A DNA stretch of 56,994 nt from positions 1-56,994 of the forward strand of contig JAISER010000039.1 in the NCBI GenBank assembly GCA_031263985.1, written 5' to 3'. The DNA is from Clostridiales bacterium. Lineage in GTDB: Bacteria; Bacillota; Clostridia; Lachnospirales; JAISER01. The notes beneath the pieces are model-generated. The model saw nothing but the letters and a program-made list of their open reading frames with translations. It ran no database searches and had not been told where the DNA came from. Numbering within the stretch: position 1 is the stretch's first letter; each line of letters opens with the position of its first letter. Below are positions 1 through 56,994 of the stretch, piece by piece. The position numbers were made by a program, and so were the translations under genes.

Positions 1-177
1 ACGATAATGGTTATAGCTGGAACCAAAATCTTCATAAATGTAAAGATTTCCATTCATCAGCGACGGCTTTATAATATCTGGCGTTAAAACCCTGATCACT
101 ACCGACGCGGCAAAAAATAAAAAGCCTGCCGCCGCTATTCCAATAAGTGAAAACTTTATAATTTTTGCATGTTTCAT
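1..177 (-). CDS. N-terminal part of a membrane-anchored or exported protein (runs off the window start)
   Basis: Read manually: RBS GGGAG, then ATG at 177; MKHAKIIKFSLIGIAAAGFLFFAASVVIRVLTPD... (basic N-terminus plus hydrophobic helix); no stop before position 1. Confidence 0.7.
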   Translation of the reverse strand, partial: MKHAKIIKFSLIGIAAAGFLFFAASVVIRVLTPDIIKPSLMNGNLYIYEDFGSSYNHYR

Positions 178-261
178 AACGCCTACTCCCATCATAAATA
201 TTTTTTATAAATATCTTTATTCTTCATTAATATTTCCATGTCCGAAAATAGCTAAAAATCA

Positions 262-287
262 GCGAACCGCGCATACGCGCGGTTCGC
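262..287 (-). terminator. Intrinsic terminator of bcd-etfB-etfA
   Basis: Perfect 11-bp stem GCGAACCGCGC/GCGCGGTTCGC with 4-nt loop, followed on the minus strand by TGATTTTT, just after the etfA stop. Confidence 0.8.
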
Positions 288-312
288 CGTTAGAGTTTTT
301 CGCCCAGATTAA

Positions 313-1314
313 TCACGTGGAGGATTCCGCGGTTAACGCGTCGACAAGCTTTGGAATGACTTTGTGCAAATCGCCGACGATGCCCAGGTCGGCGTACTGA
401 AAAATCTGCGCTTCCGCGTCTTTATTAACAGCTATTATTAATTCGGAGCTTTCCATGCCGGCTACGTGCTGTATGGCGCCGGAAATTCCGAAAGCGAAAT
501 ACAAGTCCGGTCGGACGGTCTTGCCGGTCTGACCGACTTGCCGGTCTTTTTCCACGTATTCCAGGTCAACCGCGCCGCGCGACGCGGAAATTTCCGCTCC
601 GAGCGCGGCGGCGAGGGAGCGCAGCGCGCCGAAATTTTCGCCGGACCCCACGCCGCGTCCGCCCGACACAAGTATCTTCGCCTCCGTTATATCTTTGCGT
701 TTGTTAGATTTTTTCACGGTATTCAATATTTTTACGTTTATGTCTTCAGGCTGGAAATCGACGGTGAATTCCCTTATAACGCCTTTATGCGCCTCTTTTT
801 TGCGCACGACCATGACGCCGGGGCGCACGGTCGCCATTTGAGGCTTGTGGTCAGGGCATATGATGGTCGCCATGATGTTGCCGCCGAAAGCGGGACGCGT
901 CATTAAAAAGCCTTTGGTGTTGGGGTCGATGTCAAGGGCGGTACAGTCCGCCGTAAGGCCGGTGTGTATTCTGGCGGCGGTTCGGGGCGCTAAATCTCGG
1001 CCTATGGATGTAGCGCCGATCAAAACGATTTCGGGATCCTGCTCTTTCAGTATGGCTGAAAACGCTTTTGTGAACGGCTCGGTCAAATAGTCGGCCAAAT
1101 AGTCATGGTCCGCGTATATGACTTCGTCGGCGCCGTGGTCGATGAGCTCTTGGGCGAGGCCGCTGATGTTTTTGCCAAGCAATACGGCGATAACCTTTTG
1201 GCCCAACGTGTCCGCTAATTCTTTCCCCTTGCCGATTAATTCAAGCGAAACTTTTTGAAGCGCCGCGTCGCGCTGTTCGCAATATATCAATACGTTTGCG
1301 CTCATAATAGACAT
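313..1314 (-). CDS. etfA: Electron transfer flavoprotein alpha subunit
   Basis: Motifs GLTADCT, TRPAFGGN, SGGRG, RQVGQTGKTV, GISGAIQH. Confidence 0.95.
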   Translation of the reverse strand: MSIMSANVLIYCEQRDAALQKVSLELIGKGKELADTLGQKVIAVLLGKNISGLAQELIDHGADEVIYADHDYLADYLTEPFTKAFSAILKEQDPEIVLIGATSIGRDLAPRTAARIHTGLTADCTALDIDPNTKGFLMTRPAFGGNIMATIICPDHKPQMATVRPGVMVVRKKEAHKGVIREFTVDFQPEDINVKILNTVKKSNKRKDITEAKILVSGGRGVGSGENFGALRSLAAALGAEISASRGAVDLEYVEKDRQVGQTGKTVRPDLYFAFGISGAIQHVAGMESSELIIAVNKDAEAQIFQYADLGIVGDLHKVIPKLVDALTAESST

Positions 1315-1323
1315 TCCTCGCTT

Positions 1324-2115
1324 TTATATAATAAATTTTTCTTTTAATTTGCTTACGATCAGTTCCACGGCCTGGTCAGTCGTCACGCCGTCGTGGAATT
1401 GCCCAAGCGCCTTCGGGCTTTTTGTAAAAGACTTGAAAACGCGCGTGGGAGAACCTTTTAAGCCTATATTCGCGACATCCACATGATCTTTTATATCTTG
1501 GTACGATATGGTTTTCACCTTGTCTTCGCCATAGGCGTCAAAAACGCCGCCTACGGTCATATATCGCGGTTTGTTCAGTTCTGAAAGCGTAGTTATGAGC
1601 GCCGGCAATTTCACTTCAAGTTCCTGATATCTGTCTTCGAACTGTCTTTTTAAGAAGAGCTTGCCGTCTTCGCATTTAAATTCTTCGACATAGCTGACTT
1701 GCGGAAGGTTTAAACGCTCCGCGATCTGCGGCCCGACTTGCGCGGTGTCGCCGTCAATGGCTTGGCGCCCCGTAATAATTAAGTCAAATTCCATCGTCTT
1801 AAGGGCGCCGGCGATTGTGCTGGCGGTCGCCCACGTGTCCGCGCCGCCGAACATCCTGTCGGTAAGCAGTATGGCTTCGTCGCAGCCCATCGCGAGAGCT
1901 TCGCGCAACGCGGCGTCGGCTTGCGGCGGACCCATCGTCAAAACGGTGACGTGCGCGCCGTATTGATCTTTTAGAGATAACGCGGCTTCTATGCCGGATT
2001 TATCGTCGGGGTTTATAATGGAAGGAACGCCTTCCCTGATAAGCGTGCCTTTAACCGGGTCAAGCTTTACCTCGGTCGTGTCCGGCACTTGTTTAACGCA
2101 AACGATTATTTTCAT
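1324..2115 (-). CDS. etfB: Electron transfer flavoprotein beta subunit
   Basis: MKIIVCVKQVPDT, GADTWATA, GRQAIDGDTAQVGP. Confidence 0.95.
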   Translation of the reverse strand: MKIIVCVKQVPDTTEVKLDPVKGTLIREGVPSIINPDDKSGIEAALSLKDQYGAHVTVLTMGPPQADAALREALAMGCDEAILLTDRMFGGADTWATASTIAGALKTMEFDLIITGRQAIDGDTAQVGPQIAERLNLPQVSYVEEFKCEDGKLFLKRQFEDRYQELEVKLPALITTLSELNKPRYMTVGGVFDAYGEDKVKTISYQDIKDHVDVANIGLKGSPTRVFKSFTKSPKALGQFHDGVTTDQAVELIVSKLKEKFII

Positions 2116-2133
2116 ACGATTTTAGCCTCCCAA

Positions 2134-3276
2134 TTAATTTACTTTCAACGCGGCGGCGATAACCATCTTTTGCACTTCAGAGGTTCCTTCGTATATCTCC
2201 GTGATTTTAGCGTCGCGCATCATTCTTTCAACGGGATATTCGCGCGTATAGCCATAGCCGCCGTAAAGCTGGACGCACCTTCTCGTGACGTCGGAAGCCG
2301 TTTCGGAGGCGAACAGCTTGGCCATAGCCGCGTACGCTCCGTAAGGGGCGCCTGAGTCTTTGGCTTTCGCCGCCCTGTAAACAAGGAGTCTCGCGGCGTC
2401 GACTTTCGTCTGCATATCAGCTAGCTGGAATTGGGTGTTTTGAAATTGCGACAGTCTTTTGCCAAATTGTTTTCTTTCCTTTACGTAAGCGATAGTACAG
2501 TCTATGGCGCCTTGAGCTATGCCGAGCGCTTGAGCCGCGATGCCTATTCTGCCGCCGTCAAGCGTTTTCATCGCGATTTTAAACCCGGAGCCGGGCGTGG
2601 ACAGCAGGTTTTCCTTAGGCACGGGACAATTCTCGAAGATAAGCTCACACGTCGCCGAACCTTTTATGCCCATTTTTTTCTCTTTTTTGCCGATGGAAAA
2701 GCCATCGTAACCTTTTTCCACAATAAAAGCCGAACAACCCTTAGTCCCTTTTGATTTGTCCGTCATAGCGATGATTATGTATACATCCGCTTTGCCGGCG
2801 TTCGTAATGAAAAATTTGCTGCCGTTTAAGACGTAATTGTCGCCGTCCAAAACGGCGGTTGTGGTTTGCATGGCCGAGTCCGTGCCGGCGCCCGGTTCAG
2901 TCAGTCCGAAGGCCCCAAGATATTCGCCCGTCGCGAGTTTCTTTAGATATTTATTCTTCTGCGCGGGCGTTCCGAATTCATATATCGGACTGGAACAGAG
3001 GCTTGTGTGCGCCGACACTATTACGCCGGTCGTGGCGCAAACCTTGGAAAGCTCTTCCACGCATATGGCGTAAGCCATGTTATCCCCGCCCGCTCCGTGA
3101 TACTCTTTGGGGAAAGGGATGCCCAAGAGGCCGATTTTAGCCATTTTTTTCACGGTGGAATCGGGAAACTCCTCTTTCTCGTCGGTTTCTTCCGCAAGAG
3201 GCTTAACTTCGATTTCGGCGAACTTTTTAAACAGCTCTTGCGCCAGTTTGTGTTCTTTGGAGAGATTGAAATCCAT
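2134..3276 (-). CDS. bcd: Acyl-CoA (butyryl-CoA-type) dehydrogenase, probable partner of EtfAB
   Basis: FGLTEPGAGTD, LDGGRIGIAAQALG, GGYGY, IYEGTSEVQ; cotranscribed with etfBA. Confidence 0.9.
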   Translation of the reverse strand: MDFNLSKEHKLAQELFKKFAEIEVKPLAEETDEKEEFPDSTVKKMAKIGLLGIPFPKEYHGAGGDNMAYAICVEELSKVCATTGVIVSAHTSLCSSPIYEFGTPAQKNKYLKKLATGEYLGAFGLTEPGAGTDSAMQTTTAVLDGDNYVLNGSKFFITNAGKADVYIIIAMTDKSKGTKGCSAFIVEKGYDGFSIGKKEKKMGIKGSATCELIFENCPVPKENLLSTPGSGFKIAMKTLDGGRIGIAAQALGIAQGAIDCTIAYVKERKQFGKRLSQFQNTQFQLADMQTKVDAARLLVYRAAKAKDSGAPYGAYAAMAKLFASETASDVTRRCVQLYGGYGYTREYPVERMMRDAKITEIYEGTSEVQKMVIAAALKVN

Positions 3277-3509
3277 AACGCATACTCCTTCTTGACAGAT
3301 TATTTATAACGTTTGACACAGTCTAACATAAACATTCCGCGCGCGCAATATTCCCGTTGGAGAGCTGACTCCGCGCGCCGCGCGATTTTTGTCCGAATAT
3401 ACCATTAAACTCGTCCAGAGGTTATACAGGAATTGGCAAATACCGCGCTCGATATCGTTTATAATTGACGATTATAATGAAAAGGCGCGGATTTATAGCG
3501 GAAAAATTC

Positions 3510-3758
3510 TAATGCTGAACTTATGCTGGACTCAGTCTGAAACATAACCGTCCGAACGGTCTTTTTCACGCCGGGCTTTGTTGCGAAGCCTCGCCGAACC
3601 ATTGGGTTCGCCTGCGTTTCACGCCTAGCTCAACGCGAAAAATCCTCACCTGGTTTAGCTATGTTTCAAACTGAGTTCAGTATTAGTTTGAACCATAACC
3701 AAACCGGACGTGAAAAAGATCGTTCGGACGGTTAGGGTTTAGACTGAGCTTTAGTATA
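3510..3758. mobile_element. Nested MITE-like elements (family A): inner copy 3522-3685 inserted into the left TIR of an outer, internally deleted copy
   Basis: Inner imperfect TIRs TGCTGGACTCAGTCTGAAACATA / TATGTTTCAAACTGAGTTCAGTA, with TA on both sides. Removing the inner copy restores TAATGCTGAACTTAGTTTGAACCATA, matching the end of the copy at 42243. Confidence 0.75.
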
Positions 3759-3843
3759 AAGCCTCAAATTTTGGCCGTTCGCTGTTTTGGGCGGCGTTTT
3801 GGCGCATGGATTCCGCGGACCGTGGATAGCGGGAGGGATTGCT

Positions 3844-6219
3844 TTGGAAAAGACGGCGGTAAAGAGCGAATTAGCGGCGCGTCCGCGCTCGCGCGATAGG
3901 ACAGGCCTTTACGTGTCGAAACGTGAGGTTTCGGTGATCGCAATCGGGATATTGGCTTTTTTCATAGGGCGGGTGAAAGTGTTTGAAGTGGTGAACCCTG
4001 TAATTACGGGGTTTTTATCCAGTCTCATATCGGCCGGTCCACTGTTCGCGGCGGCGGCCGCGCTCTGTTCGGCGGGCGCGCTAACGCGCTTTACGGGCGC
4101 GGCGTTGTTAAAATACGCGATATGCATCGTGTTTTTGACGGCGGAGCATTTTGTGGCGCTGAAAAAAAAGATAAAACTGTCGCTGTCGGCGAGCGCGGCG
4201 GCGGGCGGTTGCGCGGCGCTCGCATCGGGCGTCATATACGCGGCGATAAACGGTTTCGGGTTGTATTTCATAGCTTTGGCCGTCGTTGAGGCGGCGCTCG
4301 CTTTCTTTCTGACCGTCGCGTTGAAGCGCGCCGTAACCGCTTTGACGGACGCTGAAGCCGCGAAAGTTATGACGAACGAGGACATGATGAGCGTGGCGGC
4401 GCTTTTCGGCGCGGTGATGGCGGGCGCGGCGGACATTCACATAGGCGGAGTATCGCTTCGGATGTTCATGGCGACGGCGTTTGCGCTGACGGCGGCCTAT
4501 CGCGGCGGCGCGGCCATAGGTTCGGCGGCTGGCTTGTCGCTGGCTCTCGTCCTTTATATGCTGGGCTTTGATAGAGAGGGAGCTATAGCCGCGTATGGAG
4601 CGGCGGGCCTTTGCGCCGGAATGTTAAAGGAGAAAGGGCGAGGGTTCACGGTTTTAGCGTTCGCGGTTTCGTTTTTATCGATTGGTTATTATATGGACAG
4701 GTCTTTTATAAAGGGGGAAACGCTTTTTTCGCTGGGAGCGGGAGCGGTTTTGTTTCTTCTTATGCCGGGCAGGCTTTACTTCAACGTAAATCCGGCGTTG
4801 AGCCACGCCGCGAACAGCGCGGACGATTACATAGAGCGCGTAAAAGACGTTACGGCCGCGAGGCTGGCGGCGTTCGCGAACGCTTTCGCCAATATGTCGC
4901 GCACGTTTGGCGGCTTGAGCGAAAGGAAAGGAGGGCTGACGAAAAACGACATATCGAAGCTTATAGACGATATAGCGGCGCAGCGCTGTTATGACTGCGT
5001 GAAACGGAGATATTGCTGGGAGGAAAGATTTTACGAGACGTTTCAGTCCATGTTCGGGCTGGTGGGCTTATGTGAAAAGAAAGGCGTGATAGACGCCAAG
5101 GACGCGCCGGATACCTTCTCGTCCGTATGCGTAAAAGTCGAGGAAATAATGCGGACGGCGAGCGGGCTTTACGGTTTGGGCAAAGTTGATATGGCGTGGA
5201 ACAACAGGGTGATGGAAAGCAGAGAGCTTGTCTCGCAGCAGCTTGCCGGGGTTTCGGAGATTATGAAAAGCTTATCGCGCGAGCTTGACCTGCATATAAA
5301 TTTTAAAAGAGATCTCGAAAAAGCGGTAAAGGAAGAAATGGACGTCGCTAAAATTAGCTTTGAAAGCGTTGTAGTCATTGAAAACGCTGACGGTCAATAC
5401 GAGGTCACGCTGATTCATGAGCCTAGCTACGGCAAAAAGCTGTGCCAACGCGAGATAGCGCCGATCGTAAGCCGCGCGCTCGGTCGAGAGATGCGCGCTA
5501 TAGCCGATTGCTCACGGAAAAACGGCTTTTGCTCGCTCCAGTTTATAGAGGAACGAAAATTCAGGGTGACGCGCGGCGTGGCGCGCCTGGCGAAAACGCC
5601 TCACGAATTTTCCGGCGACAGCTATTCGTTTATGGAACTGAAAAACGGACGATATGTTATGGCTTTGTCCGACGGGATGGGGACGGGCGAGCGCGCTAAA
5701 GAGGAAAGTGAGGCGGCAATAGGGTTGCTGGAGGATTTCATCGAGTCCGGATTCGACAAAGAGATGGCCGTGAAAATAATAAATTCGGCGCTTGTGTTGA
5801 AAAGCGACCGCGATTCCTTTTCGACGCTCGATATATGCTCAATAGACACGAGTACGGGCGAGGCCGAGTTTATTAAGATAGGCGCGGCGGCGACGTTTTT
5901 GCTTCGAGAAGGCGGCGTGAGCGCCGTCAAGTCCACCAGCTTGCCGCTTGGCATACTGGATGACGCGGATGTGGAAATTTCACGTAGAGCGCTTAAACAC
6001 GACGACCTTATCGTTATGGCGACTGACGGCGTGACGGAGGCGTCGGACGAGTACGTGGACAAGGGCGAATGGATCATAAGACTGCTGCCGAAGATTAACG
6101 CGGCGAATCCGCAGGAGATCGCGGACATTATATTGAGCGAGGCGGAGAAAAAGTCCGGCAAACGCGTGAAGGACGATATGACCGTTCTGGTCGCTAAAAT
6201 TCGCAAGAAAAGGTTGTGA
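3844..6219 (+). CDS. spoIIE: Stage II sporulation protein E (membrane PP2C-type phosphatase)
   Basis: Multi-TM N-terminus, C-x2-C-x4-CW motif, PP2C motifs SGDS, LSDGMG, STLD, TDGV, DDMT. TTG start at 3844 chosen after RBS GGGAGG. Confidence 0.92.
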   Translation: MEKTAVKSELAARPRSRDRTGLYVSKREVSVIAIGILAFFIGRVKVFEVVNPVITGFLSSLISAGPLFAAAAALCSAGALTRFTGAALLKYAICIVFLTAEHFVALKKKIKLSLSASAAAGGCAALASGVIYAAINGFGLYFIALAVVEAALAFFLTVALKRAVTALTDAEAAKVMTNEDMMSVAALFGAVMAGAADIHIGGVSLRMFMATAFALTAAYRGGAAIGSAAGLSLALVLYMLGFDREGAIAAYGAAGLCAGMLKEKGRGFTVLAFAVSFLSIGYYMDRSFIKGETLFSLGAGAVLFLLMPGRLYFNVNPALSHAANSADDYIERVKDVTAARLAAFANAFANMSRTFGGLSERKGGLTKNDISKLIDDIAAQRCYDCVKRRYCWEERFYETFQSMFGLVGLCEKKGVIDAKDAPDTFSSVCVKVEEIMRTASGLYGLGKVDMAWNNRVMESRELVSQQLAGVSEIMKSLSRELDLHINFKRDLEKAVKEEMDVAKISFESVVVIENADGQYEVTLIHEPSYGKKLCQREIAPIVSRALGREMRAIADCSRKNGFCSLQFIEERKFRVTRGVARLAKTPHEFSGDSYSFMELKNGRYVMALSDGMGTGERAKEESEAAIGLLEDFIESGFDKEMAVKIINSALVLKSDRDSFSTLDICSIDTSTGEAEFIKIGAAATFLLREGGVSAVKSTSLPLGILDDADVEISRRALKHDDLIVMATDGVTEASDEYVDKGEWIIRLLPKINAANPQEIADIILSEAEKKSGKRVKDDMTVLVAKIRKKRL

Positions 6220-6387
6220 GGGACTGTTTAAAGGCTCTGTTTGGCGTCCGCTCGACTTTATTTTCCGCCACGCCTTGTCAGCGCTCTTTGCGTATATTCT
6301 TCGAATACGCGGCGTTCGCGCTTCCGCGTTTGGCGAAAAGTCATAACAAAAAAATCCGCTAAAAGTGAGATTTTAAACAGGCTCCTA
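6218..6387. mobile_element. MITE-like element, family B
   Basis: Ends GAGGGACTGTTTAAA / TTTAAACAGGCTCC; the core aligns with the reverse complement of 24579-24726 and with 26750-26850. Confidence 0.65.
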
Positions 6388-6498
6388 GGCCATCCGCATG
6401 ACCAAGATTTGGGCGCCTTGGTTGACTTTCGACCGCTATAAATGTATACTTTCATTAATTTCAATGATATAACCGCATTATGGAAAGGGGATTACGCT

Positions 6499-7263
6499 AT
6501 GAAGTATGTGGACTTAAGCATAGCCCTTGAACCTGATTTGCCGTCAGATCCTCCCGAATTGACGCCGCGCTTTAAATTCTTTGACCACACTGACGGGATA
6601 GAGATGATGAAAAGGGCTTTCGGATGCGAAGCGGAGGCTCTCCCGAAAGAAGGGCTGAGCGCGATTACGATTATTACTTGCAGCGACCATAGCGGCACGC
6701 ATATGGACGCGCCGTTCCATTACTCCCCCGTTACGGACGACGGAAAGCCAATGGGGTCGATTGACACGCTGCCGCTTGAATGGTGCTTCGCCGACGGCGT
6801 TTGCGTGCATTTTCAAGACAAACCCGACGGCTATTTGGTAATGCCGGAAGATTTGGAAGAGTATTTCGCCGATGTAGGATATACGCTTAAAGCGGGCGAT
6901 ATAGTTTTGTTACATACGAGTGCCGACGCGCGTCATGGCTCTGAGCGATATATTGTCAGCGGGTGCGGAGTGGGGCGCGCGGCTACGCTTTGGCTGGTCA
7001 ATCAAGGCGTGAACATTGTCGGTACGGACGCGTGGAGTTGGGACCGGCCTCTGCCGCTTATAGCCGAGGATTACTCGAAATCTCACGACGCGTCGATAAT
7101 ATGGGAAGGGCATTTGGCCGGAAAGACAGCGCCGTATTTTCAAATGGAGAAGATGACCAATTTAGACCGGTTGCCGCCGTTTGGCTTCCGTTTGATTTGC
7201 GTTCCAATTAAAATAAAGGGCGGTACGGCGGGATGGGTGCGCCCGATAGCGATTTTGCCGTAG
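6499..7263 (+). CDS. Cyclase family (kynurenine formamidase-like) metal-dependent hydrolase
   Basis: HSGTHMDAPFH, VGTD, EGH..., MEKMTNL, VRPIA; ATG at 6499 after AAAGGGG. Confidence 0.85.
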   Translation: MKYVDLSIALEPDLPSDPPELTPRFKFFDHTDGIEMMKRAFGCEAEALPKEGLSAITIITCSDHSGTHMDAPFHYSPVTDDGKPMGSIDTLPLEWCFADGVCVHFQDKPDGYLVMPEDLEEYFADVGYTLKAGDIVLLHTSADARHGSERYIVSGCGVGRAATLWLVNQGVNIVGTDAWSWDRPLPLIAEDYSKSHDASIIWEGHLAGKTAPYFQMEKMTNLDRLPPFGFRLICVPIKIKGGTAGWVRPIAILP

Positions 7264-7293
7264 CGCAAAAGGCGATGGAGAGTTGGTAAAACT

Positions 7294-8505
7294 ATGTTCG
7301 TATCGGCGATAATAGCCGCCGCCGGGCGAGGCGCTCGCATGAACGGCGAAACGCCGAAGCAGTTTTTGGAGATAGACGGCGTTTCCATGTTGGCGCGTAC
7401 TGTATGGAAATTTCAGCGGTGCGCGGATGTTGACGAGATTATAATTGTGACGGGCGAAGATTCGGTTAGTTTCTGCGAGAAAAACATTGTTTTAAAATTC
7501 GGCTTTGATAAAACGAGGGCGGTAGTTTGCGGCGGCGATACGAGGTCGGCGTCTGTAAAGGCGGGGTTATCGGCGTGTTCAAAGAATTCGGAAATTGTCT
7601 TAATCCATGACGGGGCCAGACCTTTCGTCGATGTTTCCGACATAAGCCGCGTAATAGAAGGAACGGCGCGTTTTAAATGCTGTGTTTTGGGCGCGCCGGT
7701 GAAAGACACGATAAAAATTTTGGACGAAGGCGGGTTTGTGGAAAAAACGCCGCTGCGCGGCGCGCTTTGGGGCGCTCAGACGCCGCAAGGTTTTGAATTC
7801 GCGATTTTAGAGCGCGCGCATGACGAAGGCGCCGGGGGTTTGGCGACGGATGATTGCGAGCTTGTCGAAAGACTTGGATATAAGGTGAAAATGATAGTTG
7901 GGAGCGGGTATAATATAAAGATTACGACGCCGGAAGACTCGCTGTTCGCGGACGCTATAGCCAAACGGGAAGCGTCCGGGCCAAAAGAGGTTTGGATGGA
8001 AGAGAAACAATCTATCGATGAGGAAAAGAGAGCTTCCGTTGAAATTTATACTGATGGGGCCTGTTCCGGCAACCCGGGGCCGGGCGGATATGGCGCCGTT
8101 CTTATCTATGGAGACGTGAGAAAAGAAATTTCAGAGGGTTATAAATTGACGACAAACAATCGCATGGAGCTGATGGCCGCGATAAAAGGGCTTGAACAGC
8201 TAAAAAATCCATGTGACGTGACGTTATATTCCGACTCTAAATATCTTGTGGACGGCGTTATGAAGGGGTGGGCCAAAAAGTGGCGCGCTAACGGATGGAT
8301 GCGCAATAAAACCGAAAAAGCGCTTAATGATGATTTGTGGAAACGGCTTTTGACGCTTTTAGACAAACATAATGTGACGTTTAAATGGATCAAAGGTCAC
8401 GCGAACAATATTGAGAATGAAAAATGTGATGTTTTAGCCACAAATTGTGTAAAATCCAATTTATTGCTGGATGATGAAAATTTTATGCGCAATTTTTACA
8501 AATAA
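7294..8505 (+). CDS. ispD-rnhA: Fusion: 2-C-methyl-D-erythritol 4-phosphate cytidylyltransferase (IspD) plus ribonuclease HI
   Basis: IspD motifs [38 protein letters not shown]; RNase HI motifs [36 protein letters not shown]; one uninterrupted frame. Confidence 0.9.
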
Positions 8506-8509
8506 ACGA

Positions 8510-8538
8510 TTGACAGTCTTAAAAAACTGTGCTATTGT
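8510..8538 (+). promoter_or_regulatory. SigA-type promoter of the cold-shock gene
   Basis: TTGACA-N17-TATTGT with an extended -10 TG. Confidence 0.7.
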
Positions 8539-8589
8539 TGTGCATGTCGTAATTATTAATTCTTTTTTTAAAATTTAGGAGGCTTTTCA

Positions 8590-8790
8590 ATGAAAAAAGG
8601 TAATGTGAAATGGTTTAACGCTGAAAAAGGATTCGGATTTATTTCCGTTCCGGGTGAAGATGACGTTTTCGTACATTTTTCAGCTATTAATTCCGAAGGC
8701 TTTAAAACTCTTGAAGAGGGACAGGAAGTCGAGTTTGAAGTCGTCCAAGGAGCTAAAGGTCCTCAGGCTGCAAACGTAGTGCGCTGCTAG
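8590..8790 (+). CDS. cspA: Cold shock protein
   Basis: RNP1 KGFGFI, RNP2 VFVHF, GPQAANV; RBS AGGAGG. Confidence 0.95.
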
Positions 8791-8837
8791 TCTATCGTTT
8801 TATGCGTTTGCATTAAATATAGATAAGTAACGACGGA

Positions 8838-8892
8838 GCCTTTCGTTAACGTGCGATTTTCATAGTGAAAATCCGTTAACGAAAGGTTTTTT
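8838..8892 (+). terminator. Intrinsic terminator after csp
   Basis: Stem CCTTTCGTTAACG/CGTTAACGAAAGG, inner stem GATTTTCA/TGAAAATC, followed by T6. Confidence 0.8.
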
Positions 8893-9020
8893 ATTGCCAT
8901 AAAGGGGAAAACCGTGTAAGAGCGTTATATTTCACTTCATCGCGTTCGGTAAAATTATCAAACCTATCCTCGATGGAAGGAAGTTATGCCCTTTGAAAAA
9001 AACATGGCTATCCCGAGGCT

Positions 9021-9090
9021 TTAAGTTCCAGGTGCCCGAGGATTATTTGTTCTCCTCCGAGCGCTCCTTTGAAGCGGATCTCTCCTAACG
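9021..9090 (-). ncRNA. Degenerate glycine-riboswitch-like aptamer (orphan)
   Basis: Minus strand GTTAGGAGAGATCC...GGAGCGCTCGGAGGAGAA...AATCCTCGGGCACCTGGAACTTAA loosely follows GGAGAGA/CCGAAGGAG/CTCTCAGG/GGAC, with several mismatches. Confidence 0.3.
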
Positions 9091-9158
9091 TCACCTTATC
9101 AAATATTTTTTAATGTTAGATTAAATATTCACCGAACATTTTCCTAACATGTCATTAT

Positions 9159-9257
9159 TAGACCTGTCCTGAAACCTGACTCCGGCGTTCGCGCTTCCCA
9201 TGTTTGGCGAAAAATCATCACAAAATCCGCTAAAATCAAGATTTTAAACAGGCTTTA
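9159..9257. mobile_element. Chimeric MITE remnant (family C left end joined to family B right half), overlapping the flavodoxin 3' end
   Basis: AGACCTGTCCTGAAACCTGACTCCGGCG matches the TIR at 44423; the rest matches 6312-6387. Confidence 0.65.
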
Positions 9258-9664
9258 ACAAATTTATTAATTGAATGAATTTGTTTTTCGTTTAATTTTA
9301 TAGAACCTTTTCCGCCAAGCCATGCGTGATTGCGAATACCCATTTTAATGGGCAAGGTTTCTTTTTCCGCGTTTATACCTTTGCCTTCCACTATTGAAAG
9401 TATCGTTTTTGTTTTATCCATTCCTCCGGCTGTAGTGAATGCCGCTACGGATTTAACAAGTCCAGGATCTAAATTCCCCAAATAATTTATAAGTGAGGAA
9501 TCTATGCCCCACTTATAGACGCCGCCGCCAATAAATAAAAGATCAACATATTCGACAATCGGGTTTTCAATGGATTCCGCCGTTATTCCCGCCGCTTTTG
9601 CGATTGCCTCCGCCACTTCTTTTGTATTGCCGCCGCGTGACTGATACCTGATTGCAATTTTCAT
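9236..9664 (-). CDS. Flavodoxin-like protein
   Basis: YQSRGGNTKEVAEAIA FMN phosphate-binding loop, LLFIGGGVY, AAFTT; AT-rich. Confidence 0.8.
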   Translation of the reverse strand: MKIAIRYQSRGGNTKEVAEAIAKAAGITAESIENPIVEYVDLLFIGGGVYKWGIDSSLINYLGNLDPGLVKSVAAFTTAGGMDKTKTILSIVEGKGINAEKETLPIKMGIRNHAWLGGKGSIKLNEKQIHSINKFVKACLKS

Positions 9665-9740
9665 TATTTCAACTCCCCCTTAATTCTTTTTTAACGCTTT
9701 TATGTATAATTCTTTACGCAATATATTCACAACCGACTCT

Positions 9741-9780
9741 TAGAGTTTGTTCAAGATCTCCATTTCGCTTCTTTTCGGCC
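9741..9780. repeat. Truncated family B left end
   Basis: TAGAGTTTGTTCAAGATCTCCATTTCGCTTCTTTTCGG resembles the reverse complement of the right ends at 24690-24726 and 39330-39369. Confidence 0.55.
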
Positions 9781-9855
9781 TATCTTCCACCCAAGCCACA
9801 TGACCGCGGCGAAGCGTAGACAGGTTTGTTATGCGCGGCTCCAACTGTTTTACGC

Positions 9856-10626
9856 TTATTTTTTATACGCTATTATAAACATTCTTTGAAATGGAAAAAG
9901 AACCTTATTATTTGATTGTTCATTATAACGTTTTTTACATTCATCTAAAATTTCATTTTCAAGCTCCCGCTTCTCATCTTCTGTTACCAATTGTTCTAAA
10001 TATGGTCTTAACGCCGTTGAGCGCACAAAATCAATAATTCCTTTCATCGATTCCATTATATGATAATAATGTGTTTCCCATAAAGTAATTTCACCGGCAT
10101 ACTTATTTAATATTTCATAATAGTAATTAATTTCATGCTGTTTGTTCCAAATATTGCTTTTTATACGATTGTTCCATTTTTCCTTTTTCAAAGCGTCGTT
10201 TATAGCGAAATTTACAGGCATATTTTCAAAATTTGGAATTTGCGCGGCGAACGCTCCGTTATCCTCTACCGCATTCCACAATTTTGGTATCAAAATTTCA
10301 GGGTTGTCCATCCATTGAAGGGATGCGTTTGAAAATACAAGCGAATATTCTTTATCATCAGCTATGTTTTCCGCTCTTTCGTGTATCCATGTCTGGTTTG
10401 GATAATCACTTTTCGCTTTTTCTATCATGCTTTTAGATGAATCCAGCCCAACGACATTACAATTCGGCCATTTGTTTGCCAATATCCGCGTACTGTTTCC
10501 GGGTCCGCAGCCAATATCTATAATTTTTTTAGGATTACTCAAACTTATTTTCTCCACTAAATCAATCGCGGGCTGCGTTCTTTCGTTTTCAAAAAGTAAA
10601 TATTTATCGGGATTCCAATCTTTCAT
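9856..10626 (-). CDS. tam: Trans-aconitate 2-methyltransferase-like SAM-dependent methyltransferase
   Basis: W.P..YL.F..ERTQPA.DL, DIGCGPGNST, FSNASLQW, T.LRPYL, FPF.R.F; markedly AT-rich; ATG at 10626 after GAAGGA. Confidence 0.85.
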   Translation of the reverse strand: MKDWNPDKYLLFENERTQPAIDLVEKISLSNPKKIIDIGCGPGNSTRILANKWPNCNVVGLDSSKSMIEKAKSDYPNQTWIHERAENIADDKEYSLVFSNASLQWMDNPEILIPKLWNAVEDNGAFAAQIPNFENMPVNFAINDALKKEKWNNRIKSNIWNKQHEINYYYEILNKYAGEITLWETHYYHIMESMKGIIDFVRSTALRPYLEQLVTEDEKRELENEILDECKKRYNEQSNNKVLFPFQRMFIIAYKK

Positions 10627-10774
10627 ATAATTTCCTTCGCCCAAGCCGCCGTAAAACGGCGCGGCTGATTTTGGCTTTAACGTAACCTTCCGCGCTTGCG
10701 GGCGATCATTATGTCAATTATTTAGCGGCTTGGTTTTCAAAGCGCGCGATTCCCGCTTTCAAGCTCTCCGGCGG

Positions 10775-11983
10775 TTACACCGTGACGATCGGTTTTGTAT
10801 ATTCAGCGTTTGACGGGTACGCCTTCGCGCCTGTCGCCAGGTAATATACATCCGTGGCGAGCGTCTCGCGGCGAAGCATAACTTTAGCGGCGCCAGTCAG
10901 AACCGCGTCCGCTTTTTTCATGTTCGTTACAATCGGCGCGACGCTTTTTTTAACGATTTCAGCTAAAAGCGGCGCGGCGCTTTTTTTAAATCCGAGAACG
11001 CGCGTATACTGAGGTCCGCCATTTCGCTCATAGAGCGCGAATTCCTCTTTAGATAAACGTATTACGCAGTGTAAAACAGCGCGGCTTATTTTGGTTTTAG
11101 CGTAGCGTTTGGCGCTTACAAGCGATATTATGTCGCTTATTTCGCGCGCTTGGCTCTCAAAGCGCGCGATCCTGTTTTCAAGCCCTTCGGTCATATCCAT
11201 CACGCTTCCAAGCCAACCCGCGTCGTTCGTTTTGACCGTGTAATGAAAAACCCCGCTTAGGCTGTCAATTGACGCTAAATCGGAGTTCTTTAATATTTCA
11301 TGACACGCGGGCGGCATGACGCGTATGACGCTGGAGATGTCCTTAAACGCGGCCTCGCGTATGGAGGCGGCGGAAACGATCGTCGCGCCGGCGGGTATTT
11401 CAGCGACGACTCGCTCCGAAGCCTTTCTTTTGTAAGCGTAAGCGGTAATGGGAGCTTTCTGGCGTATAATCGCCTTCAAATACTCCACGCCTAATATGTC
11501 GTTTGGGCGGTCCGTAACGTCAGAAGGCGCGCCTGTCGCGTAAAGAGCGGCTTTGCGCGCCGCGTGATAGCTTAAGCCGCTGTCAAGGCCGTCTTTCAGA
11601 ACGCGGGTGAAATCGTCTGATTCGGCGGCCAGCGCCTCCGCCGTTTTTTGAAGCTTGACTATGTCGCCGCATTCGGAGCCGAAGCACACGCTGTCAACGA
11701 CGCCGGTAGAGCGCAGTATTTTGATTGACGCGGACGCGAAGAATTCCGCGCTGGCCGTGGCGTAAGCCACAGGGATCTCTAAGACTATGTCAGCGCCGCA
11801 AATGAGGGCCATGCGCGCGCGCGACCATTTGTCCGCAATCGCGGGTTCTCCGCGCTGCGTGAAGTTTCCGCTCATCGCCACGACGATGGCGTCGCGCCCG
11901 GACATCTCTCTGGCCGCTTTGATATGCGCGGCGTGTCCGTTGTGAAATGGATTATATTCGGCTACAACGCCAACCGCGGGCAT
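10775..11983 (-). CDS. tmcAL: tRNA(Met) cytidine acetate ligase (YlbM/TmcAL, HIGH nucleotidyltransferase family)
   Basis: AEYNPFHNGH, MSGNFTQRGEP, FGSE, PNDILGVEY, EGLENR. Confidence 0.9.
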   Translation of the reverse strand: MPAVGVVAEYNPFHNGHAAHIKAAREMSGRDAIVVAMSGNFTQRGEPAIADKWSRARMALICGADIVLEIPVAYATASAEFFASASIKILRSTGVVDSVCFGSECGDIVKLQKTAEALAAESDDFTRVLKDGLDSGLSYHAARKAALYATGAPSDVTDRPNDILGVEYLKAIIRQKAPITAYAYKRKASERVVAEIPAGATIVSAASIREAAFKDISSVIRVMPPACHEILKNSDLASIDSLSGVFHYTVKTNDAGWLGSVMDMTEGLENRIARFESQAREISDIISLVSAKRYAKTKISRAVLHCVIRLSKEEFALYERNGGPQYTRVLGFKKSAAPLLAEIVKKSVAPIVTNMKKADAVLTGAAKVMLRRETLATDVYYLATGAKAYPSNAEYTKPIVTV

Positions 11984-11993
11984 ATTCGGACCC

Positions 11994-12305
11994 CTAACTT
12001 TTCGCGTCGTTGTAAAACAAAATTTCGTCGGGCATTACAAGGTCGAGCTGTTCGCGGGCGATTTTTTCAACAAACGCGTCGCTGCCGTAATATTCGCGGC
12101 TTAATTCCAGACGCGCGGCTTTAGTCGTTTCGTTGTCTATCATGGCGCGCGTTTCATCCGCCATGCGGGTATATTCGCTTATATCTATCGCTTTGGAAAA
12201 AATCGCCACCGTGGCCGACGCAAGGAGCGTCAGCCAAAATAATATGTACAGTCGAAACCGGATTTTGCCTCTATGTTTTTGGTCTTTAGTATCCAAGCGC
12301 AACAC
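11994..12305 (-). CDS. divIC: Septum formation initiator (DivIC/FtsB family)
   Basis: TM helix plus coiled coil, FVEKIAREQLDLVMPDEI; follows yabQ. Confidence 0.85.
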   Translation of the reverse strand: MLRLDTKDQKHRGKIRFRLYILFWLTLLASATVAIFSKAIDISEYTRMADETRAMIDNETTKAARLELSREYYGSDAFVEKIAREQLDLVMPDEILFYNDAKS

Positions 12306-12306
12306 C

Positions 12307-12813
12307 TTATATCTTTTTCAGAATATTCAAACTGCGTTTAAATGATTTTTTCTTAATTTTGACATATCGTTTTGATTTTTGCAACAAGTTTTTCGCGGGC
12401 TTTTCCGCTAATTTAACCTTTTCAAAAGCAAAAGACGCCAAAACGGACAGTGTTTTGACTATAAATCTGACTGGAATCAGTATTAAACGCGTCACGGCTT
12501 TAATTATTTTTTTAATGACGGTTATCACCGCGATAAAAATTTTTATGATAACCCGGCTTAGCGTCGCGAAATATAAAACGGCGCCTACAGCCGCGCCGAC
12601 AAATGAAAAAGCGCGCGTTTCGCCGCCGTTTACATGGAGCGTAAGCAAAAACATGCCTGCCGCCGCGATAAGCCAAAACATAGCGTCCTCGACCTGCACT
12701 ACCGCGTTGTGATGTTTGACGGCGAGTCTTGTTACCCGAAACAAATCGTAGACAAAGCCTATAGCGAAGCCCGCCAAAACCGAAATGAAAAAAAGCGTCG
12801 TCTGACTTAACAT
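12307..12813 (-). CDS. yabQ: Spore cortex biosynthesis protein YabQ
   Basis: GFVYDLFR, ED..FW, NGGE.R; synteny yabP-yabQ-divIC. Confidence 0.88.
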   Translation of the reverse strand: MLSQTTLFFISVLAGFAIGFVYDLFRVTRLAVKHHNAVVQVEDAMFWLIAAAGMFLLTLHVNGGETRAFSFVGAAVGAVLYFATLSRVIIKIFIAVITVIKKIIKAVTRLILIPVRFIVKTLSVLASFAFEKVKLAEKPAKNLLQKSKRYVKIKKKSFKRSLNILKKI

Positions 12814-12837
12814 GTTCTTCCTCCGTCTGACGAACCG

Positions 12838-13125
12838 TCATTTAAACAGTTTGTTAAAAAATGATCCGCCGCCTTTGCCAAAAGCCGATTGATCCTCGTA
12901 GGTTACGCTGGCGATATCGCCGTCAATCTCAAGCTCTCCGTTTTCCAGGTTAAGTCTGCTTACGTGCAGATTTACGCCTCTTATGACAAGCGAGCCAAGC
13001 TCCGTATCCGTTATCACCGTTTCGTCGTCAAAAGAAATAACGTCTATAACGCCTGTAACGACCGCGATTTCCCTTCGTGAGACGTTTATAGAATGTTTGG
13101 AAAAGCTTCTTTTTTCATCAGCCAT
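12838..13125 (-). CDS. yabP: Sporulation protein YabP
   Basis: VTGVIDVISFDD..V...TELG.L.IRG.NLHV..LNLE.G; ATG at 13125 after AAAGGAG. Confidence 0.92.
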   Translation of the reverse strand: MADEKRSFSKHSINVSRREIAVVTGVIDVISFDDETVITDTELGSLVIRGVNLHVSRLNLENGELEIDGDIASVTYEDQSAFGKGGGSFFNKLFK

Positions 13126-13160
13126 AATATGCTCCTTTCGCGCCACGGCGTCTTTCTATA

Positions 13161-13191
13161 AATATATGAGCGTTTAAAGGAGCGCTATGAC
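13161..13191 (-). promoter_or_regulatory. SigE-type promoter of yabP-yabQ-divIC
   Basis: Minus strand GTCATA-N17-CATATATT; yabP is SigE-dependent in Bacillus subtilis. Confidence 0.7.
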
Positions 13192-13239
13192 TTTTCTTAA
13201 CGTATATTACTCGGCGGGAGCAAAGGCGGCTTTGGCCGG

Positions 13240-14085
13240 TTAACCGTATGAGGCCGCGTTTATGAAACATTTAAACGCGTCGCCGGTTGACGTTACGCCT
13301 TCGAACAGATAAGCCGGTTGGACTACGCTGTCCTCGTATATATACGCGAGCGAGCATTTGGCAAGCTCTATCAGCTCGCCGTCAGGCAAGTCGAGAGGCA
13401 GACGCGTCGCCGCGGTTTCCATGGATATCGTTTTAACGCTGCCAAGCCGTTGATAATGTATGTTGTAATATGTCAAAGACTTAACGCCGCCGTTGGCGTT
13501 AAGCGTTACGGATGTGGTGAAAGAATAGTTTTTGATGTTCCCTATGCGGTTGATGAAACAGACTTCATACGTTTCGCCGTCAAAGTTCGTTTCCGCCTCC
13601 TCATAGCTTAAAAACAGGAATCTTTTGTCGATAAAATCTTCGGCTATTTTAAGGGCCTCTTCGCTTGTTATAAGCTCATCCTCGCCTTTGGCCGCCTTCG
13701 TTACGTAGTTTATTAGATTGCCGTATTTACTGACGTATACGGATCCATTTTCGTCGGAGCAGCTGAAATATTGCTCCGTCTCCTCTATGGCCGCCGAAAC
13801 GTCGGGTTCAGATACGTTCATGCCGAACAATAAAAAATAATATATCGCTCCGTCTATGTCAAGCGTTTTGTATTTGGGCATGTATGTGTTGAGCGTGCCT
13901 GACGGCGTACGCGAAAGTTTAAACTTTATGTCGTAAATGTCATTCAGGCGAGGGTTGGCGGCGTCCGTTCGCCACGCGGTCGAGACGCTGGTAAGAAATG
14001 GCGTCGGCGAGAATCGCTCGTTAAAAAAAATAGCGAAACTGACGAAGAAAATCAGCGTGAACAAGAAATAGTATTTTTTCATCAA
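13240..14085 (-). CDS. Hypothetical N-terminally anchored extracytoplasmic protein (loosely YcdB/YycI-like)
   Basis: Hydrophobic N-terminus; EEALKIAEDFI; C-terminal PAYLFEG...FINA. Confidence 0.6.
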   Translation of the reverse strand: MMKKYYFLFTLIFFVSFAIFFNERFSPTPFLTSVSTAWRTDAANPRLNDIYDIKFKLSRTPSGTLNTYMPKYKTLDIDGAIYYFLLFGMNVSEPDVSAAIEETEQYFSCSDENGSVYVSKYGNLINYVTKAAKGEDELITSEEALKIAEDFIDKRFLFLSYEEAETNFDGETYEVCFINRIGNIKNYSFTTSVTLNANGGVKSLTYYNIHYQRLGSVKTISMETAATRLPLDLPDGELIELAKCSLAYIYEDSVVQPAYLFEGVTSTGDAFKCFINAASYG

Positions 14086-14274
14086 TGCGTATCACCTAGT
14101 CGTTGTCGTTTTATTAGCGCAGTCATTATTAGGATGGGGAAATAATTACATATTTATACGCGTCGGACCTAAAATATATTGAAAATAGGGAGACAAAACG
14201 TTATAATACGCACGGCGGCGAAGCTTCGAGGCGATTGCGAAAGAGCTTACGCGAGCTAAACGGAGGTTGGGCTG

Positions 14275-15675
14275 ATGGTATTCAACTCGTGGACATACGC
14301 GTTTTTTTTCGCGGCCGCGCTCCTGGTCTATCATATATGTCCGCGCAAGCTCAAATGGATGTCGTTGCTGGCGGCCAGCTGCATATTTTATATGGCGTGG
14401 AATCCGGTCCTGATGCTTTTGCTTATTTTTGTCGCGTTAGTGAATTTTTTGTGCGCAATGGCGGAAAACCATAAAAAACCGGCGCTTGTGATAGCGCTGG
14501 CGCTTAGCTTCGGCGTTTTGGCGGCGTTTAAATATCTGAACTTTTTACTGTCAGGCGTTTTAGGCCTTTTTGGCGAAACGGCTGAATTTGACATAATTCT
14601 GCCGATGGGCATCTCTTTTTATACGTTTCAGTCGGTAGGATATACGATAGACGTTTATAGAGGCGTTATGGAGCCGCAAAAAAACTTCTTCAAGTTTTTG
14701 CTTTTTATAACGTTTTTTCCTCAGCTTGTCGCGGGTCCGATAGAACGCGCGGAGAATATTACGCCGCAACTGTTCTCCGGCGAAAAGCTCTCTCTCGACA
14801 ATTTCATGGACGGCGGCGCGTACATGATACTGGGCTATTTTAAAAAAGTCGCTGTCGCGGACAGAATAGCGATCGCTGTGAACGCCGTATATAAGGCGCC
14901 TGCTAATTTTGGGGGACTCGCGCTTATAACGGCCGCCGCGCTGTTTTCGTTCCAAATATATTGCGACTTCAGCGGATACAGCGATATCGCCGTCGGGTGC
15001 GCGAAGTGCTTCGGCATAGATTTGTCGCAAAATTTTCGCCAGCCGTTTTTATCTAAAAGTTTAAAGGAATTTTGGCGCCGTTGGCACATATCGCTGTCGT
15101 CATGGTTTAAAGATTACGTTTATTTTCCGCTTGGCGGAGGGCGCGTTTCAAAGCCGCGCCGCGCCTTCAACACGCTGCTGACGTTTTTATTAAGCGGTCT
15201 TTGGCATGGCGCAAGCGTGATGTTCTTGGCGTGGGGCTTTTTGCACGGCGCGTGCCAGGCTGTTCTGGAGTTTTCGCCAAAGATTCTGGCCGGGAAGAAA
15301 TGCTGGCTTTGGGATTTCTTGCGCGTATGCGCGACGTTTTCGTTCGTTACGTTCGCGTTTATATTCTTTAGGGCGGGGACGTTCGACGTCGCGTTTACGT
15401 TCATCAGCCGTTTGTTCGTAGATGTGAACGAATGGATGAAGATCGATTATATATTTAAAACGCTGGAAGGATTCGGCATGGGCGCCGTTGAGTTTTTGAC
15501 GGGCGTCGGGTGCGTGACGGCGCTTATCGTTACGGACCTCATAGGCGGCGAGACAAGCTTTTTCGACAAGACGCGGGGCGCCGCTCGCTTTTTAGCCTGC
15601 GCCGCTTTAGCGGTCATAACGATTTCAACGGGAGTGTTTTATGACGCGCAAGGCTTTATATATTTCCAATTTTAA
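14275..15675 (+). CDS. MBOAT family O-acyltransferase (AlgI/PatA-like)
   Basis: MVFNS, LPMGISFYTFQ, FFPQLVAGPIER, DFSGYSD, FWRRWHISLS, SGLWHGA, C-terminal FIYFQF. Confidence 0.92.
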   Translation: MVFNSWTYAFFFAAALLVYHICPRKLKWMSLLAASCIFYMAWNPVLMLLLIFVALVNFLCAMAENHKKPALVIALALSFGVLAAFKYLNFLLSGVLGLFGETAEFDIILPMGISFYTFQSVGYTIDVYRGVMEPQKNFFKFLLFITFFPQLVAGPIERAENITPQLFSGEKLSLDNFMDGGAYMILGYFKKVAVADRIAIAVNAVYKAPANFGGLALITAAALFSFQIYCDFSGYSDIAVGCAKCFGIDLSQNFRQPFLSKSLKEFWRRWHISLSSWFKDYVYFPLGGGRVSKPRRAFNTLLTFLLSGLWHGASVMFLAWGFLHGACQAVLEFSPKILAGKKCWLWDFLRVCATFSFVTFAFIFFRAGTFDVAFTFISRLFVDVNEWMKIDYIFKTLEGFGMGAVEFLTGVGCVTALIVTDLIGGETSFFDKTRGAARFLACAALAVITISTGVFYDAQGFIYFQF

Positions 15676-16672
15676 GAAAACGCTTATATTGATTTTGTTC
15701 ATCGCCGCTTTCGCGTCGGCGTCGGTTGGCGTGGGCGAGTTCTACGAGTCTATAGCCGCGAAAAACAAGGTTAATTTATGGAGCGAGCAGCGATTCAGCG
15801 ATTTTTACGCGCTGGAACGTAATTCGATTGACATAGCTTTTTTGGGTTCGTCGCATTCATATTGTACGTTTGATCCGGAAAAGCTCGAAGACACGCTGGG
15901 CATGACGTGCTATCAGCTTGGAATGCCGGGGCAACTGCCGGACGCGACCTATTATACGCTGTTAGAGCTTTTAAACTATCAGAACCCGAAATGCGTCGTC
16001 GTGGAGCTTTATTGGGAATTGACCGACAAGGAATTCGACATGAAGCAGGCGGAAGCGCTATTTCGGGCGCTTAAAAATGAGGAGCTACAAAAGGATTATT
16101 TTAAAAACGTCGTTCCGCCGGGCGAAAAGTTAAGCTATATGATTAAGCCCGTACGTTATCAGCGGGATGTTTTCGCGTGGGCGGAAACGCGATTTTGGAG
16201 CGTCGCGGAAGAAAAGCTGGGCGTGAAAAGGCGCGTTCCCGAAGGCGTGGAATACTACCGTTCAAAAGGCTATATTTACTGCGACTATGTCATGGGCGAA
16301 GATGAGTATGTAAAAATTTCAAACGAAAAGGGATTGGACGGCGCGCAGTGGCGAATTGCCGGCGCGCAGGAGAAATATTTGAGGATGATAGCGGAACTGT
16401 GCGGTGAACGTCGCATAAAGCTCGCGTTCGTTACCGCGCCTGTGTCCAATGTGTATTTGAGCGGCGTGGAGCGTTATGACGCTATATACGACGCGGCGCG
16501 CTCGCTCGCGGACGAATGCGGCGCGCCGTATTTGGATTTTAACCAAGTGAACGCTCAAAAGAACGTTTTTGAAGACAAGCGTTTCCGTGACGCCAGGCAT
16601 CTTAATGACTCAGGCTCGACGGTCGCGTGCGCTTATTTCGCTGAATGGCTAAAAAATATTCTTGTTGAATGA
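15641..16672 (+). CDS. SGNH-hydrolase-like O-acetyltransferase partner (AlgJ/PatB/DltD-like)
   Basis: N-terminal TM, FLGSSH block, D..HLN..G catalytic motif; overlaps the MBOAT stop. Confidence 0.75.
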   Translation: MTRKALYISNFKKTLILILFIAAFASASVGVGEFYESIAAKNKVNLWSEQRFSDFYALERNSIDIAFLGSSHSYCTFDPEKLEDTLGMTCYQLGMPGQLPDATYYTLLELLNYQNPKCVVVELYWELTDKEFDMKQAEALFRALKNEELQKDYFKNVVPPGEKLSYMIKPVRYQRDVFAWAETRFWSVAEEKLGVKRRVPEGVEYYRSKGYIYCDYVMGEDEYVKISNEKGLDGAQWRIAGAQEKYLRMIAELCGERRIKLAFVTAPVSNVYLSGVERYDAIYDAARSLADECGAPYLDFNQVNAQKNVFEDKRFRDARHLNDSGSTVACAYFAEWLKNILVE

Positions 16673-16863
16673 TACGCATATATAATTGGCGTAGCGCTAA
16701 GACTATAAATGTAATGCCGGTCGCGTTCGTTCAGAACGCTAGGCTGGCGAAAAATAAAAATCCATGAGAATTGAAGCTAGAAGGGAAAAAGAAAAAAGGA
16801 CGAAAATAATGGACGAAAGCCGCCAGCCGCATAAAACGGAGGCGGCTTCTATATTTTAAAGGA

Positions 16864-17087
16864 TGAGAAGGATTTTTTTGGGGGAAACTTTTTGAAAAAA
16901 GTTTCCCCCAAGCCCCCTTCAAAAACTTCTCCAAAAACTCCGCTTCGCGTCGTTTGTGAATGGGCATGGTCGGGGCAAAAGGGGAGAAAGGGATTTTTTT
17001 TGGGGGAAACTTTTTGAAAAAAGTTTCCCCCAAGCCCCCTTCAAAAACTTCCCCAAAAACTCCGCTTCGCGTCGTTTTTGAATGGGA
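16864..17087 (-). repeat. Two tandem 122-bp REP-like palindromic units
   Basis: GGGGGAAACTTTTTGAAAAAAGTTTCCCCCAAGCCCCCTTCAAAAACTT starts at 16880 and 17002. Confidence 0.85.
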
Positions 17088-17130
17088 GTGAAGGTTATTC
17101 TCATGGAACGAGAAAGAGGTTTAAATGAAT

Positions 17131-17784
17131 TTTTCGAAAATCTTTTCTAGTATTTGTTCAAAAACGGAGCGAAGCGAAGTTTTTGGATAAAAGCTTTTTG
17201 AAGGAGGTTTAGAGAGAACTTTTTCTCGAAAAAGTTTCCTCTAAGAAAAAATCTTCAAAAAAGTTTTTTTCCCGAACCGCTTTTAGGAAACGAAAAATGG
17301 TTTTGGGAGCCTTTTGGAAATCTTTTCTGATTTCTCTCAAAAACGGAGCGAAGCGGAGTTTTTGAATAGAAGCTTTTTGAAGGAGGTTTGGAGGAAACTT
17401 TTTCGAGAAAAGTTTCCTCCAAGAAGAAATCTTCAAAAAAGTTTTTTTCCCGAACCGCTTTTAGGAAACGAAAAATGGTTTTGGGAGCTTTTCGGAAATC
17501 TTTTCTGATTTTACTCAAAAACGGAGCGAAGCGGAGTTTTTGGATAGAAGCTTTTTGAAGGAGGTTTGGAGGAAACTTTTTCTCGAAAAAGTTTCCTACA
17601 AGAAAAAATCTTCAAAAAAGTTTTTTTCCCGAACCGCTTTTAGGAAACGAAAAATGGTTTTGGGAACCTTTCAGAAATCTTTTCTGGTTTTGCTCAAAAA
17701 TGGAGCGAAGCGGAGTTTTTGGATGAAAGCTTTTTGAAGGAGGTTTGGAGGAAACTTTTTCTCGAAAAAGTTTCCTCCAAAAGA
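17131..17784 (+). repeat. Tandem array of ~179-bp units (about 3.6 copies), each with a REP-like palindrome
   Basis: AAAA(C/T)GGAGCGAAGCG starts at 17161, 17340, 17518 and 17697; palindrome GGAGGAAACTTTTTCTCGAAAAAGTTTCCTCC; same family as 16864-17087 in opposite orientation. Confidence 0.9.
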
Positions 17785-17797
17785 AAATATTTTAAAT

Positions 17798-18514
17798 TTA
17801 CTTAGCGCCGCGTCTTTTTATTACGGAAACGATTGTTTTAAAAAAGATCTTCACGTCAAACGCTAATGAATGGTTTCTTATGTAATAAAGTTCCATATCC
17901 TGCCGTTCTCCTGTTGAATATAGGGCGTCGTTTCGTCCGTAAGCCTGCCAGTAACCTGTTAGGCCGGGCTTAACGGACAGGAATTCATCCGCGTTATCCC
18001 CATAGAATGCCAGTTCCATTATGGTGACGGGCCTTGGACCTATGACGCTCAAGTCGCCTTTCAGGATATTCAATAGCTGCGCAAGCTCATCGACGCTCGT
18101 ATGGCGGAGGAAGCGTCCGAGTTTTGTTACGCGCGGATCATTGTCAATCTTATATTCCATTTGATATTCCGATAGCTGTTCAGGCGTCAGAATGTCTTCC
18201 AGCGGTCGATCGTCTTTGCGCATGCTTCGGAATTTGTACAGATAAATCTCTTTTCCGTTAAGCCCGACTCGCTTGTGCCTGTATATAGGTGAGCCGCGTG
18301 ACGCCACAGTTGTGATTACAGTGATCAGAGCCAGAAACGGGGAGAGTATCGCAAGTCCCAAGAGCGACGCCGCGATATCAATCGCCCGTTTCGCGAATAG
18401 CGCGCGGCGTTTTTGTCTTCGGGAGGTATGAAGAGGAGGTTTGGTTTGCTGTTTCGTAAATTCTTTGAGACTTTGTAGCTGGGTCGTGGAATTATATGAT
18501 TCTTCGCTGGTCAT
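17798..18514 (-). CDS. Bacterial sugar transferase (undecaprenyl-phosphate phosphoglycosyl transferase, small WcaJ/CpsE/PglC type)
   Basis: KRAIDI, YKFRSM, DPRVT..GRFLR.TS.DEL.QL.N, GPRP, KPGLTG.WQ. Confidence 0.9.
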   Translation of the reverse strand: MTSEESYNSTTQLQSLKEFTKQQTKPPLHTSRRQKRRALFAKRAIDIAASLLGLAILSPFLALITVITTVASRGSPIYRHKRVGLNGKEIYLYKFRSMRKDDRPLEDILTPEQLSEYQMEYKIDNDPRVTKLGRFLRHTSVDELAQLLNILKGDLSVIGPRPVTIMELAFYGDNADEFLSVKPGLTGYWQAYGRNDALYSTGERQDMELYYIRNHSLAFDVKIFFKTIVSVIKRRGAK

Positions 18515-18967
18515 ATGCCCATCCTTATTTCATGGCGAAACTACGCCGTATTTCTGATTTACATTAATGTTTTCGGCAAGCCGATTCATTGGCGCCGAGG
18601 ATTCGTTTAGCTCGCTCGTAGACATGGACGCTTCGGACGATCATGAGCGAGCTCGCTTAGAGCAATCATAATATCGCTGATTATAGCGCTATGCCATTTG
18701 GCAGTAAAGACAAAATTATATAAAGTTCGTTATATTTTAGTCAAATGAGCGAAAACTACGTTCGCGTAAATATAGCGAGGATACGGCCCATTGTCGCCGA
18801 GGGACGCGTAATGACGGTTATTATAACGACGTTAAAATATGGGGAACTTGTTCAGCGAGAACCGCCGCGGGTCATGTCGTTTTTGCGTTTTCTTGATGGA
18901 GATGGCGTTGACGCTTTAATTTAAGCGTGAGTCATGAGGCGCGTTTCGTTTACGCATATCCGCGCGT

Positions 18968-20137
18968 TTACCATTTTGGGCAAGTTTTCTTAAAGAGGCA
19001 TACCGCTTCCAAGTGAACCGTGCGCGGAAACATGTCGTGGGCTTTCAACCGCTCAGGTTCATAGCCGAGCGCGGACAATATCCGCGCGTCACGCGCCAGC
19101 GACGACGGCTTACATGATAGATAAACGATTTTTTCCGAGCCGAACGCCGCGATTTTGGGCAAAGCCTTTGGATGTACGCCGTCACGCGGCGGGTCAAGTA
19201 TAATGATGTCGGGCGCGGCGGACATGTCGTCAATGACTTTTAAAACGTCTCCGCACATGAAAAAGCAGTTGCCAAGACCGTTGGCCAAAGCGTTTTCTTT
19301 CGCGGCCAAGATGGCCTCGTCCGTTATATCTACGCCGTACGTTCGCGACGCGCCGTTTTTGGCGAAGAACTGCGCTATGGCGCCGGCGCCGCAATACAAG
19401 TCAAACGCGGTTTTTCCGTCAAATGGCTTCGCGTATTCAAGCGCCGTTTCATAAAGCTGTCCGGCTTTTTGGGAATTCGTCTGAAAAAACGAAAATGGCG
19501 ATATTTTAAATGTGAGTTCTGATAAATTTTCGTAAAAATAATTCTCTCCGCAAAGAACAAAGACCGCGTCGGCTTTTACCGCGTCGGCGGGCGAATCGCT
19601 CACTGTGTGTATCGCGCCGGATATTTCGCCGTCCAGCTTTAACGCGGTCAACCCTTGCGCGAATGGCAGTAAATCCGTTTTAAGCTCGGACGACGTCACT
19701 ATATTGACCAGTATTTGGCCGGTAAAAAAGCCTTTTCTCAGGACGAGGAAGCGAAGCGCACCGGTTTTACGCTTTTTGTGGTAAAAGGTTTCGCCGGAAT
19801 TTCTGAAGAAATCAAGCGCGTAAACCAGTATGGAGCAAAAATCTCTGTCGGCTATGTTGCATTCCGCGACGGTGACGACCTCATGGAAGCGGCCCTTTTT
19901 TCTTAAGCCAAGCGCGAGCGGGCCGCCTTTTTCTTCGTCGCCGAATGAAAACTCCATCTTGTTGCGGTAGCGCTCAGCGGACGGCGCCGCTTCCAATCCC
20001 TCGTAAACGAAATCGTGTCCAAAGTCATCGCCTAAGGCTTTAAGCAGATTTTTTTCCTTTATATCAAGTTCTTCGGAATATTCTAAGTTTTGCGTGGCGC
20101 AACCGCCGCACGCGCCAAAATGGGGGCAAACGTTCAT
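18968..20137 (-). CDS. rlmD: 23S rRNA (uracil-5)-methyltransferase, RlmD/RumA family (no N-terminal TRAM domain)
   Basis: CPHFGACGGC Fe-S motif, YRNKMEF, SFFQTN, DLYCG.G, DPPRDG, DMFPRT.H.E. Confidence 0.88.
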   Translation of the reverse strand: MNVCPHFGACGGCATQNLEYSEELDIKEKNLLKALGDDFGHDFVYEGLEAAPSAERYRNKMEFSFGDEEKGGPLALGLRKKGRFHEVVTVAECNIADRDFCSILVYALDFFRNSGETFYHKKRKTGALRFLVLRKGFFTGQILVNIVTSSELKTDLLPFAQGLTALKLDGEISGAIHTVSDSPADAVKADAVFVLCGENYFYENLSELTFKISPFSFFQTNSQKAGQLYETALEYAKPFDGKTAFDLYCGAGAIAQFFAKNGASRTYGVDITDEAILAAKENALANGLGNCFFMCGDVLKVIDDMSAAPDIIILDPPRDGVHPKALPKIAAFGSEKIVYLSCKPSSLARDARILSALGYEPERLKAHDMFPRTVHLEAVCLFKKTCPKW

Positions 20138-20194
20138 AAACTCTCCGTTTCCGGCTTTGAGGCCGCGTCTGATTAAGGCGTTAACGGCGACGGG

Positions 20195-20917
20195 TCAGAA
20201 AACGTCCGGATCGTCCTCAAACACGTCGTTTTTAGCCCCGTTTTGGTCGCCGGACAGCTTTATCGTGCGAAACGTCGCGACGCTTATCAGGTCGGCGAGC
20301 TTCGACAAGTCCATGTCGGAACAATCACGGAACCCATTGCGTCCGAAAACCTTTAATTCTTCGGCGGCTCGCGGGTTGTTCGTCGTCTCAATGCCTATAG
20401 CGCACATTATAGCCTTTTCCCCTATTTTTGTCGAGACAAGTTTTTCCACGGCCCGCGAGTAAAGGGCGGCGTCGTTGCTTTCGCCGTCAGATATGAGCAG
20501 CATAAACGGGAGTGAGAACCGCCGCCCGATGTATTCGCGGTAAACGTCGTCTCCGACGCAGGTCAGAAGCAGCTCGATGGCTTGTTCCGTCGGCGTGCCG
20601 CCGCAAGGTTCGTTCGCAGGGATGTCATTCCAAACGAAGTCGTCGGCGTTTACGCCTTTGTTGAGACCGCCGACTTTCCACTGCGCGCCGTTCATGCCAA
20701 ACGTTATCACGCGCGCTTGAATGTCGAAAAGCCTCTCTTGTCCCTGAATCTTTTTAAGCTCGGGCCATAGCTGGTTCATGGCGTTGTTTACCGCCGCTAT
20801 GCGGCTGCCGCACATAGAGCCGGACATGTCCACGAGAAAAAACATAGGTATTGTCTTTTTCGCCGGCCCTTCGCTCATGCCTTCCATAATGTCGTTAATT
20901 TTATCTTCGTTTCCCAC
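20195..20917 (-). CDS. vWA domain protein, TerY-like
   Basis: PMFFLVDMSGSM (MIDAS DxSxS), ITF, GGT, LLISDG, AIGI; GTG at 20917 after GAGGAGG. Confidence 0.75.
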   Translation of the reverse strand: MGNEDKINDIMEGMSEGPAKKTIPMFFLVDMSGSMCGSRIAAVNNAMNQLWPELKKIQGQERLFDIQARVITFGMNGAQWKVGGLNKGVNADDFVWNDIPANEPCGGTPTEQAIELLLTCVGDDVYREYIGRRFSLPFMLLISDGESNDAALYSRAVEKLVSTKIGEKAIMCAIGIETTNNPRAAEELKVFGRNGFRDCSDMDLSKLADLISVATFRTIKLSGDQNGAKNDVFEDDPDVF

Positions 20918-20998
20918 TGACGTTTCCTCCTCAGGATATTTTACGGCGAGACGTTTTTCTTTAGTATATCCAAACAAACGCTTGTTAGGCGCGGAGGG

Positions 20999-21433
20999 TC
21001 ATTTGTTCGCCAAAATCGACGCGTATCGCAAAGCTTCGCGCGCGTTCATAACTTTTAAGATAGCGTTTATTCCTTCGACCTGATTTTTGTCGGAATTTTT
21101 GATAAGATCCAGCAACGCCCTCTGTTGTTCGCTGTCAGCGCAGCCGATTTTTTCGCGCAGCTCTTCGTCGAATTTTTCCAGCAGCTTATTAATTTCCACG
21201 ATTTTAATTATAATTTTAAATATCCGGCGATATTTTGGCTCTATAAAGCTTAGGGAGGATTTTATCGAGCTTAAATCAGTGGCTGGAGGTTTTGTTTTCC
21301 CGGCTGTTAACGGTATGTCAACGGGTCGCGCGGCGCCTGACGGCGCCCGGGAGAGCGCCTGCGCGAAATCCGGCGGCAAATTTTTTATCAGGCCGCCGAG
21401 CGAACTCAACAGTTCCGCCGATAAATTTTCCAT
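20999..21433 (-). CDS. Hypothetical helical protein
   Basis: 144-aa ORF, ATG after GGAG; no recognised motif. Confidence 0.55.
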   Translation of the reverse strand: MENLSAELLSSLGGLIKNLPPDFAQALSRAPSGAARPVDIPLTAGKTKPPATDLSSIKSSLSFIEPKYRRIFKIIIKIVEINKLLEKFDEELREKIGCADSEQQRALLDLIKNSDKNQVEGINAILKVMNAREALRYASILANK

Positions 21434-21585
21434 TCGTTCAACTCCATTCAAGTCGCTTTATGTAGACGCCGCGCCGTTGCAAGCTTTAAATACGCTTTTT
21501 TACGACGCGGCGCGGTATGGCCGTTTAACTTAAGCGATATGCGAGTCAAATGACCATGAAATCTAACCGCTGCGCGATGAAACGC

Positions 21586-21741
21586 CTATTTAGCCCCAAC
21601 CGCCTCATAAGCGGAATAGCCGCCGCCGCATTTCGGTTTACCGCCGCCTAAGGACAGAAGCAAAAGAAGCGTAGTCAAATTGTCCGCGCATAGATTGCCG
21701 CCGGAAAGCGCCAATATAAGCAAAAGCGCAGAACTATCCAT
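21586..21741 (-). CDS. Unannotated 51-aa Leu/Gly/Cys small protein, possibly sporulation-related
   Basis: RBS AGAGGGG; MDSSALLLILALSGGNLCADNLTTLLLLLSLGGGKPKCGGGYSAYEAVGAK*; upstream GTCAAT-N16-CATAGTAT. Confidence 0.6.
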   Translation of the reverse strand: MDSSALLLILALSGGNLCADNLTTLLLLLSLGGGKPKCGGGYSAYEAVGAK

Positions 21742-21903
21742 ATCAAGCAGCCCCTCTCTGTTTTGATTTCACCATATACTATGAATAAGCGCGGCCAAAA
21801 TTGACACGTTAATACGATGAATATCGCGTCTCGCATGAATATTTTATCACTAAACGAACCAACCTAAATTCAGGAATTTATGTATTTAAGGAGGTTCTCT
21901 TTA

Positions 21904-23088
21904 ATGAGCGTTTTTTTTAAAGGCAAAAAGAGGATAGCGGTGATTATGGCGGCGGTTGTGACGCTGATGAACGCGGCGCCTGTTTTTGGCGCGGAATCGG
22001 CTCCATCGCTTAACGTGAACGCTAGATCCGCCGTACTTATGGAGCCTAGCTCCGGCATAGCGCTTTTGGAACAAAACCCGCATGATAAATTTCCGCCGGC
22101 CAGCGTAACGAAGATAATGACGCTGTTGTTAATTTACGAGTCAGTGGAGCGCGGGAAAATAAAATGGGACGACGTAGTGACGGTGAGCGATCATGCCGCG
22201 AGCATGGGAGGGTCGCAGATTTTTCTTGAGCCTTTGGAGCAGCAAACCGTGAGGGATCTGACGAAAAGCGTTGTAGTCGCCTCCGCGAATGACGCGGCTG
22301 TGGCGCTCGCCGAGTTTATAGCCGGCAGCGAGGACGGCTTTGTACTTATGATGAACAACAAGGCCAAGGAATTGGATATGAATAACACGAATTTCATAAA
22401 CGCCTGCGGGCTGGACACGGACGGGCACATGACGTCGGCCTACGACATCGCGCTGATGACGCGCGAATTGATAACGAAATATCCGACTATTTACGACTAC
22501 AGCAAGATATGGATGGACACGATAACGCACAAAACGGCGCGCGGTGAGAGCGAATTCGGGCTTAGCAACACCAATAAGCTGATTAAAGCTTACAATGGCG
22601 CGACAGGGCTTAAAACCGGCTCGACATCGCAGGCGCTGTTTTGCATATCAGCTACCGCCAATCGTGACGGCATGGATCTCGTATCCGTGATAATGGGCGC
22701 GCCAGACTCTAAAACGCGTTTTCATGAGGCCGTAAAGATGCTTGACTATGGTTTCGCTAACTTCAGTTTAATGAAAGGCGACGAAGCGGGTAAGATAATT
22801 GACGCGATTAAGGTGATTAAAGGCAACGTGGAAATAGTGGACGTATCGGTAAAATCTCAAGTTTCGTGCATAGTGCCGAAGGGCAAGGCGGGGACTCTCG
22901 AGGGCAAGGCGGAACTTTTGGACGCGCTGAACGCGCCGGCGGCTAAAGGCTCTAAAGCCGGTGAAATCGTTTATTACTTTGAGGGTGAAGAGGTCGGACG
23001 GTCTGACTTGGTGACATGTGAAGAAGTGGAGAAAGCTCGATTCGGGGATACGATGAAACGCGTTATTAAAGATTGGCTCAAGCATTAG
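21904..23088 (+). CDS. dacF: D-alanyl-D-alanine carboxypeptidase (DacF-like PBP)
   Basis: SxxK (ASVTK), SxN (SAN), KTG, MGGSQIFLE; signal peptide; ATG at 21904 after AAGGAGG. Confidence 0.8.
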   Translation: MSVFFKGKKRIAVIMAAVVTLMNAAPVFGAESAPSLNVNARSAVLMEPSSGIALLEQNPHDKFPPASVTKIMTLLLIYESVERGKIKWDDVVTVSDHAASMGGSQIFLEPLEQQTVRDLTKSVVVASANDAAVALAEFIAGSEDGFVLMMNNKAKELDMNNTNFINACGLDTDGHMTSAYDIALMTRELITKYPTIYDYSKIWMDTITHKTARGESEFGLSNTNKLIKAYNGATGLKTGSTSQALFCISATANRDGMDLVSVIMGAPDSKTRFHEAVKMLDYGFANFSLMKGDEAGKIIDAIKVIKGNVEIVDVSVKSQVSCIVPKGKAGTLEGKAELLDALNAPAAKGSKAGEIVYYFEGEEVGRSDLVTCEEVEKARFGDTMKRVIKDWLKH

Positions 23089-23125
23089 TCCGATTCGCTT
23101 TTGATATTTGGACGACTTATGATAC

Positions 23126-23187
23126 GCGCGAAAAACCCTTTGTTGCGATGACGTTAGAGCGTCTGAAAAAAAAGGGTTTTTTTGCGC
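23126..23187 (+). terminator. Probable terminator hairpin after dac
   Basis: GCGCGAAAAACCCTTT ... AAAGGGTTTTTTTGCGC inverted repeat with a long loop. Confidence 0.5.
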
Positions 23188-23493
23188 TTGCGCCGAATTC
23201 CGCCGGAAACCGGCGCGTAAAGAATATCTTGGATAGGTTCTTACTGATTGTCAAACGTTTGAAAGATTCTTATGGAAATTTAAAGCTTTAAGGCGTACAG
23301 GTTTTTATAAAATTTATAAAAATTTATAAAAAAAAATGACGAAAAAAAATTGGAGCGCGCGTTCGCTTTTGTTTTTTATCGCAAAATGGTTGCGATATTC
23401 ATCCGTATATTTTATTAATTTAGCACATAATATAATTCGTCATCAGTGAAATTTTGAGTCGGTCCATTTCAGTGAGATATTTCAAATTGTAAC

Positions 23494-23522
23494 TTGACAA
23501 AAATTTTTTTATTATATACGCT
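23494..23522 (+). promoter_or_regulatory. SigA-type promoter of mecA
   Basis: TTGACA-N17-TACGCT. Confidence 0.55.
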
Positions 23523-23675
23523 ATCTATCATGTTTTTCAACGCTTCGGCCTAACTTGTTCGATGTGGGCGAATTATATCGATAGCAGCAATATCCACTTT
23601 ACTTTAGGCGCGTAAATACATATACTAAAGTAGCGAATGTTCGACATATCGCCGCATATTAAGGAAGTGATAATC

Positions 23676-24326
23676 ATGAAAGTGGAGAAAATAAACGACA
23701 ATCAAGTCAAATTCGTGCTTAGTCAAATTGATCTTGACGAACGAAACATAAGGATCGCTGAACTTGCTTACGGCTCTGAAAAAACGCAGGCGTTGTTTCG
23801 GGAGATGATGGAGCAAGCCAACGTCCAGTACGGATTTGAGGCGGATAACGTTCCGTTGATGATTGAAGCCATACCTTTTTCGTCCGACAGCATAACGATT
23901 ATAATAACCAAGGTCAGTAACGTGGACGACATTGAAAATAGGTTTAACCTTGTGCAAAATTCTGATTCTAAGTTAAAGGAAAGCATGAAAACGAAGCTTG
24001 ACGCCACATTCAGAAAGTCTAAGGCGGCTGATTTGATATATATTTTTTCCTTCAACGACTTAGATGACGTAACGAAATTGTCGACTAGATTATACGGAGT
24101 ATTTCACGGAACGAACATTTTGTACAAAAATGAAAACCGCTATTTTCTTTTGTTGCAAAACGATTACTTCGCTGACGGCATATCTGGCGATGACCTTAAC
24201 TCGATATTGGGCGAATACGGCCAGAAACACGTGTCAACGCTAATGGCTAAGCATTATCTCACGGAACACGGTGAAATCATAATTAAGCATCCGGCGATAA
24301 AAGTAATGGCCGAATATTTGCGATAG
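23676..24326 (+). CDS. mecA: ClpC adaptor protein MecA
   Basis: MKVEKINDNQVK..L...DL.ER, LAYG.EK...LF..MM, PLMIEAIP, C-terminal EYG...EHG.III. Confidence 0.9.
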   Translation: MKVEKINDNQVKFVLSQIDLDERNIRIAELAYGSEKTQALFREMMEQANVQYGFEADNVPLMIEAIPFSSDSITIIITKVSNVDDIENRFNLVQNSDSKLKESMKTKLDATFRKSKAADLIYIFSFNDLDDVTKLSTRLYGVFHGTNILYKNENRYFLLLQNDYFADGISGDDLNSILGEYGQKHVSTLMAKHYLTEHGEIIIKHPAIKVMAEYLR

Positions 24327-24442
24327 ATCAGCAAGCGAGCTTTTTAGCTTTTGATATATATGATATTAAAAGGGGTTCGCCATCGGTTTTTAGCGCGGTT
24401 TTCGCAGGCGTTAAACTATGACCGATCGGTCTGGCGAACCTC

Positions 24443-24476
24443 TGAATTTCAGCGGGGATTTCCCCGCTGAAATTCA
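24443..24476. terminator. Perfect palindrome downstream of mecA
   Basis: TGAATTTCAGCGGGGA-TT-TCCCCGCTGAAATTCA, preceded by a second inverted repeat AGGGGTTCGCCA/TGGCGAACCTCT. Confidence 0.6.
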
Positions 24477-24578
24477 TTAGTCGAGATTCGCGGTTGAGAA
24501 GCTAGAGAACTTTATTAGCCGGATAAAAAAAGCGGTCTTACTTAATAATAAATGCGCTTGAAAAATCGTCGCTGGCGT

Positions 24579-24726
24579 TATAGCCTGTTCAAGATCGGAT
24601 TTTCGCGCTCGTTTTTTTGCCAAGCGCGAAAATCGCGTAGCCCAAAATATATGTAAAGAACGCTGGCAAAGTATGGCGGAAAATGAGTCTAAAAGACGCG
24701 AAACGGAGATTTTGAACAGGCTCTTA
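24579..24726. mobile_element. MITE-like element, family B (most complete copy)
   Basis: TIRs AGCCTGTTCAAGATC / GATTTTGAACAGGCT with TA near both ends. Confidence 0.75.
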
Positions 24727-24789
24727 GGCTAAGCTTCGCTTTAAGGTTTGAAAACGCGTGTGGCGCTGGAGAACGCGGCGCGCGAAGAT

Positions 24790-24881
24790 TAAGGAACTGT
24801 AAAAAAATAAAGTGTACAGTCGGCGTGGCCGGGGCGCAAAAGGGCAAGCCGACTGTATAGGTTATTTTTTTACAGTTCCTA
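24790..24881. mobile_element. MITE-like element, family D (long hairpin)
   Basis: Perfect 19-bp TIR AGGAACTGTAAAAAAATAA, inner IR TACAGTCGGC/GCCGACTGTA, TA at both ends. Confidence 0.65.
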
Positions 24882-24932
24882 ACTTAAAGACTACAGAGAG
24901 AAAAAATGGAGGAAACGGAGGAGAGTTCGTTC

Positions 24933-26552
24933 ATGAAAAAAAAATTATTGATTTTGGTCGCGCTTGCCGCGACGTTATTGGCGCTAGTTATACCAAGCGC
25001 TAACGCGTTCGCAGCGAGCGACAACAGGATTACGTCTCAGCCTCAGGGCGTCCCGCTGAAAACGCTGTTTATCAATTCCGGGGGGGGCATTACTTCGCGT
25101 GAGGCGACAAACGGCGGAACCGACGATATTAAATATATATTGTCCGCTCCGGAGCTTGTAATAGAGCTTAAAGAAGACTTGCCGCTCGAAAGCATCATAA
25201 GGCTTACGCTTACGAACGCGAAATGGTTTTTCCGCGACCAACAGTCCGATGACGGGTTGACGGACAACTTACTGGGCGGCGGCGTTACCGCGACATATGA
25301 CAGCGCGGAGGGTTCGTGGACGCCCGAATCAGGCGAAAAATCGGCGGGGACTTATGTCAGGGCGGGGATACCGCCAAACGACGACAAGTCAATAAAAACC
25401 GCTAATTTAAAGTATAAGCTTTCCATTTCCGCCGTCAATGACGCGCAGGCTACTGTGACGTTCGCGGACGGCGGCAACAAAGGGGATATTATACGAATAC
25501 CCCTTGTTGTGAGGACATTGTCGGAAGGCGAATTTCTGGTCGCGATCGAAAGCGGGTTTTCGACTATAACTAGTTCTACGCTATGCTTTGGGTCTACGGG
25601 AGCTATAGGGATCGCGAACGAACATGAAAATGAACAAAAGGCGGAGACGCCGGTTCAGAGCGCGCTTGAAAGCCAAGTGGTCAAAGCTATAAAAGAGAAT
25701 AAAACGGTTGTTTTTGAGCTGCCTGACGAGATTGACAGGTATGAAACCCCAAGAGGCGTGTGGAAGCTGCTTTCAGAGGCTGGAAAAGCGTTTAAAGTGT
25801 CGCGCGGGAATGTAACGATAACTATACCGGGCGATATATATAAAAATGACGCCGTGAAAAACGCGAGCGAAATCGTGGCGGTCATAGCCAACAGTTCGGT
25901 AACCGCGGCGCCTGAAAGCGAAAAACTTATAGCGTTTGACGCGAAAAACGCCGATTTTTTTAAGAACGCCTATGAAGTCGGACTGTACGCCGACGGTGAG
26001 CCGGTTAAGTTCGGCGGGTCGCCTTTGTCCGTCTTGGTCAGTTTTGATACAGCTAAGTATACGGAGCATGAGCTTCAGAGTCTGACGTTTTATATCGATG
26101 GAGGATCGCGCGTCGCCGGTCGTTTAGAGGGCGCGTCATATGTGTTGGGCGCCGATGTGACGGGCGTCTATTACGCCGTAATAGCGCCGAACGCCGTGTC
26201 GATAAAGCTGGCTGTAGGCGAAAAAGCGTATATGATAAATTCCGTTCCGAAAGCGCTGGATGTGGCGCCGATAATACGCGGCGAACGCACGCTTGTTCCG
26301 GTCCGTTTCATAGCGGAAGCGTTCGGAGCGGGAGTTTTGTGGAACGATAGATCTAAATACGCCGTTATCAATTTTGGAGACAGGGAATTGACATTGACGG
26401 AAGGCGTTAATTTGCCGAATATGGACGTTTCGCCGATTATTATAGACGAGCGATTCTTTGTGCCGATACGATATATCGCGGAGAGCTTTGGCTCGGAAGT
26501 TAAGTGGGACGCCATAAACAAGACTGTCGAAATTAACCAAAGGCTAGGATAA
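24933..26552 (+). CDS. Secreted cell-envelope protein with a C-terminal copper-amine-oxidase N-terminal (stalk) domain
   Basis: Signal peptide MKKKLLILVALAA..AFA; LDVAPII...RTLVPVRFIAE.FGA.V.W and a second RFFVPIRYIAESFG..V.WD. Confidence 0.85.
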   Translation: MKKKLLILVALAATLLALVIPSANAFAASDNRITSQPQGVPLKTLFINSGGGITSREATNGGTDDIKYILSAPELVIELKEDLPLESIIRLTLTNAKWFFRDQQSDDGLTDNLLGGGVTATYDSAEGSWTPESGEKSAGTYVRAGIPPNDDKSIKTANLKYKLSISAVNDAQATVTFADGGNKGDIIRIPLVVRTLSEGEFLVAIESGFSTITSSTLCFGSTGAIGIANEHENEQKAETPVQSALESQVVKAIKENKTVVFELPDEIDRYETPRGVWKLLSEAGKAFKVSRGNVTITIPGDIYKNDAVKNASEIVAVIANSSVTAAPESEKLIAFDAKNADFFKNAYEVGLYADGEPVKFGGSPLSVLVSFDTAKYTEHELQSLTFYIDGGSRVAGRLEGASYVLGADVTGVYYAVIAPNAVSIKLAVGEKAYMINSVPKALDVAPIIRGERTLVPVRFIAEAFGAGVLWNDRSKYAVINFGDRELTLTEGVNLPNMDVSPIIIDERFFVPIRYIAESFGSEVKWDAINKTVEINQRLG

Positions 26553-26555
26553 GCG

Positions 26556-26592
26556 AAGCGCCGCGCTTCTTTGATGGAAGCGCGGCGCTTTT
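26556..26592 (+). terminator. Intrinsic terminator
   Basis: 14-bp stem AAGCGCCGCGCTTC/GAAGCGCGGCGCTT ending in a T-run. Confidence 0.8.
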
Positions 26593-26606
26593 GCGTCGCT
26601 AATTGA

Positions 26607-26850
26607 TAGACTGAATTCAAATAGTCTTTTTCACGCCGGGCTTTGTTGCAAAGCCTCGCCGAACCCATTGGTTCGTATGCGTTTCGCGCCTGGCTCAACG
26701 CGAAAAATCCTCACCCCGGTTTGACAATGTCTCTGAGCAATCAATCTAAAGGCGCCGTTCCGACATGATTTGTCAGCGCTCATTTTGCGTATATTCTTTA
26801 AATACGCGGCTTTTGCGTTCGGCAAAAAGATGAGCGCGAATCCATCGAAG
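26607..26850. mobile_element. Family A core (26607-26748) followed by a family B core
   Basis: GTCTTTTTCACGCCGGGCTTTGTTGC...CTCAACGCGAAAAATCCTCACC is near-identical to 3559-3650; TTGTCAGCGCTC..TTGCGTATATTCTT.AATACGCGGC matches 6275-6313. Confidence 0.7.
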
Positions 26851-26942
26851 CCACGCGAATTGATTGGATGATTGGCTCGTTCGTTATGTCATCACCGCGG
26901 ATATAGAAATCAAGGAAAACGACATATTGATTCGTTTATTTA

Positions 26943-28715
26943 TCAGCTTACGACGTTTATTCCCAGTTCCTTCAATTGCGCTGAACTCACCGCGGACGGC
27001 GCTTCCGTAAGCGGGCAAGACGCGTCCTTTACTTTGGGAAACGCTATTACGTCGCGTATGGAGTCGCCGCCGGCGAGCAGCGCCGTGATGCGGTCCAGAC
27101 CGTAGGCGATGCCGCCATGCGGCGGCGCGCCGTATTTAAACGCCTCCAGCAGATATCCGAACTTATCGTTCGCTTCTTCGTCTGAAATGCCAAGCGTAGC
27201 GAACATTTTGCGCTGTATGTCGCCTCTGTATATCCTTATGCTGCCGCCGCCTATTTCGCTGCCGTTGAGTACAATGTCGTACGCTTTAGCGCGCGCGGCG
27301 GATGGATTCGACATATCGGCGTCTTCATCGGCGGGAGATGTAAACGGATGATGTTTGGCGTAAAAGCGTTCATCTTCCTTCGACCATTCAAAAAGCGGAA
27401 AGTCCGTTACCCAGAGCAATTCGAAAGCTTTTTTATCTATTATGTCAGTTTTGAGCGCTATTTCGCGCCGTAAGGCGCCGAGCGCGTCGAAAACGACTTC
27501 GTTTTCGTCAGCGCAAATGAGTATTAAGTCGCCGGGAACGGCGCCGAAAGCCGCCGTTATTTCGGCTAATTTGTCGACGCCGAAAAATTTGGAAAGGCTT
27601 GTTTTAAGCGTCTTATCCGGATTTATGGAAATCCACGCAAGTCCCTTCGCTTTATACGACTTCGTAAAATCGACGAGCGCGTCAATCCGCTTACGGGAGA
27701 AAGACGCGCAATTTCGGGCATTTATGCCGCGGACGCTTCCTCCGGCGTCTATGGCGCTTTGAAACGCCGTGAAAGCGCAGCCGCTGACGATGGCGGTCAG
27801 GTCCTTCAACTCCATGTCAAATCGTAGATCGGGCTTGTCCGAGCCAAAGCGTTCCATAGCTTCCGTATAAGTGAGGCGCCGTATAGGCAAGGATACGGTT
27901 ATGCCGGCTTCGGCGAAAACTCTTTGCAAAAGCCGTTCGTTTAAGGCTATTACGTCATCGACGTCCACAAAAGACATCTCTATGTCCACTTGCGTAAACT
28001 CCGGTTGGCGGTCGGCGCGCAAATCTTCGTCGCGAAAGCACTTGGTAATTTGATAATAGCGGTCGAAGCCCGCTACCATAAGCAGTTGCTTAAACAGTTG
28101 AGGGCTTTGCGGCAGCGCGTAAAAAGCGCCGGGATTCAAACGGCTTGGCACAAGATAGTCGCGAGCGCCTTCGGGCGAGCTTTTTGTCAAAACGGGCGTT
28201 TCCACGTCTATAAACCCGTTTTCGTCCAGAAATGAGCGAAAGGCTTTGGCGATTTTATGCCTCATGATAAAATTTCGCTGAACTTCGGGCCTTCTTAGAT
28301 CGATGTAACGATATTTCAGGCGCAAATCGTTGGACACGCCTTCGTCGAAAATGGAAAAAGGCGGCGTCTCAGACTCATTTAAAATTATGACGTCTGTGAC
28401 GTCGATTTCTATCTCGCCAGTCTTCATATCAGGGTTAACGTTTTCCGGCAGACGTTCGCGAACGGTTCCGGTCAGGGCGACGACGAACTCGCTTTTTATG
28501 GTCTTCGCCTTGGCGAAAATATCGCGCGGCGATTTTTCCTCGTCTAGAACGGCCTGAACCACGCCTGTTCTGTCGCGAAGAGTTATGAATATAAGCTGGC
28601 CTAAGTCACGGCGCTTATTTACCCAACCCATGACGGTGACGCCGCCGCCGACCAGCTTTTTGTCGACTTCGCCGCAATAATGGCTGCGCCGCGCGGCGCC
28701 TAGATGTTCGCTCAT
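26943..28715 (-). CDS. aspS: Aspartate--tRNA ligase
   Basis: GWV..RRDLG, PEGARDYLVPSR, YALPQSPQ.FKQ, CFRDEDLRADRQPEFTQ, PPHGG.A.GLDR. Confidence 0.97.
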   Translation of the reverse strand: MSEHLGAARRSHYCGEVDKKLVGGGVTVMGWVNKRRDLGQLIFITLRDRTGVVQAVLDEEKSPRDIFAKAKTIKSEFVVALTGTVRERLPENVNPDMKTGEIEIDVTDVIILNESETPPFSIFDEGVSNDLRLKYRYIDLRRPEVQRNFIMRHKIAKAFRSFLDENGFIDVETPVLTKSSPEGARDYLVPSRLNPGAFYALPQSPQLFKQLLMVAGFDRYYQITKCFRDEDLRADRQPEFTQVDIEMSFVDVDDVIALNERLLQRVFAEAGITVSLPIRRLTYTEAMERFGSDKPDLRFDMELKDLTAIVSGCAFTAFQSAIDAGGSVRGINARNCASFSRKRIDALVDFTKSYKAKGLAWISINPDKTLKTSLSKFFGVDKLAEITAAFGAVPGDLILICADENEVVFDALGALRREIALKTDIIDKKAFELLWVTDFPLFEWSKEDERFYAKHHPFTSPADEDADMSNPSAARAKAYDIVLNGSEIGGGSIRIYRGDIQRKMFATLGISDEEANDKFGYLLEAFKYGAPPHGGIAYGLDRITALLAGGDSIRDVIAFPKVKDASCPLTEAPSAVSSAQLKELGINVVS

Positions 28716-28963
28716 TACAGAACCTCCAATAACAATAATTATTTTTTAGTCACAGCTGTCAGCCGGAACGACTCGTCAGCCGGCGTTTCATCTTAATATC
28801 TTGCGATTCGTTCGCGAAGTCCAGTGATTTTTCGATTGCGGCGGCCGCCGTCAAATATACGCTAAAAAATAGCGCGACGCTTTTCGCGCTTTCTCAGGCT
28901 TAAGCGGTTTATCCCCCGGCGATTTCTTGCCTTTTCCATCCATATAGCGCGCTCTCCGCTAAT

Positions 28964-29129
28964 TAGGACTCGTCAAACGATATCTTGATGTTTTTCGCTT
29001 GCCCTTTCGCTGTCAGGCCGCGTTGTCGTCGGTCGCCATACCGCCCCGGGCATGTCTCCTTCCTCCGCCTTGCCTGACGACGAAATCGCGGCGTGGAATT
29101 TCATCAATTTATTGTTTGATGAATCCTTA
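28964..29129. mobile_element. MITE-like element, family E
   Basis: Imperfect TIRs TAGGACTCGTCAAACGATATCTTGATG / CATCAATTTATTGTTTGATGAATCCTTA; core GCGTTG...CGCCTTG. Confidence 0.6.
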
Positions 29130-29186
29130 AGAAGTTATTCTAATATATGACTATCCAATCGCTTCATGAAGCCGCGCACATGCGCG

Positions 29187-29240
29187 GCGCGGGGTCCGGG
29201 GTCGAAGACCTCGGCGGGGTTTGGGGCGGAGCCCCAAGGT
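29187..29240. repeat. REP-like GC-rich palindrome pair directly after the hisS stop
   Basis: GGGGTCCGGGGTCGAAGACCTCGG followed by GGGGTTTGGGGCGGAGCCCCAA. Confidence 0.6.
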
Positions 29241-29242
29241 CT

Positions 29243-30493
29243 TTATGACTTTTTTGGATAGTCATCTATTCTAAAGACTTCATCCAACGGCAAGTTCGAC
29301 GTTTCGCCCGTTTTCATGTTTTTTACGGACGCCGATCCGGTAATAAGCTCATTTTCGCCTATTATCACGCAGTAATTAGCGCCTATTCTGTCGGCGTGTT
29401 TGAGCTGCGCCTTTACGCCGCGCCCCATGATGTCAGTCTCCGCGGAGAAACCTCTCGCGCGGAGTCCGGCGGCTATTTCACGCGCTTTATATACGCCTCG
29501 CTCGCCTAACGATCCCACGTAGAACTCGACCGAATCCTTTTCATCGTCGTCGGGCATGGACATCATAATGCGCTCTATGCCGACGGCGAAACCGACGGCG
29601 CCCATATCAGGCCCGCCAAGCCCTGATATAAGCCCGTCGTAGCGTCCGCCGCCGCAAACGCTTCCTTGCGCCCCTATGTCGTCGCTGACGAATTCAAACA
29701 CTGTGCGCGTGTAATAATCCAACCCTCTTACCATCTTGGGCGAAACTTCATACTTCACACCCACGGAGTCCAGACAGCGCTTTACGGTTTCAAAATGCGA
29801 AAGGCATTCTTTGTCCAGCGTTTCTATGGGCGAAGGCGCGTCTTTTATTATTTCGCCGCAGTCGGGATTTTTGCAATCTAACGCGCGCAGCGGGTTTTTT
29901 TCAAACCGCTCTCGGCACGTCGGGCAGAGGTTGTCTAAATTATTCTTTAAAAACCCCTTTAAAACGCCGTTATACTTCTCACGGCGCTCAGCGCGGCCCA
30001 AGCTGTTTATGCAAAGCCTTACATTGTCAAGCCCTAACCTCGACAAAACGGTTCGCGCAAGCTCAATCACTTCCGCGTCAGCCTCCGGATTTTTAGAGCC
30101 GTAATATTCCGCGCCAAACTGATGAAATTGTCTAAGCCGTCCGGCTTGCGGCCTTTCATAGCGAAAGCAGGGGGATATATAAAAAAACTTACGCGGCAAA
30201 ACGTCGGCGTAGAGAGAGCGCTCTATAAACGCGCGGACAGCGGGCGCGGTTTCCTCGGGCTTAAGCGTTAAGCTGCGTCCGCCCTTGTCGGTAAACGTAT
30301 ACATCTCTTTTTGGACGATATCAGTCGTCCCGCCGGCGCTTCTTGAAAAAAGCTCAGTATATTCAAAAACAGGCGTACGTATCTCGCCGACGTGAAATTC
30401 CGCGCACACGGCGCGCGCCGCGTTTTCGATTTTGAGCCACTTAGCCATATCCCGGCCGTAAAGATCCTTCGCGCCTTTAACAGCCCGTATCAT
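29243..30493 (-). CDS. hisS: Histidine--tRNA ligase
   Basis: DIVQKEMYTF, FRYERPQAGRLRQFHQ, VRGLDYY, GGGRYDGL. Confidence 0.97.
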   Translation of the reverse strand: MIRAVKGAKDLYGRDMAKWLKIENAARAVCAEFHVGEIRTPVFEYTELFSRSAGGTTDIVQKEMYTFTDKGGRSLTLKPEETAPAVRAFIERSLYADVLPRKFFYISPCFRYERPQAGRLRQFHQFGAEYYGSKNPEADAEVIELARTVLSRLGLDNVRLCINSLGRAERREKYNGVLKGFLKNNLDNLCPTCRERFEKNPLRALDCKNPDCGEIIKDAPSPIETLDKECLSHFETVKRCLDSVGVKYEVSPKMVRGLDYYTRTVFEFVSDDIGAQGSVCGGGRYDGLISGLGGPDMGAVGFAVGIERIMMSMPDDDEKDSVEFYVGSLGERGVYKAREIAAGLRARGFSAETDIMGRGVKAQLKHADRIGANYCVIIGENELITGSASVKNMKTGETSNLPLDEVFRIDDYPKKS

Positions 30494-31923
30494 CCTAAAA
30501 ACCTCCCGGCAAACTTTTCCTTGCGTTTAATCATCTCGTCAAAGCGCGCGATATACTCATCGGCGTTTTTTACGTTCGCCACGCGCTCCAGCTTGTTTTC
30601 GGCGGGTTCGTAAATTTTAGCGACAGCCCCGGCTCCGAGCGAAATTATCGTCTGGCCGTCGCTTATCATGCGCACGTTGTATACGCATTCGCGGCCTTCT
30701 TTGCAATACCCGACGTTTTCAAACTGGCCTACCATATTTTTCTGCCTGTACATGTAGTAGGGCGAAAGTCCCATTTCTTTGGCGGAGATCCGCGCGACCG
30801 CTATCATGTCGTCCGGCTTGGGGAAATTTCCAGGGCTTTTGTTCTCGCCGTCCAGCGTCTCGCGAAGCCTCGACGCGCGTTTTATAGCGAGCGTATGCAC
30901 GGTGACGCTTTCGGGCGACAGTTTCGCCAAAACGCTCATCGTCCGTTTTACGGTGTCCGCCGTTTCGCCGTCAAAGCCCACTATAATATCCGCGTTTATG
31001 TTATGGAAGCCCATTTCGCGCGCTAAATTAAACGCGCGTATAAAGCTCTCGGCTGTGTGCCCGCGCCCTATAGCTTTAAGCGTGCGGTCGTCAAGCGTCT
31101 GGGGATTGATCGCTATGCGCGTGACGCCGCGCTTTTTTAAAGTTTTCAGCTTTTCTTTCGTTATGGTGTCCGGTCTGCCGGCCTCCACCGTCAATTCCTC
31201 CGTTTTGGACAAATCGAACGTTTCGCCCAAAAAGCCAAGCGTACGGTCCAACGTTTTCGCGTCGAGCGCGGTCGGCGTGCCGCCGCCGACGTAAACGCTT
31301 TCCGGCGCGTTAAACCCCAGCCCCGCCGTAAACCGCGCCTCTTTCTCCAGACACGCCACATAATCGTCTATTTTATCATAATACTTAGATATGTCGTTCG
31401 ACACGAACGAACAGTAGAGACAGCGCGTCGGACAGAACGGAATCGATACGTAGAGGCCGAACCCGCCCGGCCCGCGCGCCAATATCTTTCGCTCCGCCCG
31501 CGCCGTTTCCATAGTGAGCGCGATTTTGTCCCGGCTCATATCGAACTCTTTTTCAAGATAGGTCTCTATATCCTCGTCGGAAAGCCCGGTTTTCGCGTGT
31601 ACGAGAGATGTCGGCCTTATGCCGGTGAACTTGCCCCACGCCAGCTTTTGACCGCTGTATGCGCCCAGAACGCGGTAAACGGAGTTTTTGACCGAGGCGC
31701 GCTCGCCGCCCTCAATTTCGCCTGTATAGCGACCGATAACGACGCCGTCGGAGTAAAGCGCCGCGCCGCATTTTTCATCTTCGATAAAACTCTCTATCGC
31801 TAAACCTTTCGTAAACGGCAGCTCTTCTTTTTTTACGCTTGTGAAACGTTCCATAGGGTAAAACGCCTGGCACATGGTCTGAAGCTCATGAAGATATTCA
31901 TGCCCCTTCGCGACATACAGCAT
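30490..31923 (-). CDS. hemZ: HemZ, coproporphyrinogen dehydrogenase-like radical SAM protein
   Basis: WG..TGIRP, CPTRCLYC, YVGGGTP, TVEAGRPD, PYYMYRQK. Confidence 0.9.
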   Translation of the reverse strand: MLYVAKGHEYLHELQTMCQAFYPMERFTSVKKEELPFTKGLAIESFIEDEKCGAALYSDGVVIGRYTGEIEGGERASVKNSVYRVLGAYSGQKLAWGKFTGIRPTSLVHAKTGLSDEDIETYLEKEFDMSRDKIALTMETARAERKILARGPGGFGLYVSIPFCPTRCLYCSFVSNDISKYYDKIDDYVACLEKEARFTAGLGFNAPESVYVGGGTPTALDAKTLDRTLGFLGETFDLSKTEELTVEAGRPDTITKEKLKTLKKRGVTRIAINPQTLDDRTLKAIGRGHTAESFIRAFNLAREMGFHNINADIIVGFDGETADTVKRTMSVLAKLSPESVTVHTLAIKRASRLRETLDGENKSPGNFPKPDDMIAVARISAKEMGLSPYYMYRQKNMVGQFENVGYCKEGRECVYNVRMISDGQTIISLGAGAVAKIYEPAENKLERVANVKNADEYIARFDEMIKRKEKFAGRFLG

Positions 31924-32552
31924 CAGCGTCTAAAAAACGGATTGTTGGTCGATTCAAACCCTATCGTCGTAGGTTCTCCGTGTCCGGGATACGCCGTGAC
32001 GTCGCCGGGCAAAACGAATAATCTGTTTTTGACCGAGTTAAAAAGCGCGGACCCGTCTCCGCCGTATAAGTCCGTGCGCCCTATAGATAGAGCGAACAGC
32101 GTATCTCCGGAAAAAAGCGTCTTGTCTTTTTCGGAATAGTAGCATACGCCGCCCTTTGAATGCCCCGGCGTATGTATAGTTTTCAAGACGCCGCCGCCAA
32201 ACTCGATTTCGTCGCCATCGTTTAGCAATTTGTCGGGGACGATTTTGAAGCTTCGGCCCGCGCCGACGTATGAGTAATTTTTAGCGCTGTCAGCCAGCAT
32301 TTCGGCCTCCGCCGCGAAGGCGATTACGGGCGCGTCGAATTTGTCCCTTAGCGCTTCCGCGCCCATAAAATGGTCAAAATGCCCGTGCGTGAGCAATATC
32401 GCTTTAAGCGTAAGATTTTTGCGGTCGATGAAGTCGGCGACGCGATGTTCTTCGCCGCCGGGGTCGATCGCGACGCATTCGCGCGATTCGTCGTCGTAAT
32501 AGACATAGCAGTTTTCTTGTATAGGCTCTATGACGAAAGTTTCAATTTTCAA
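31923..32552 (-). CDS. MBL-fold metallo-hydrolase (glyoxalase II-like)
   Basis: THGHFDH, TPGHS.G, SGDTLF, PGHG. Confidence 0.9.
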   Translation of the reverse strand: MKIETFVIEPIQENCYVYYDDESRECVAIDPGGEEHRVADFIDRKNLTLKAILLTHGHFDHFMGAEALRDKFDAPVIAFAAEAEMLADSAKNYSYVGAGRSFKIVPDKLLNDGDEIEFGGGVLKTIHTPGHSKGGVCYYSEKDKTLFSGDTLFALSIGRTDLYGGDGSALFNSVKNRLFVLPGDVTAYPGHGEPTTIGFESTNNPFFRR

Positions 32553-32600
32553 GCTATCACGTCTCTTTCTGAATTATGTCCCTTCAGCGTTCTCGAGGTT

Positions 32601-34886
32601 TTACGACATGGCCCTGTCAATATCGCGTACGCCGGGCAAATTGAGAAGACGCTTATTAACGCGCTCGAGCTGAGTGCGGCTTGATATAAGGAGACCGATA
32701 TCGTAAATGGCCGTCGCTCCGCTGTTGGCGGTTCGGGCGTTGAGCGCTTGCACGGGGATGCGTTCTTCGGATATGACGCGCGATATGTCAGTCAGCATAT
32801 CGAGCCGATTTTCGCTTACGATTTTTATTTCAGCGCGATAGGTGACATTGTCGGCGTCTTTGTCATACATGCGCCATTCGGCGTCTATGAGTCTTTGACG
32901 ATCGATTTCATCCATGTTCAGTATGTTTACGCAGTCTGAGCGATGTATGGACACGCCGCGTCCGCGCGTCACGAAGCCGACGATTTCATCGCCGGGCACC
33001 GGACTGCAACATTTTGAAAAACGCACGTCGATGTCGCCGATGCCTCGAACGGTTATGCCGCTCTTTCTTTTATGTCTTTTTTCAACGGCGTCGTCATAGT
33101 CGCTCTTTAAAAGCTCCGGCTGTCGGTTTTTTTCATTTTCCTTGAGGCGTTCTTCCACAAGGCGGTTAATTACCTGGCCTTCTTTAAGCCCGCCATAGCC
33201 TATTACCGCGCAAAGCGCGTCCCAACCGTTAAGGCTGAACTTGTTGAGCGTCAGACGCTTGCGTTCGTCGCTGAGCAGGTCGGACAGGGCGTAACCCTTG
33301 CGCGCCGCTTCTTTTTCGAGCGCTTCGCGTCCCTTTAGTATATTTTCTTCTTTGTTTTGTTTCTTAAACCATTGATTGATCTTGCTTTTGGCCTGCGTCG
33401 TTTTGGCTATCGAAAGCCAGTCGGCGCTGGGGCCTTTTGAGTTTTGGCTTGTTATGATTTCGACGCGGTCGCCGGAATTGAGCTGGAAGTTGAAAGTGAC
33501 TATTTTGCCGTTGACGCGGGCGCCGATCATTTTGTTTCCTATGGCCGTGTGTATGGCGTAGGCGAAGTCTATCGGCGTGGAACCGCGCGACAGGCCGATT
33601 ATCTCGCCTTTGGGAGTAAAGCAGTATACATGGTCGGCGAACACGTTTAAATCGACTTTTATCGCGTCCAAAAACTCGTGGTTGTCAGACAAGTCTTTTT
33701 GCCATTCTAAAATTTGCCTGAGCCATGTTAGCTTTTCTTCTTCGCTGCTGGCTTTTATTTTACCGTCCATTCCTTCTTTATATCGCCAATGAGCGGCTAT
33801 GCCGTATTCCGCCGTGCGGTGCATCTCCCTCGTGCGCATCTGCACTTCCACCGGCTCCCCTTCAGGGCCTATGATGACCGTATGAAGGGATTGGTACATG
33901 TTGGGCTTCGGCATGGCGATGTAGTCTTTAAACCGGCCGGGGATAGGCGTGTACATCTCGTGAACGACGCCAAGGCACTCATAGCAGTCCTTATGGTCGT
34001 TGACTATTATGCGTACGGCGAACAGGTCGTAGATTTGATCCAGCGTTTTGTCCTGGCGTTTCATCTTTCGGTATATGCTGAAAAAATGTTTGGGCCGGCC
34101 GTCTACGGTGGCTTCTATGCCGTTTTGATGTATTCTGGAGGATATTTCGGAGACTATCTTTTGTATATAGGCTTGGCGCTCGGACTGCTTCCGGCTCACT
34201 TTGTCGGCGAGGTCAAAGTAAGCGTCCGCGTTTAAATAGCGAAAGGACAAGTCCTCCATCTCGTTGCGCAGCTTCGATATGCCGAGACGATGCGCCAGCG
34301 GACAGTATATGTCAAGGGTTTCCTGCGCTTTTTCCTTTTGCTTTTCCGCGCTCATGTGCTTTAGCGTCCGCATGTTATGCAGCCTGTCCGCTATTTTTAT
34401 CAATATGACGCGAATGTCTTTAGCCATAGCGATAAACATCTTGCGATAGTTTTCCGCCTGCAATTCCTCGCGGTAATTCTTGTCGCGCGCTTTATCCATT
34501 ATTATGTCATCAAACGTGATCGAGTCATCTTCCGGTTGGTTGGACTTGAAGTTGACTTCGATATTTTCAAGCTTCGTGACGCCTTCCACAATATCGGCGA
34601 CTTCAGAGCCGAACATCATCTCGATGTCTTTATATTCGTATTCCGTGTCCTCTATAACGTCGTGCAGTATGCCGGCGACTATGGACTCTATGTCAAGCTC
34701 GAGATCGGCGAGTATATACGCTACCGACAGCGGGTGAATGATGTATGGTTCGCCAGACTTGCGAATTTGCGTGCCATGCGCTTGCTGCGCGATGATAAAC
34801 GCTTTTTCGACCCGAGAAAGATCGGTTGACGGGTGGTATTCCTTTATGCGTCTTATCAGTTTTTCGAATATCTCGTTATGCTCCAT
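32601..34886 (-). CDS. relA: Bifunctional (p)ppGpp synthetase/hydrolase Rel
   Basis: R.SGEPYIIHP, HDVIED, ADRLHNMRTL, RFKDYIA.PKPN.YQSLHT, TGS and ACT domains; start at 34886 fits the RBS spacing. Confidence 0.97.
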   Translation of the reverse strand: MEHNEIFEKLIRRIKEYHPSTDLSRVEKAFIIAQQAHGTQIRKSGEPYIIHPLSVAYILADLELDIESIVAGILHDVIEDTEYEYKDIEMMFGSEVADIVEGVTKLENIEVNFKSNQPEDDSITFDDIIMDKARDKNYREELQAENYRKMFIAMAKDIRVILIKIADRLHNMRTLKHMSAEKQKEKAQETLDIYCPLAHRLGISKLRNEMEDLSFRYLNADAYFDLADKVSRKQSERQAYIQKIVSEISSRIHQNGIEATVDGRPKHFFSIYRKMKRQDKTLDQIYDLFAVRIIVNDHKDCYECLGVVHEMYTPIPGRFKDYIAMPKPNMYQSLHTVIIGPEGEPVEVQMRTREMHRTAEYGIAAHWRYKEGMDGKIKASSEEEKLTWLRQILEWQKDLSDNHEFLDAIKVDLNVFADHVYCFTPKGEIIGLSRGSTPIDFAYAIHTAIGNKMIGARVNGKIVTFNFQLNSGDRVEIITSQNSKGPSADWLSIAKTTQAKSKINQWFKKQNKEENILKGREALEKEAARKGYALSDLLSDERKRLTLNKFSLNGWDALCAVIGYGGLKEGQVINRLVEERLKENEKNRQPELLKSDYDDAVEKRHKRKSGITVRGIGDIDVRFSKCCSPVPGDEIVGFVTRGRGVSIHRSDCVNILNMDEIDRQRLIDAEWRMYDKDADNVTYRAEIKIVSENRLDMLTDISRVISEERIPVQALNARTANSGATAIYDIGLLISSRTQLERVNKRLLNLPGVRDIDRAMS

Positions 34887-34919
34887 AATCATTCACCTCC
34901 TTAGCGTCATGATCTTAGC

Positions 34920-36353
34920 TTACAGACGTTTTAACAATTCAAGGGTATATTCCCATGTTCGTTCCAGCGACGAGAGAGAGAGCCTTTCGTCGGGAGAATG
35001 CGCGCCGGTTATGTTAGGCCCAAGCGAGATCATATCCGCGTTTTCGAGCTTTTCTCCGAAAACGGCGCATTCAAGCCCGGCGTGAATGATCTCAGCGGAC
35101 GGCTCTTCGCCGTACAGGTCTTTGTAGGCGACCGCCGCCGTATCGCGCAGCGGCGAATTCTCACGGTATTCCCATGACGGATATTCGTTATAGACCTCCA
35201 GCTCACCACCCAGCGTTTTCGCCAAAAGTCTCAGCTTATCCGTAATGAAGCCTATCTTGGAGTTGACCGAGCTGCGCGGCGCGAGCGTAGCCGTGAACAG
35301 GCCGTTTTCCGTTCGGGCGACGCCCACGTTGCATGACGTCTCGACAAAATCGCCGCGCATATCAATTACGCCGTTCGGAGGCAGAAGGATGGAGGCCAAT
35401 ACTTTTTCCGCCGTTTCCTCAGTGAAAGCCAAGGCTTCGTCTTCGTCGCCCGCCGGCGCGAGTTCGAAATTGATTTTAACGTCTTTATCTTCACGAAATT
35501 CTTTAGAGAAGCGCTCTTCGGCCCGCGATAAAACGCCTCTGACAGCTTCTTCCCGTTCTTTGGGGAAATATATGAAGGCGGAGCATTCGCGCGGTATCGC
35601 GTTGTCTTTGGAGCCGCCGTTTAAGCCGTAAAACGACGCGCCAGTCTCTTCGATAAGCTTTGAGAGCGCGCGGGCGGCGAGGATGTTGGCGTTGGCCCTT
35701 CCGTCTTTTATATTTATGCCGGAATGGCCGCCGCGAAGCCCGTTTATCTCCATGCGGGCGCGGGCCAGCCCGTTCGCCGGAAACGTCGTCGTCCTGATTT
35801 TAATAAGCGATAGCGCGCCGCCCGAACAGCCGGCGATAATTACATCGTCGTTCTCCGAGTCCAAATTTATTACGCGCCGGGAGCGTATATTAGCGGCGTC
35901 AAGCTTTTTCGCGCCGGTCATGCCTATTTCCTCGTCAACGGTGAACAGCGCCTCTATGGGCGGGTGGTCATAGTCGCCCGCGAGCGCGGCCAGCATGATC
36001 GCTTCGCCGGCGCCGTTGTCAGCGCCGAGCGACGTGCCGTCGGCTTTTATAAAGTCGCCCTCGATCTTAACGTTAAGAGGATCCGCGTTAAAATCGAAGA
36101 CGACGTCGCCGCGTTTGTCGCACACCATGTCTATATGCGCCTGCAACAGAACCGGATCGGAACCTTCGCGGCCTTTCGAAGCTGGTTTTTTGACTAACAC
36201 GTTGTAATGCTCGTCTTGTTCCGCCCACAGCCCGAGTTCGCGCGCGAAGCTCAAAATTCGGTCGCTTAAAGCTTTTTCGTTTCCGCTGCCGTGAGGGACG
36301 CGACAAAGCTCTTTAAAGTAATCGAGCGGCGTCTGGCAATCACTAAAACTCAT
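34920..36353 (-). CDS. pepD: Aminoacyl-histidine dipeptidase (M20 family)
   Basis: QAHIDMV, LGADNG, TVDEE.GM.GA, GGHSG, IHAGLEC, AHSPDE. Confidence 0.92.
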   Translation of the reverse strand: MSFSDCQTPLDYFKELCRVPHGSGNEKALSDRILSFARELGLWAEQDEHYNVLVKKPASKGREGSDPVLLQAHIDMVCDKRGDVVFDFNADPLNVKIEGDFIKADGTSLGADNGAGEAIMLAALAGDYDHPPIEALFTVDEEIGMTGAKKLDAANIRSRRVINLDSENDDVIIAGCSGGALSLIKIRTTTFPANGLARARMEINGLRGGHSGINIKDGRANANILAARALSKLIEETGASFYGLNGGSKDNAIPRECSAFIYFPKEREEAVRGVLSRAEERFSKEFREDKDVKINFELAPAGDEDEALAFTEETAEKVLASILLPPNGVIDMRGDFVETSCNVGVARTENGLFTATLAPRSSVNSKIGFITDKLRLLAKTLGGELEVYNEYPSWEYRENSPLRDTAAVAYKDLYGEEPSAEIIHAGLECAVFGEKLENADMISLGPNITGAHSPDERLSLSSLERTWEYTLELLKRL

Positions 36354-36584
36354 AAAAACCACATCCTAGATTTATAGGCTTTAAAACCGCTTTTCACGCG
36401 ATTCGCGGCGGCTTTATTATTTATTAATTAGTATGCGATTCTATCACATTTCGCATCATATAACAACAACTATTTATTACGCGCGTTTATTGGAGAACTT
36501 GAGCGCAACGCGTCATCTCCCGTCGATATTCGGCGTTTTAAGGCGCCGCGCCGTTGGTCCGCGATTAAAATGTTTGCCAATAAT

Positions 36585-36613
36585 GTATAATATAATGTCA
36601 AAGAGCAATAATA
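36585..36613 (+). promoter_or_regulatory. Putative SigG-type (forespore) promoter
   Basis: GTATA-N17-AATAATA upstream of the 25-aa ORF; the region is AT-rich and also contains TATAAT. Confidence 0.4.
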
Positions 36614-36670
36614 CTCAACGTAGAGGTTATCTCTATAAAAACGTGTCCGCTGAAAGGAGTGAATAAAACG

Positions 36671-36748
36671 ATGGAGAAAAAAGCCAGCGATAAAAAGAGC
36701 GATCGCTCAGATTTTGGCGATGACGTGAACTCAGAAAAGAAAAAGTAA
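36671..36748 (+). CDS. Unannotated 25-aa highly charged peptide
   Basis: RBS AAAGGAGTG; MEKKASDKKSDRSDFGDDVNSEKKK*; has its own terminator. Confidence 0.6.
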   Translation: MEKKASDKKSDRSDFGDDVNSEKKK

Positions 36749-36762
36749 GTTGATTGGCACAT

Positions 36763-36809
36763 AAAAAAAAGACGAACCGGACGCAATGGCGCGCCCGGTT
36801 CGTTTTTTT
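36763..36809 (+). terminator. Intrinsic terminator after the 25-aa ORF
   Basis: A-run, stem ACGAACCGG/CCGGTTCGT, T-run. Confidence 0.75.
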
Positions 36810-36916
36810 GCGGCGATGACGGCGCGCCGCGATTGATTTTTCGCGACTAACCTTGTAATATATAAGTATCGAATTATACCTCAAATCAAAGTGCGAATAA
36901 AGGCGGATGATATCTT

Positions 36917-38845
36917 ATGATAGACGAGCATTATTTAACGTTGCTGGCCAAGGAGTTTCCTAATATCCGAAAAGCGTCCACGGAGATAGTGAACCTTAAC
37001 GCGATTTTGAGCTTGCCGAAAGGCACGGAGTATTTTTTGAGCGATTTGCATGGAGAGCATGAAGCGTTCATACATATGGTGAAAAGCGCGTCCGGAACCA
37101 TACAAGAGAAAGTGGACGATCTGTTCGGCAAGTCGCTTTCCGAGTCCGAGCGTCGTCAGCTCGCCGCCCTCGTGTACAACGCGGAAGCGGAGATAGCGCG
37201 CAGGAAAAAGTCTGAAGAAAATTTTGACGAGTGGTGCAGGATAAGCATATACCGTCTTATAGAGGTGTGCAAGTCCGTATCGACAAAGTATACCCGGTCG
37301 AAGATCAGAAAGCGAATGCCCGTTGATTCGGCGTACATAATGGACGAGCTTTTAAACGCTGACGACGAGATAAACCGCGCCAGATACTATGACGAGATCG
37401 TGAACTCGCTGTTTCAATGCGGTCTGGCGGAGCGGTTTATAATTGAAATAGTGCAGACCATAAGCAGGCTTGTGGTGGACAGGCTTCATATTATAGGAGA
37501 TATTTTCGACAGGGGCGCGCATCCCGACGTAATAATGGACTATCTTATAAATTTTCATGACGTGGATTTTCAATGGGGGAATCACGATATATTGTGGATG
37601 GGCGCGGCGGTCGGCAATGGGGCGTGCATAGCGAACGTCATACGCGGCAACATCAGCTATAACAATTTCGACATGTTGGAGATAGGCTACGGCATAAACC
37701 TGCGCGCGCTGTCGGCTTTCGCGCTCAGCGTTTACAGCGACGATCCTTGCGCGCTTTTCAAGCCGCATTTGCTGGATCAGAACGAATATGACCCCGTTGA
37801 CCCGGAACTGACGGCGAAAATGCATAAAGCCATCGCTATAATACAGTTTAAGCTGGAGGGGCAGCTTATTAAGAAACGTCCCGAGTATCGAATGGAAGAA
37901 CGGCTGCTGCTCGATAAAATCGACTATGAGGCCGGCGTCATCGAGATAGACGGCGTAAAGCATGAGATGAGGGACAAGTTTTTTCCGACTATAGATCCGA
38001 AATCGCCGTATACTCTTACAAAGGAAGAAGAAAATCTTATGAACGCGGTGCAGGCGTCGTTCCTTAGAAGCGAAAAGCTGCAAAAGCACATACGCTTTTT
38101 GTTCAGTCACGGATCTATGTACAAAATAGTTAACGGCAATCTGCTTTATCACGGTTGCGTACCGTTTACCGAGGACGGCGAATTCGACGCGTTTGACGCT
38201 GGCGGCGTTTCCGTGTTCGGCAAATCTTACATGGACTATCTTGATGAAAAGGTAAGACGGGCCTATTTTGACAAAGAAGGGTCCGGAGACATCATGTGGA
38301 ACTTGTGGTGCGGGAGCAAGTCGCCTCTTTTCGGCAAAGATCGAATAACGACGTTTGAGCGCTATTTTATCGCTGACAAATCGACGCACAAGGAAAAAAC
38401 CGCGCCCTATTACAAGTTGGTGAACAACAAAGAGATATGCGCGAAAATATTGCGCGAATTCGGACTGGCCCCGGACACCTCACGCATATTGAACGGACAT
38501 GTGCCGGTCAAGAGGAAAGACGGGGAAAGCCCTATAAAAGGCGACGGGCTACTGTTTTTCATTGACGGCGGCATATCGAAGGCATACCGCAAGACGACCG
38601 GCATCGCCGGATATACGTTTATCTTCAACTCCAGGTACATGGCGCTGGCGGAACATAAGCCGTATACTCCAATAGACGACGACGGCGAGCAGACGTTTGA
38701 TACGCCGCTAATAAAAATCGTCGAGCGGCTGAGACATAGAATGACGGTCAAAAACACCGATATAGGCAAGGAACTTGAGCGGAAGATTACGGAGCTTACC
38801 GCGCTGGTGGAGGCTTTTCGCAGAGGCGCTATTAAACAGAGATGA
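36917..38845 (+). CDS. fbp: Fructose-1,6-bisphosphatase class 3 (Firmicute type)
   Basis: LPKGTEYFLSDLHGE, GDIFDRG, QWGNHD, YHGC.P, NGHVPVK, IDGG.SKAY. Confidence 0.95.
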   Translation: MIDEHYLTLLAKEFPNIRKASTEIVNLNAILSLPKGTEYFLSDLHGEHEAFIHMVKSASGTIQEKVDDLFGKSLSESERRQLAALVYNAEAEIARRKKSEENFDEWCRISIYRLIEVCKSVSTKYTRSKIRKRMPVDSAYIMDELLNADDEINRARYYDEIVNSLFQCGLAERFIIEIVQTISRLVVDRLHIIGDIFDRGAHPDVIMDYLINFHDVDFQWGNHDILWMGAAVGNGACIANVIRGNISYNNFDMLEIGYGINLRALSAFALSVYSDDPCALFKPHLLDQNEYDPVDPELTAKMHKAIAIIQFKLEGQLIKKRPEYRMEERLLLDKIDYEAGVIEIDGVKHEMRDKFFPTIDPKSPYTLTKEEENLMNAVQASFLRSEKLQKHIRFLFSHGSMYKIVNGNLLYHGCVPFTEDGEFDAFDAGGVSVFGKSYMDYLDEKVRRAYFDKEGSGDIMWNLWCGSKSPLFGKDRITTFERYFIADKSTHKEKTAPYYKLVNNKEICAKILREFGLAPDTSRILNGHVPVKRKDGESPIKGDGLLFFIDGGISKAYRKTTGIAGYTFIFNSRYMALAEHKPYTPIDDDGEQTFDTPLIKIVERLRHRMTVKNTDIGKELERKITELTALVEAFRRGAIKQR

Positions 38846-38880
38846 TTAGGGCCGTGGGCGCTGCCTGTTTTTAGGACCGT

Positions 38881-38932
38881 GGGCGCCGCCCACGCCCGCC
38901 AACTTTTTGAAAAAAGTTGGGCAAAAACTTTC
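38881..38932. repeat. REP-like palindrome after fbp
   Basis: CCAACTTTTTGAAAAAAGTTGG shares the AACTTTTTGAAAAAAGTT core with the 16.9-kb repeats. Confidence 0.6.
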
Positions 38933-39089
38933 GCCGGAAACTTTGTTTCCGGGAAAAGACCGGGGACGTTGTCGCGCTTGCGCAGGTTTGATCGGCGCTG
39001 AGAGGGGCGCGTTCAGTATAACGCGCTCGCTCGTCCGTTGAAAGCGGTTTATGGACAATTGAACTAGAAGAGGGTGAAAGGATTACGTC

Positions 39090-39118
39090 TTGACAACGAC
39101 ATGTTCGACATGTAGAAT
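39090..39118 (+). promoter_or_regulatory. SigA-type promoter upstream of valS
   Basis: TTGACA-N17-TAGAAT. Confidence 0.65.
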
Positions 39119-39299
39119 GTTGGCAAAGCTGTGAGGCGTATTATTTTCCTTAACTTCGCGGTAAAAGCGGCCTGATGCGGCGGCGGTTCCCAATGTGTCG
39201 CGCATGGAATTGATAATGGACTTTCGTGGCGAGAGTTCGTTAAAAATGATTCAAGAGCATCTTAAGTTTTTCAAGAAATTCGCCGATGATCTTTGTAGA

Positions 39300-39488
39300 A
39301 GCGCGTTAGAAAAGCGGAGCGGAAAATGAACCGAAAAGACGCTAAATGGAGATTTTGAACAGGCGCTAAGGAACAGTTCGGAAATAACCTTGACGGTCGG
39401 CTTGTTTTTTTGTCATGTTGTGTTGGCGGAGCTTGCCGTCTTGTCCGACGAGAAGATTCCGTCCGGTTCATTTCTGAACTGCTCCCAA
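39300..39488. mobile_element. Family B right end (to ~39369) abutting a family F MITE-like element (39367-39488)
   Basis: GCGGAAAATGAACCGAAAAGACGCTAAATGGAGATTTTGAACAGGC matches 24677-24721; family F TIRs GGAACAGTTCGGAAAT / ATTTCTGAACTGCTCC. Confidence 0.6.
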
Positions 39489-39513
39489 TGTCTTTAGGAA
39501 AGGGCGTTACGTT

Positions 39514-42144
39514 ATGAAGAAAGAGATGGCGAAAACATATGATCCTACGGCCGTGGAAGACAGGCTTTACGCTATGTGGCTTGAGCGCGGTTATTTTCGC
39601 GCGGAGGCCGATACGTCAAAAAAGCCTTTTACCATAGTCATGCCGCCTCCGAATATAACGGGACAGCTTCACATGGGACACGCCTTTGACTGCACGTTAC
39701 AGGATATCTTGATACGATGGAAACGCATGGACGGGTATAACGCGCTTTGGATTCCCGGAACGGACCACGCCAGCATATCGACGGAAGTCAGGATAGTTAA
39801 CAAGATGGCGGAAGAGGGGCTTACCAAGGCCGATGTCGGGCGCGACGGGTTTTTAAAACGCGCGTGGGAATGGCGCGAGGAATACGGTGGCAGGATACTT
39901 AAACAGCTCCGTAAATTCGGCAGTTCCTGCGACTGGAGCCGTGAGCGGTTTACAATGGACGAGGGGCTTTCGAAGGCCGTTTTAGAGGTTTTTGTAAGAC
40001 TCTATGACAAGGGGCTTATTTATAGAGGCGAAAAGCTGATTAACTGGTGCCCGAAGTGCCGTACGACTATCTCTGACGCGGAGGTAAACCATGTCGATAG
40101 GGAAAGCTGGTTTTATTATTTTAAATATCCGATCGAGGGGACGGATGAATTTTTGACGTTCGCCACGACCAGGCCTGAGACTATGCTTGGCGATACGGCT
40201 GTGGCGGTTAACCCGAACGACGAACGGTACGCTAAGTTTGTGGGTAAGGCGGCTGTCATGCCTGTTACGGGCGTTAAAATGCCTGTGATAGCTGATGAAT
40301 ACGTGGATATGGAGTTTGGAACCGGCGTCGTTAAAATTACGCCCGCGCATGACCCCAATGATTTTGAAGTAGGGGAGCGGCATAATTTAAAGCGCGTGAA
40401 TATAATGAACGATGACGGGACGATAAACGAGAACGGCGGAGCCTACGCTGGCATGGACAGGTACGAGGCTCGTGAAAAGATTGTGTCTGACTTCGAAAAG
40501 CTCGGGCTTTTTATGAGGAAGGAAGAGATCCGAAACGCCGTTGGGGTTCACGAACGCTGTCAAACGGTCGTGGAGCCGCTAATAAAACTTCAATGGTTCG
40601 TAAAAATGGATCGGCTCGCAAAGCCGGCCATAGAGGCGTATACATCGAAAAAACTGCGTATAATACCGGAGCGGTTCGGAAAGATTTACCTTAACTGGCT
40701 TGAGAATATACGCGACTGGTGCGTGTCTCGTCAACTTTGGTGGGGCCATAGAATACCGGCTTATTATTGCGAATGCGGCTTTACCGTCGTAAGCCGCGAG
40801 CGCCCGGAAAAATGTCCGGAATGCGGCGGTTCGGCGCTCACACAGGACGACGACACGCTTGACACATGGTTCAGTTCAGCCCTATGGCCTTTCTCGACGC
40901 TTGGCTGGCCTGACGAAACGCCGGAACTTAAGTGTTTTTATCCGACTGATGTGTTGGTTACATCTTATGACATCATATTCTTTTGGGTAGTGCGCATGGT
41001 GTTTTCGGGCATTGAGCATATGGGCGAGCAGCCGTTTAAGGACGTTTTCATACACGGACTCATACGCGATTCGCTTGGGCGCAAGATGAGTAAATCGCTG
41101 GATAACGGCGTGGATCCGCTGGAAGTCATCGAAAAGCACGGCGCCGACGCGCTGCGCCTTACCATAGTCACGGGAAACTCGCCGGGCGCTGATTCGAGGT
41201 ATTACCCCGAAAAGGTGGAGGCTAGCGGACATTTTTTAAATAAACTGTGGAACGCGAGCCGTTTCGTCCTTATGAACGTCGGGGATGACGATGTCGAAAA
41301 GCCCGGAGAGCTGACGCCGGCTGACAAGTGGATACTGTCGAAGGCGAACGCTCTTATAACCAAAACGAACGCGCATATGAACGCTTATGAGTTGGGCATG
41401 GCCGTGTCCGGCATACATGATTTTATCTGGGATGAATATTGCGACTGGTACATTGAGATGGTAAAGGTAAGGCTCAGGGACGACGAAACGAAAAGCGCCG
41501 CGCTTTGGACGCTTAAGCGAGCGCTGACGATCGCGCTTAAGCTTCTGCATCCGTATATGCCTTTTATAACGGAAGAAATTTTTCAGAGTTTGCGCCCGGA
41601 AGAAGAGAGTCTAATGATTTCCGCGTGGCCGCGATATGACGAAAATTTTAATTTCCCTAAGGAAGAGAAAGAAATAGAGCTTATAAAGGAGGCGGTGCGC
41701 GGCGTAAGGGCGCTTCGCAGCGATATGAACGCGCCTCCGTCTAAAAAAGTCCATGTTACAGTCGTTTCAAAAAACCGGGAAACGCGGCGCGTGTTTGAGG
41801 ATGGGCGGGCTTTTTTCGCTATGCTCGCGGCCGCGTCGGACGTGGAGATCGTTTCGGAAAAAAGCGCGGAAGGATGCGTGACGATAGTCGTTCCGGACGC
41901 GGTAGTATACATGTCGGCGGCGGAACTGACGGATAGGGAAGCGGAGATTAAGCGTTTGGAAAAGGAACGGGAAAAGCTCGCGTTTGAGGTGACGCGCGTT
42001 AAAGGCATGTTAGGTAACGAAGGGTTCGTTAAGAAAGCTCCCGCGGCGCTTATTAAAGAGCAGGAAGAGAAGATGGGCAAATATTCGTCCATGCTTGACA
42101 GCGTGGAGGCGCAAATTAAAAGCTTGCGGCTAAACGCTCCGTAG
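39514..42144 (+). CDS. valS: Valine--tRNA ligase
   Basis: PPPNITGQLHMGH, ATTRPET, DWCVSRQLWWGH, KMSKS, C-terminal coiled coil. Confidence 0.97.
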   Translation: MKKEMAKTYDPTAVEDRLYAMWLERGYFRAEADTSKKPFTIVMPPPNITGQLHMGHAFDCTLQDILIRWKRMDGYNALWIPGTDHASISTEVRIVNKMAEEGLTKADVGRDGFLKRAWEWREEYGGRILKQLRKFGSSCDWSRERFTMDEGLSKAVLEVFVRLYDKGLIYRGEKLINWCPKCRTTISDAEVNHVDRESWFYYFKYPIEGTDEFLTFATTRPETMLGDTAVAVNPNDERYAKFVGKAAVMPVTGVKMPVIADEYVDMEFGTGVVKITPAHDPNDFEVGERHNLKRVNIMNDDGTINENGGAYAGMDRYEAREKIVSDFEKLGLFMRKEEIRNAVGVHERCQTVVEPLIKLQWFVKMDRLAKPAIEAYTSKKLRIIPERFGKIYLNWLENIRDWCVSRQLWWGHRIPAYYCECGFTVVSRERPEKCPECGGSALTQDDDTLDTWFSSALWPFSTLGWPDETPELKCFYPTDVLVTSYDIIFFWVVRMVFSGIEHMGEQPFKDVFIHGLIRDSLGRKMSKSLDNGVDPLEVIEKHGADALRLTIVTGNSPGADSRYYPEKVEASGHFLNKLWNASRFVLMNVGDDDVEKPGELTPADKWILSKANALITKTNAHMNAYELGMAVSGIHDFIWDEYCDWYIEMVKVRLRDDETKSAALWTLKRALTIALKLLHPYMPFITEEIFQSLRPEEESLMISAWPRYDENFNFPKEEKEIELIKEAVRGVRALRSDMNAPPSKKVHVTVVSKNRETRRVFEDGRAFFAMLAAASDVEIVSEKSAEGCVTIVVPDAVVYMSAAELTDREAEIKRLEKEREKLAFEVTRVKGMLGNEGFVKKAPAALIKEQEEKMGKYSSMLDSVEAQIKSLRLNAP

Positions 42145-42242
42145 GAAAGCGGTAAACCCGGTATAGTCGCTTCAGCGGTTCGCGTTTCTCATTGAGCGGC
42201 AATGAGGAAACGAGCGCGGGCGACGTCTGTGATCTAGAGGAT

Positions 42243-42364
42243 TAATACTGAATTCAGTTTGAAACATAGCGTAGTCGAACCAATGGGTTCGGCGAGGTTT
42301 CGCGACGAAGCCCGGCGTGAAAAAGACCGTTCGGACGGTTATGGTTTAGACTGAGTTTGGCGTA
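42243..42364. mobile_element. MITE-like element, family A (internally deleted)
   Basis: Reverse complement aligns with 3522-3612 and 3658-3685; TA at both ends. Confidence 0.75.
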
Positions 42365-42457
42365 AAGTGAAAAATTTAAAGGGTATTGTGTTTATATGTG
42401 GATAGAGTGTATAATTGAAGGAGAGATTGACGGAGCTTTTGCGGGAGGTGAGTTAAG

Positions 42458-42595
42458 GTGATTGATTTTAGGGAGGAAATCGCTAAATATAAACCTATAA
42501 TGGAAATGGAGGACGTCGAGGCGTCCATACAGTCGGAAGAGACTCGCGACATAATGGATTTGCTTCAGTATATAACGAAACGACTAAGCGCTTAA
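42458..42595 (+). CDS. Unannotated 45-aa acidic small protein upstream of the TPR gene
   Basis: RBS GGGAGGTG, GTG start; MIDFREEIAKYKPIMEMEDVEASIQSEETRDIMDLLQYITKRLSA*; upstream TTGTGT-N18-TATAAT; ends at the next gene's RBS. Confidence 0.75.
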   Translation: MIDFREEIAKYKPIMEMEDVEASIQSEETRDIMDLLQYITKRLSA

Positions 42596-42611
42596 GAAGG
42601 AGCCGGCGGCT

Positions 42612-44015
42612 ATGTTATGCCCAAATTGCTATTATGAGTTGGAACAGGACGATTTAGTATGTCCGAAGTGCGGCGTTGACGTCGACTTGTTCGCCATGAC
42701 CGCGGGAATATCCGACAGGTTGTACAACGGAGGGCTTGCGCGCGCCAAAGATGGAAACATGTCGGGGGCTGTCGAAGACCTTAAAAAAAGCGTCGGGTTC
42801 AATAACCGCAACATAACCGCGAGAAACTTGCTTGGTCTTGTATATTTTGAAACCGGACGCATAGGCGACGCTTTGGCGCATTGGGTCATTAGCGCTTCCA
42901 TTATGAGAGAAAACAACGCCGCTGGAGAATATCTTGACCGTGTGCAGAAAAACAGTCGCGAGCTTGAGCGTTTGAATGACGCGGTAAAGATGTACAACGG
43001 CGCGCTTGAATATCTGCGTCAAAAAAACGATGATATGGCCATTATACAGCTTAAAAAGGCGCTTGAAATAAATCCGGGGTTTGTTGATGCCTCCAATATG
43101 CTGGCGTTGTGCTATTTTATACAAAGAGACAAAGAAAAAGCGCGAATATATGTCGAAAAAGCGCTGGCTTCGGACAGTGGCAACGAGATCGCGCTCCGGT
43201 ACTATAAAGAGCTGTTCCCGTCGAAAACGCGTCCGGAACCGGTCAATATGGTTAAAAGGCCGCAGCGCGCGGTCAACGCGCATAATTTTTCGGCCATATT
43301 GCCTAAAGATAAGCGCAGTTTTGGCGGAACGTTTCACATAGCTGAGATTATATCCTTTTTGATAGGCGGAGCGTGCGTTCTGGCTATAGCTTATTTTTTG
43401 GTCGTGCCAGGTATAGTGCAGTCAAAGGACTCTTCCTATGAAAAAATGTTCAGTAGTCTTAACGCTGAGATATCGTCGGGCGAAGCCAGGATTAGCGCGT
43501 ACGAAGAGCGGGTTTCGGAGTCAGCTGCGCTGATAGAACGGCTTAGAGTCGAAAATGAGGAATATTCTCGTCAAGCTTCGCTGGAACGCCGTCTCGCTGA
43601 AATTGACAGGGCGGAGGCGCTGTTGAACGATGAGGACGACGCGTTAGGGGCGGCGGAGATACTGGCGGTTTTGGACATGACCGACATGACGGCGGAAGCC
43701 ATGCAGCGCGCGGCGGATTTAAAGATAGAGTCGTATCCCGACGCGGCGAGGCTATTGTACGACGACGCGGTGCGAAACTATAATCAGGAAAACTATCAGG
43801 AAGCGACGAGGTTTTTGGAGAAATGCCTTGTTTTTATAGACGCGGACGCGAGTTATATGGCCGGGGTCGTTTACCACAGAGGGCTTTTGGCGGAGCGTTC
43901 AGGCGATTTAACCGCAGCGAGGGGTTATTATGAAACGGTTATGGATCGATATTCTAATTCGAACTTCTTTACGCTCGCTCGATCAAGGCTTAATTCACTG
44001 AGCGACGAACGGTGA
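42612..44015 (+). CDS. Zinc-ribbon/TPR membrane protein
   Basis: N-terminal CPNC...CPKC, several TPR motifs, central TM helix, coiled coil, C-terminal TPRs. Confidence 0.85.
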   Translation: MLCPNCYYELEQDDLVCPKCGVDVDLFAMTAGISDRLYNGGLARAKDGNMSGAVEDLKKSVGFNNRNITARNLLGLVYFETGRIGDALAHWVISASIMRENNAAGEYLDRVQKNSRELERLNDAVKMYNGALEYLRQKNDDMAIIQLKKALEINPGFVDASNMLALCYFIQRDKEKARIYVEKALASDSGNEIALRYYKELFPSKTRPEPVNMVKRPQRAVNAHNFSAILPKDKRSFGGTFHIAEIISFLIGGACVLAIAYFLVVPGIVQSKDSSYEKMFSSLNAEISSGEARISAYEERVSESAALIERLRVENEEYSRQASLERRLAEIDRAEALLNDEDDALGAAEILAVLDMTDMTAEAMQRAADLKIESYPDAARLLYDDAVRNYNQENYQEATRFLEKCLVFIDADASYMAGVVYHRGLLAERSGDLTAARGYYETVMDRYSNSNFFTLARSRLNSLSDER

Positions 44016-44060
44016 CTCATTTTCCCCGACGGTCTGACGCATGGAAAGGAAGTCCTTGCC

Positions 44061-44417
44061 GTGAGCATACAGTTGATAGATGACGCGAAAATAGCCGCGT
44101 ATCTTATGTGGGAGCTGAGCGGTTACGATTATCCGCTTAGTCTTTGGCGCTGCGCGGAAGATATAGCGCGTTTTTTCAATCGTTCGGGCATTACGAATGA
44201 AAAAGACGCGGTTGACATTTTGGATAAAGGCGCGAGTGATGAAACATACATAAATTTTGTCAAGAATATCGCTTTTCGCGTTTATATACATACCGATAAC
44301 GATGACCGCGATTTTAATTGGTTTTTATCCGAACGGCTTATTAAAAATCCGGAATGGCGGCGGGCTGTCGTCGGCATGGCCGCGGCTTACGGCGTCAAGG
44401 ACGACGGGAAACTATAG
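44061..44417 (+). CDS. Hypothetical protein with two DUF2934-like motifs
   Basis: IAAYLMWELSG...W..AE.I and IAFRVY......NW..SE.L; RBS AAAGGA. Confidence 0.55.
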   Translation: MSIQLIDDAKIAAYLMWELSGYDYPLSLWRCAEDIARFFNRSGITNEKDAVDILDKGASDETYINFVKNIAFRVYIHTDNDDRDFNWFLSERLIKNPEWRRAVVGMAAAYGVKDDGKL

Positions 44418-44422
44418 AAACA

Positions 44423-44549
44423 AGACTTGTCCCGGAACCTGACTCCGGCGTCTACGCGGCGGATTTTCCATAATGCGGCGTCAGCGATATCCATGCCTTG
44501 CGAAAAATCCGCTCGTGAATCCGCCGAAGTCAGGTTCCGGGACAGGTCT
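44423..44549. mobile_element. MITE-like element, family C
   Basis: 28-bp TIR AGACTTGTCCCGGAACCTGACTCCGGCG, 26/28 match to the other end; inner IR GCGGATTTT/AAAATCCGC. Confidence 0.75.
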
Positions 44550-44710
44550 AATATGTTTGGAGCGCGTCATGCGTCATTACGCGCCAGATAAAAGGACAAA
44601 TTTATATTACGCGAGATCAGACCAAGCGCGGCGCAAGGCGTAAATATTGTTGTATAGCTAATTGGGCGCGTCTCGCTAACGGCGCGGATTATGAATTAGG
44701 AGGACGCATT

Positions 44711-45064
44711 ATGGAAGACAAAAAAAATTTTTTAGGGGTAAGCGATAATGCCCTGAGCGTTTTAAGCTATCTCTTCGGATGGGTTTCAGGGCTAATTATC
44801 TTTTTGGTTGAACAGGACAACAAGAAGGTTCGCTTTCACGCGTTGCAATCGACCGTATGGTTTGGGGGACTGACAGTCGTTTTCTTTGTACTCCGATTTT
44901 TGGGCGGGATACCGTTTATAGGCGGGGTATTCGGGGTTATTTCATCCATACTTGGGTTGCTTGCGACCGTTTCGTGGATAATACTTATGATAAAAGCTGG
45001 AAAAGGGGAAGAGTTTAAACTGCCTGTCATAGGCGACGCCGTGGCGGAGCAAGTTAACAAATAA
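44711..45064 (+). CDS. DUF4870-type small membrane protein
   Basis: LSYL.GW..GLI, VRFHA.QS, IKA..GE.FKLP.IG; three TM segments; RBS AGGAGG. Confidence 0.85.
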   Translation: MEDKKNFLGVSDNALSVLSYLFGWVSGLIIFLVEQDNKKVRFHALQSTVWFGGLTVVFFVLRFLGGIPFIGGVFGVISSILGLLATVSWIILMIKAGKGEEFKLPVIGDAVAEQVNK

Positions 45065-45082
45065 TTAATAATGCAAAACTTG

Positions 45083-45117
45083 AAAAAAAGAGTCGGTAAA
45101 AACCGGCTCTTTTTTTT
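45083..45117. terminator. Bidirectional terminator between convergent genes
   Basis: A7-GAGTCGGT-AAAA-ACCGGCTC-T8. Confidence 0.85.
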
Positions 45118-45125
45118 GTTTAAAT

Positions 45126-45287
45126 TTAACGATAGCCGCCCCAGCCGCCGAAACCGTAATTGTTCCAATAAGGGCGTTCCCAGAGACCGCGCCATAAACG
45201 ATTGCGACCCCAAATTTCCAATCCTCCGCCCCAAAACCCGCCATACGCGCCGGGCCAGCCTGAGTATGGATAACCGCCGAAGAACAT
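45126..45287 (-). CDS. Unannotated 53-aa Gly/Trp/Tyr-rich peptide
   Basis: RBS AAGGAGGTG; MFFGGYPYSGWPGAYGGFWGGGLEIWGRNRLWRGLWERPYWNNYGFGGWGGYR*; ends at the bidirectional terminator. Confidence 0.8.
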   Translation of the reverse strand: MFFGGYPYSGWPGAYGGFWGGGLEIWGRNRLWRGLWERPYWNNYGFGGWGGYR

Positions 45288-45322
45288 TTAAGCCCACCTC
45301 CTTCCCGACATTTGTATGCTAC

Positions 45323-45352
45323 ATATTATTCAGACTTGCGATTTGTTGTGAC
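45323..45352 (-). promoter_or_regulatory. Putative mother-cell (SigE/SigK-type) promoter of the 53-aa ORF
   Basis: Minus strand GTCACA-N16-AATAATAT. Confidence 0.45.
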
Positions 45353-45399
45353 AAGCTTTGCGATAAACTTTTCAAAAAGAAGGCGGGGGGCGCTTCTAA

Positions 45400-45547
45400 A
45401 GAGCGGAAAAGAGCTTTGGAAGTGTCTTTCCGGTCTTTGCTTAAAAACGGAGCGAAGCGAAGTTTTTAGCGTAAAAGCTTTTTGAGGGAGGTATGGAGGG
45501 AACTTTTTCTCGAAAAAGTTCCCTCCATTAAAGAAGTCTTCTGAAAA
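45400..45547 (+). repeat. Single dispersed copy of the ~179-bp REP-like unit
   Basis: AAAAACGGAGCGAAGCGAAGTTTTT...GGAGGGAACTTTTTCTCGAAAAAGTTCCCTCC. Confidence 0.8.
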
Positions 45548-45904
45548 TAATATCCCCAAGCGCTTCAAAATCCCTTTTTTAGCCTGTACGCGCGCTCTAA
45601 ATTAGGGAAAGGTTTCGCCGATATATATCATGACGCAGTAGCCTAAGTATCGGAATCCTTGGCGCATAGCCCGTTTAAAAAAGGGGAGGCGATTATCAAA
45701 TGAAACTTAGCGTAACGCTGACGTCTCAAAAAGACGCGAGCGGTCGTCGAAAAGTTGTACATCCGCCAATAACGGCGATTTCGCGACATCCATTTTTTTG
45801 CTATTTTTGTCAGAATAGCTTTTTTTTAAGCGGATATTCTAATCATAATGCTGAAAAAGCCAAATTGCCCAGTCGTGCCACAATATAAGAAAGAGGTGAC
45901 TGTC

Positions 45905-48900
45905 ATGTTGCTGCGTGATAAAAAATCAAAAAGGCTCTTAGCGTTTTTTATCGCATTCGCGATGATTTTATCGGATATAACCTTTATGCCCAAAAGCGCG
46001 TCAGCGGCGCCCGAACCTGGGTTTTTACTTACTATGACCAATATGCCTAAAAGGAACGGCATCAAAGCTGAATGGAACGATATAAGCGCGTCGCACGGCG
46101 GGCAAGACTTCGGGTACAGATATTACCAAAGAATGCTGACCGACGGAGAAAATATGGAGGAGAGCCTAAAGCCGGAGTGGGAATTAAGGAGCGCGAAATA
46201 TGGCAGGCCGATAAAAGTCCTCGTGATATCGCCGAACAATACTAACGTTCAGCAGTGGATGAAGAACGATATTCCAACGGTTGATCCTTATAATTTGATG
46301 AATATGACTACCATAAATCAGACTTATTTCGACGGTCTTGTCGATCCCGCGAGCGCTTTGAAAGATATAAACGGCAAGTACAACTATGACGTGGTAGTCC
46401 TTGGCACGGAGAACAGGAACGGCGGTATCAGCTACAGTCCGAAGAACGCTAAAACAGTCCCGGCCATCAGAGATTTTCTACAATCGGGACGAGGCGTATT
46501 GTTTGGTCATGGCAGCTTTTCAGAATACGAGTATGTGACGAACTTGAAAGACGACCAAGAGCTTGACTGGGTGTACACCGGCACCAAGGATCATTTCGGA
46601 GATAAATGGATGTATACGGCGTTACGCCATTATATTGGCGTTATAGCCGACGGTTCGCTCAAGCATTTCGCGCATGAAGGACCTCTAACCACCGGTAAAA
46701 ACAGTTATATAAAAATTGTTGAGCCAGGGTGGCTGCTGAGGTTTCCGATCAAATTACCGTTAGAAGGCGTGCTGCAAGTGCCGGACACCCATGTTAACAG
46801 TTCCATGACAAAAGGCAGAATATGGATGAAATTTACGGATGATAAGGGAAATCTCAGCAATTACTCCGAAAAAAAAGAAACCGATGACAGCAAACTGGAA
46901 TTCAGTGACTTTAGAAGTGTCCTTTATAAGCTGGAATATCTGCATGGTACTAGTTCGGAGAAGAAAAATTTTAGGGACCTCTACCTGATACCAAACAATT
47001 TGTACGGCGTTGGAGACAAACAAGTTATGTTTGACGACGGCGAAGGGAACGGAATAGCTGAGTATCACAGCAATTATTTTCTCTCAACGTATAATAACGC
47101 GGCTACGATACAGACGGGACACTCCGACGAGAAAGCTACCAACGCTGAGCGCTCGATCGTATCCAATACGCTTTTTTATTTGGCCCAGTTAACCTTTGAC
47201 ACGAATCTTGACGACTTTTCGGCGATAGATTACGCCGCGCCGTCGCAGCCTGCGGTTACGCTGTCGGATATCAATAACGGCAAAGTGATCGCAAAGATCT
47301 CTTCGCAGGATCAAGGAACGTGGTATGAGGGCAGAGTCGAGGCTTCGGGTCAGAGTAACGGCGCCCAATATGAATCGAACGTCGCGCGGGAAGAGACCGT
47401 AAGCGGCGTTCGAGGATATTATGTCAAAGTGTCGACGTCGCAAAACTACGACCCGTATGACGCCACTAAGACGGGGGATAATTTTGTCGGGCAGGCTGAC
47501 GGGGTTAACTATGTTGAATCGCAAGTTGATGAGTCCGTGGCCGCGAACAGCTACATGCACGTGCGCGCGATTGACTGGTCGGGCAATTTAAGCCCGGTGT
47601 ACAGCGTTAAACTCTCCGACATAATTTATAGCGTAAACGTCACTGTGTTGGATGACGACAACGACGCGCCCATACCCGGCGCTATCGTTCGCATGCTTGA
47701 AAAAACGCTTTATACGGAGCAAAACGGAACCGCGCGCATGACCGCGGACAAGACAGGTTCGTACGTCGTTATGGCCGCCGCGAGCGGTTACGCGCCTAAT
47801 TCGGCGTCGGTGGTTTTATCGGGCAATTCGGCGAGTTTGACGATTAGGCTTAGCAAGACGCCGTATGGCTTTATTTGGGGTTGCGTCAGAGACACGACGG
47901 GGCAGCCTATCGCCGGCGTGGAGGTGAGCCTTCCGGGCGTCGGCCTCACAGGCGAAACGGACGGAGCGGGGTATTATTATATCAGCAATGCGCCGACGCC
48001 CGCGACATATACGATATTGGCGTCCAAAAGCGGATATAACGGCGGCTACGCCACAGGTCTTACGTTAGAAAGTCAGGGGTATAAAAGAAGAGACTTTACG
48101 CTTACCGAACAAACAGGTTCGAATAACGCGTATATTGTTAGCGGCAAAGTCACGGATGTTGACAGCGCGGAGGCGCTTGAGAACGTTAGAGTCAAGGTGG
48201 ATAACGCAGTCGCGTTTACCGATAGCTACGGATGGTACGTTACGGGTTATCACGACGCGGGAGATAAAGTCGTCGCGGCCGGCGCCACGGGCTATCGGGA
48301 CCTTTATGTAAACACTGCCGTTTCAATCGTGTCAAGCGATGTCCGGCACGATCTCACGCTCAAAAAGGATCAAGGGCTTGGCGAAGTGGAAGTAACGGTA
48401 GTTGAAAAGGGAACTACGATTCCTATCAGAAACGTTAACGTGTTTTTAGGCTACTCAGGTCCGTTCGCCACGGGTAATGACGGAAAGGTCACAATAAGGG
48501 AGATAGCCATCGGCAGCTATACGATGAGAGCCGAAGCGGGCTATTATAACGTAGGCTATTATAACGCGACCAGCTCGTTAATTGAGTTCGCGCAGGGCGA
48601 ACCCCCGAAAACCGCTACCATTGAAATGGAGCCGGGAACTTTGGGCGCCATGTACGGACGCGTAATCGACAATGCGACGGGCGCCGGAGTGGACGGCGCG
48701 ACGGTTAAAACGATGACCGGTCAGACGACCGTGACGAACGCTCAGGGCTATTATATACTGCCGGATCTCGAAGGCATGAAGTATTATTCAGTCATGGCTT
48801 CGCACACGGACTACAATACGTCCGCGGCCAGAGCGTTTTTGAATCCTTCGGCCTATACGACGCAAAACTTTTATATCAACGCCATAGACGGAACCCCCGA

Positions 48901-51900
48901 ACACATAATATACGGGCAGTTGACGGAGGAAGAAAACGGCGAGGTCGTAGCTGACGCCGAGATGATGGCGAATGTATCCAACTTCGCTAATACTGATAGT
49001 TTCGGTTATTATATCTTGACAGGGTTCGCTGACGGCGGCGACGTGAATATCGAGGCGCGCAAAGCCCCGTTTAAAGTCGTGAAAAAAAGCGTGATGAATA
49101 TAACGGCGGATGAGCGGGTTGACATAGCCTTGCCGCTTGCGATAATGATAACGTTTAAGGGCGTGGACGTTAACGACGGCCAAAACGTTCTTTACAGCGT
49201 GCAGGTTCGCATACCGACGACGCGAAATTATCTTTTTAACCCCGATGAGCTGAATATCGTCGGGACGGCCGGATATGTAAGGACCGATGGCGGCGGCGCC
49301 ATAGAGATTAATCCGGCGACGTTTGAAGACCCCGAAGTGATTATACCGTACAGATATAACAAGGAAATGGTTACCGTTCAGGCTGTGTTTGAAAAATCGG
49401 ACGGATCTTATGACGTTTTGGCGAGTTTCCAAATGGAAGCCGTTATAGGCGGAATGTTTGAATATACGAAAGAATTAACGCATTACAGCGGCTACGAATT
49501 TTCCAGAAGGGATCAGCCGAAGCTTATTTACGCGGACGCCGAGAACGTCTATAATCTGTATTATGTGAAATCGCAGGGCAATATGCGAATTGCGGCGCTT
49601 GACGTTGATGACCCCAGCTATATTATAGGATACAGGGATTACAATGTCGCGCTTCATGAGACGGTCACGGCCGATGACGACTGGTTGGCGCCGCATATAG
49701 GCGACGTTGAGGAATTGCAATATTATGATTTTGAGCCGGGATCGGGACGATTGTTCAAGTTGGACTCTAACGACGATGTTGACGAGTTCGTTTACGACGG
49801 ATATACGATGGACTATGGACTGTCATTTAATTTTAAGAGAAGAACCGAAGATATATCGATCAAGCTTTTGGACGACGAAACCGGCGATGACATTAAAAAG
49901 ACGGTTATTCCGGACGTGACGGTTCAGGCCGGCAGATCAACGGTAATAAACGCGGTCGATTACGCGTCGTATGTCAGCGACGGGTATACGCTCGTGGGAG
50001 AAAGCTCCAAGATCGTTAATTCCAATTTGACCGGGCCTTACGAAGTGAGCTTTTATTACAGAAAAACGCCCGGTTCCGTTACCGTTAATCTTGTGGAAAA
50101 AGATACGAGCGACATTATTCAGACGATTTATTATCCCGCTACGACCGACTCGCAGAGTATAGCGGCTCCGACCGTCGCGGGATGGACGCATGACCCGTCT
50201 GACGCCGCGTCCAAAAACGCCGTCGCGGGCGAAACGGTTCAATTTGTTTATACGCGTTCGGTTGCGACCGTTAATATCGCCGGCGTGTACGCCGCGGATG
50301 GTTCGCCCGTGCCGCAGGCGTCGTTAAGTCCGAACAGCGTTACGTTCGCCTCGGGGCTTTCCGGCGTAATTTACGCGCCGCATTTGCAAGGCTATGACCC
50401 GGTGGCGTACTCTACGGACGGCGGCGCTACGTGGACTGACGGAACTACGGCGTCGTTCACCGCGGCGGAAGTCGCGGCGCTTACGACGGTTACTTTTAAA
50501 TACGCGCGCTACAACACGGTTAAATTGAACGTTAAATATGTAGATGACAGCGATTCCAAAGAGATATATTCTTATACGATGGATTTCCCGGCGGATTACG
50601 GCTTGTACTCCATTCAGGCGAAGCCGATGCATCGTTACTCGCTGATAGGCGCCCCGTCGAGGGACGTGACTATAACGAATTCCGACGTTACGGCGGAGTT
50701 TAGGTTTAAGTCGCTGAAAACGCGCGTGGAGATAAAGGCCGAAGACGGATCGGGCGCTCCCGTGCCCGGTTTTACGCCTTATTATGAGACGGCTTATGTG
50801 AACGAGCCGTTTACGCTTAACGCGCCTTATATTTCCTATTGGACGGCCGACGACGTTTCGCTTACTATACCTTCCGTAAGCGAGAACGATGAGATGAAGT
50901 TCGTTTATACGCGGGAAACGGGCAATTACACGCTGTTCCACGTCGAATCTTCCGACGACCCGAACTATGACGGAAGAATACTGGCTACGACTAATTTAAA
51001 CGCTTGGCCGCCCGCGCAATATGAGATTGACATTCCGTATTATGAAGCGTCGGCGCAGCAGCCGGATATAGGCGACGGGCAAGTCAGCGGCTCTTCACGC
51101 GTGGAAAGAAACGTATATTATACGAGGCTTACGTCGCAAGTCGCCGTTAACTATCAGAACGGGTTGGGAGAGCCTATAGCGGCGTCTGACGATTATACCT
51201 TTAGAATGGGCGAAAGCGCGGTTGTGTTCGCTAAGCCGATATCGGGCTACAGGGTAACGAATCCCGCCGTCGGAGCGGTTGTAACGATTCCCGAAAACCC
51301 GAACGAGACGATTACGTTCACCTATGGCGCCATTGACGATGGAGTGATAGAAATTTACTCGGTGGACGCCGTCAGCGGCAAGACGCTGCAATATAATTCC
51401 ATGACGGTCGCTCCGGGCGGTTCAGCCGTCGTGACGGCGCCGAAAATATACGGCTACAGATTGCAAGATCCGGCGAGTTCGCCCGTAAACGCCGCGGGCG
51501 GCGACGCGGTTATGTTCGCTTACGTGGAGGATTACGCCTCCGTAACGATAAACGTCGTTGACGAGAACGGAAACGACATAATGCCGCCGATCGCTCGCAA
51601 AGCGCCTATAGGTCTTCCTTACACGGCCTACGCGCCGAATGTAAAAGGCTACGCGCTCGCCGATTTTTCGAAAGGCTCGCGTTATTTCTCAAGCGTGCAA
51701 GGCGGAGAGGAATGTACGTTCACGTACCGTCCGCTGGATGACCCGCTGCTTTGGGTCGATGTAAATATAACGGGCGTTGACCAGGACAGTTCGGCGACGC
51801 TCTACGCGTACACGGTAAAACGTCCGGCGGATTCGGGCGCTTATACGGTTCACGCGTTTAATCAGGCCGGGTATGATATAGTCGGCGACGATTTTAAAAC

Positions 51901-54900
51901 CGTGGCGATAGGCGCCGGGGGGACGTATATTGATGTCGAGTTCGCCTATTCGTCGCTGTCGTCAACTGTGACGATACGCGCCGAAGACGGGACGGGCGCG
52001 CCGATAGCGGACTTCGCGCCGATAACGGTCGCGGCGACGCGCGGCCAGCCGTTCAGCTACAACGCGCCTTATATAGCGGGCTGGCATATAGCCGACGTCA
52101 ACGAAGCCGTTAAAGTCATAACGGTCAACGGCGCTGATGAAGAAATCAAGTTCGTTTACGATAAAAACGCGGGCAATGTGACCGTTTTACTCAAAGAGGC
52201 CGCGGACGGCCGTATAATAGCAAGCGACAGCATAACGGCCAACGAGGGAGATACGGTGAACTATACGGATCTCAGCGCTCTGTTGTATTATACGATTACG
52301 GGCGCGACGAGCAAGACGGTTCATTTAAGCGACCCTGTGATAGAATTTTTCTACGATAAAACGCTGGTGACCGTTGACGTGATAAGCAGAGACGAGGGGC
52401 AAGCCGTAATAACGCGCGGCGGCGATCAATCCGTTTATCCGCAAGCTGGGCTTAGGAAGGGCGAAGTATCATCGTTTTACGCCTATCCTGAGGAAGGATA
52501 CAGGCTGAATGACGATACCGTTAAGAACGCGCTTGTCAACGACGCGCTTGAGGCGTCCGGCTTATCGTTCGCTTACGCGGCGATAGGTTCGGGAGAGATA
52601 GTCGTAGAAGCCGTTGAAGACGATACGAACCATATTTTGCAGCAGACAAGGATAGCCTCCATGACGACGCTTTCAGTTCAGGCGCCGAATATAGCCGGAT
52701 ATATCCTTCAGGGCGCGCGCTCGCAATCCGTGTCGCCCGGAGGCAAGGCTACGTTCAGGTATATCAAAAACGCCGTAAATATAAGCGTCAAACTGCTGGA
52801 TGAGGACACGGGGCTTGAAATACCCGCGATCGCCGGGACTTCGGCGTTCGCGCGAGCCGCCAGAGGAACGAGCTTTACCGTTTACGCCCCGCACGCGCCG
52901 GGCTATATGCTGACGTCTCAGCCGTCGATAACGTTCCCGAACGTTACGGACGGCCTGGAGGCTGTGTTTTACTATGCTTCCTTGCAAAGCGTCATCGATA
53001 AAAACGTTGTCAACATAACGGTGAACGGTTTAAGCGACGGCGGTCAGAAACTTTACAGCTACAATATGCGCAGAGACAGGGCGGCGGGTTCCGTAGAGGT
53101 CTCAGCGTTCGATTTGCAGGGATACGCGCTGATTACGGCTTCGCCGGCTGTAATCGCTATAGGTGACGAATCGGACTTGAGCTATACGTTCGAATATCGT
53201 TCGCTCGCCGCGGAAGTCGTCATAAGGACGGTTGACGGCGCGGACGCGGAAATATCCCGGGAATTTGCGGTTTCGGCGACGGAAGGCCAGCCGTTTTCAT
53301 ATTCGGCGCCTTATGTGCCGGGCTGGGATATAAACGACGACGTTTACAAAACGATAGCGTCGGTGGACATGTCCGTTGACGCCGGGCATATAATAACGTT
53401 CCGATATAATCAGGCGACGGGCAACGTATTCGCCGTATGGAAGGAAAATGACGCTAACGGAAGAATAATCGGAAGCGAAAGCTTCTCTATAACGGAAACT
53501 TCTGACGCCGCGGCCAGGACATTTAGTCCGAAGGATTTGTCAGGGGCTTATTACACGCCTATAAGCGGCTCGAAGACTGTTAATTATTCGCCGGATACGC
53601 AGACGATAGAGTTCTACTACAGCAAAATGACGACGTCGGTATCGGTGAAATATATGAAAGGCGCGGAGACGCTTGACGCCGGTTCGGTCGGTAACCTTCG
53701 CGTTGGTGAGACGGCTGTGTTCGCCGCGAAGTCTTTCGACAATCTCTATGTCGTCGGAGACGCCGTGAAATCGGTCTTGGTAACCGCTTTGGGCAGCCAG
53801 GAAGTTATATTTAACTACGCGGACATACCGGCTGACGCCATTATCGTTGAAGCCGTAGATTACGCGTCCGCGGAGTTGCTTAGCTCTTCCGTCGTCAGAG
53901 CGGCGACAGGTTCGTCCGTTACTATAAACGCGCCTGAAATCGTGGGTTATAAGCTTATAAGCGAGCCGTCCAAAACGGTTGTCGCGCCGGGGAAAGCGCG
54001 GTTTGACTTCGCAGAGGACAATGTGACGGTTACTCTCGTGCTGAAAGACGACTTGGGCGGACTTTTACCCATACCGTACGGGACGGAGCGGGTGACCAAG
54101 GTTCCGCGAGGAACGAATTACGTCGCTTACGCGCCGCACGCGCCGGGCTACGCGCTGGCTGACGGCGAAAAGGCGAGTCAGACGTTTATGTCTGTTCAGA
54201 CGAACAAATTCGCTGAGTTTACGTACGTTCCCGTTTCGAACGTAATTGATCAGTACGCCGCCGTCGTAACCATAATAGGCGTGGATGAGGACGCGCCGGG
54301 AGAAGAGCTGTACAGCTATACCGTCAAGAAGCAAAAAACCGTCGCGCCGCTTGAAGTGTCGGCGTTCGAGCTGCCGGGCTACGAGCTTATCGACCCGGCG
54401 TCTTCGCCCGCGTATGTCGATATATCAGTCGCTTCCGAAGCGGAGCATAGGTTTACGTACAGATCGCTCGCGACGGAAGTTAGTATACGCGCCGAAGAAT
54501 ATGGGACAGGAGGGCAGCTTGTACCGGGATTCAGGCCGGTTACGGCTCCGGCTGTAAAAGGCTCTCCGTTTGGCCATTCCGCGCCATATATAGAGGGTTG
54601 GAGCGTCGTCTCCGCGTCTGAAACGTATAAGACGATAGACTCCGTATTGGGCGGAGAGGTAATGACGTTCGTTTATACCCAAAATACGGGCAATGTAACC
54701 GTGTTGTGGAAGGAAAACGACGCGAATGGCAAGATAATAGGTTCGCGCTCGGAAACTGTCGGCGCCGGCGGCGCGACTATAAACGCGGATGATCTCAGCG
54801 GCGTTAATTATACGCCTGTCGGTCCGAACCAGATAAATGTCGCGTATTCCGCCCAGCCTCAGACAGTGGAGTTTTATTACGCTAAAAACGTGAAGAGCGT

Positions 54901-56994
54901 ACAGGTTAAATACGTTGAAGATTATGGTGATTCGGAGATCATGCCGCCTACCGACTATTCGTCGCTTCGCGTCGGCGAGCCTTTTACGTTTAACGCGCTG
55001 TACGTTTCGAATATGATTGTAAAAGGCGCCGTTTCCGTAACGAAAATAGTTACGGCCGCGCTTGATGAAGTCGTGTTCAGATATAAGCCGATTCCGGAGA
55101 ACGTCATCGTTGTGGAATCGGTGGACGAATATGGATCGCTGATACAAAGATCGACAGTTACGGCGTCGAATGGCGTCACTATGTCTATAACCGCGCCGGC
55201 TATACCGGGTTACGCGTTGACGAGCGCAAGCCGTCAGACCGTGACGGCGCCGGGTAAAGCGACGTTTGAATTCCGCGAGGACAGCGTTAACGTCACGTTA
55301 AGCGCGGTAACGGCGCAAGGAACGCCGATACCGCTGCCTTCCGGCGTACAGGGCGTGACGAAGGCCGCGCGCGGTTCAATGCATACGGTTTACGCGCCTC
55401 ATATACCGGGGTATGTCCTTATGTCCGTCACTCAGAGCGTGACGTTCCGCGCGACCGCCGCTAGAACGGTTGAGTTCGAGTACGCCAGGGTTCAGGAAGC
55501 GCTCGAAGGATATTTAGTCAATATAACCGTAGAGGGGCTTGACGCTAGCGGTAACGAGCTTTATTCCTATTCGTTCACAAGCGTGAAAGATACCGGCGAT
55601 ATAACGGTGAACGCTATGCCGCTTCCTAATTATGAACTTACGTCGGCGGCGTCTCAAAGCGTTCCGACTACGGGCGATTCAATCGTGACGTTCAATTACG
55701 CCTCGCTTGCGACCGTTGTGACGATAGAAGCGGTTGACGATTTAGGAACGGCTATATCCGGCTTCACGCCTATAGTCGCTCCGGCGGTGAAAGGTCAGCC
55801 GTTCAGCTATGCCGCGCCTTATATAAACGGCTGGAATTTGATTGACAAGAATAATTTTGTGAAGACGATAAACTCAGTGGATCCGTCTGCGGACGCCGGG
55901 CATATAATGACGTTCGCATATGGGAAGTCAATAGGAAACGTAACCGTCGTTTTGAAAGAAGACGATACGAACGGAGCCATTATAGCCGTAAGAAACGAAG
56001 AAGCGGATATCAATGGGCTTGAGATTTTGCCTGAGGATCTTTCTTCGCTCTATTACACGCTTATAGGTCCCGTGAAGCATGATGTGGCGTACTCCGACCA
56101 GTCGCAGACCGTGGAATTCTATTATGAAAAAGAAGTGACGAACGTGACGGTGGAACACCGTGACAGTTCCGGAGGAGCGCTTCTTCAATCCGAAACTATA
56201 AATGACGTGAGACTTGGCGAAACGTATACGTTCAATTCCGTCGCGATAGCGGGCAAGACCGTGATGGGGGCGGCTTCGCGCGCTATAACGGTTGACAGGA
56301 TGACGTCGCCTGTAGTGTTCTCTTATGTGGGCGTTTTAGCGGGCGTCATATCGGTGGACGCTCAGGATGAGCTAGGGAATGTGTTGAGAAGCTTTACGAT
56401 ATATTCCGTGCCCGGAACGGATATGACCGTAGCCGCGCCGGCGATTCTGGGATATAAGCTTACTGCGGGCGAACAGGCGTCGAAGGCGGTTCAATCGCCG
56501 GGAACGGTCAGCTTCATTTATGAGAAAGATGAAGTGAGGATAACGGCGGAGCTGAAAGACTCGAACGGTCAGTCGTTAACGCCTCCGGCGGGTTATCAGC
56601 CGTTGATTCAGGTTCCGCGCGGCGTTTCGAGCGTAATATACGCGCCGCATTTGTCGGGCTATTTGATAAGCGGGAACAGTTCCGCGACAGTTGACGGCGA
56701 CGCGGACGAGACTGTGACGTTTAGTTATATTTCCGTTCAAGAAGCGGTCAACGAGTACGTGACGCAGATTACGGTGCGCGGCGCGGACGAGACGGGCAAG
56801 ACGCTGTACTCGTACTCGTTCACGAAGCCGAGAAACGGCGAAAACGCCAAAGTTACGGCGTTCGCGCTGTCGGGCTACCGGCTGACGACTCCGTCGCCGG
56901 CGGTGGTCGACGCCGCGAACAAGGCGGTCGCCGAGCACACGTTCCAATACGAGTCGCTGGAGACGACCGTCACGATCAACGCGGTCGAGACGGG
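45905..56994 (+). CDS. Giant secreted repeat (adhesin-like) protein, partial (>3,690 aa): signal peptide, N-terminal globular domain, 6 carboxypeptidase-regulatory-like repeats, many MucBP-like repeats
   Basis: RBS AAAGAGGTG, ATG at 45905; MLLRDKKSKRLLAFFIAFAMIL...ASA signal peptide. The same frame reads sensibly at every point checked through the last codons (FQYESLETTVTINAVET). It is absent from the ORF track, consistent with no stop inside the window. Confidence 0.9.
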   Translation, partial: MLLRDKKSKRLLAFFIAFAMILSDITFMPKSASAAPEPGFLLTMTNMPKRNGIKAEWNDISASHGGQDFGYRYYQRMLTDGENMEESLKPEWELRSAKYGRPIKVLVISPNNTNVQQWMKNDIPTVDPYNLMNMTTINQTYFDGLVDPASALKDINGKYNYDVVVLGTENRNGGISYSPKNAKTVPAIRDFLQSGRGVLFGHGSFSEYEYVTNLKDDQELDWVYTGTKDHFGDKWMYTALRHYIGVIADGSLKHFAHEGPLTTGKNSYIKIVEPGWLLRFPIKLPLEGVLQVPDTHVNSSMTKGRIWMKFTDDKGNLSNYSEKKETDDSKLEFSDFRSVLYKLEYLHGTSSEKKNFRDLYLIPNNLYGVGDKQVMFDDGEGNGIAEYHSNYFLSTYNNAATIQTGHSDEKATNAERSIVSNTLFYLAQLTFDTNLDDFSAIDYAAPSQPAVTLSDINNGKVIAKISSQDQGTWYEGRVEASGQSNGAQYESNVAREETVSGVRGYYVKVSTSQNYDPYDATKTGDNFVGQADGVNYVESQVDESVAANSYMHVRAIDWSGNLSPVYSVKLSDIIYSVNVTVLDDDNDAPIPGAIVRMLEKTLYTEQNGTARMTADKTGSYVVMAAASGYAPNSASVVLSGNSASLTIRLSKTPYGFIWGCVRDTTGQPIAGVEVSLPGVGLTGETDGAGYYYISNAPTPATYTILASKSGYNGGYATGLTLESQGYKRRDFTLTEQTGSNNAYIVSGKVTDVDSAEALENVRVKVDNAVAFTDSYGWYVTGYHDAGDKVVAAGATGYRDLYVNTAVSIVSSDVRHDLTLKKDQGLGEVEVTVVEKGTTIPIRNVNVFLGYSGPFATGNDGKVTIREIAIGSYTMRAEAGYYNVGYYNATSSLIEFAQGEPPKTATIEMEPGTLGAMYGRVIDNATGAGVDGATVKTMTGQTTVTNAQGYYILPDLEGMKYYSVMASHTDYNTSAARAFLNPSAYTTQNFYINAIDGTPEHIIYGQLTEEENGEVVADAEMMANVSNFANTDSFGYYILTGFADGGDVNIEARKAPFKVVKKSVMNITADERVDIALPLAIMITFKGVDVNDGQNVLYSVQVRIPTTRNYLFNPDELNIVGTAGYVRTDGGGAIEINPATFEDPEVIIPYRYNKEMVTVQAVFEKSDGSYDVLASFQMEAVIGGMFEYTKELTHYSGYEFSRRDQPKLIYADAENVYNLYYVKSQGNMRIAALDVDDPSYIIGYRDYNVALHETVTADDDWLAPHIGDVEELQYYDFEPGSGRLFKLDSNDDVDEFVYDGYTMDYGLSFNFKRRTEDISIKLLDDETGDDIKKTVIPDVTVQAGRSTVINAVDYASYVSDGYTLVGESSKIVNSNLTGPYEVSFYYRKTPGSVTVNLVEKDTSDIIQTIYYPATTDSQSIAAPTVAGWTHDPSDAASKNAVAGETVQFVYTRSVATVNIAGVYAADGSPVPQASLSPNSVTFASGLSGVIYAPHLQGYDPVAYSTDGGATWTDGTTASFTAAEVAALTTVTFKYARYNTVKLNVKYVDDSDSKEIYSYTMDFPADYGLYSIQAKPMHRYSLIGAPSRDVTITNSDVTAEFRFKSLKTRVEIKAEDGSGAPVPGFTPYYETAYVNEPFTLNAPYISYWTADDVSLTIPSVSENDEMKFVYTRETGNYTLFHVESSDDPNYDGRILATTNLNAWPPAQYEIDIPYYEASAQQPDIGDGQVSGSSRVERNVYYTRLTSQVAVNYQNGLGEPIAASDDYTFRMGESAVVFAKPISGYRVTNPAVGAVVTIPENPNETITFTYGAIDDGVIEIYSVDAVSGKTLQYNSMTVAPGGSAVVTAPKIYGYRLQDPASSPVNAAGGDAVMFAYVEDYASVTINVVDENGNDIMPPIARKAPIGLPYTAYAPNVKGYALADFSKGSRYFSSVQGGEECTFTYRPLDDPLLWVDVNITGVDQDSSATLYAYTVKRPADSGAYTVHAFNQAGYDIVGDDFKTVAIGAGGTYIDVEFAYSSLSSTVTIRAEDGTGAPIADFAPITVAATRGQPFSYNAPYIAGWHIADVNEAVKVITVNGADEEIKFVYDKNAGNVTVLLKEAADGRIIASDSITANEGDTVNYTDLSALLYYTITGATSKTVHLSDPVIEFFYDKTLVTVDVISRDEGQAVITRGGDQSVYPQAGLRKGEVSSFYAYPEEGYRLNDDTVKNALVNDALEASGLSFAYAAIGSGEIVVEAVEDDTNHILQQTRIASMTTLSVQAPNIAGYILQGARSQSVSPGGKATFRYIKNAVNISVKLLDEDTGLEIPAIAGTSAFARAARGTSFTVYAPHAPGYMLTSQPSITFPNVTDGLEAVFYYASLQSVIDKNVVNITVNGLSDGGQKLYSYNMRRDRAAGSVEVSAFDLQGYALITASPAVIAIGDESDLSYTFEYRSLAAEVVIRTVDGADAEISREFAVSATEGQPFSYSAPYVPGWDINDDVYKTIASVDMSVDAGHIITFRYNQATGNVFAVWKENDANGRIIGSESFSITETSDAAARTFSPKDLSGAYYTPISGSKTVNYSPDTQTIEFYYSKMTTSVSVKYMKGAETLDAGSVGNLRVGETAVFAAKSFDNLYVVGDAVKSVLVTALGSQEVIFNYADIPADAIIVEAVDYASAELLSSSVVRAATGSSVTINAPEIVGYKLISEPSKTVVAPGKARFDFAEDNVTVTLVLKDDLGGLLPIPYGTERVTKVPRGTNYVAYAPHAPGYALADGEKASQTFMSVQTNKFAEFTYVPVSNVIDQYAAVVTIIGVDEDAPGEELYSYTVKKQKTVAPLEVSAFELPGYELIDPASSPAYVDISVASEAEHRFTYRSLATEVSIRAEEYGTGGQLVPGFRPVTAPAVKGSPFGHSAPYIEGWSVVSASETYKTIDSVLGGEVMTFVYTQNTGNVTVLWKENDANGKIIGSRSETVGAGGATINADDLSGVNYTPVGPNQINVAYSAQPQTVEFYYAKNVKSVQVKYVEDYGDSEIMPPTDYSSLRVGEPFTFNALYVSNMIVKGAVSVTKIVTAALDEVVFRYKPIPENVIVVESVDEYGSLIQRSTVTASNGVTMSITAPAIPGYALTSASRQTVTAPGKATFEFREDSVNVTLSAVTAQGTPIPLPSGVQGVTKAARGSMHTVYAPHIPGYVLMSVTQSVTFRATAARTVEFEYARVQEALEGYLVNITVEGLDASGNELYSYSFTSVKDTGDITVNAMPLPNYELTSAASQSVPTTGDSIVTFNYASLATVVTIEAVDDLGTAISGFTPIVAPAVKGQPFSYAAPYINGWNLIDKNNFVKTINSVDPSADAGHIMTFAYGKSIGNVTVVLKEDDTNGAIIAVRNEEADINGLEILPEDLSSLYYTLIGPVKHDVAYSDQSQTVEFYYEKEVTNVTVEHRDSSGGALLQSETINDVRLGETYTFNSVAIAGKTVMGAASRAITVDRMTSPVVFSYVGVLAGVISVDAQDELGNVLRSFTIYSVPGTDMTVAAPAILGYKLTAGEQASKAVQSPGTVSFIYEKDEVRITAELKDSNGQSLTPPAGYQPLIQVPRGVSSVIYAPHLSGYLISGNSSATVDGDADETVTFSYISVQEAVNEYVTQITVRGADETGKTLYSYSFTKPRNGENAKVTAFALSGYRLTTPSPAVVDAANKAVAEHTFQYESLETTVTINAVET

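Follow-up and report, generated by a model that had tools for sequence, protein, structure and literature searches.

About one fifth of the contig analysed here (the window, 56,994 nt, which is the entire contig) is taken up by one giant gene that is nevertheless incomplete, and the locus raises the question of what kind of protein this is, how it is held at the cell and what its N-terminal domain does. The host is a termite-gut Bacillota, a Clostridia-type bacterium. The explanation that we favour, and hold to be likely, is that the 3,696 residues encoded here are the N-terminal part of a much longer fibrillar surface protein, presumably SLH-anchored, which displays a putative glycan-binding or adhesive head.

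Gene frame and domain layout

Translation of the forward strand gives an open frame from 45848 to 56992 (3,715 codons) with zero stops up to the window end. The single frame from ATG 45905 that the earlier note described was confirmed, with 3,696 codons and no in-frame stop as far as the contig end. This ATG is preceded at a distance of 6 nt by a ribosome-binding site, whereas the in-frame ATG upstream at 45848 is without one. The other five reading frames across the 11 kb hold short ORFs only. The note had also called the protein invisible to the ORF track; it is indeed absent from the default list, but only because the gene runs off the contig end, and it appears once open-ended frames are allowed. 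The neighbours are housekeeping genes, among which the giant gene stands alone. No Rfam family reached its gathering score over 44900-46100, and the output of promoter and terminator scans was near chance level. None of the three sequencing runs listed for this DNA is an RNA run.

The features recognised are as follows, all on the plus strand.

45892..45898, +, ribosome-binding site AGAGGTG, read from the sequence
45905..46006, +, signal peptide, aa 1-34, predicted cut ASA/AP, read by eye
46007..47284, +, head, aa 35-460, from homologs and model
46856..47068, +, lineage-specific head insertion, aa ~318-388, a low-confidence region of the model
47285..47626, +, beta-sandwich (FN3-like) module, aa 461-574, ending ...YMHVRAIDWSGNLSP, from homolog matches, fold name putative
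47627..49138, +, six CarboxypepD_reg-like modules, aa 575-1078, from Pfam, boundaries by eye
49139..50710, +, stalk ahead of the super-repeats, aa 1079-1602, seven MucBP-like modules of which the three at the front are weak
50711..56953, +, five super-repeats of six MucBP-like modules (a-f), aa 1603-3683, from alignment and HMM
56954..56994, +, opening of super-repeat six (SLETTVTINAVET), broken off at the contig end, from translation and alignment
56744..56994, +, stretch common to a high-depth Logan contig of the probable source run, with 2 differences

The protein thus opens with a signal peptide, followed by a head of 426 residues, the beta-sandwich module, six CarboxypepD_reg modules and 37 MucBP-like modules, the last two groups making up a stalk of 43 small modules. 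The signal peptide of the earlier note holds up by eye as MLLRDKKSKRLLAFFIAFAMILSDITFMPKSASA/AP, in which a basic n-region and a hydrophobic core precede an ASA site.

Stalk modules and super-repeats

The six repeats of about 80 aa that had been noticed previously lie at aa 575-1078 (module limits 575-653, 654-741, 742-825, 826-913, 914-999 and 1000-1078). They match Pfam CarboxypepD_reg (PF13620) with E 1.3e-35 and 122 bits against a cut-off of 32.3, four stretches passing singly, and the same region matches PF13715 with E 6.8e-22.

The dozens of 65-75-aa modules that were said to follow are borne out as 34 contiguous modules at aa 1316-3687, with E 4e-5 to 2e-21 against a module HMM whose scores are partly circular, the HMM having been trained on 30 of the same 34, together with three weak modules at aa 1079-1314 segmented by eye. 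Among the modules ahead of the super-repeats, those at aa 1316-1390, 1391-1454, 1455-1538 and 1541-1606 are matched by the HMM. Over the whole protein Pfam MucBP (PF06458) scores 67.9 bits against a cut-off of 23, no stretch passing singly, and this score is support for the modules that is independent of the module HMM. These Pfam matches, with the MucBP-like fold of the modules, uphold the names carboxypeptidase-regulatory-like and MucBP-like.

Over the final 30 modules a six-module super-repeat occurs in five copies, starting at aa 1603, 2017, 2433, 2854 and 3267, with a sixth start at 3684. The period is 411-425 aa (about 415 aa), and DNA motifs recur about 1242-1251 nt apart; TRF found no array in the super-repeat DNA. 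Complete copies share 30-43% mutual identity in alignment, and the 30 modules score E 8e-6 to 2e-21 with the HMM built on these very modules. A structure model of the fourth super-repeat (SR4), with pLDDT 85.7, matched YwfG 7yl4 (Foldseek E 2e-8; VIA Z 8.5, rmsd 2.1, 64 aligned), the MucBP domains 3q69, 2kt7, 3lyy and 3nz3 (VIA Z 7.3, 7.0, 6.4 and 6.2) and the Mub structures 4mt5 (Mub-RV, Z 7.5) and 3i57 (Z 6.8); these middling Z values refer to one SR4 module (model residues 142-210), aligned with rmsd 2.1-2.8 over 64-68 residues. On this model, the stalk modules have a predicted beta-grasp MucBP fold.

The a-f order is found again behind RCC1-like heads in three giant proteins of uncultured Clostridia (P0162, abcdef six times, P0163 and P0166) and in P0006, a Paenibacillus protein with the same head. 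Judged from these sequences, the six-module unit is a conserved building block common to different heads.

Head domain: fold and family

The head consists of a short N-terminal beta part (aa ~35-100) and a core (aa ~101-432). The only Pfam family to match it at E<=0.01 was DUF7327, and weakly; NCBIfam matched 0 families, and a PDB sequence search with the head profile returned two chance matches only (E 0.048 and 0.16). Its AF2 model (pLDDT 74.5, pTM 0.78) was matched by Foldseek to the ThuA-like structures 4pxy, 4jqs and 4e5v with probability 1.00 and E about 3-5e-4 (best 2.6e-4), and by VIA to 4jqs (Z 15.6, 215 aligned, rmsd 3.9), 1t0b (15.4), 2gk3 (15.2), 3rht (14.5) and 4e5v (14.2). The core is accordingly modelled as a ThuA-like, class I glutamine-amidotransferase-like fold. 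The piecewise structure prediction that the note had recommended gives a ThuA-like head and a MucBP-like SR4.

With solved ThuA-like proteins the head has the fold in common, at Z 14.2-15.6 over 194-215 residues. Those proteins are of about 245-280 residues, one entry being titled cytoplasmic and the rest assumed so, whereas the head is extracellular, carries large insertions, sits on a stalk and has no Cys nucleophile. ThuA itself (PF06283) has no match in the genome, and when the head profile was compared with 12 ThuA sequences by hhalign, E was 0.12 and the probability 0.5%. One of the insertions, at aa ~318-388, appears as a gap in P0006, while in P0008 the stretch is present and poorly conserved; among the matches listed by phmmer none runs across it, and pLDDT falls below 50 at head-model residues 294-355.

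In sequence, the head family has a distant relation to DUF5057 (PF16480): the first half of the head (head residues 70-222) is homologous to positions 241-376 of a true DUF5057 protein (hhalign probability 96%, E 2.4e-9, 125 columns). Only the C-terminal third of the DUF5057 model is common to the head; with the Pfam model the protein has no match at E<=0.01, the head alone none at E<=0.1, and 14 of the 44 aligned head-family members have weak matches. DUF5057 proper is rare, being above cut-off in 3 of 201 genomes of the class, and a literature search for 'DUF5057' found no paper. By language-model features the nearest named family is DUF4960 (0.89 for the head, 0.87 for a second family member), a likeness that is a lead only, with scores below 0.9 and a comparison made by features and description. 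Passages of PMC10076258 present DUF4960 as a levan-binding, Rossmannoid flavodoxin-like glycan binder of gut Bacteroidota. There were 0 DUF4960 matches in three Bacteroidota genomes and 60 further genomes, the latter apparently from the order of the host itself and not Bacteroidales.

The head family is large, with at least 560 representative clusters (50% identity) at E<=1e-3 in Bacillota and some Bacteroidota; some members lie on conjugative elements, and among related genomes the domain was found in 1 of 40. Its members carry SLH, dockerin, CHU_C/Por_Secre_tail (T9SS), WxL, LPXTG or choline-binding anchors, and in a head-only homolog, the single one inspected at its N-terminus, a signal peptide is present if the start is an upstream TTG. 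These anchors and signals mark the family as apparently extracellular. Clustered relatives are named only 'DUF5057', 'S-layer homology', 'DUF1542' or 'hypothetical', and a word-indexed search for shorter named head homologs gave three matches, none with a name. The beta-sandwich module comes after the head in most homologs, with a consensus in the head-family alignment of SG.KGY...Y.HI.AVD.AGN.S, and among the 150 matches listed the best-matched stretch in most homologs is query 389-570.

Conserved site of the head

The motifs GRGVLFGHD, P.TH, IQTGH and (D)E..I.ANT are invariant or near-invariant in the head family. A loose regular expression over 161 stored matches found GHD in 118 of about 122 elbow motifs and a D ahead of the invariant E in 117 of 125. 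Placing the motif at the nucleophile elbow follows from fold topology, and the conserved His motifs are colinear with the His of ThuA and glutamine amidotransferases in an hhalign comparison that is itself non-significant (E 0.12). The motif after strand GRGVLF is GHD in the family and GHG here, so that the glutaminase Cys is absent, and the head, in which the Cys-His-Glu triad has no Cys, is not an amidotransferase. The change behind GHG is D203G, at a position where all 43 aligned homologs have D; the head departs from near-universal family residues also at N107V, D170N, D179P, Y392F and D414A. The candidate site residues of this head are H202, H296, H406 and E415, and the site activity of the family may be altered or lost in it.

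Missing C-terminus and anchor

The C-terminus and the anchor lie beyond the assembled DNA, in a fragmented assembly of 124 contigs. Searched by tblastn over the 124 contigs, the protein had no match below E 1.4 except on its own contig, and the module HMM, run against stop-to-stop frames of at least 150 aa, matched on that contig only. Among the best 23 of 29 5'-open contig frames none is stalk-like and none is on an SLH contig, and a scan of metagenome contigs with aa 3267-3696 gave 86 pattern matches, none confirmed.

The contig extension proposed in the earlier note succeeded in part. In the probable source run, a Logan contig of 2,340 nt continues about 2.1 kb past the contig end, in register with the super-repeat; its depth is 83.7, or 7-8x that of its flanking contigs (9.75-11.7). 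No anchor was found, and a continuation of the gene is absent from the contigs of the assembly. The remaining pieces of the Logan contig match SR2, SR3 and SR4 at corresponding offsets, and the arithmetic of these offsets places it across the whole of SR6 and some 875 nt into a seventh super-repeat. The window presumably stops here because the repeat copies that follow are so similar that they could not be assembled. The full protein probably has several thousand residues more, though how much is missing is uncertain since sequencing depth does not equal copy number.

Pfam found no SLH domain (PF00395) in the assembled aa 1-3696. SLH domains stand at the C-terminus of all three full-length head homologs with best coverage (P0006, P0014 and P0008) and of all five complete stalk homologs (P0163, P0164, P0165, P0167 and P0168), the remaining two of the seven stalk homologs being labelled partial and without SLH. 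From these eight of eight complete homologs we infer an SLH anchor for the giant protein, its missing C-terminus presumably carrying SLH domains. The genome holds 39 SLH matches in about 17 frames, and three other giant frames (3,607, 3,319 and 2,225 aa) finish in SLH. Pyruvyl-transferase-family genes are also present; they are weak evidence for the anchor because the family was detected in 9 of 14 control genomes as well.

Relation to known surface proteins

The closest relatives are uncharacterised database entries of Paenibacillus thiaminolyticus and P. dendritiformis, named 'DUF5057' or 'S-layer homology domain-containing' (P0006, 2,660 aa, and P0014, 2,261 aa, for example WP_133383166.1). 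Both share with the giant protein the signal-bearing N-terminus, the head and beta-sandwich (33% identity over aa 31-582 for P0006, 39% for P0014), the MucBP-like module types in runs 'abcdef' and 'defab', matched by Pfam MucBP, and the absence of the family D414. Unlike it, they are complete, SLH-ended and shorter (20 and 13 typed modules), have no CarboxypepD_reg stretch, lack the insertion at aa ~318-388 and keep GHD where the giant protein has GHG. The giant proteins of uncultured Clostridia (P0162-P0166) have the same stalk, at 28-35% identity over aa 2854-3696, with the six-module order kept and the complete ones SLH-ended; P0162, P0163 and P0166 are RCC1-like, and P0164 and P0165 combine CarboxypepD_reg, MucBP and SLH. 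Their heads differ, being RCC1-like propellers, beta-helix repeats or pectate-lyase-like, and none is ThuA-like.

Among characterised proteins, MUB of Limosilactobacillus reuteri (3i57, 4mt5) and YwfG of Lactococcus lactis (7yl4) carry arrays of the MucBP-type beta-grasp fold on a Gram-positive surface. Both are anchored by sortase/LPXTG, Mub repeats are about 184 aa long and the head of YwfG is an L-type lectin. The giant protein differs from them in its anchor, probably SLH, and in its ThuA-like head. Passages of PMC5796085 describe MUB as a fibre of about 180 nm with 14 two-domain repeats, which themselves bind mucin glycans; the giant protein, likened to it in shape from sequence and models, has six single modules per unit.

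The earlier note had seen here a candidate for an undescribed system and a fibrillar adhesin projecting a tip domain. The former did not survive the comparison, the locus being a single gene among housekeeping genes, and the same head and stalk modules being already combined with a C-terminal SLH anchor in Paenibacillus entries. Of the latter, the long stalk carrying an N-terminal domain stands, while the head is not among the recognised adhesive domains, Pfam finding none on the assembled protein. A secretion signal (by eye) and tandem stalk domains, two of the marks of a fibrillar adhesin, are present, and the protein is, on its domain make-up, a fresh example of a known fibre-like adhesin kind, not a new system.

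Proposed function and alternative explanations

The signal peptide would direct the protein to the cell surface by Sec-type secretion, where SLH domains would tie it non-covalently to a cell-wall polymer. Scaled from MUB of L. reuteri, the stalk would be much longer than 100 nm and would keep the head at a great distance from the wall, and the head, possibly with the stalk modules, would bind a gut glycan or surface, such as wood particles, other microbes or protists.

That the head is an enzyme instead of a binder, a surface-tethered glycan- or wall-modifying one on a long spacer whose family forms a new catalytic His/Asp/His/Glu type, seems to us rather unlikely. Invariant or near-invariant polar residues throughout the family would suit it, as would their position at the conserved His of ThuA and glutamine amidotransferases (by the same non-significant hhalign), the dockerins on some members, as in cellulosomal enzymes, and the GATase1-like domains among the fold matches in GH42, GH29, GH164, Agd3 and PelA. 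A 43-module stalk is, however, typical of adhesins rather than enzymes, the literature searched under 'DUF5057' gives no assayed activity for the family, the glutaminase Cys is absent and, with GHG for GHD and D414 lost, a catalytic site would probably be dead in this protein. A broader and still doubtful proposal takes the family, with its His-Asp/His/His/Glu site, for a new type of surface enzyme that processes glycans or for a new, metal-dependent kind of glycan binder; this head would be a dead, enzyme-derived lectin, placed over 100 nm from the wall by a stalk with a conserved, undescribed six-module unit. The adhesin might alternatively be the stalk, its MucBP-like modules binding multivalently along the fibre by analogy with L. 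reuteri MUB and the head being accessory. This is a minority reading, compatible with the favoured one: the modules have the predicted MucBP fold, passages of PMC5796085 have MUB repeats binding mucin glycans along the fibre and not by the tip, and six module types kept in fixed order despite different heads suggest individual roles. Against this, one stalk type with swapped heads (RCC1-like, ThuA-like) fits a generic spacer with a functional tip.

Because the genome has three sortase genes, an LPXTG end keeps some place beside the favoured SLH anchor, and head-family members elsewhere end in LPXTG, WxL, choline-binding, dockerin or T9SS. With SLH at the end of every complete close head or stalk homolog, and of the three other giants of the same genome, a different anchor (sortase/LPXTG or membrane) or a free, released fibre is nonetheless improbable. 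Least credible by far is an assembly artefact or decaying pseudogene. Such a suspicion could arise from a gene cut at the contig end inside repeats, in so divided an assembly, but the 11 kb are stop-free with nothing comparable in the other frames, independent contigs of the possible source run cover 51995-56773 with 0 differences, domain-level homology extends along the whole protein, and modules only 30-43% identical are not a mis-assembled collapse. Two further candidates were rejected: a phage tail fibre, given the housekeeping neighbours, and a cellulosomal component, given the lack of dockerin or cohesin in the assembled part.

Significance

The case shows how short-read assemblies cut giant repeat genes off. 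The main interest of the locus lies in an abundant, apparently extracellular ThuA-fold family with a strongly conserved polar site, and the conserved six-module order of MucBP-like stalks with varied heads deserves specialist attention. Giant stalked proteins of the surface determine the targets to which gut bacteria adhere, and in the termite gut these could be wood particles, protists or partner microbes.

The giant gene

The contig (C81) is contained in full in the window and belongs to a 2.14-Mb assembly of 124 contigs that is 89.8% complete. On its forward strand one frame stays open from 45848 to the final full codon at 56992, without a stop in computational translation, as the earlier note had proposed from ATG 45905 to the window end. 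The frame appears only among open-ended ORFs, hence its being 'invisible' in the ORF track used for that note.

45905, + strand: ATG start of the giant gene, AGAGGTG six bases 5'

No such site precedes the in-frame upstream ATG at 45848, so the assembled product is taken as 3,696 residues. Read by eye, the N-terminus (MLLRDKKSKRLLAFFIAFAMILSDITFMPKSASA, then AP) has the three recognisable regions of a Sec signal peptide, in line with the earlier note. The neighbouring genes encode ValRS, class 3 FBPase, RelA/SpoT and HisRS, housekeeping functions usual in Bacillota, and two others encode proteins with TPR and DUF4870 domains. About 430 nt of non-coding DNA lies 5' of the giant gene, where an Rfam search found no family at threshold.

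Several smaller features were observed nearby, neither hairpin matching an Rfam family.

42612-44015, + strand: 467-aa protein, N-terminal zinc ribbon then TPR repeats, 1.9 kb 5' of the giant gene
45081-45118: terminator-like hairpin, 3' of the DUF4870 gene
45487-45530: long perfect hairpin (GGAGGGAACTTTTTC...GAAAAAGTTCCCTCC), ~375 nt 5' of the start codon

The stalk

In the giant protein Pfam recognised CarboxypepD_reg, at 122 bits in four stretches, and MucBP, with a summed score of 67.9 bits; NCBIfam gave no family. The earlier note's six ~80-aa repeats were located at the coordinates below, and an HMM made from the protein's own modules detected 34 contiguous modules (aa 1316-3687) with three weaker ones N-terminal to them, in agreement with the 'dozens' of ~65-75-aa modules previously noted.

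47627-49138, + strand: six ~80-aa CarboxypepD_reg-type repeats (aa 575-1078)

The final 30 modules form five super-repeats of 411-425 aa, each of six module types (a-f), and a sixth starts 13 residues short of the contig end. Complete copies share only 30-43% identity, and at the DNA level no tandem array was found, only short motifs at ~1.24-1.25 kb spacing. For the fourth super-repeat, AlphaFold gave a model (pLDDT 85.7) that is a chain of small beta modules; its highest-ranked Foldseek matches are YwfG (E 2e-8), the Ig-binding protein of R. gnavus, the TIE protein of B. anthracis and Mub repeats. By VIA-align, a single module scored Z 8.5 against YwfG and 6.2-7.5 against five solved MucBP domains. 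On these results both domain names given in the earlier note, carboxypeptidase-regulatory-like and MucBP-like, are correct. MUB is described as ~180 nm long with 14 two-domain repeats (PMC5796085), dimensions that set a scale for the giant fibre, the scaling being our own estimate.

The six-module order is retained in homologs whose heads vary, as typed with module HMMs; because the HMMs derive from the window, the types are circular there but independent in the homologs.

P0162: abcdef, six times
P0163: ...defabcdefabcdefabcde
P0006 (Paenibacillus): includes abcdef

One stalk carrying varied heads would be consistent with a generic spacer and a swappable tip.

The missing end and the anchor

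No continuation of the gene was found among the assembly contigs or the JGI metagenome contigs. Its 3' stretch is present in one public termite gut metagenome run, a possible source of the window DNA. Two Logan contigs of this run (depth 9.75 and 11.7) span 51995-56773 with zero differences; this coverage and the stop-free frame argue against the giant gene being an artefact, a reading that could appeal to its being cut by the contig end. A third Logan contig, of 2,340 nt at depth 83.7, aligns to 56744-56994 with two differences and extends past the window. It has further short matches at offsets of 44, 777, 927 and 90 nt into super-repeats SR2, SR4, SR3 and SR2, which by our own arithmetic places it over the entire sixth super-repeat and ~875 nt of a seventh. 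As it runs on in super-repeat register, the gene extends at least ~2.1 kb further. The 7-8-fold depth is not a copy number and would be as expected from collapsed near-identical copies.

The best three full-length head homologs (P0006, P0014 and P0008) end in SLH, as do all five complete stalk homologs; the two without SLH are labelled partial. The genome has 39 SLH matches, and its pyruvyl-transferase-family genes are weak evidence for SLH anchoring. Seven frames exceed 2,000 aa in this 2.1-Mb genome, the giant gene's own included; the others are as follows.

C10:10414-21234, - strand: Flg_new surface giant, 3,607 aa, C-terminal SLH
C109:16394-26350, - strand: PKD/Big/CHB_HEX_C surface giant, 3,319 aa, C-terminal SLH
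C117:5471-12145, - strand: YDG/MBG/fn3 surface giant, 2,225 aa, C-terminal SLH
C101:6541-16140, - strand: protein with 26 Flg_new_2 repeats, 3,200 aa
C85:561-7568, - strand: Big_13 protein, 2,336 aa
C26:13343-22744, - strand: NRPS, 3,134 aa

From the homologs and the other giants of the genome we infer an SLH anchor. An anchor of a different kind is the rival reading, for which the three sortases of the genome may be cited.

The head family

Pfam found no match over the first 570 residues. HMMER against 1.84 billion representative proteins gave 560 head homologs at E<=1e-3 (440 at 1e-10), with one to four head domains per protein, usually followed by a beta-sandwich module whose end reads ...H(I/V)xAxDxAGN. 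Among 72 homologs examined with Pfam, the head is combined with SLH, dockerin, CHU_C/Por_Secre_tail, WxL, LPXTG or choline-binding repeats. DUF5057 matches are weak and partial in the family (14 of 44 members) and lacking in the giant protein; profile comparison showed homology between head residues 70-222 and the final third of a true DUF5057 protein (probability 96%). A literature search for 'DUF5057' found no paper, and homologs carry no public names beyond 'DUF5057 domain-containing', 'S-layer homology domain-containing' and 'hypothetical'.

The domain occurs in one of 40 related genomes. In one-genome-per-species contigs 212 head loci were confirmed, predominantly in Bacillota, and the 79 kept all show <=31% identity across long matches. 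In Oscillospiraceae (Caproiciproducens, Caproicibacter, Ethanoligenens, Pygmaiobacter and others; loci L020, L021, L023, L024, L027, L029, L036, L039, L042, L043, L060, L073 and L082) a 557-aa head-plus-sandwich protein is encoded in a conserved cluster, its gene lying at ~9.7-11.5 kb in L036; started at an upstream TTG, the protein has 620 aa and a signal peptide. Besides ParB the cluster encodes a type IV secretion coupling protein, which places the gene on conjugative elements, a setting that hints at a possible role in cell-cell contact. Tandem head-gene arrays were also observed, and the Enterococcus loci have five unannotated upstream neighbours in common.

L010, Aneurinibacillus plasmid, 5.3-16.5 kb: four paralogs
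L071, Bacillus sp. M6-12, 6.9-20.7 kb: three paralogs
L081, Enterococcus, 7.8-14.4 kb: two paralogs

The portion at aa 30-620 is found in RHS-type as well as adhesin-like proteins; P0009 and P0012, RHS-repeat proteins with C-terminal toxin-type domains, cover ~30% and ~78% of it.

The head model (44-sequence alignment, pLDDT 74.5, pTM 0.78, a lineage-specific insertion at low confidence) predicts a ThuA-like, class I glutamine-amidotransferase-like fold. Foldseek gave E 2.6e-4 to 6.9e-4 for 4pxy, 4jqs, 4e5v and 2gk3, and VIA-align against 48,161 chains gave Z 15.6 (4jqs), 15.4 (1t0b), 15.2 (2gk3), 14.5 (3rht) and 14.2 (4e5v), followed by amidotransferases, GATase1-like accessory domains of GH42, GH29 and GH164 enzymes, Agd3, PelA, IFT52 and OST48-type subunits. 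The link to ThuA by sequence was not significant. By language-model features the nearest named candidate is DUF4960 (0.89 and 0.87, both below the tool's 0.9 line); DUF4960 is reported to be a levan-binding, flavodoxin-like domain (PMC10076258).

Role of the giant protein

An adhesin role is plausible. The head could instead be an active enzyme mounted on a stalk, to which the predicted fold and the family's near-invariant motifs GRGVLFGHD, P.TH, IQTGH and (D)E..I.ANT would lend some weight. The giant protein retains H202, H296, H406 and E415 of these; the Asp of GHD, present in 43 of 43 aligned homologs, is G, and it further departs from the family at N107, D170, D179, Y392 and D414, the last also absent from the Paenibacillus and related SLH giants. 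Alternatively the stalk itself may be a multivalent binder, set against the spacer reading that one stalk under varied heads would fit.

The candidate 'undescribed system' of the earlier note is not supported, as uncharacterised full-length relatives are already in the databases. The giant protein is a truncated further example of a known protein type; what stays of interest is the family of the head, along with the conserved stalk unit of six modules.
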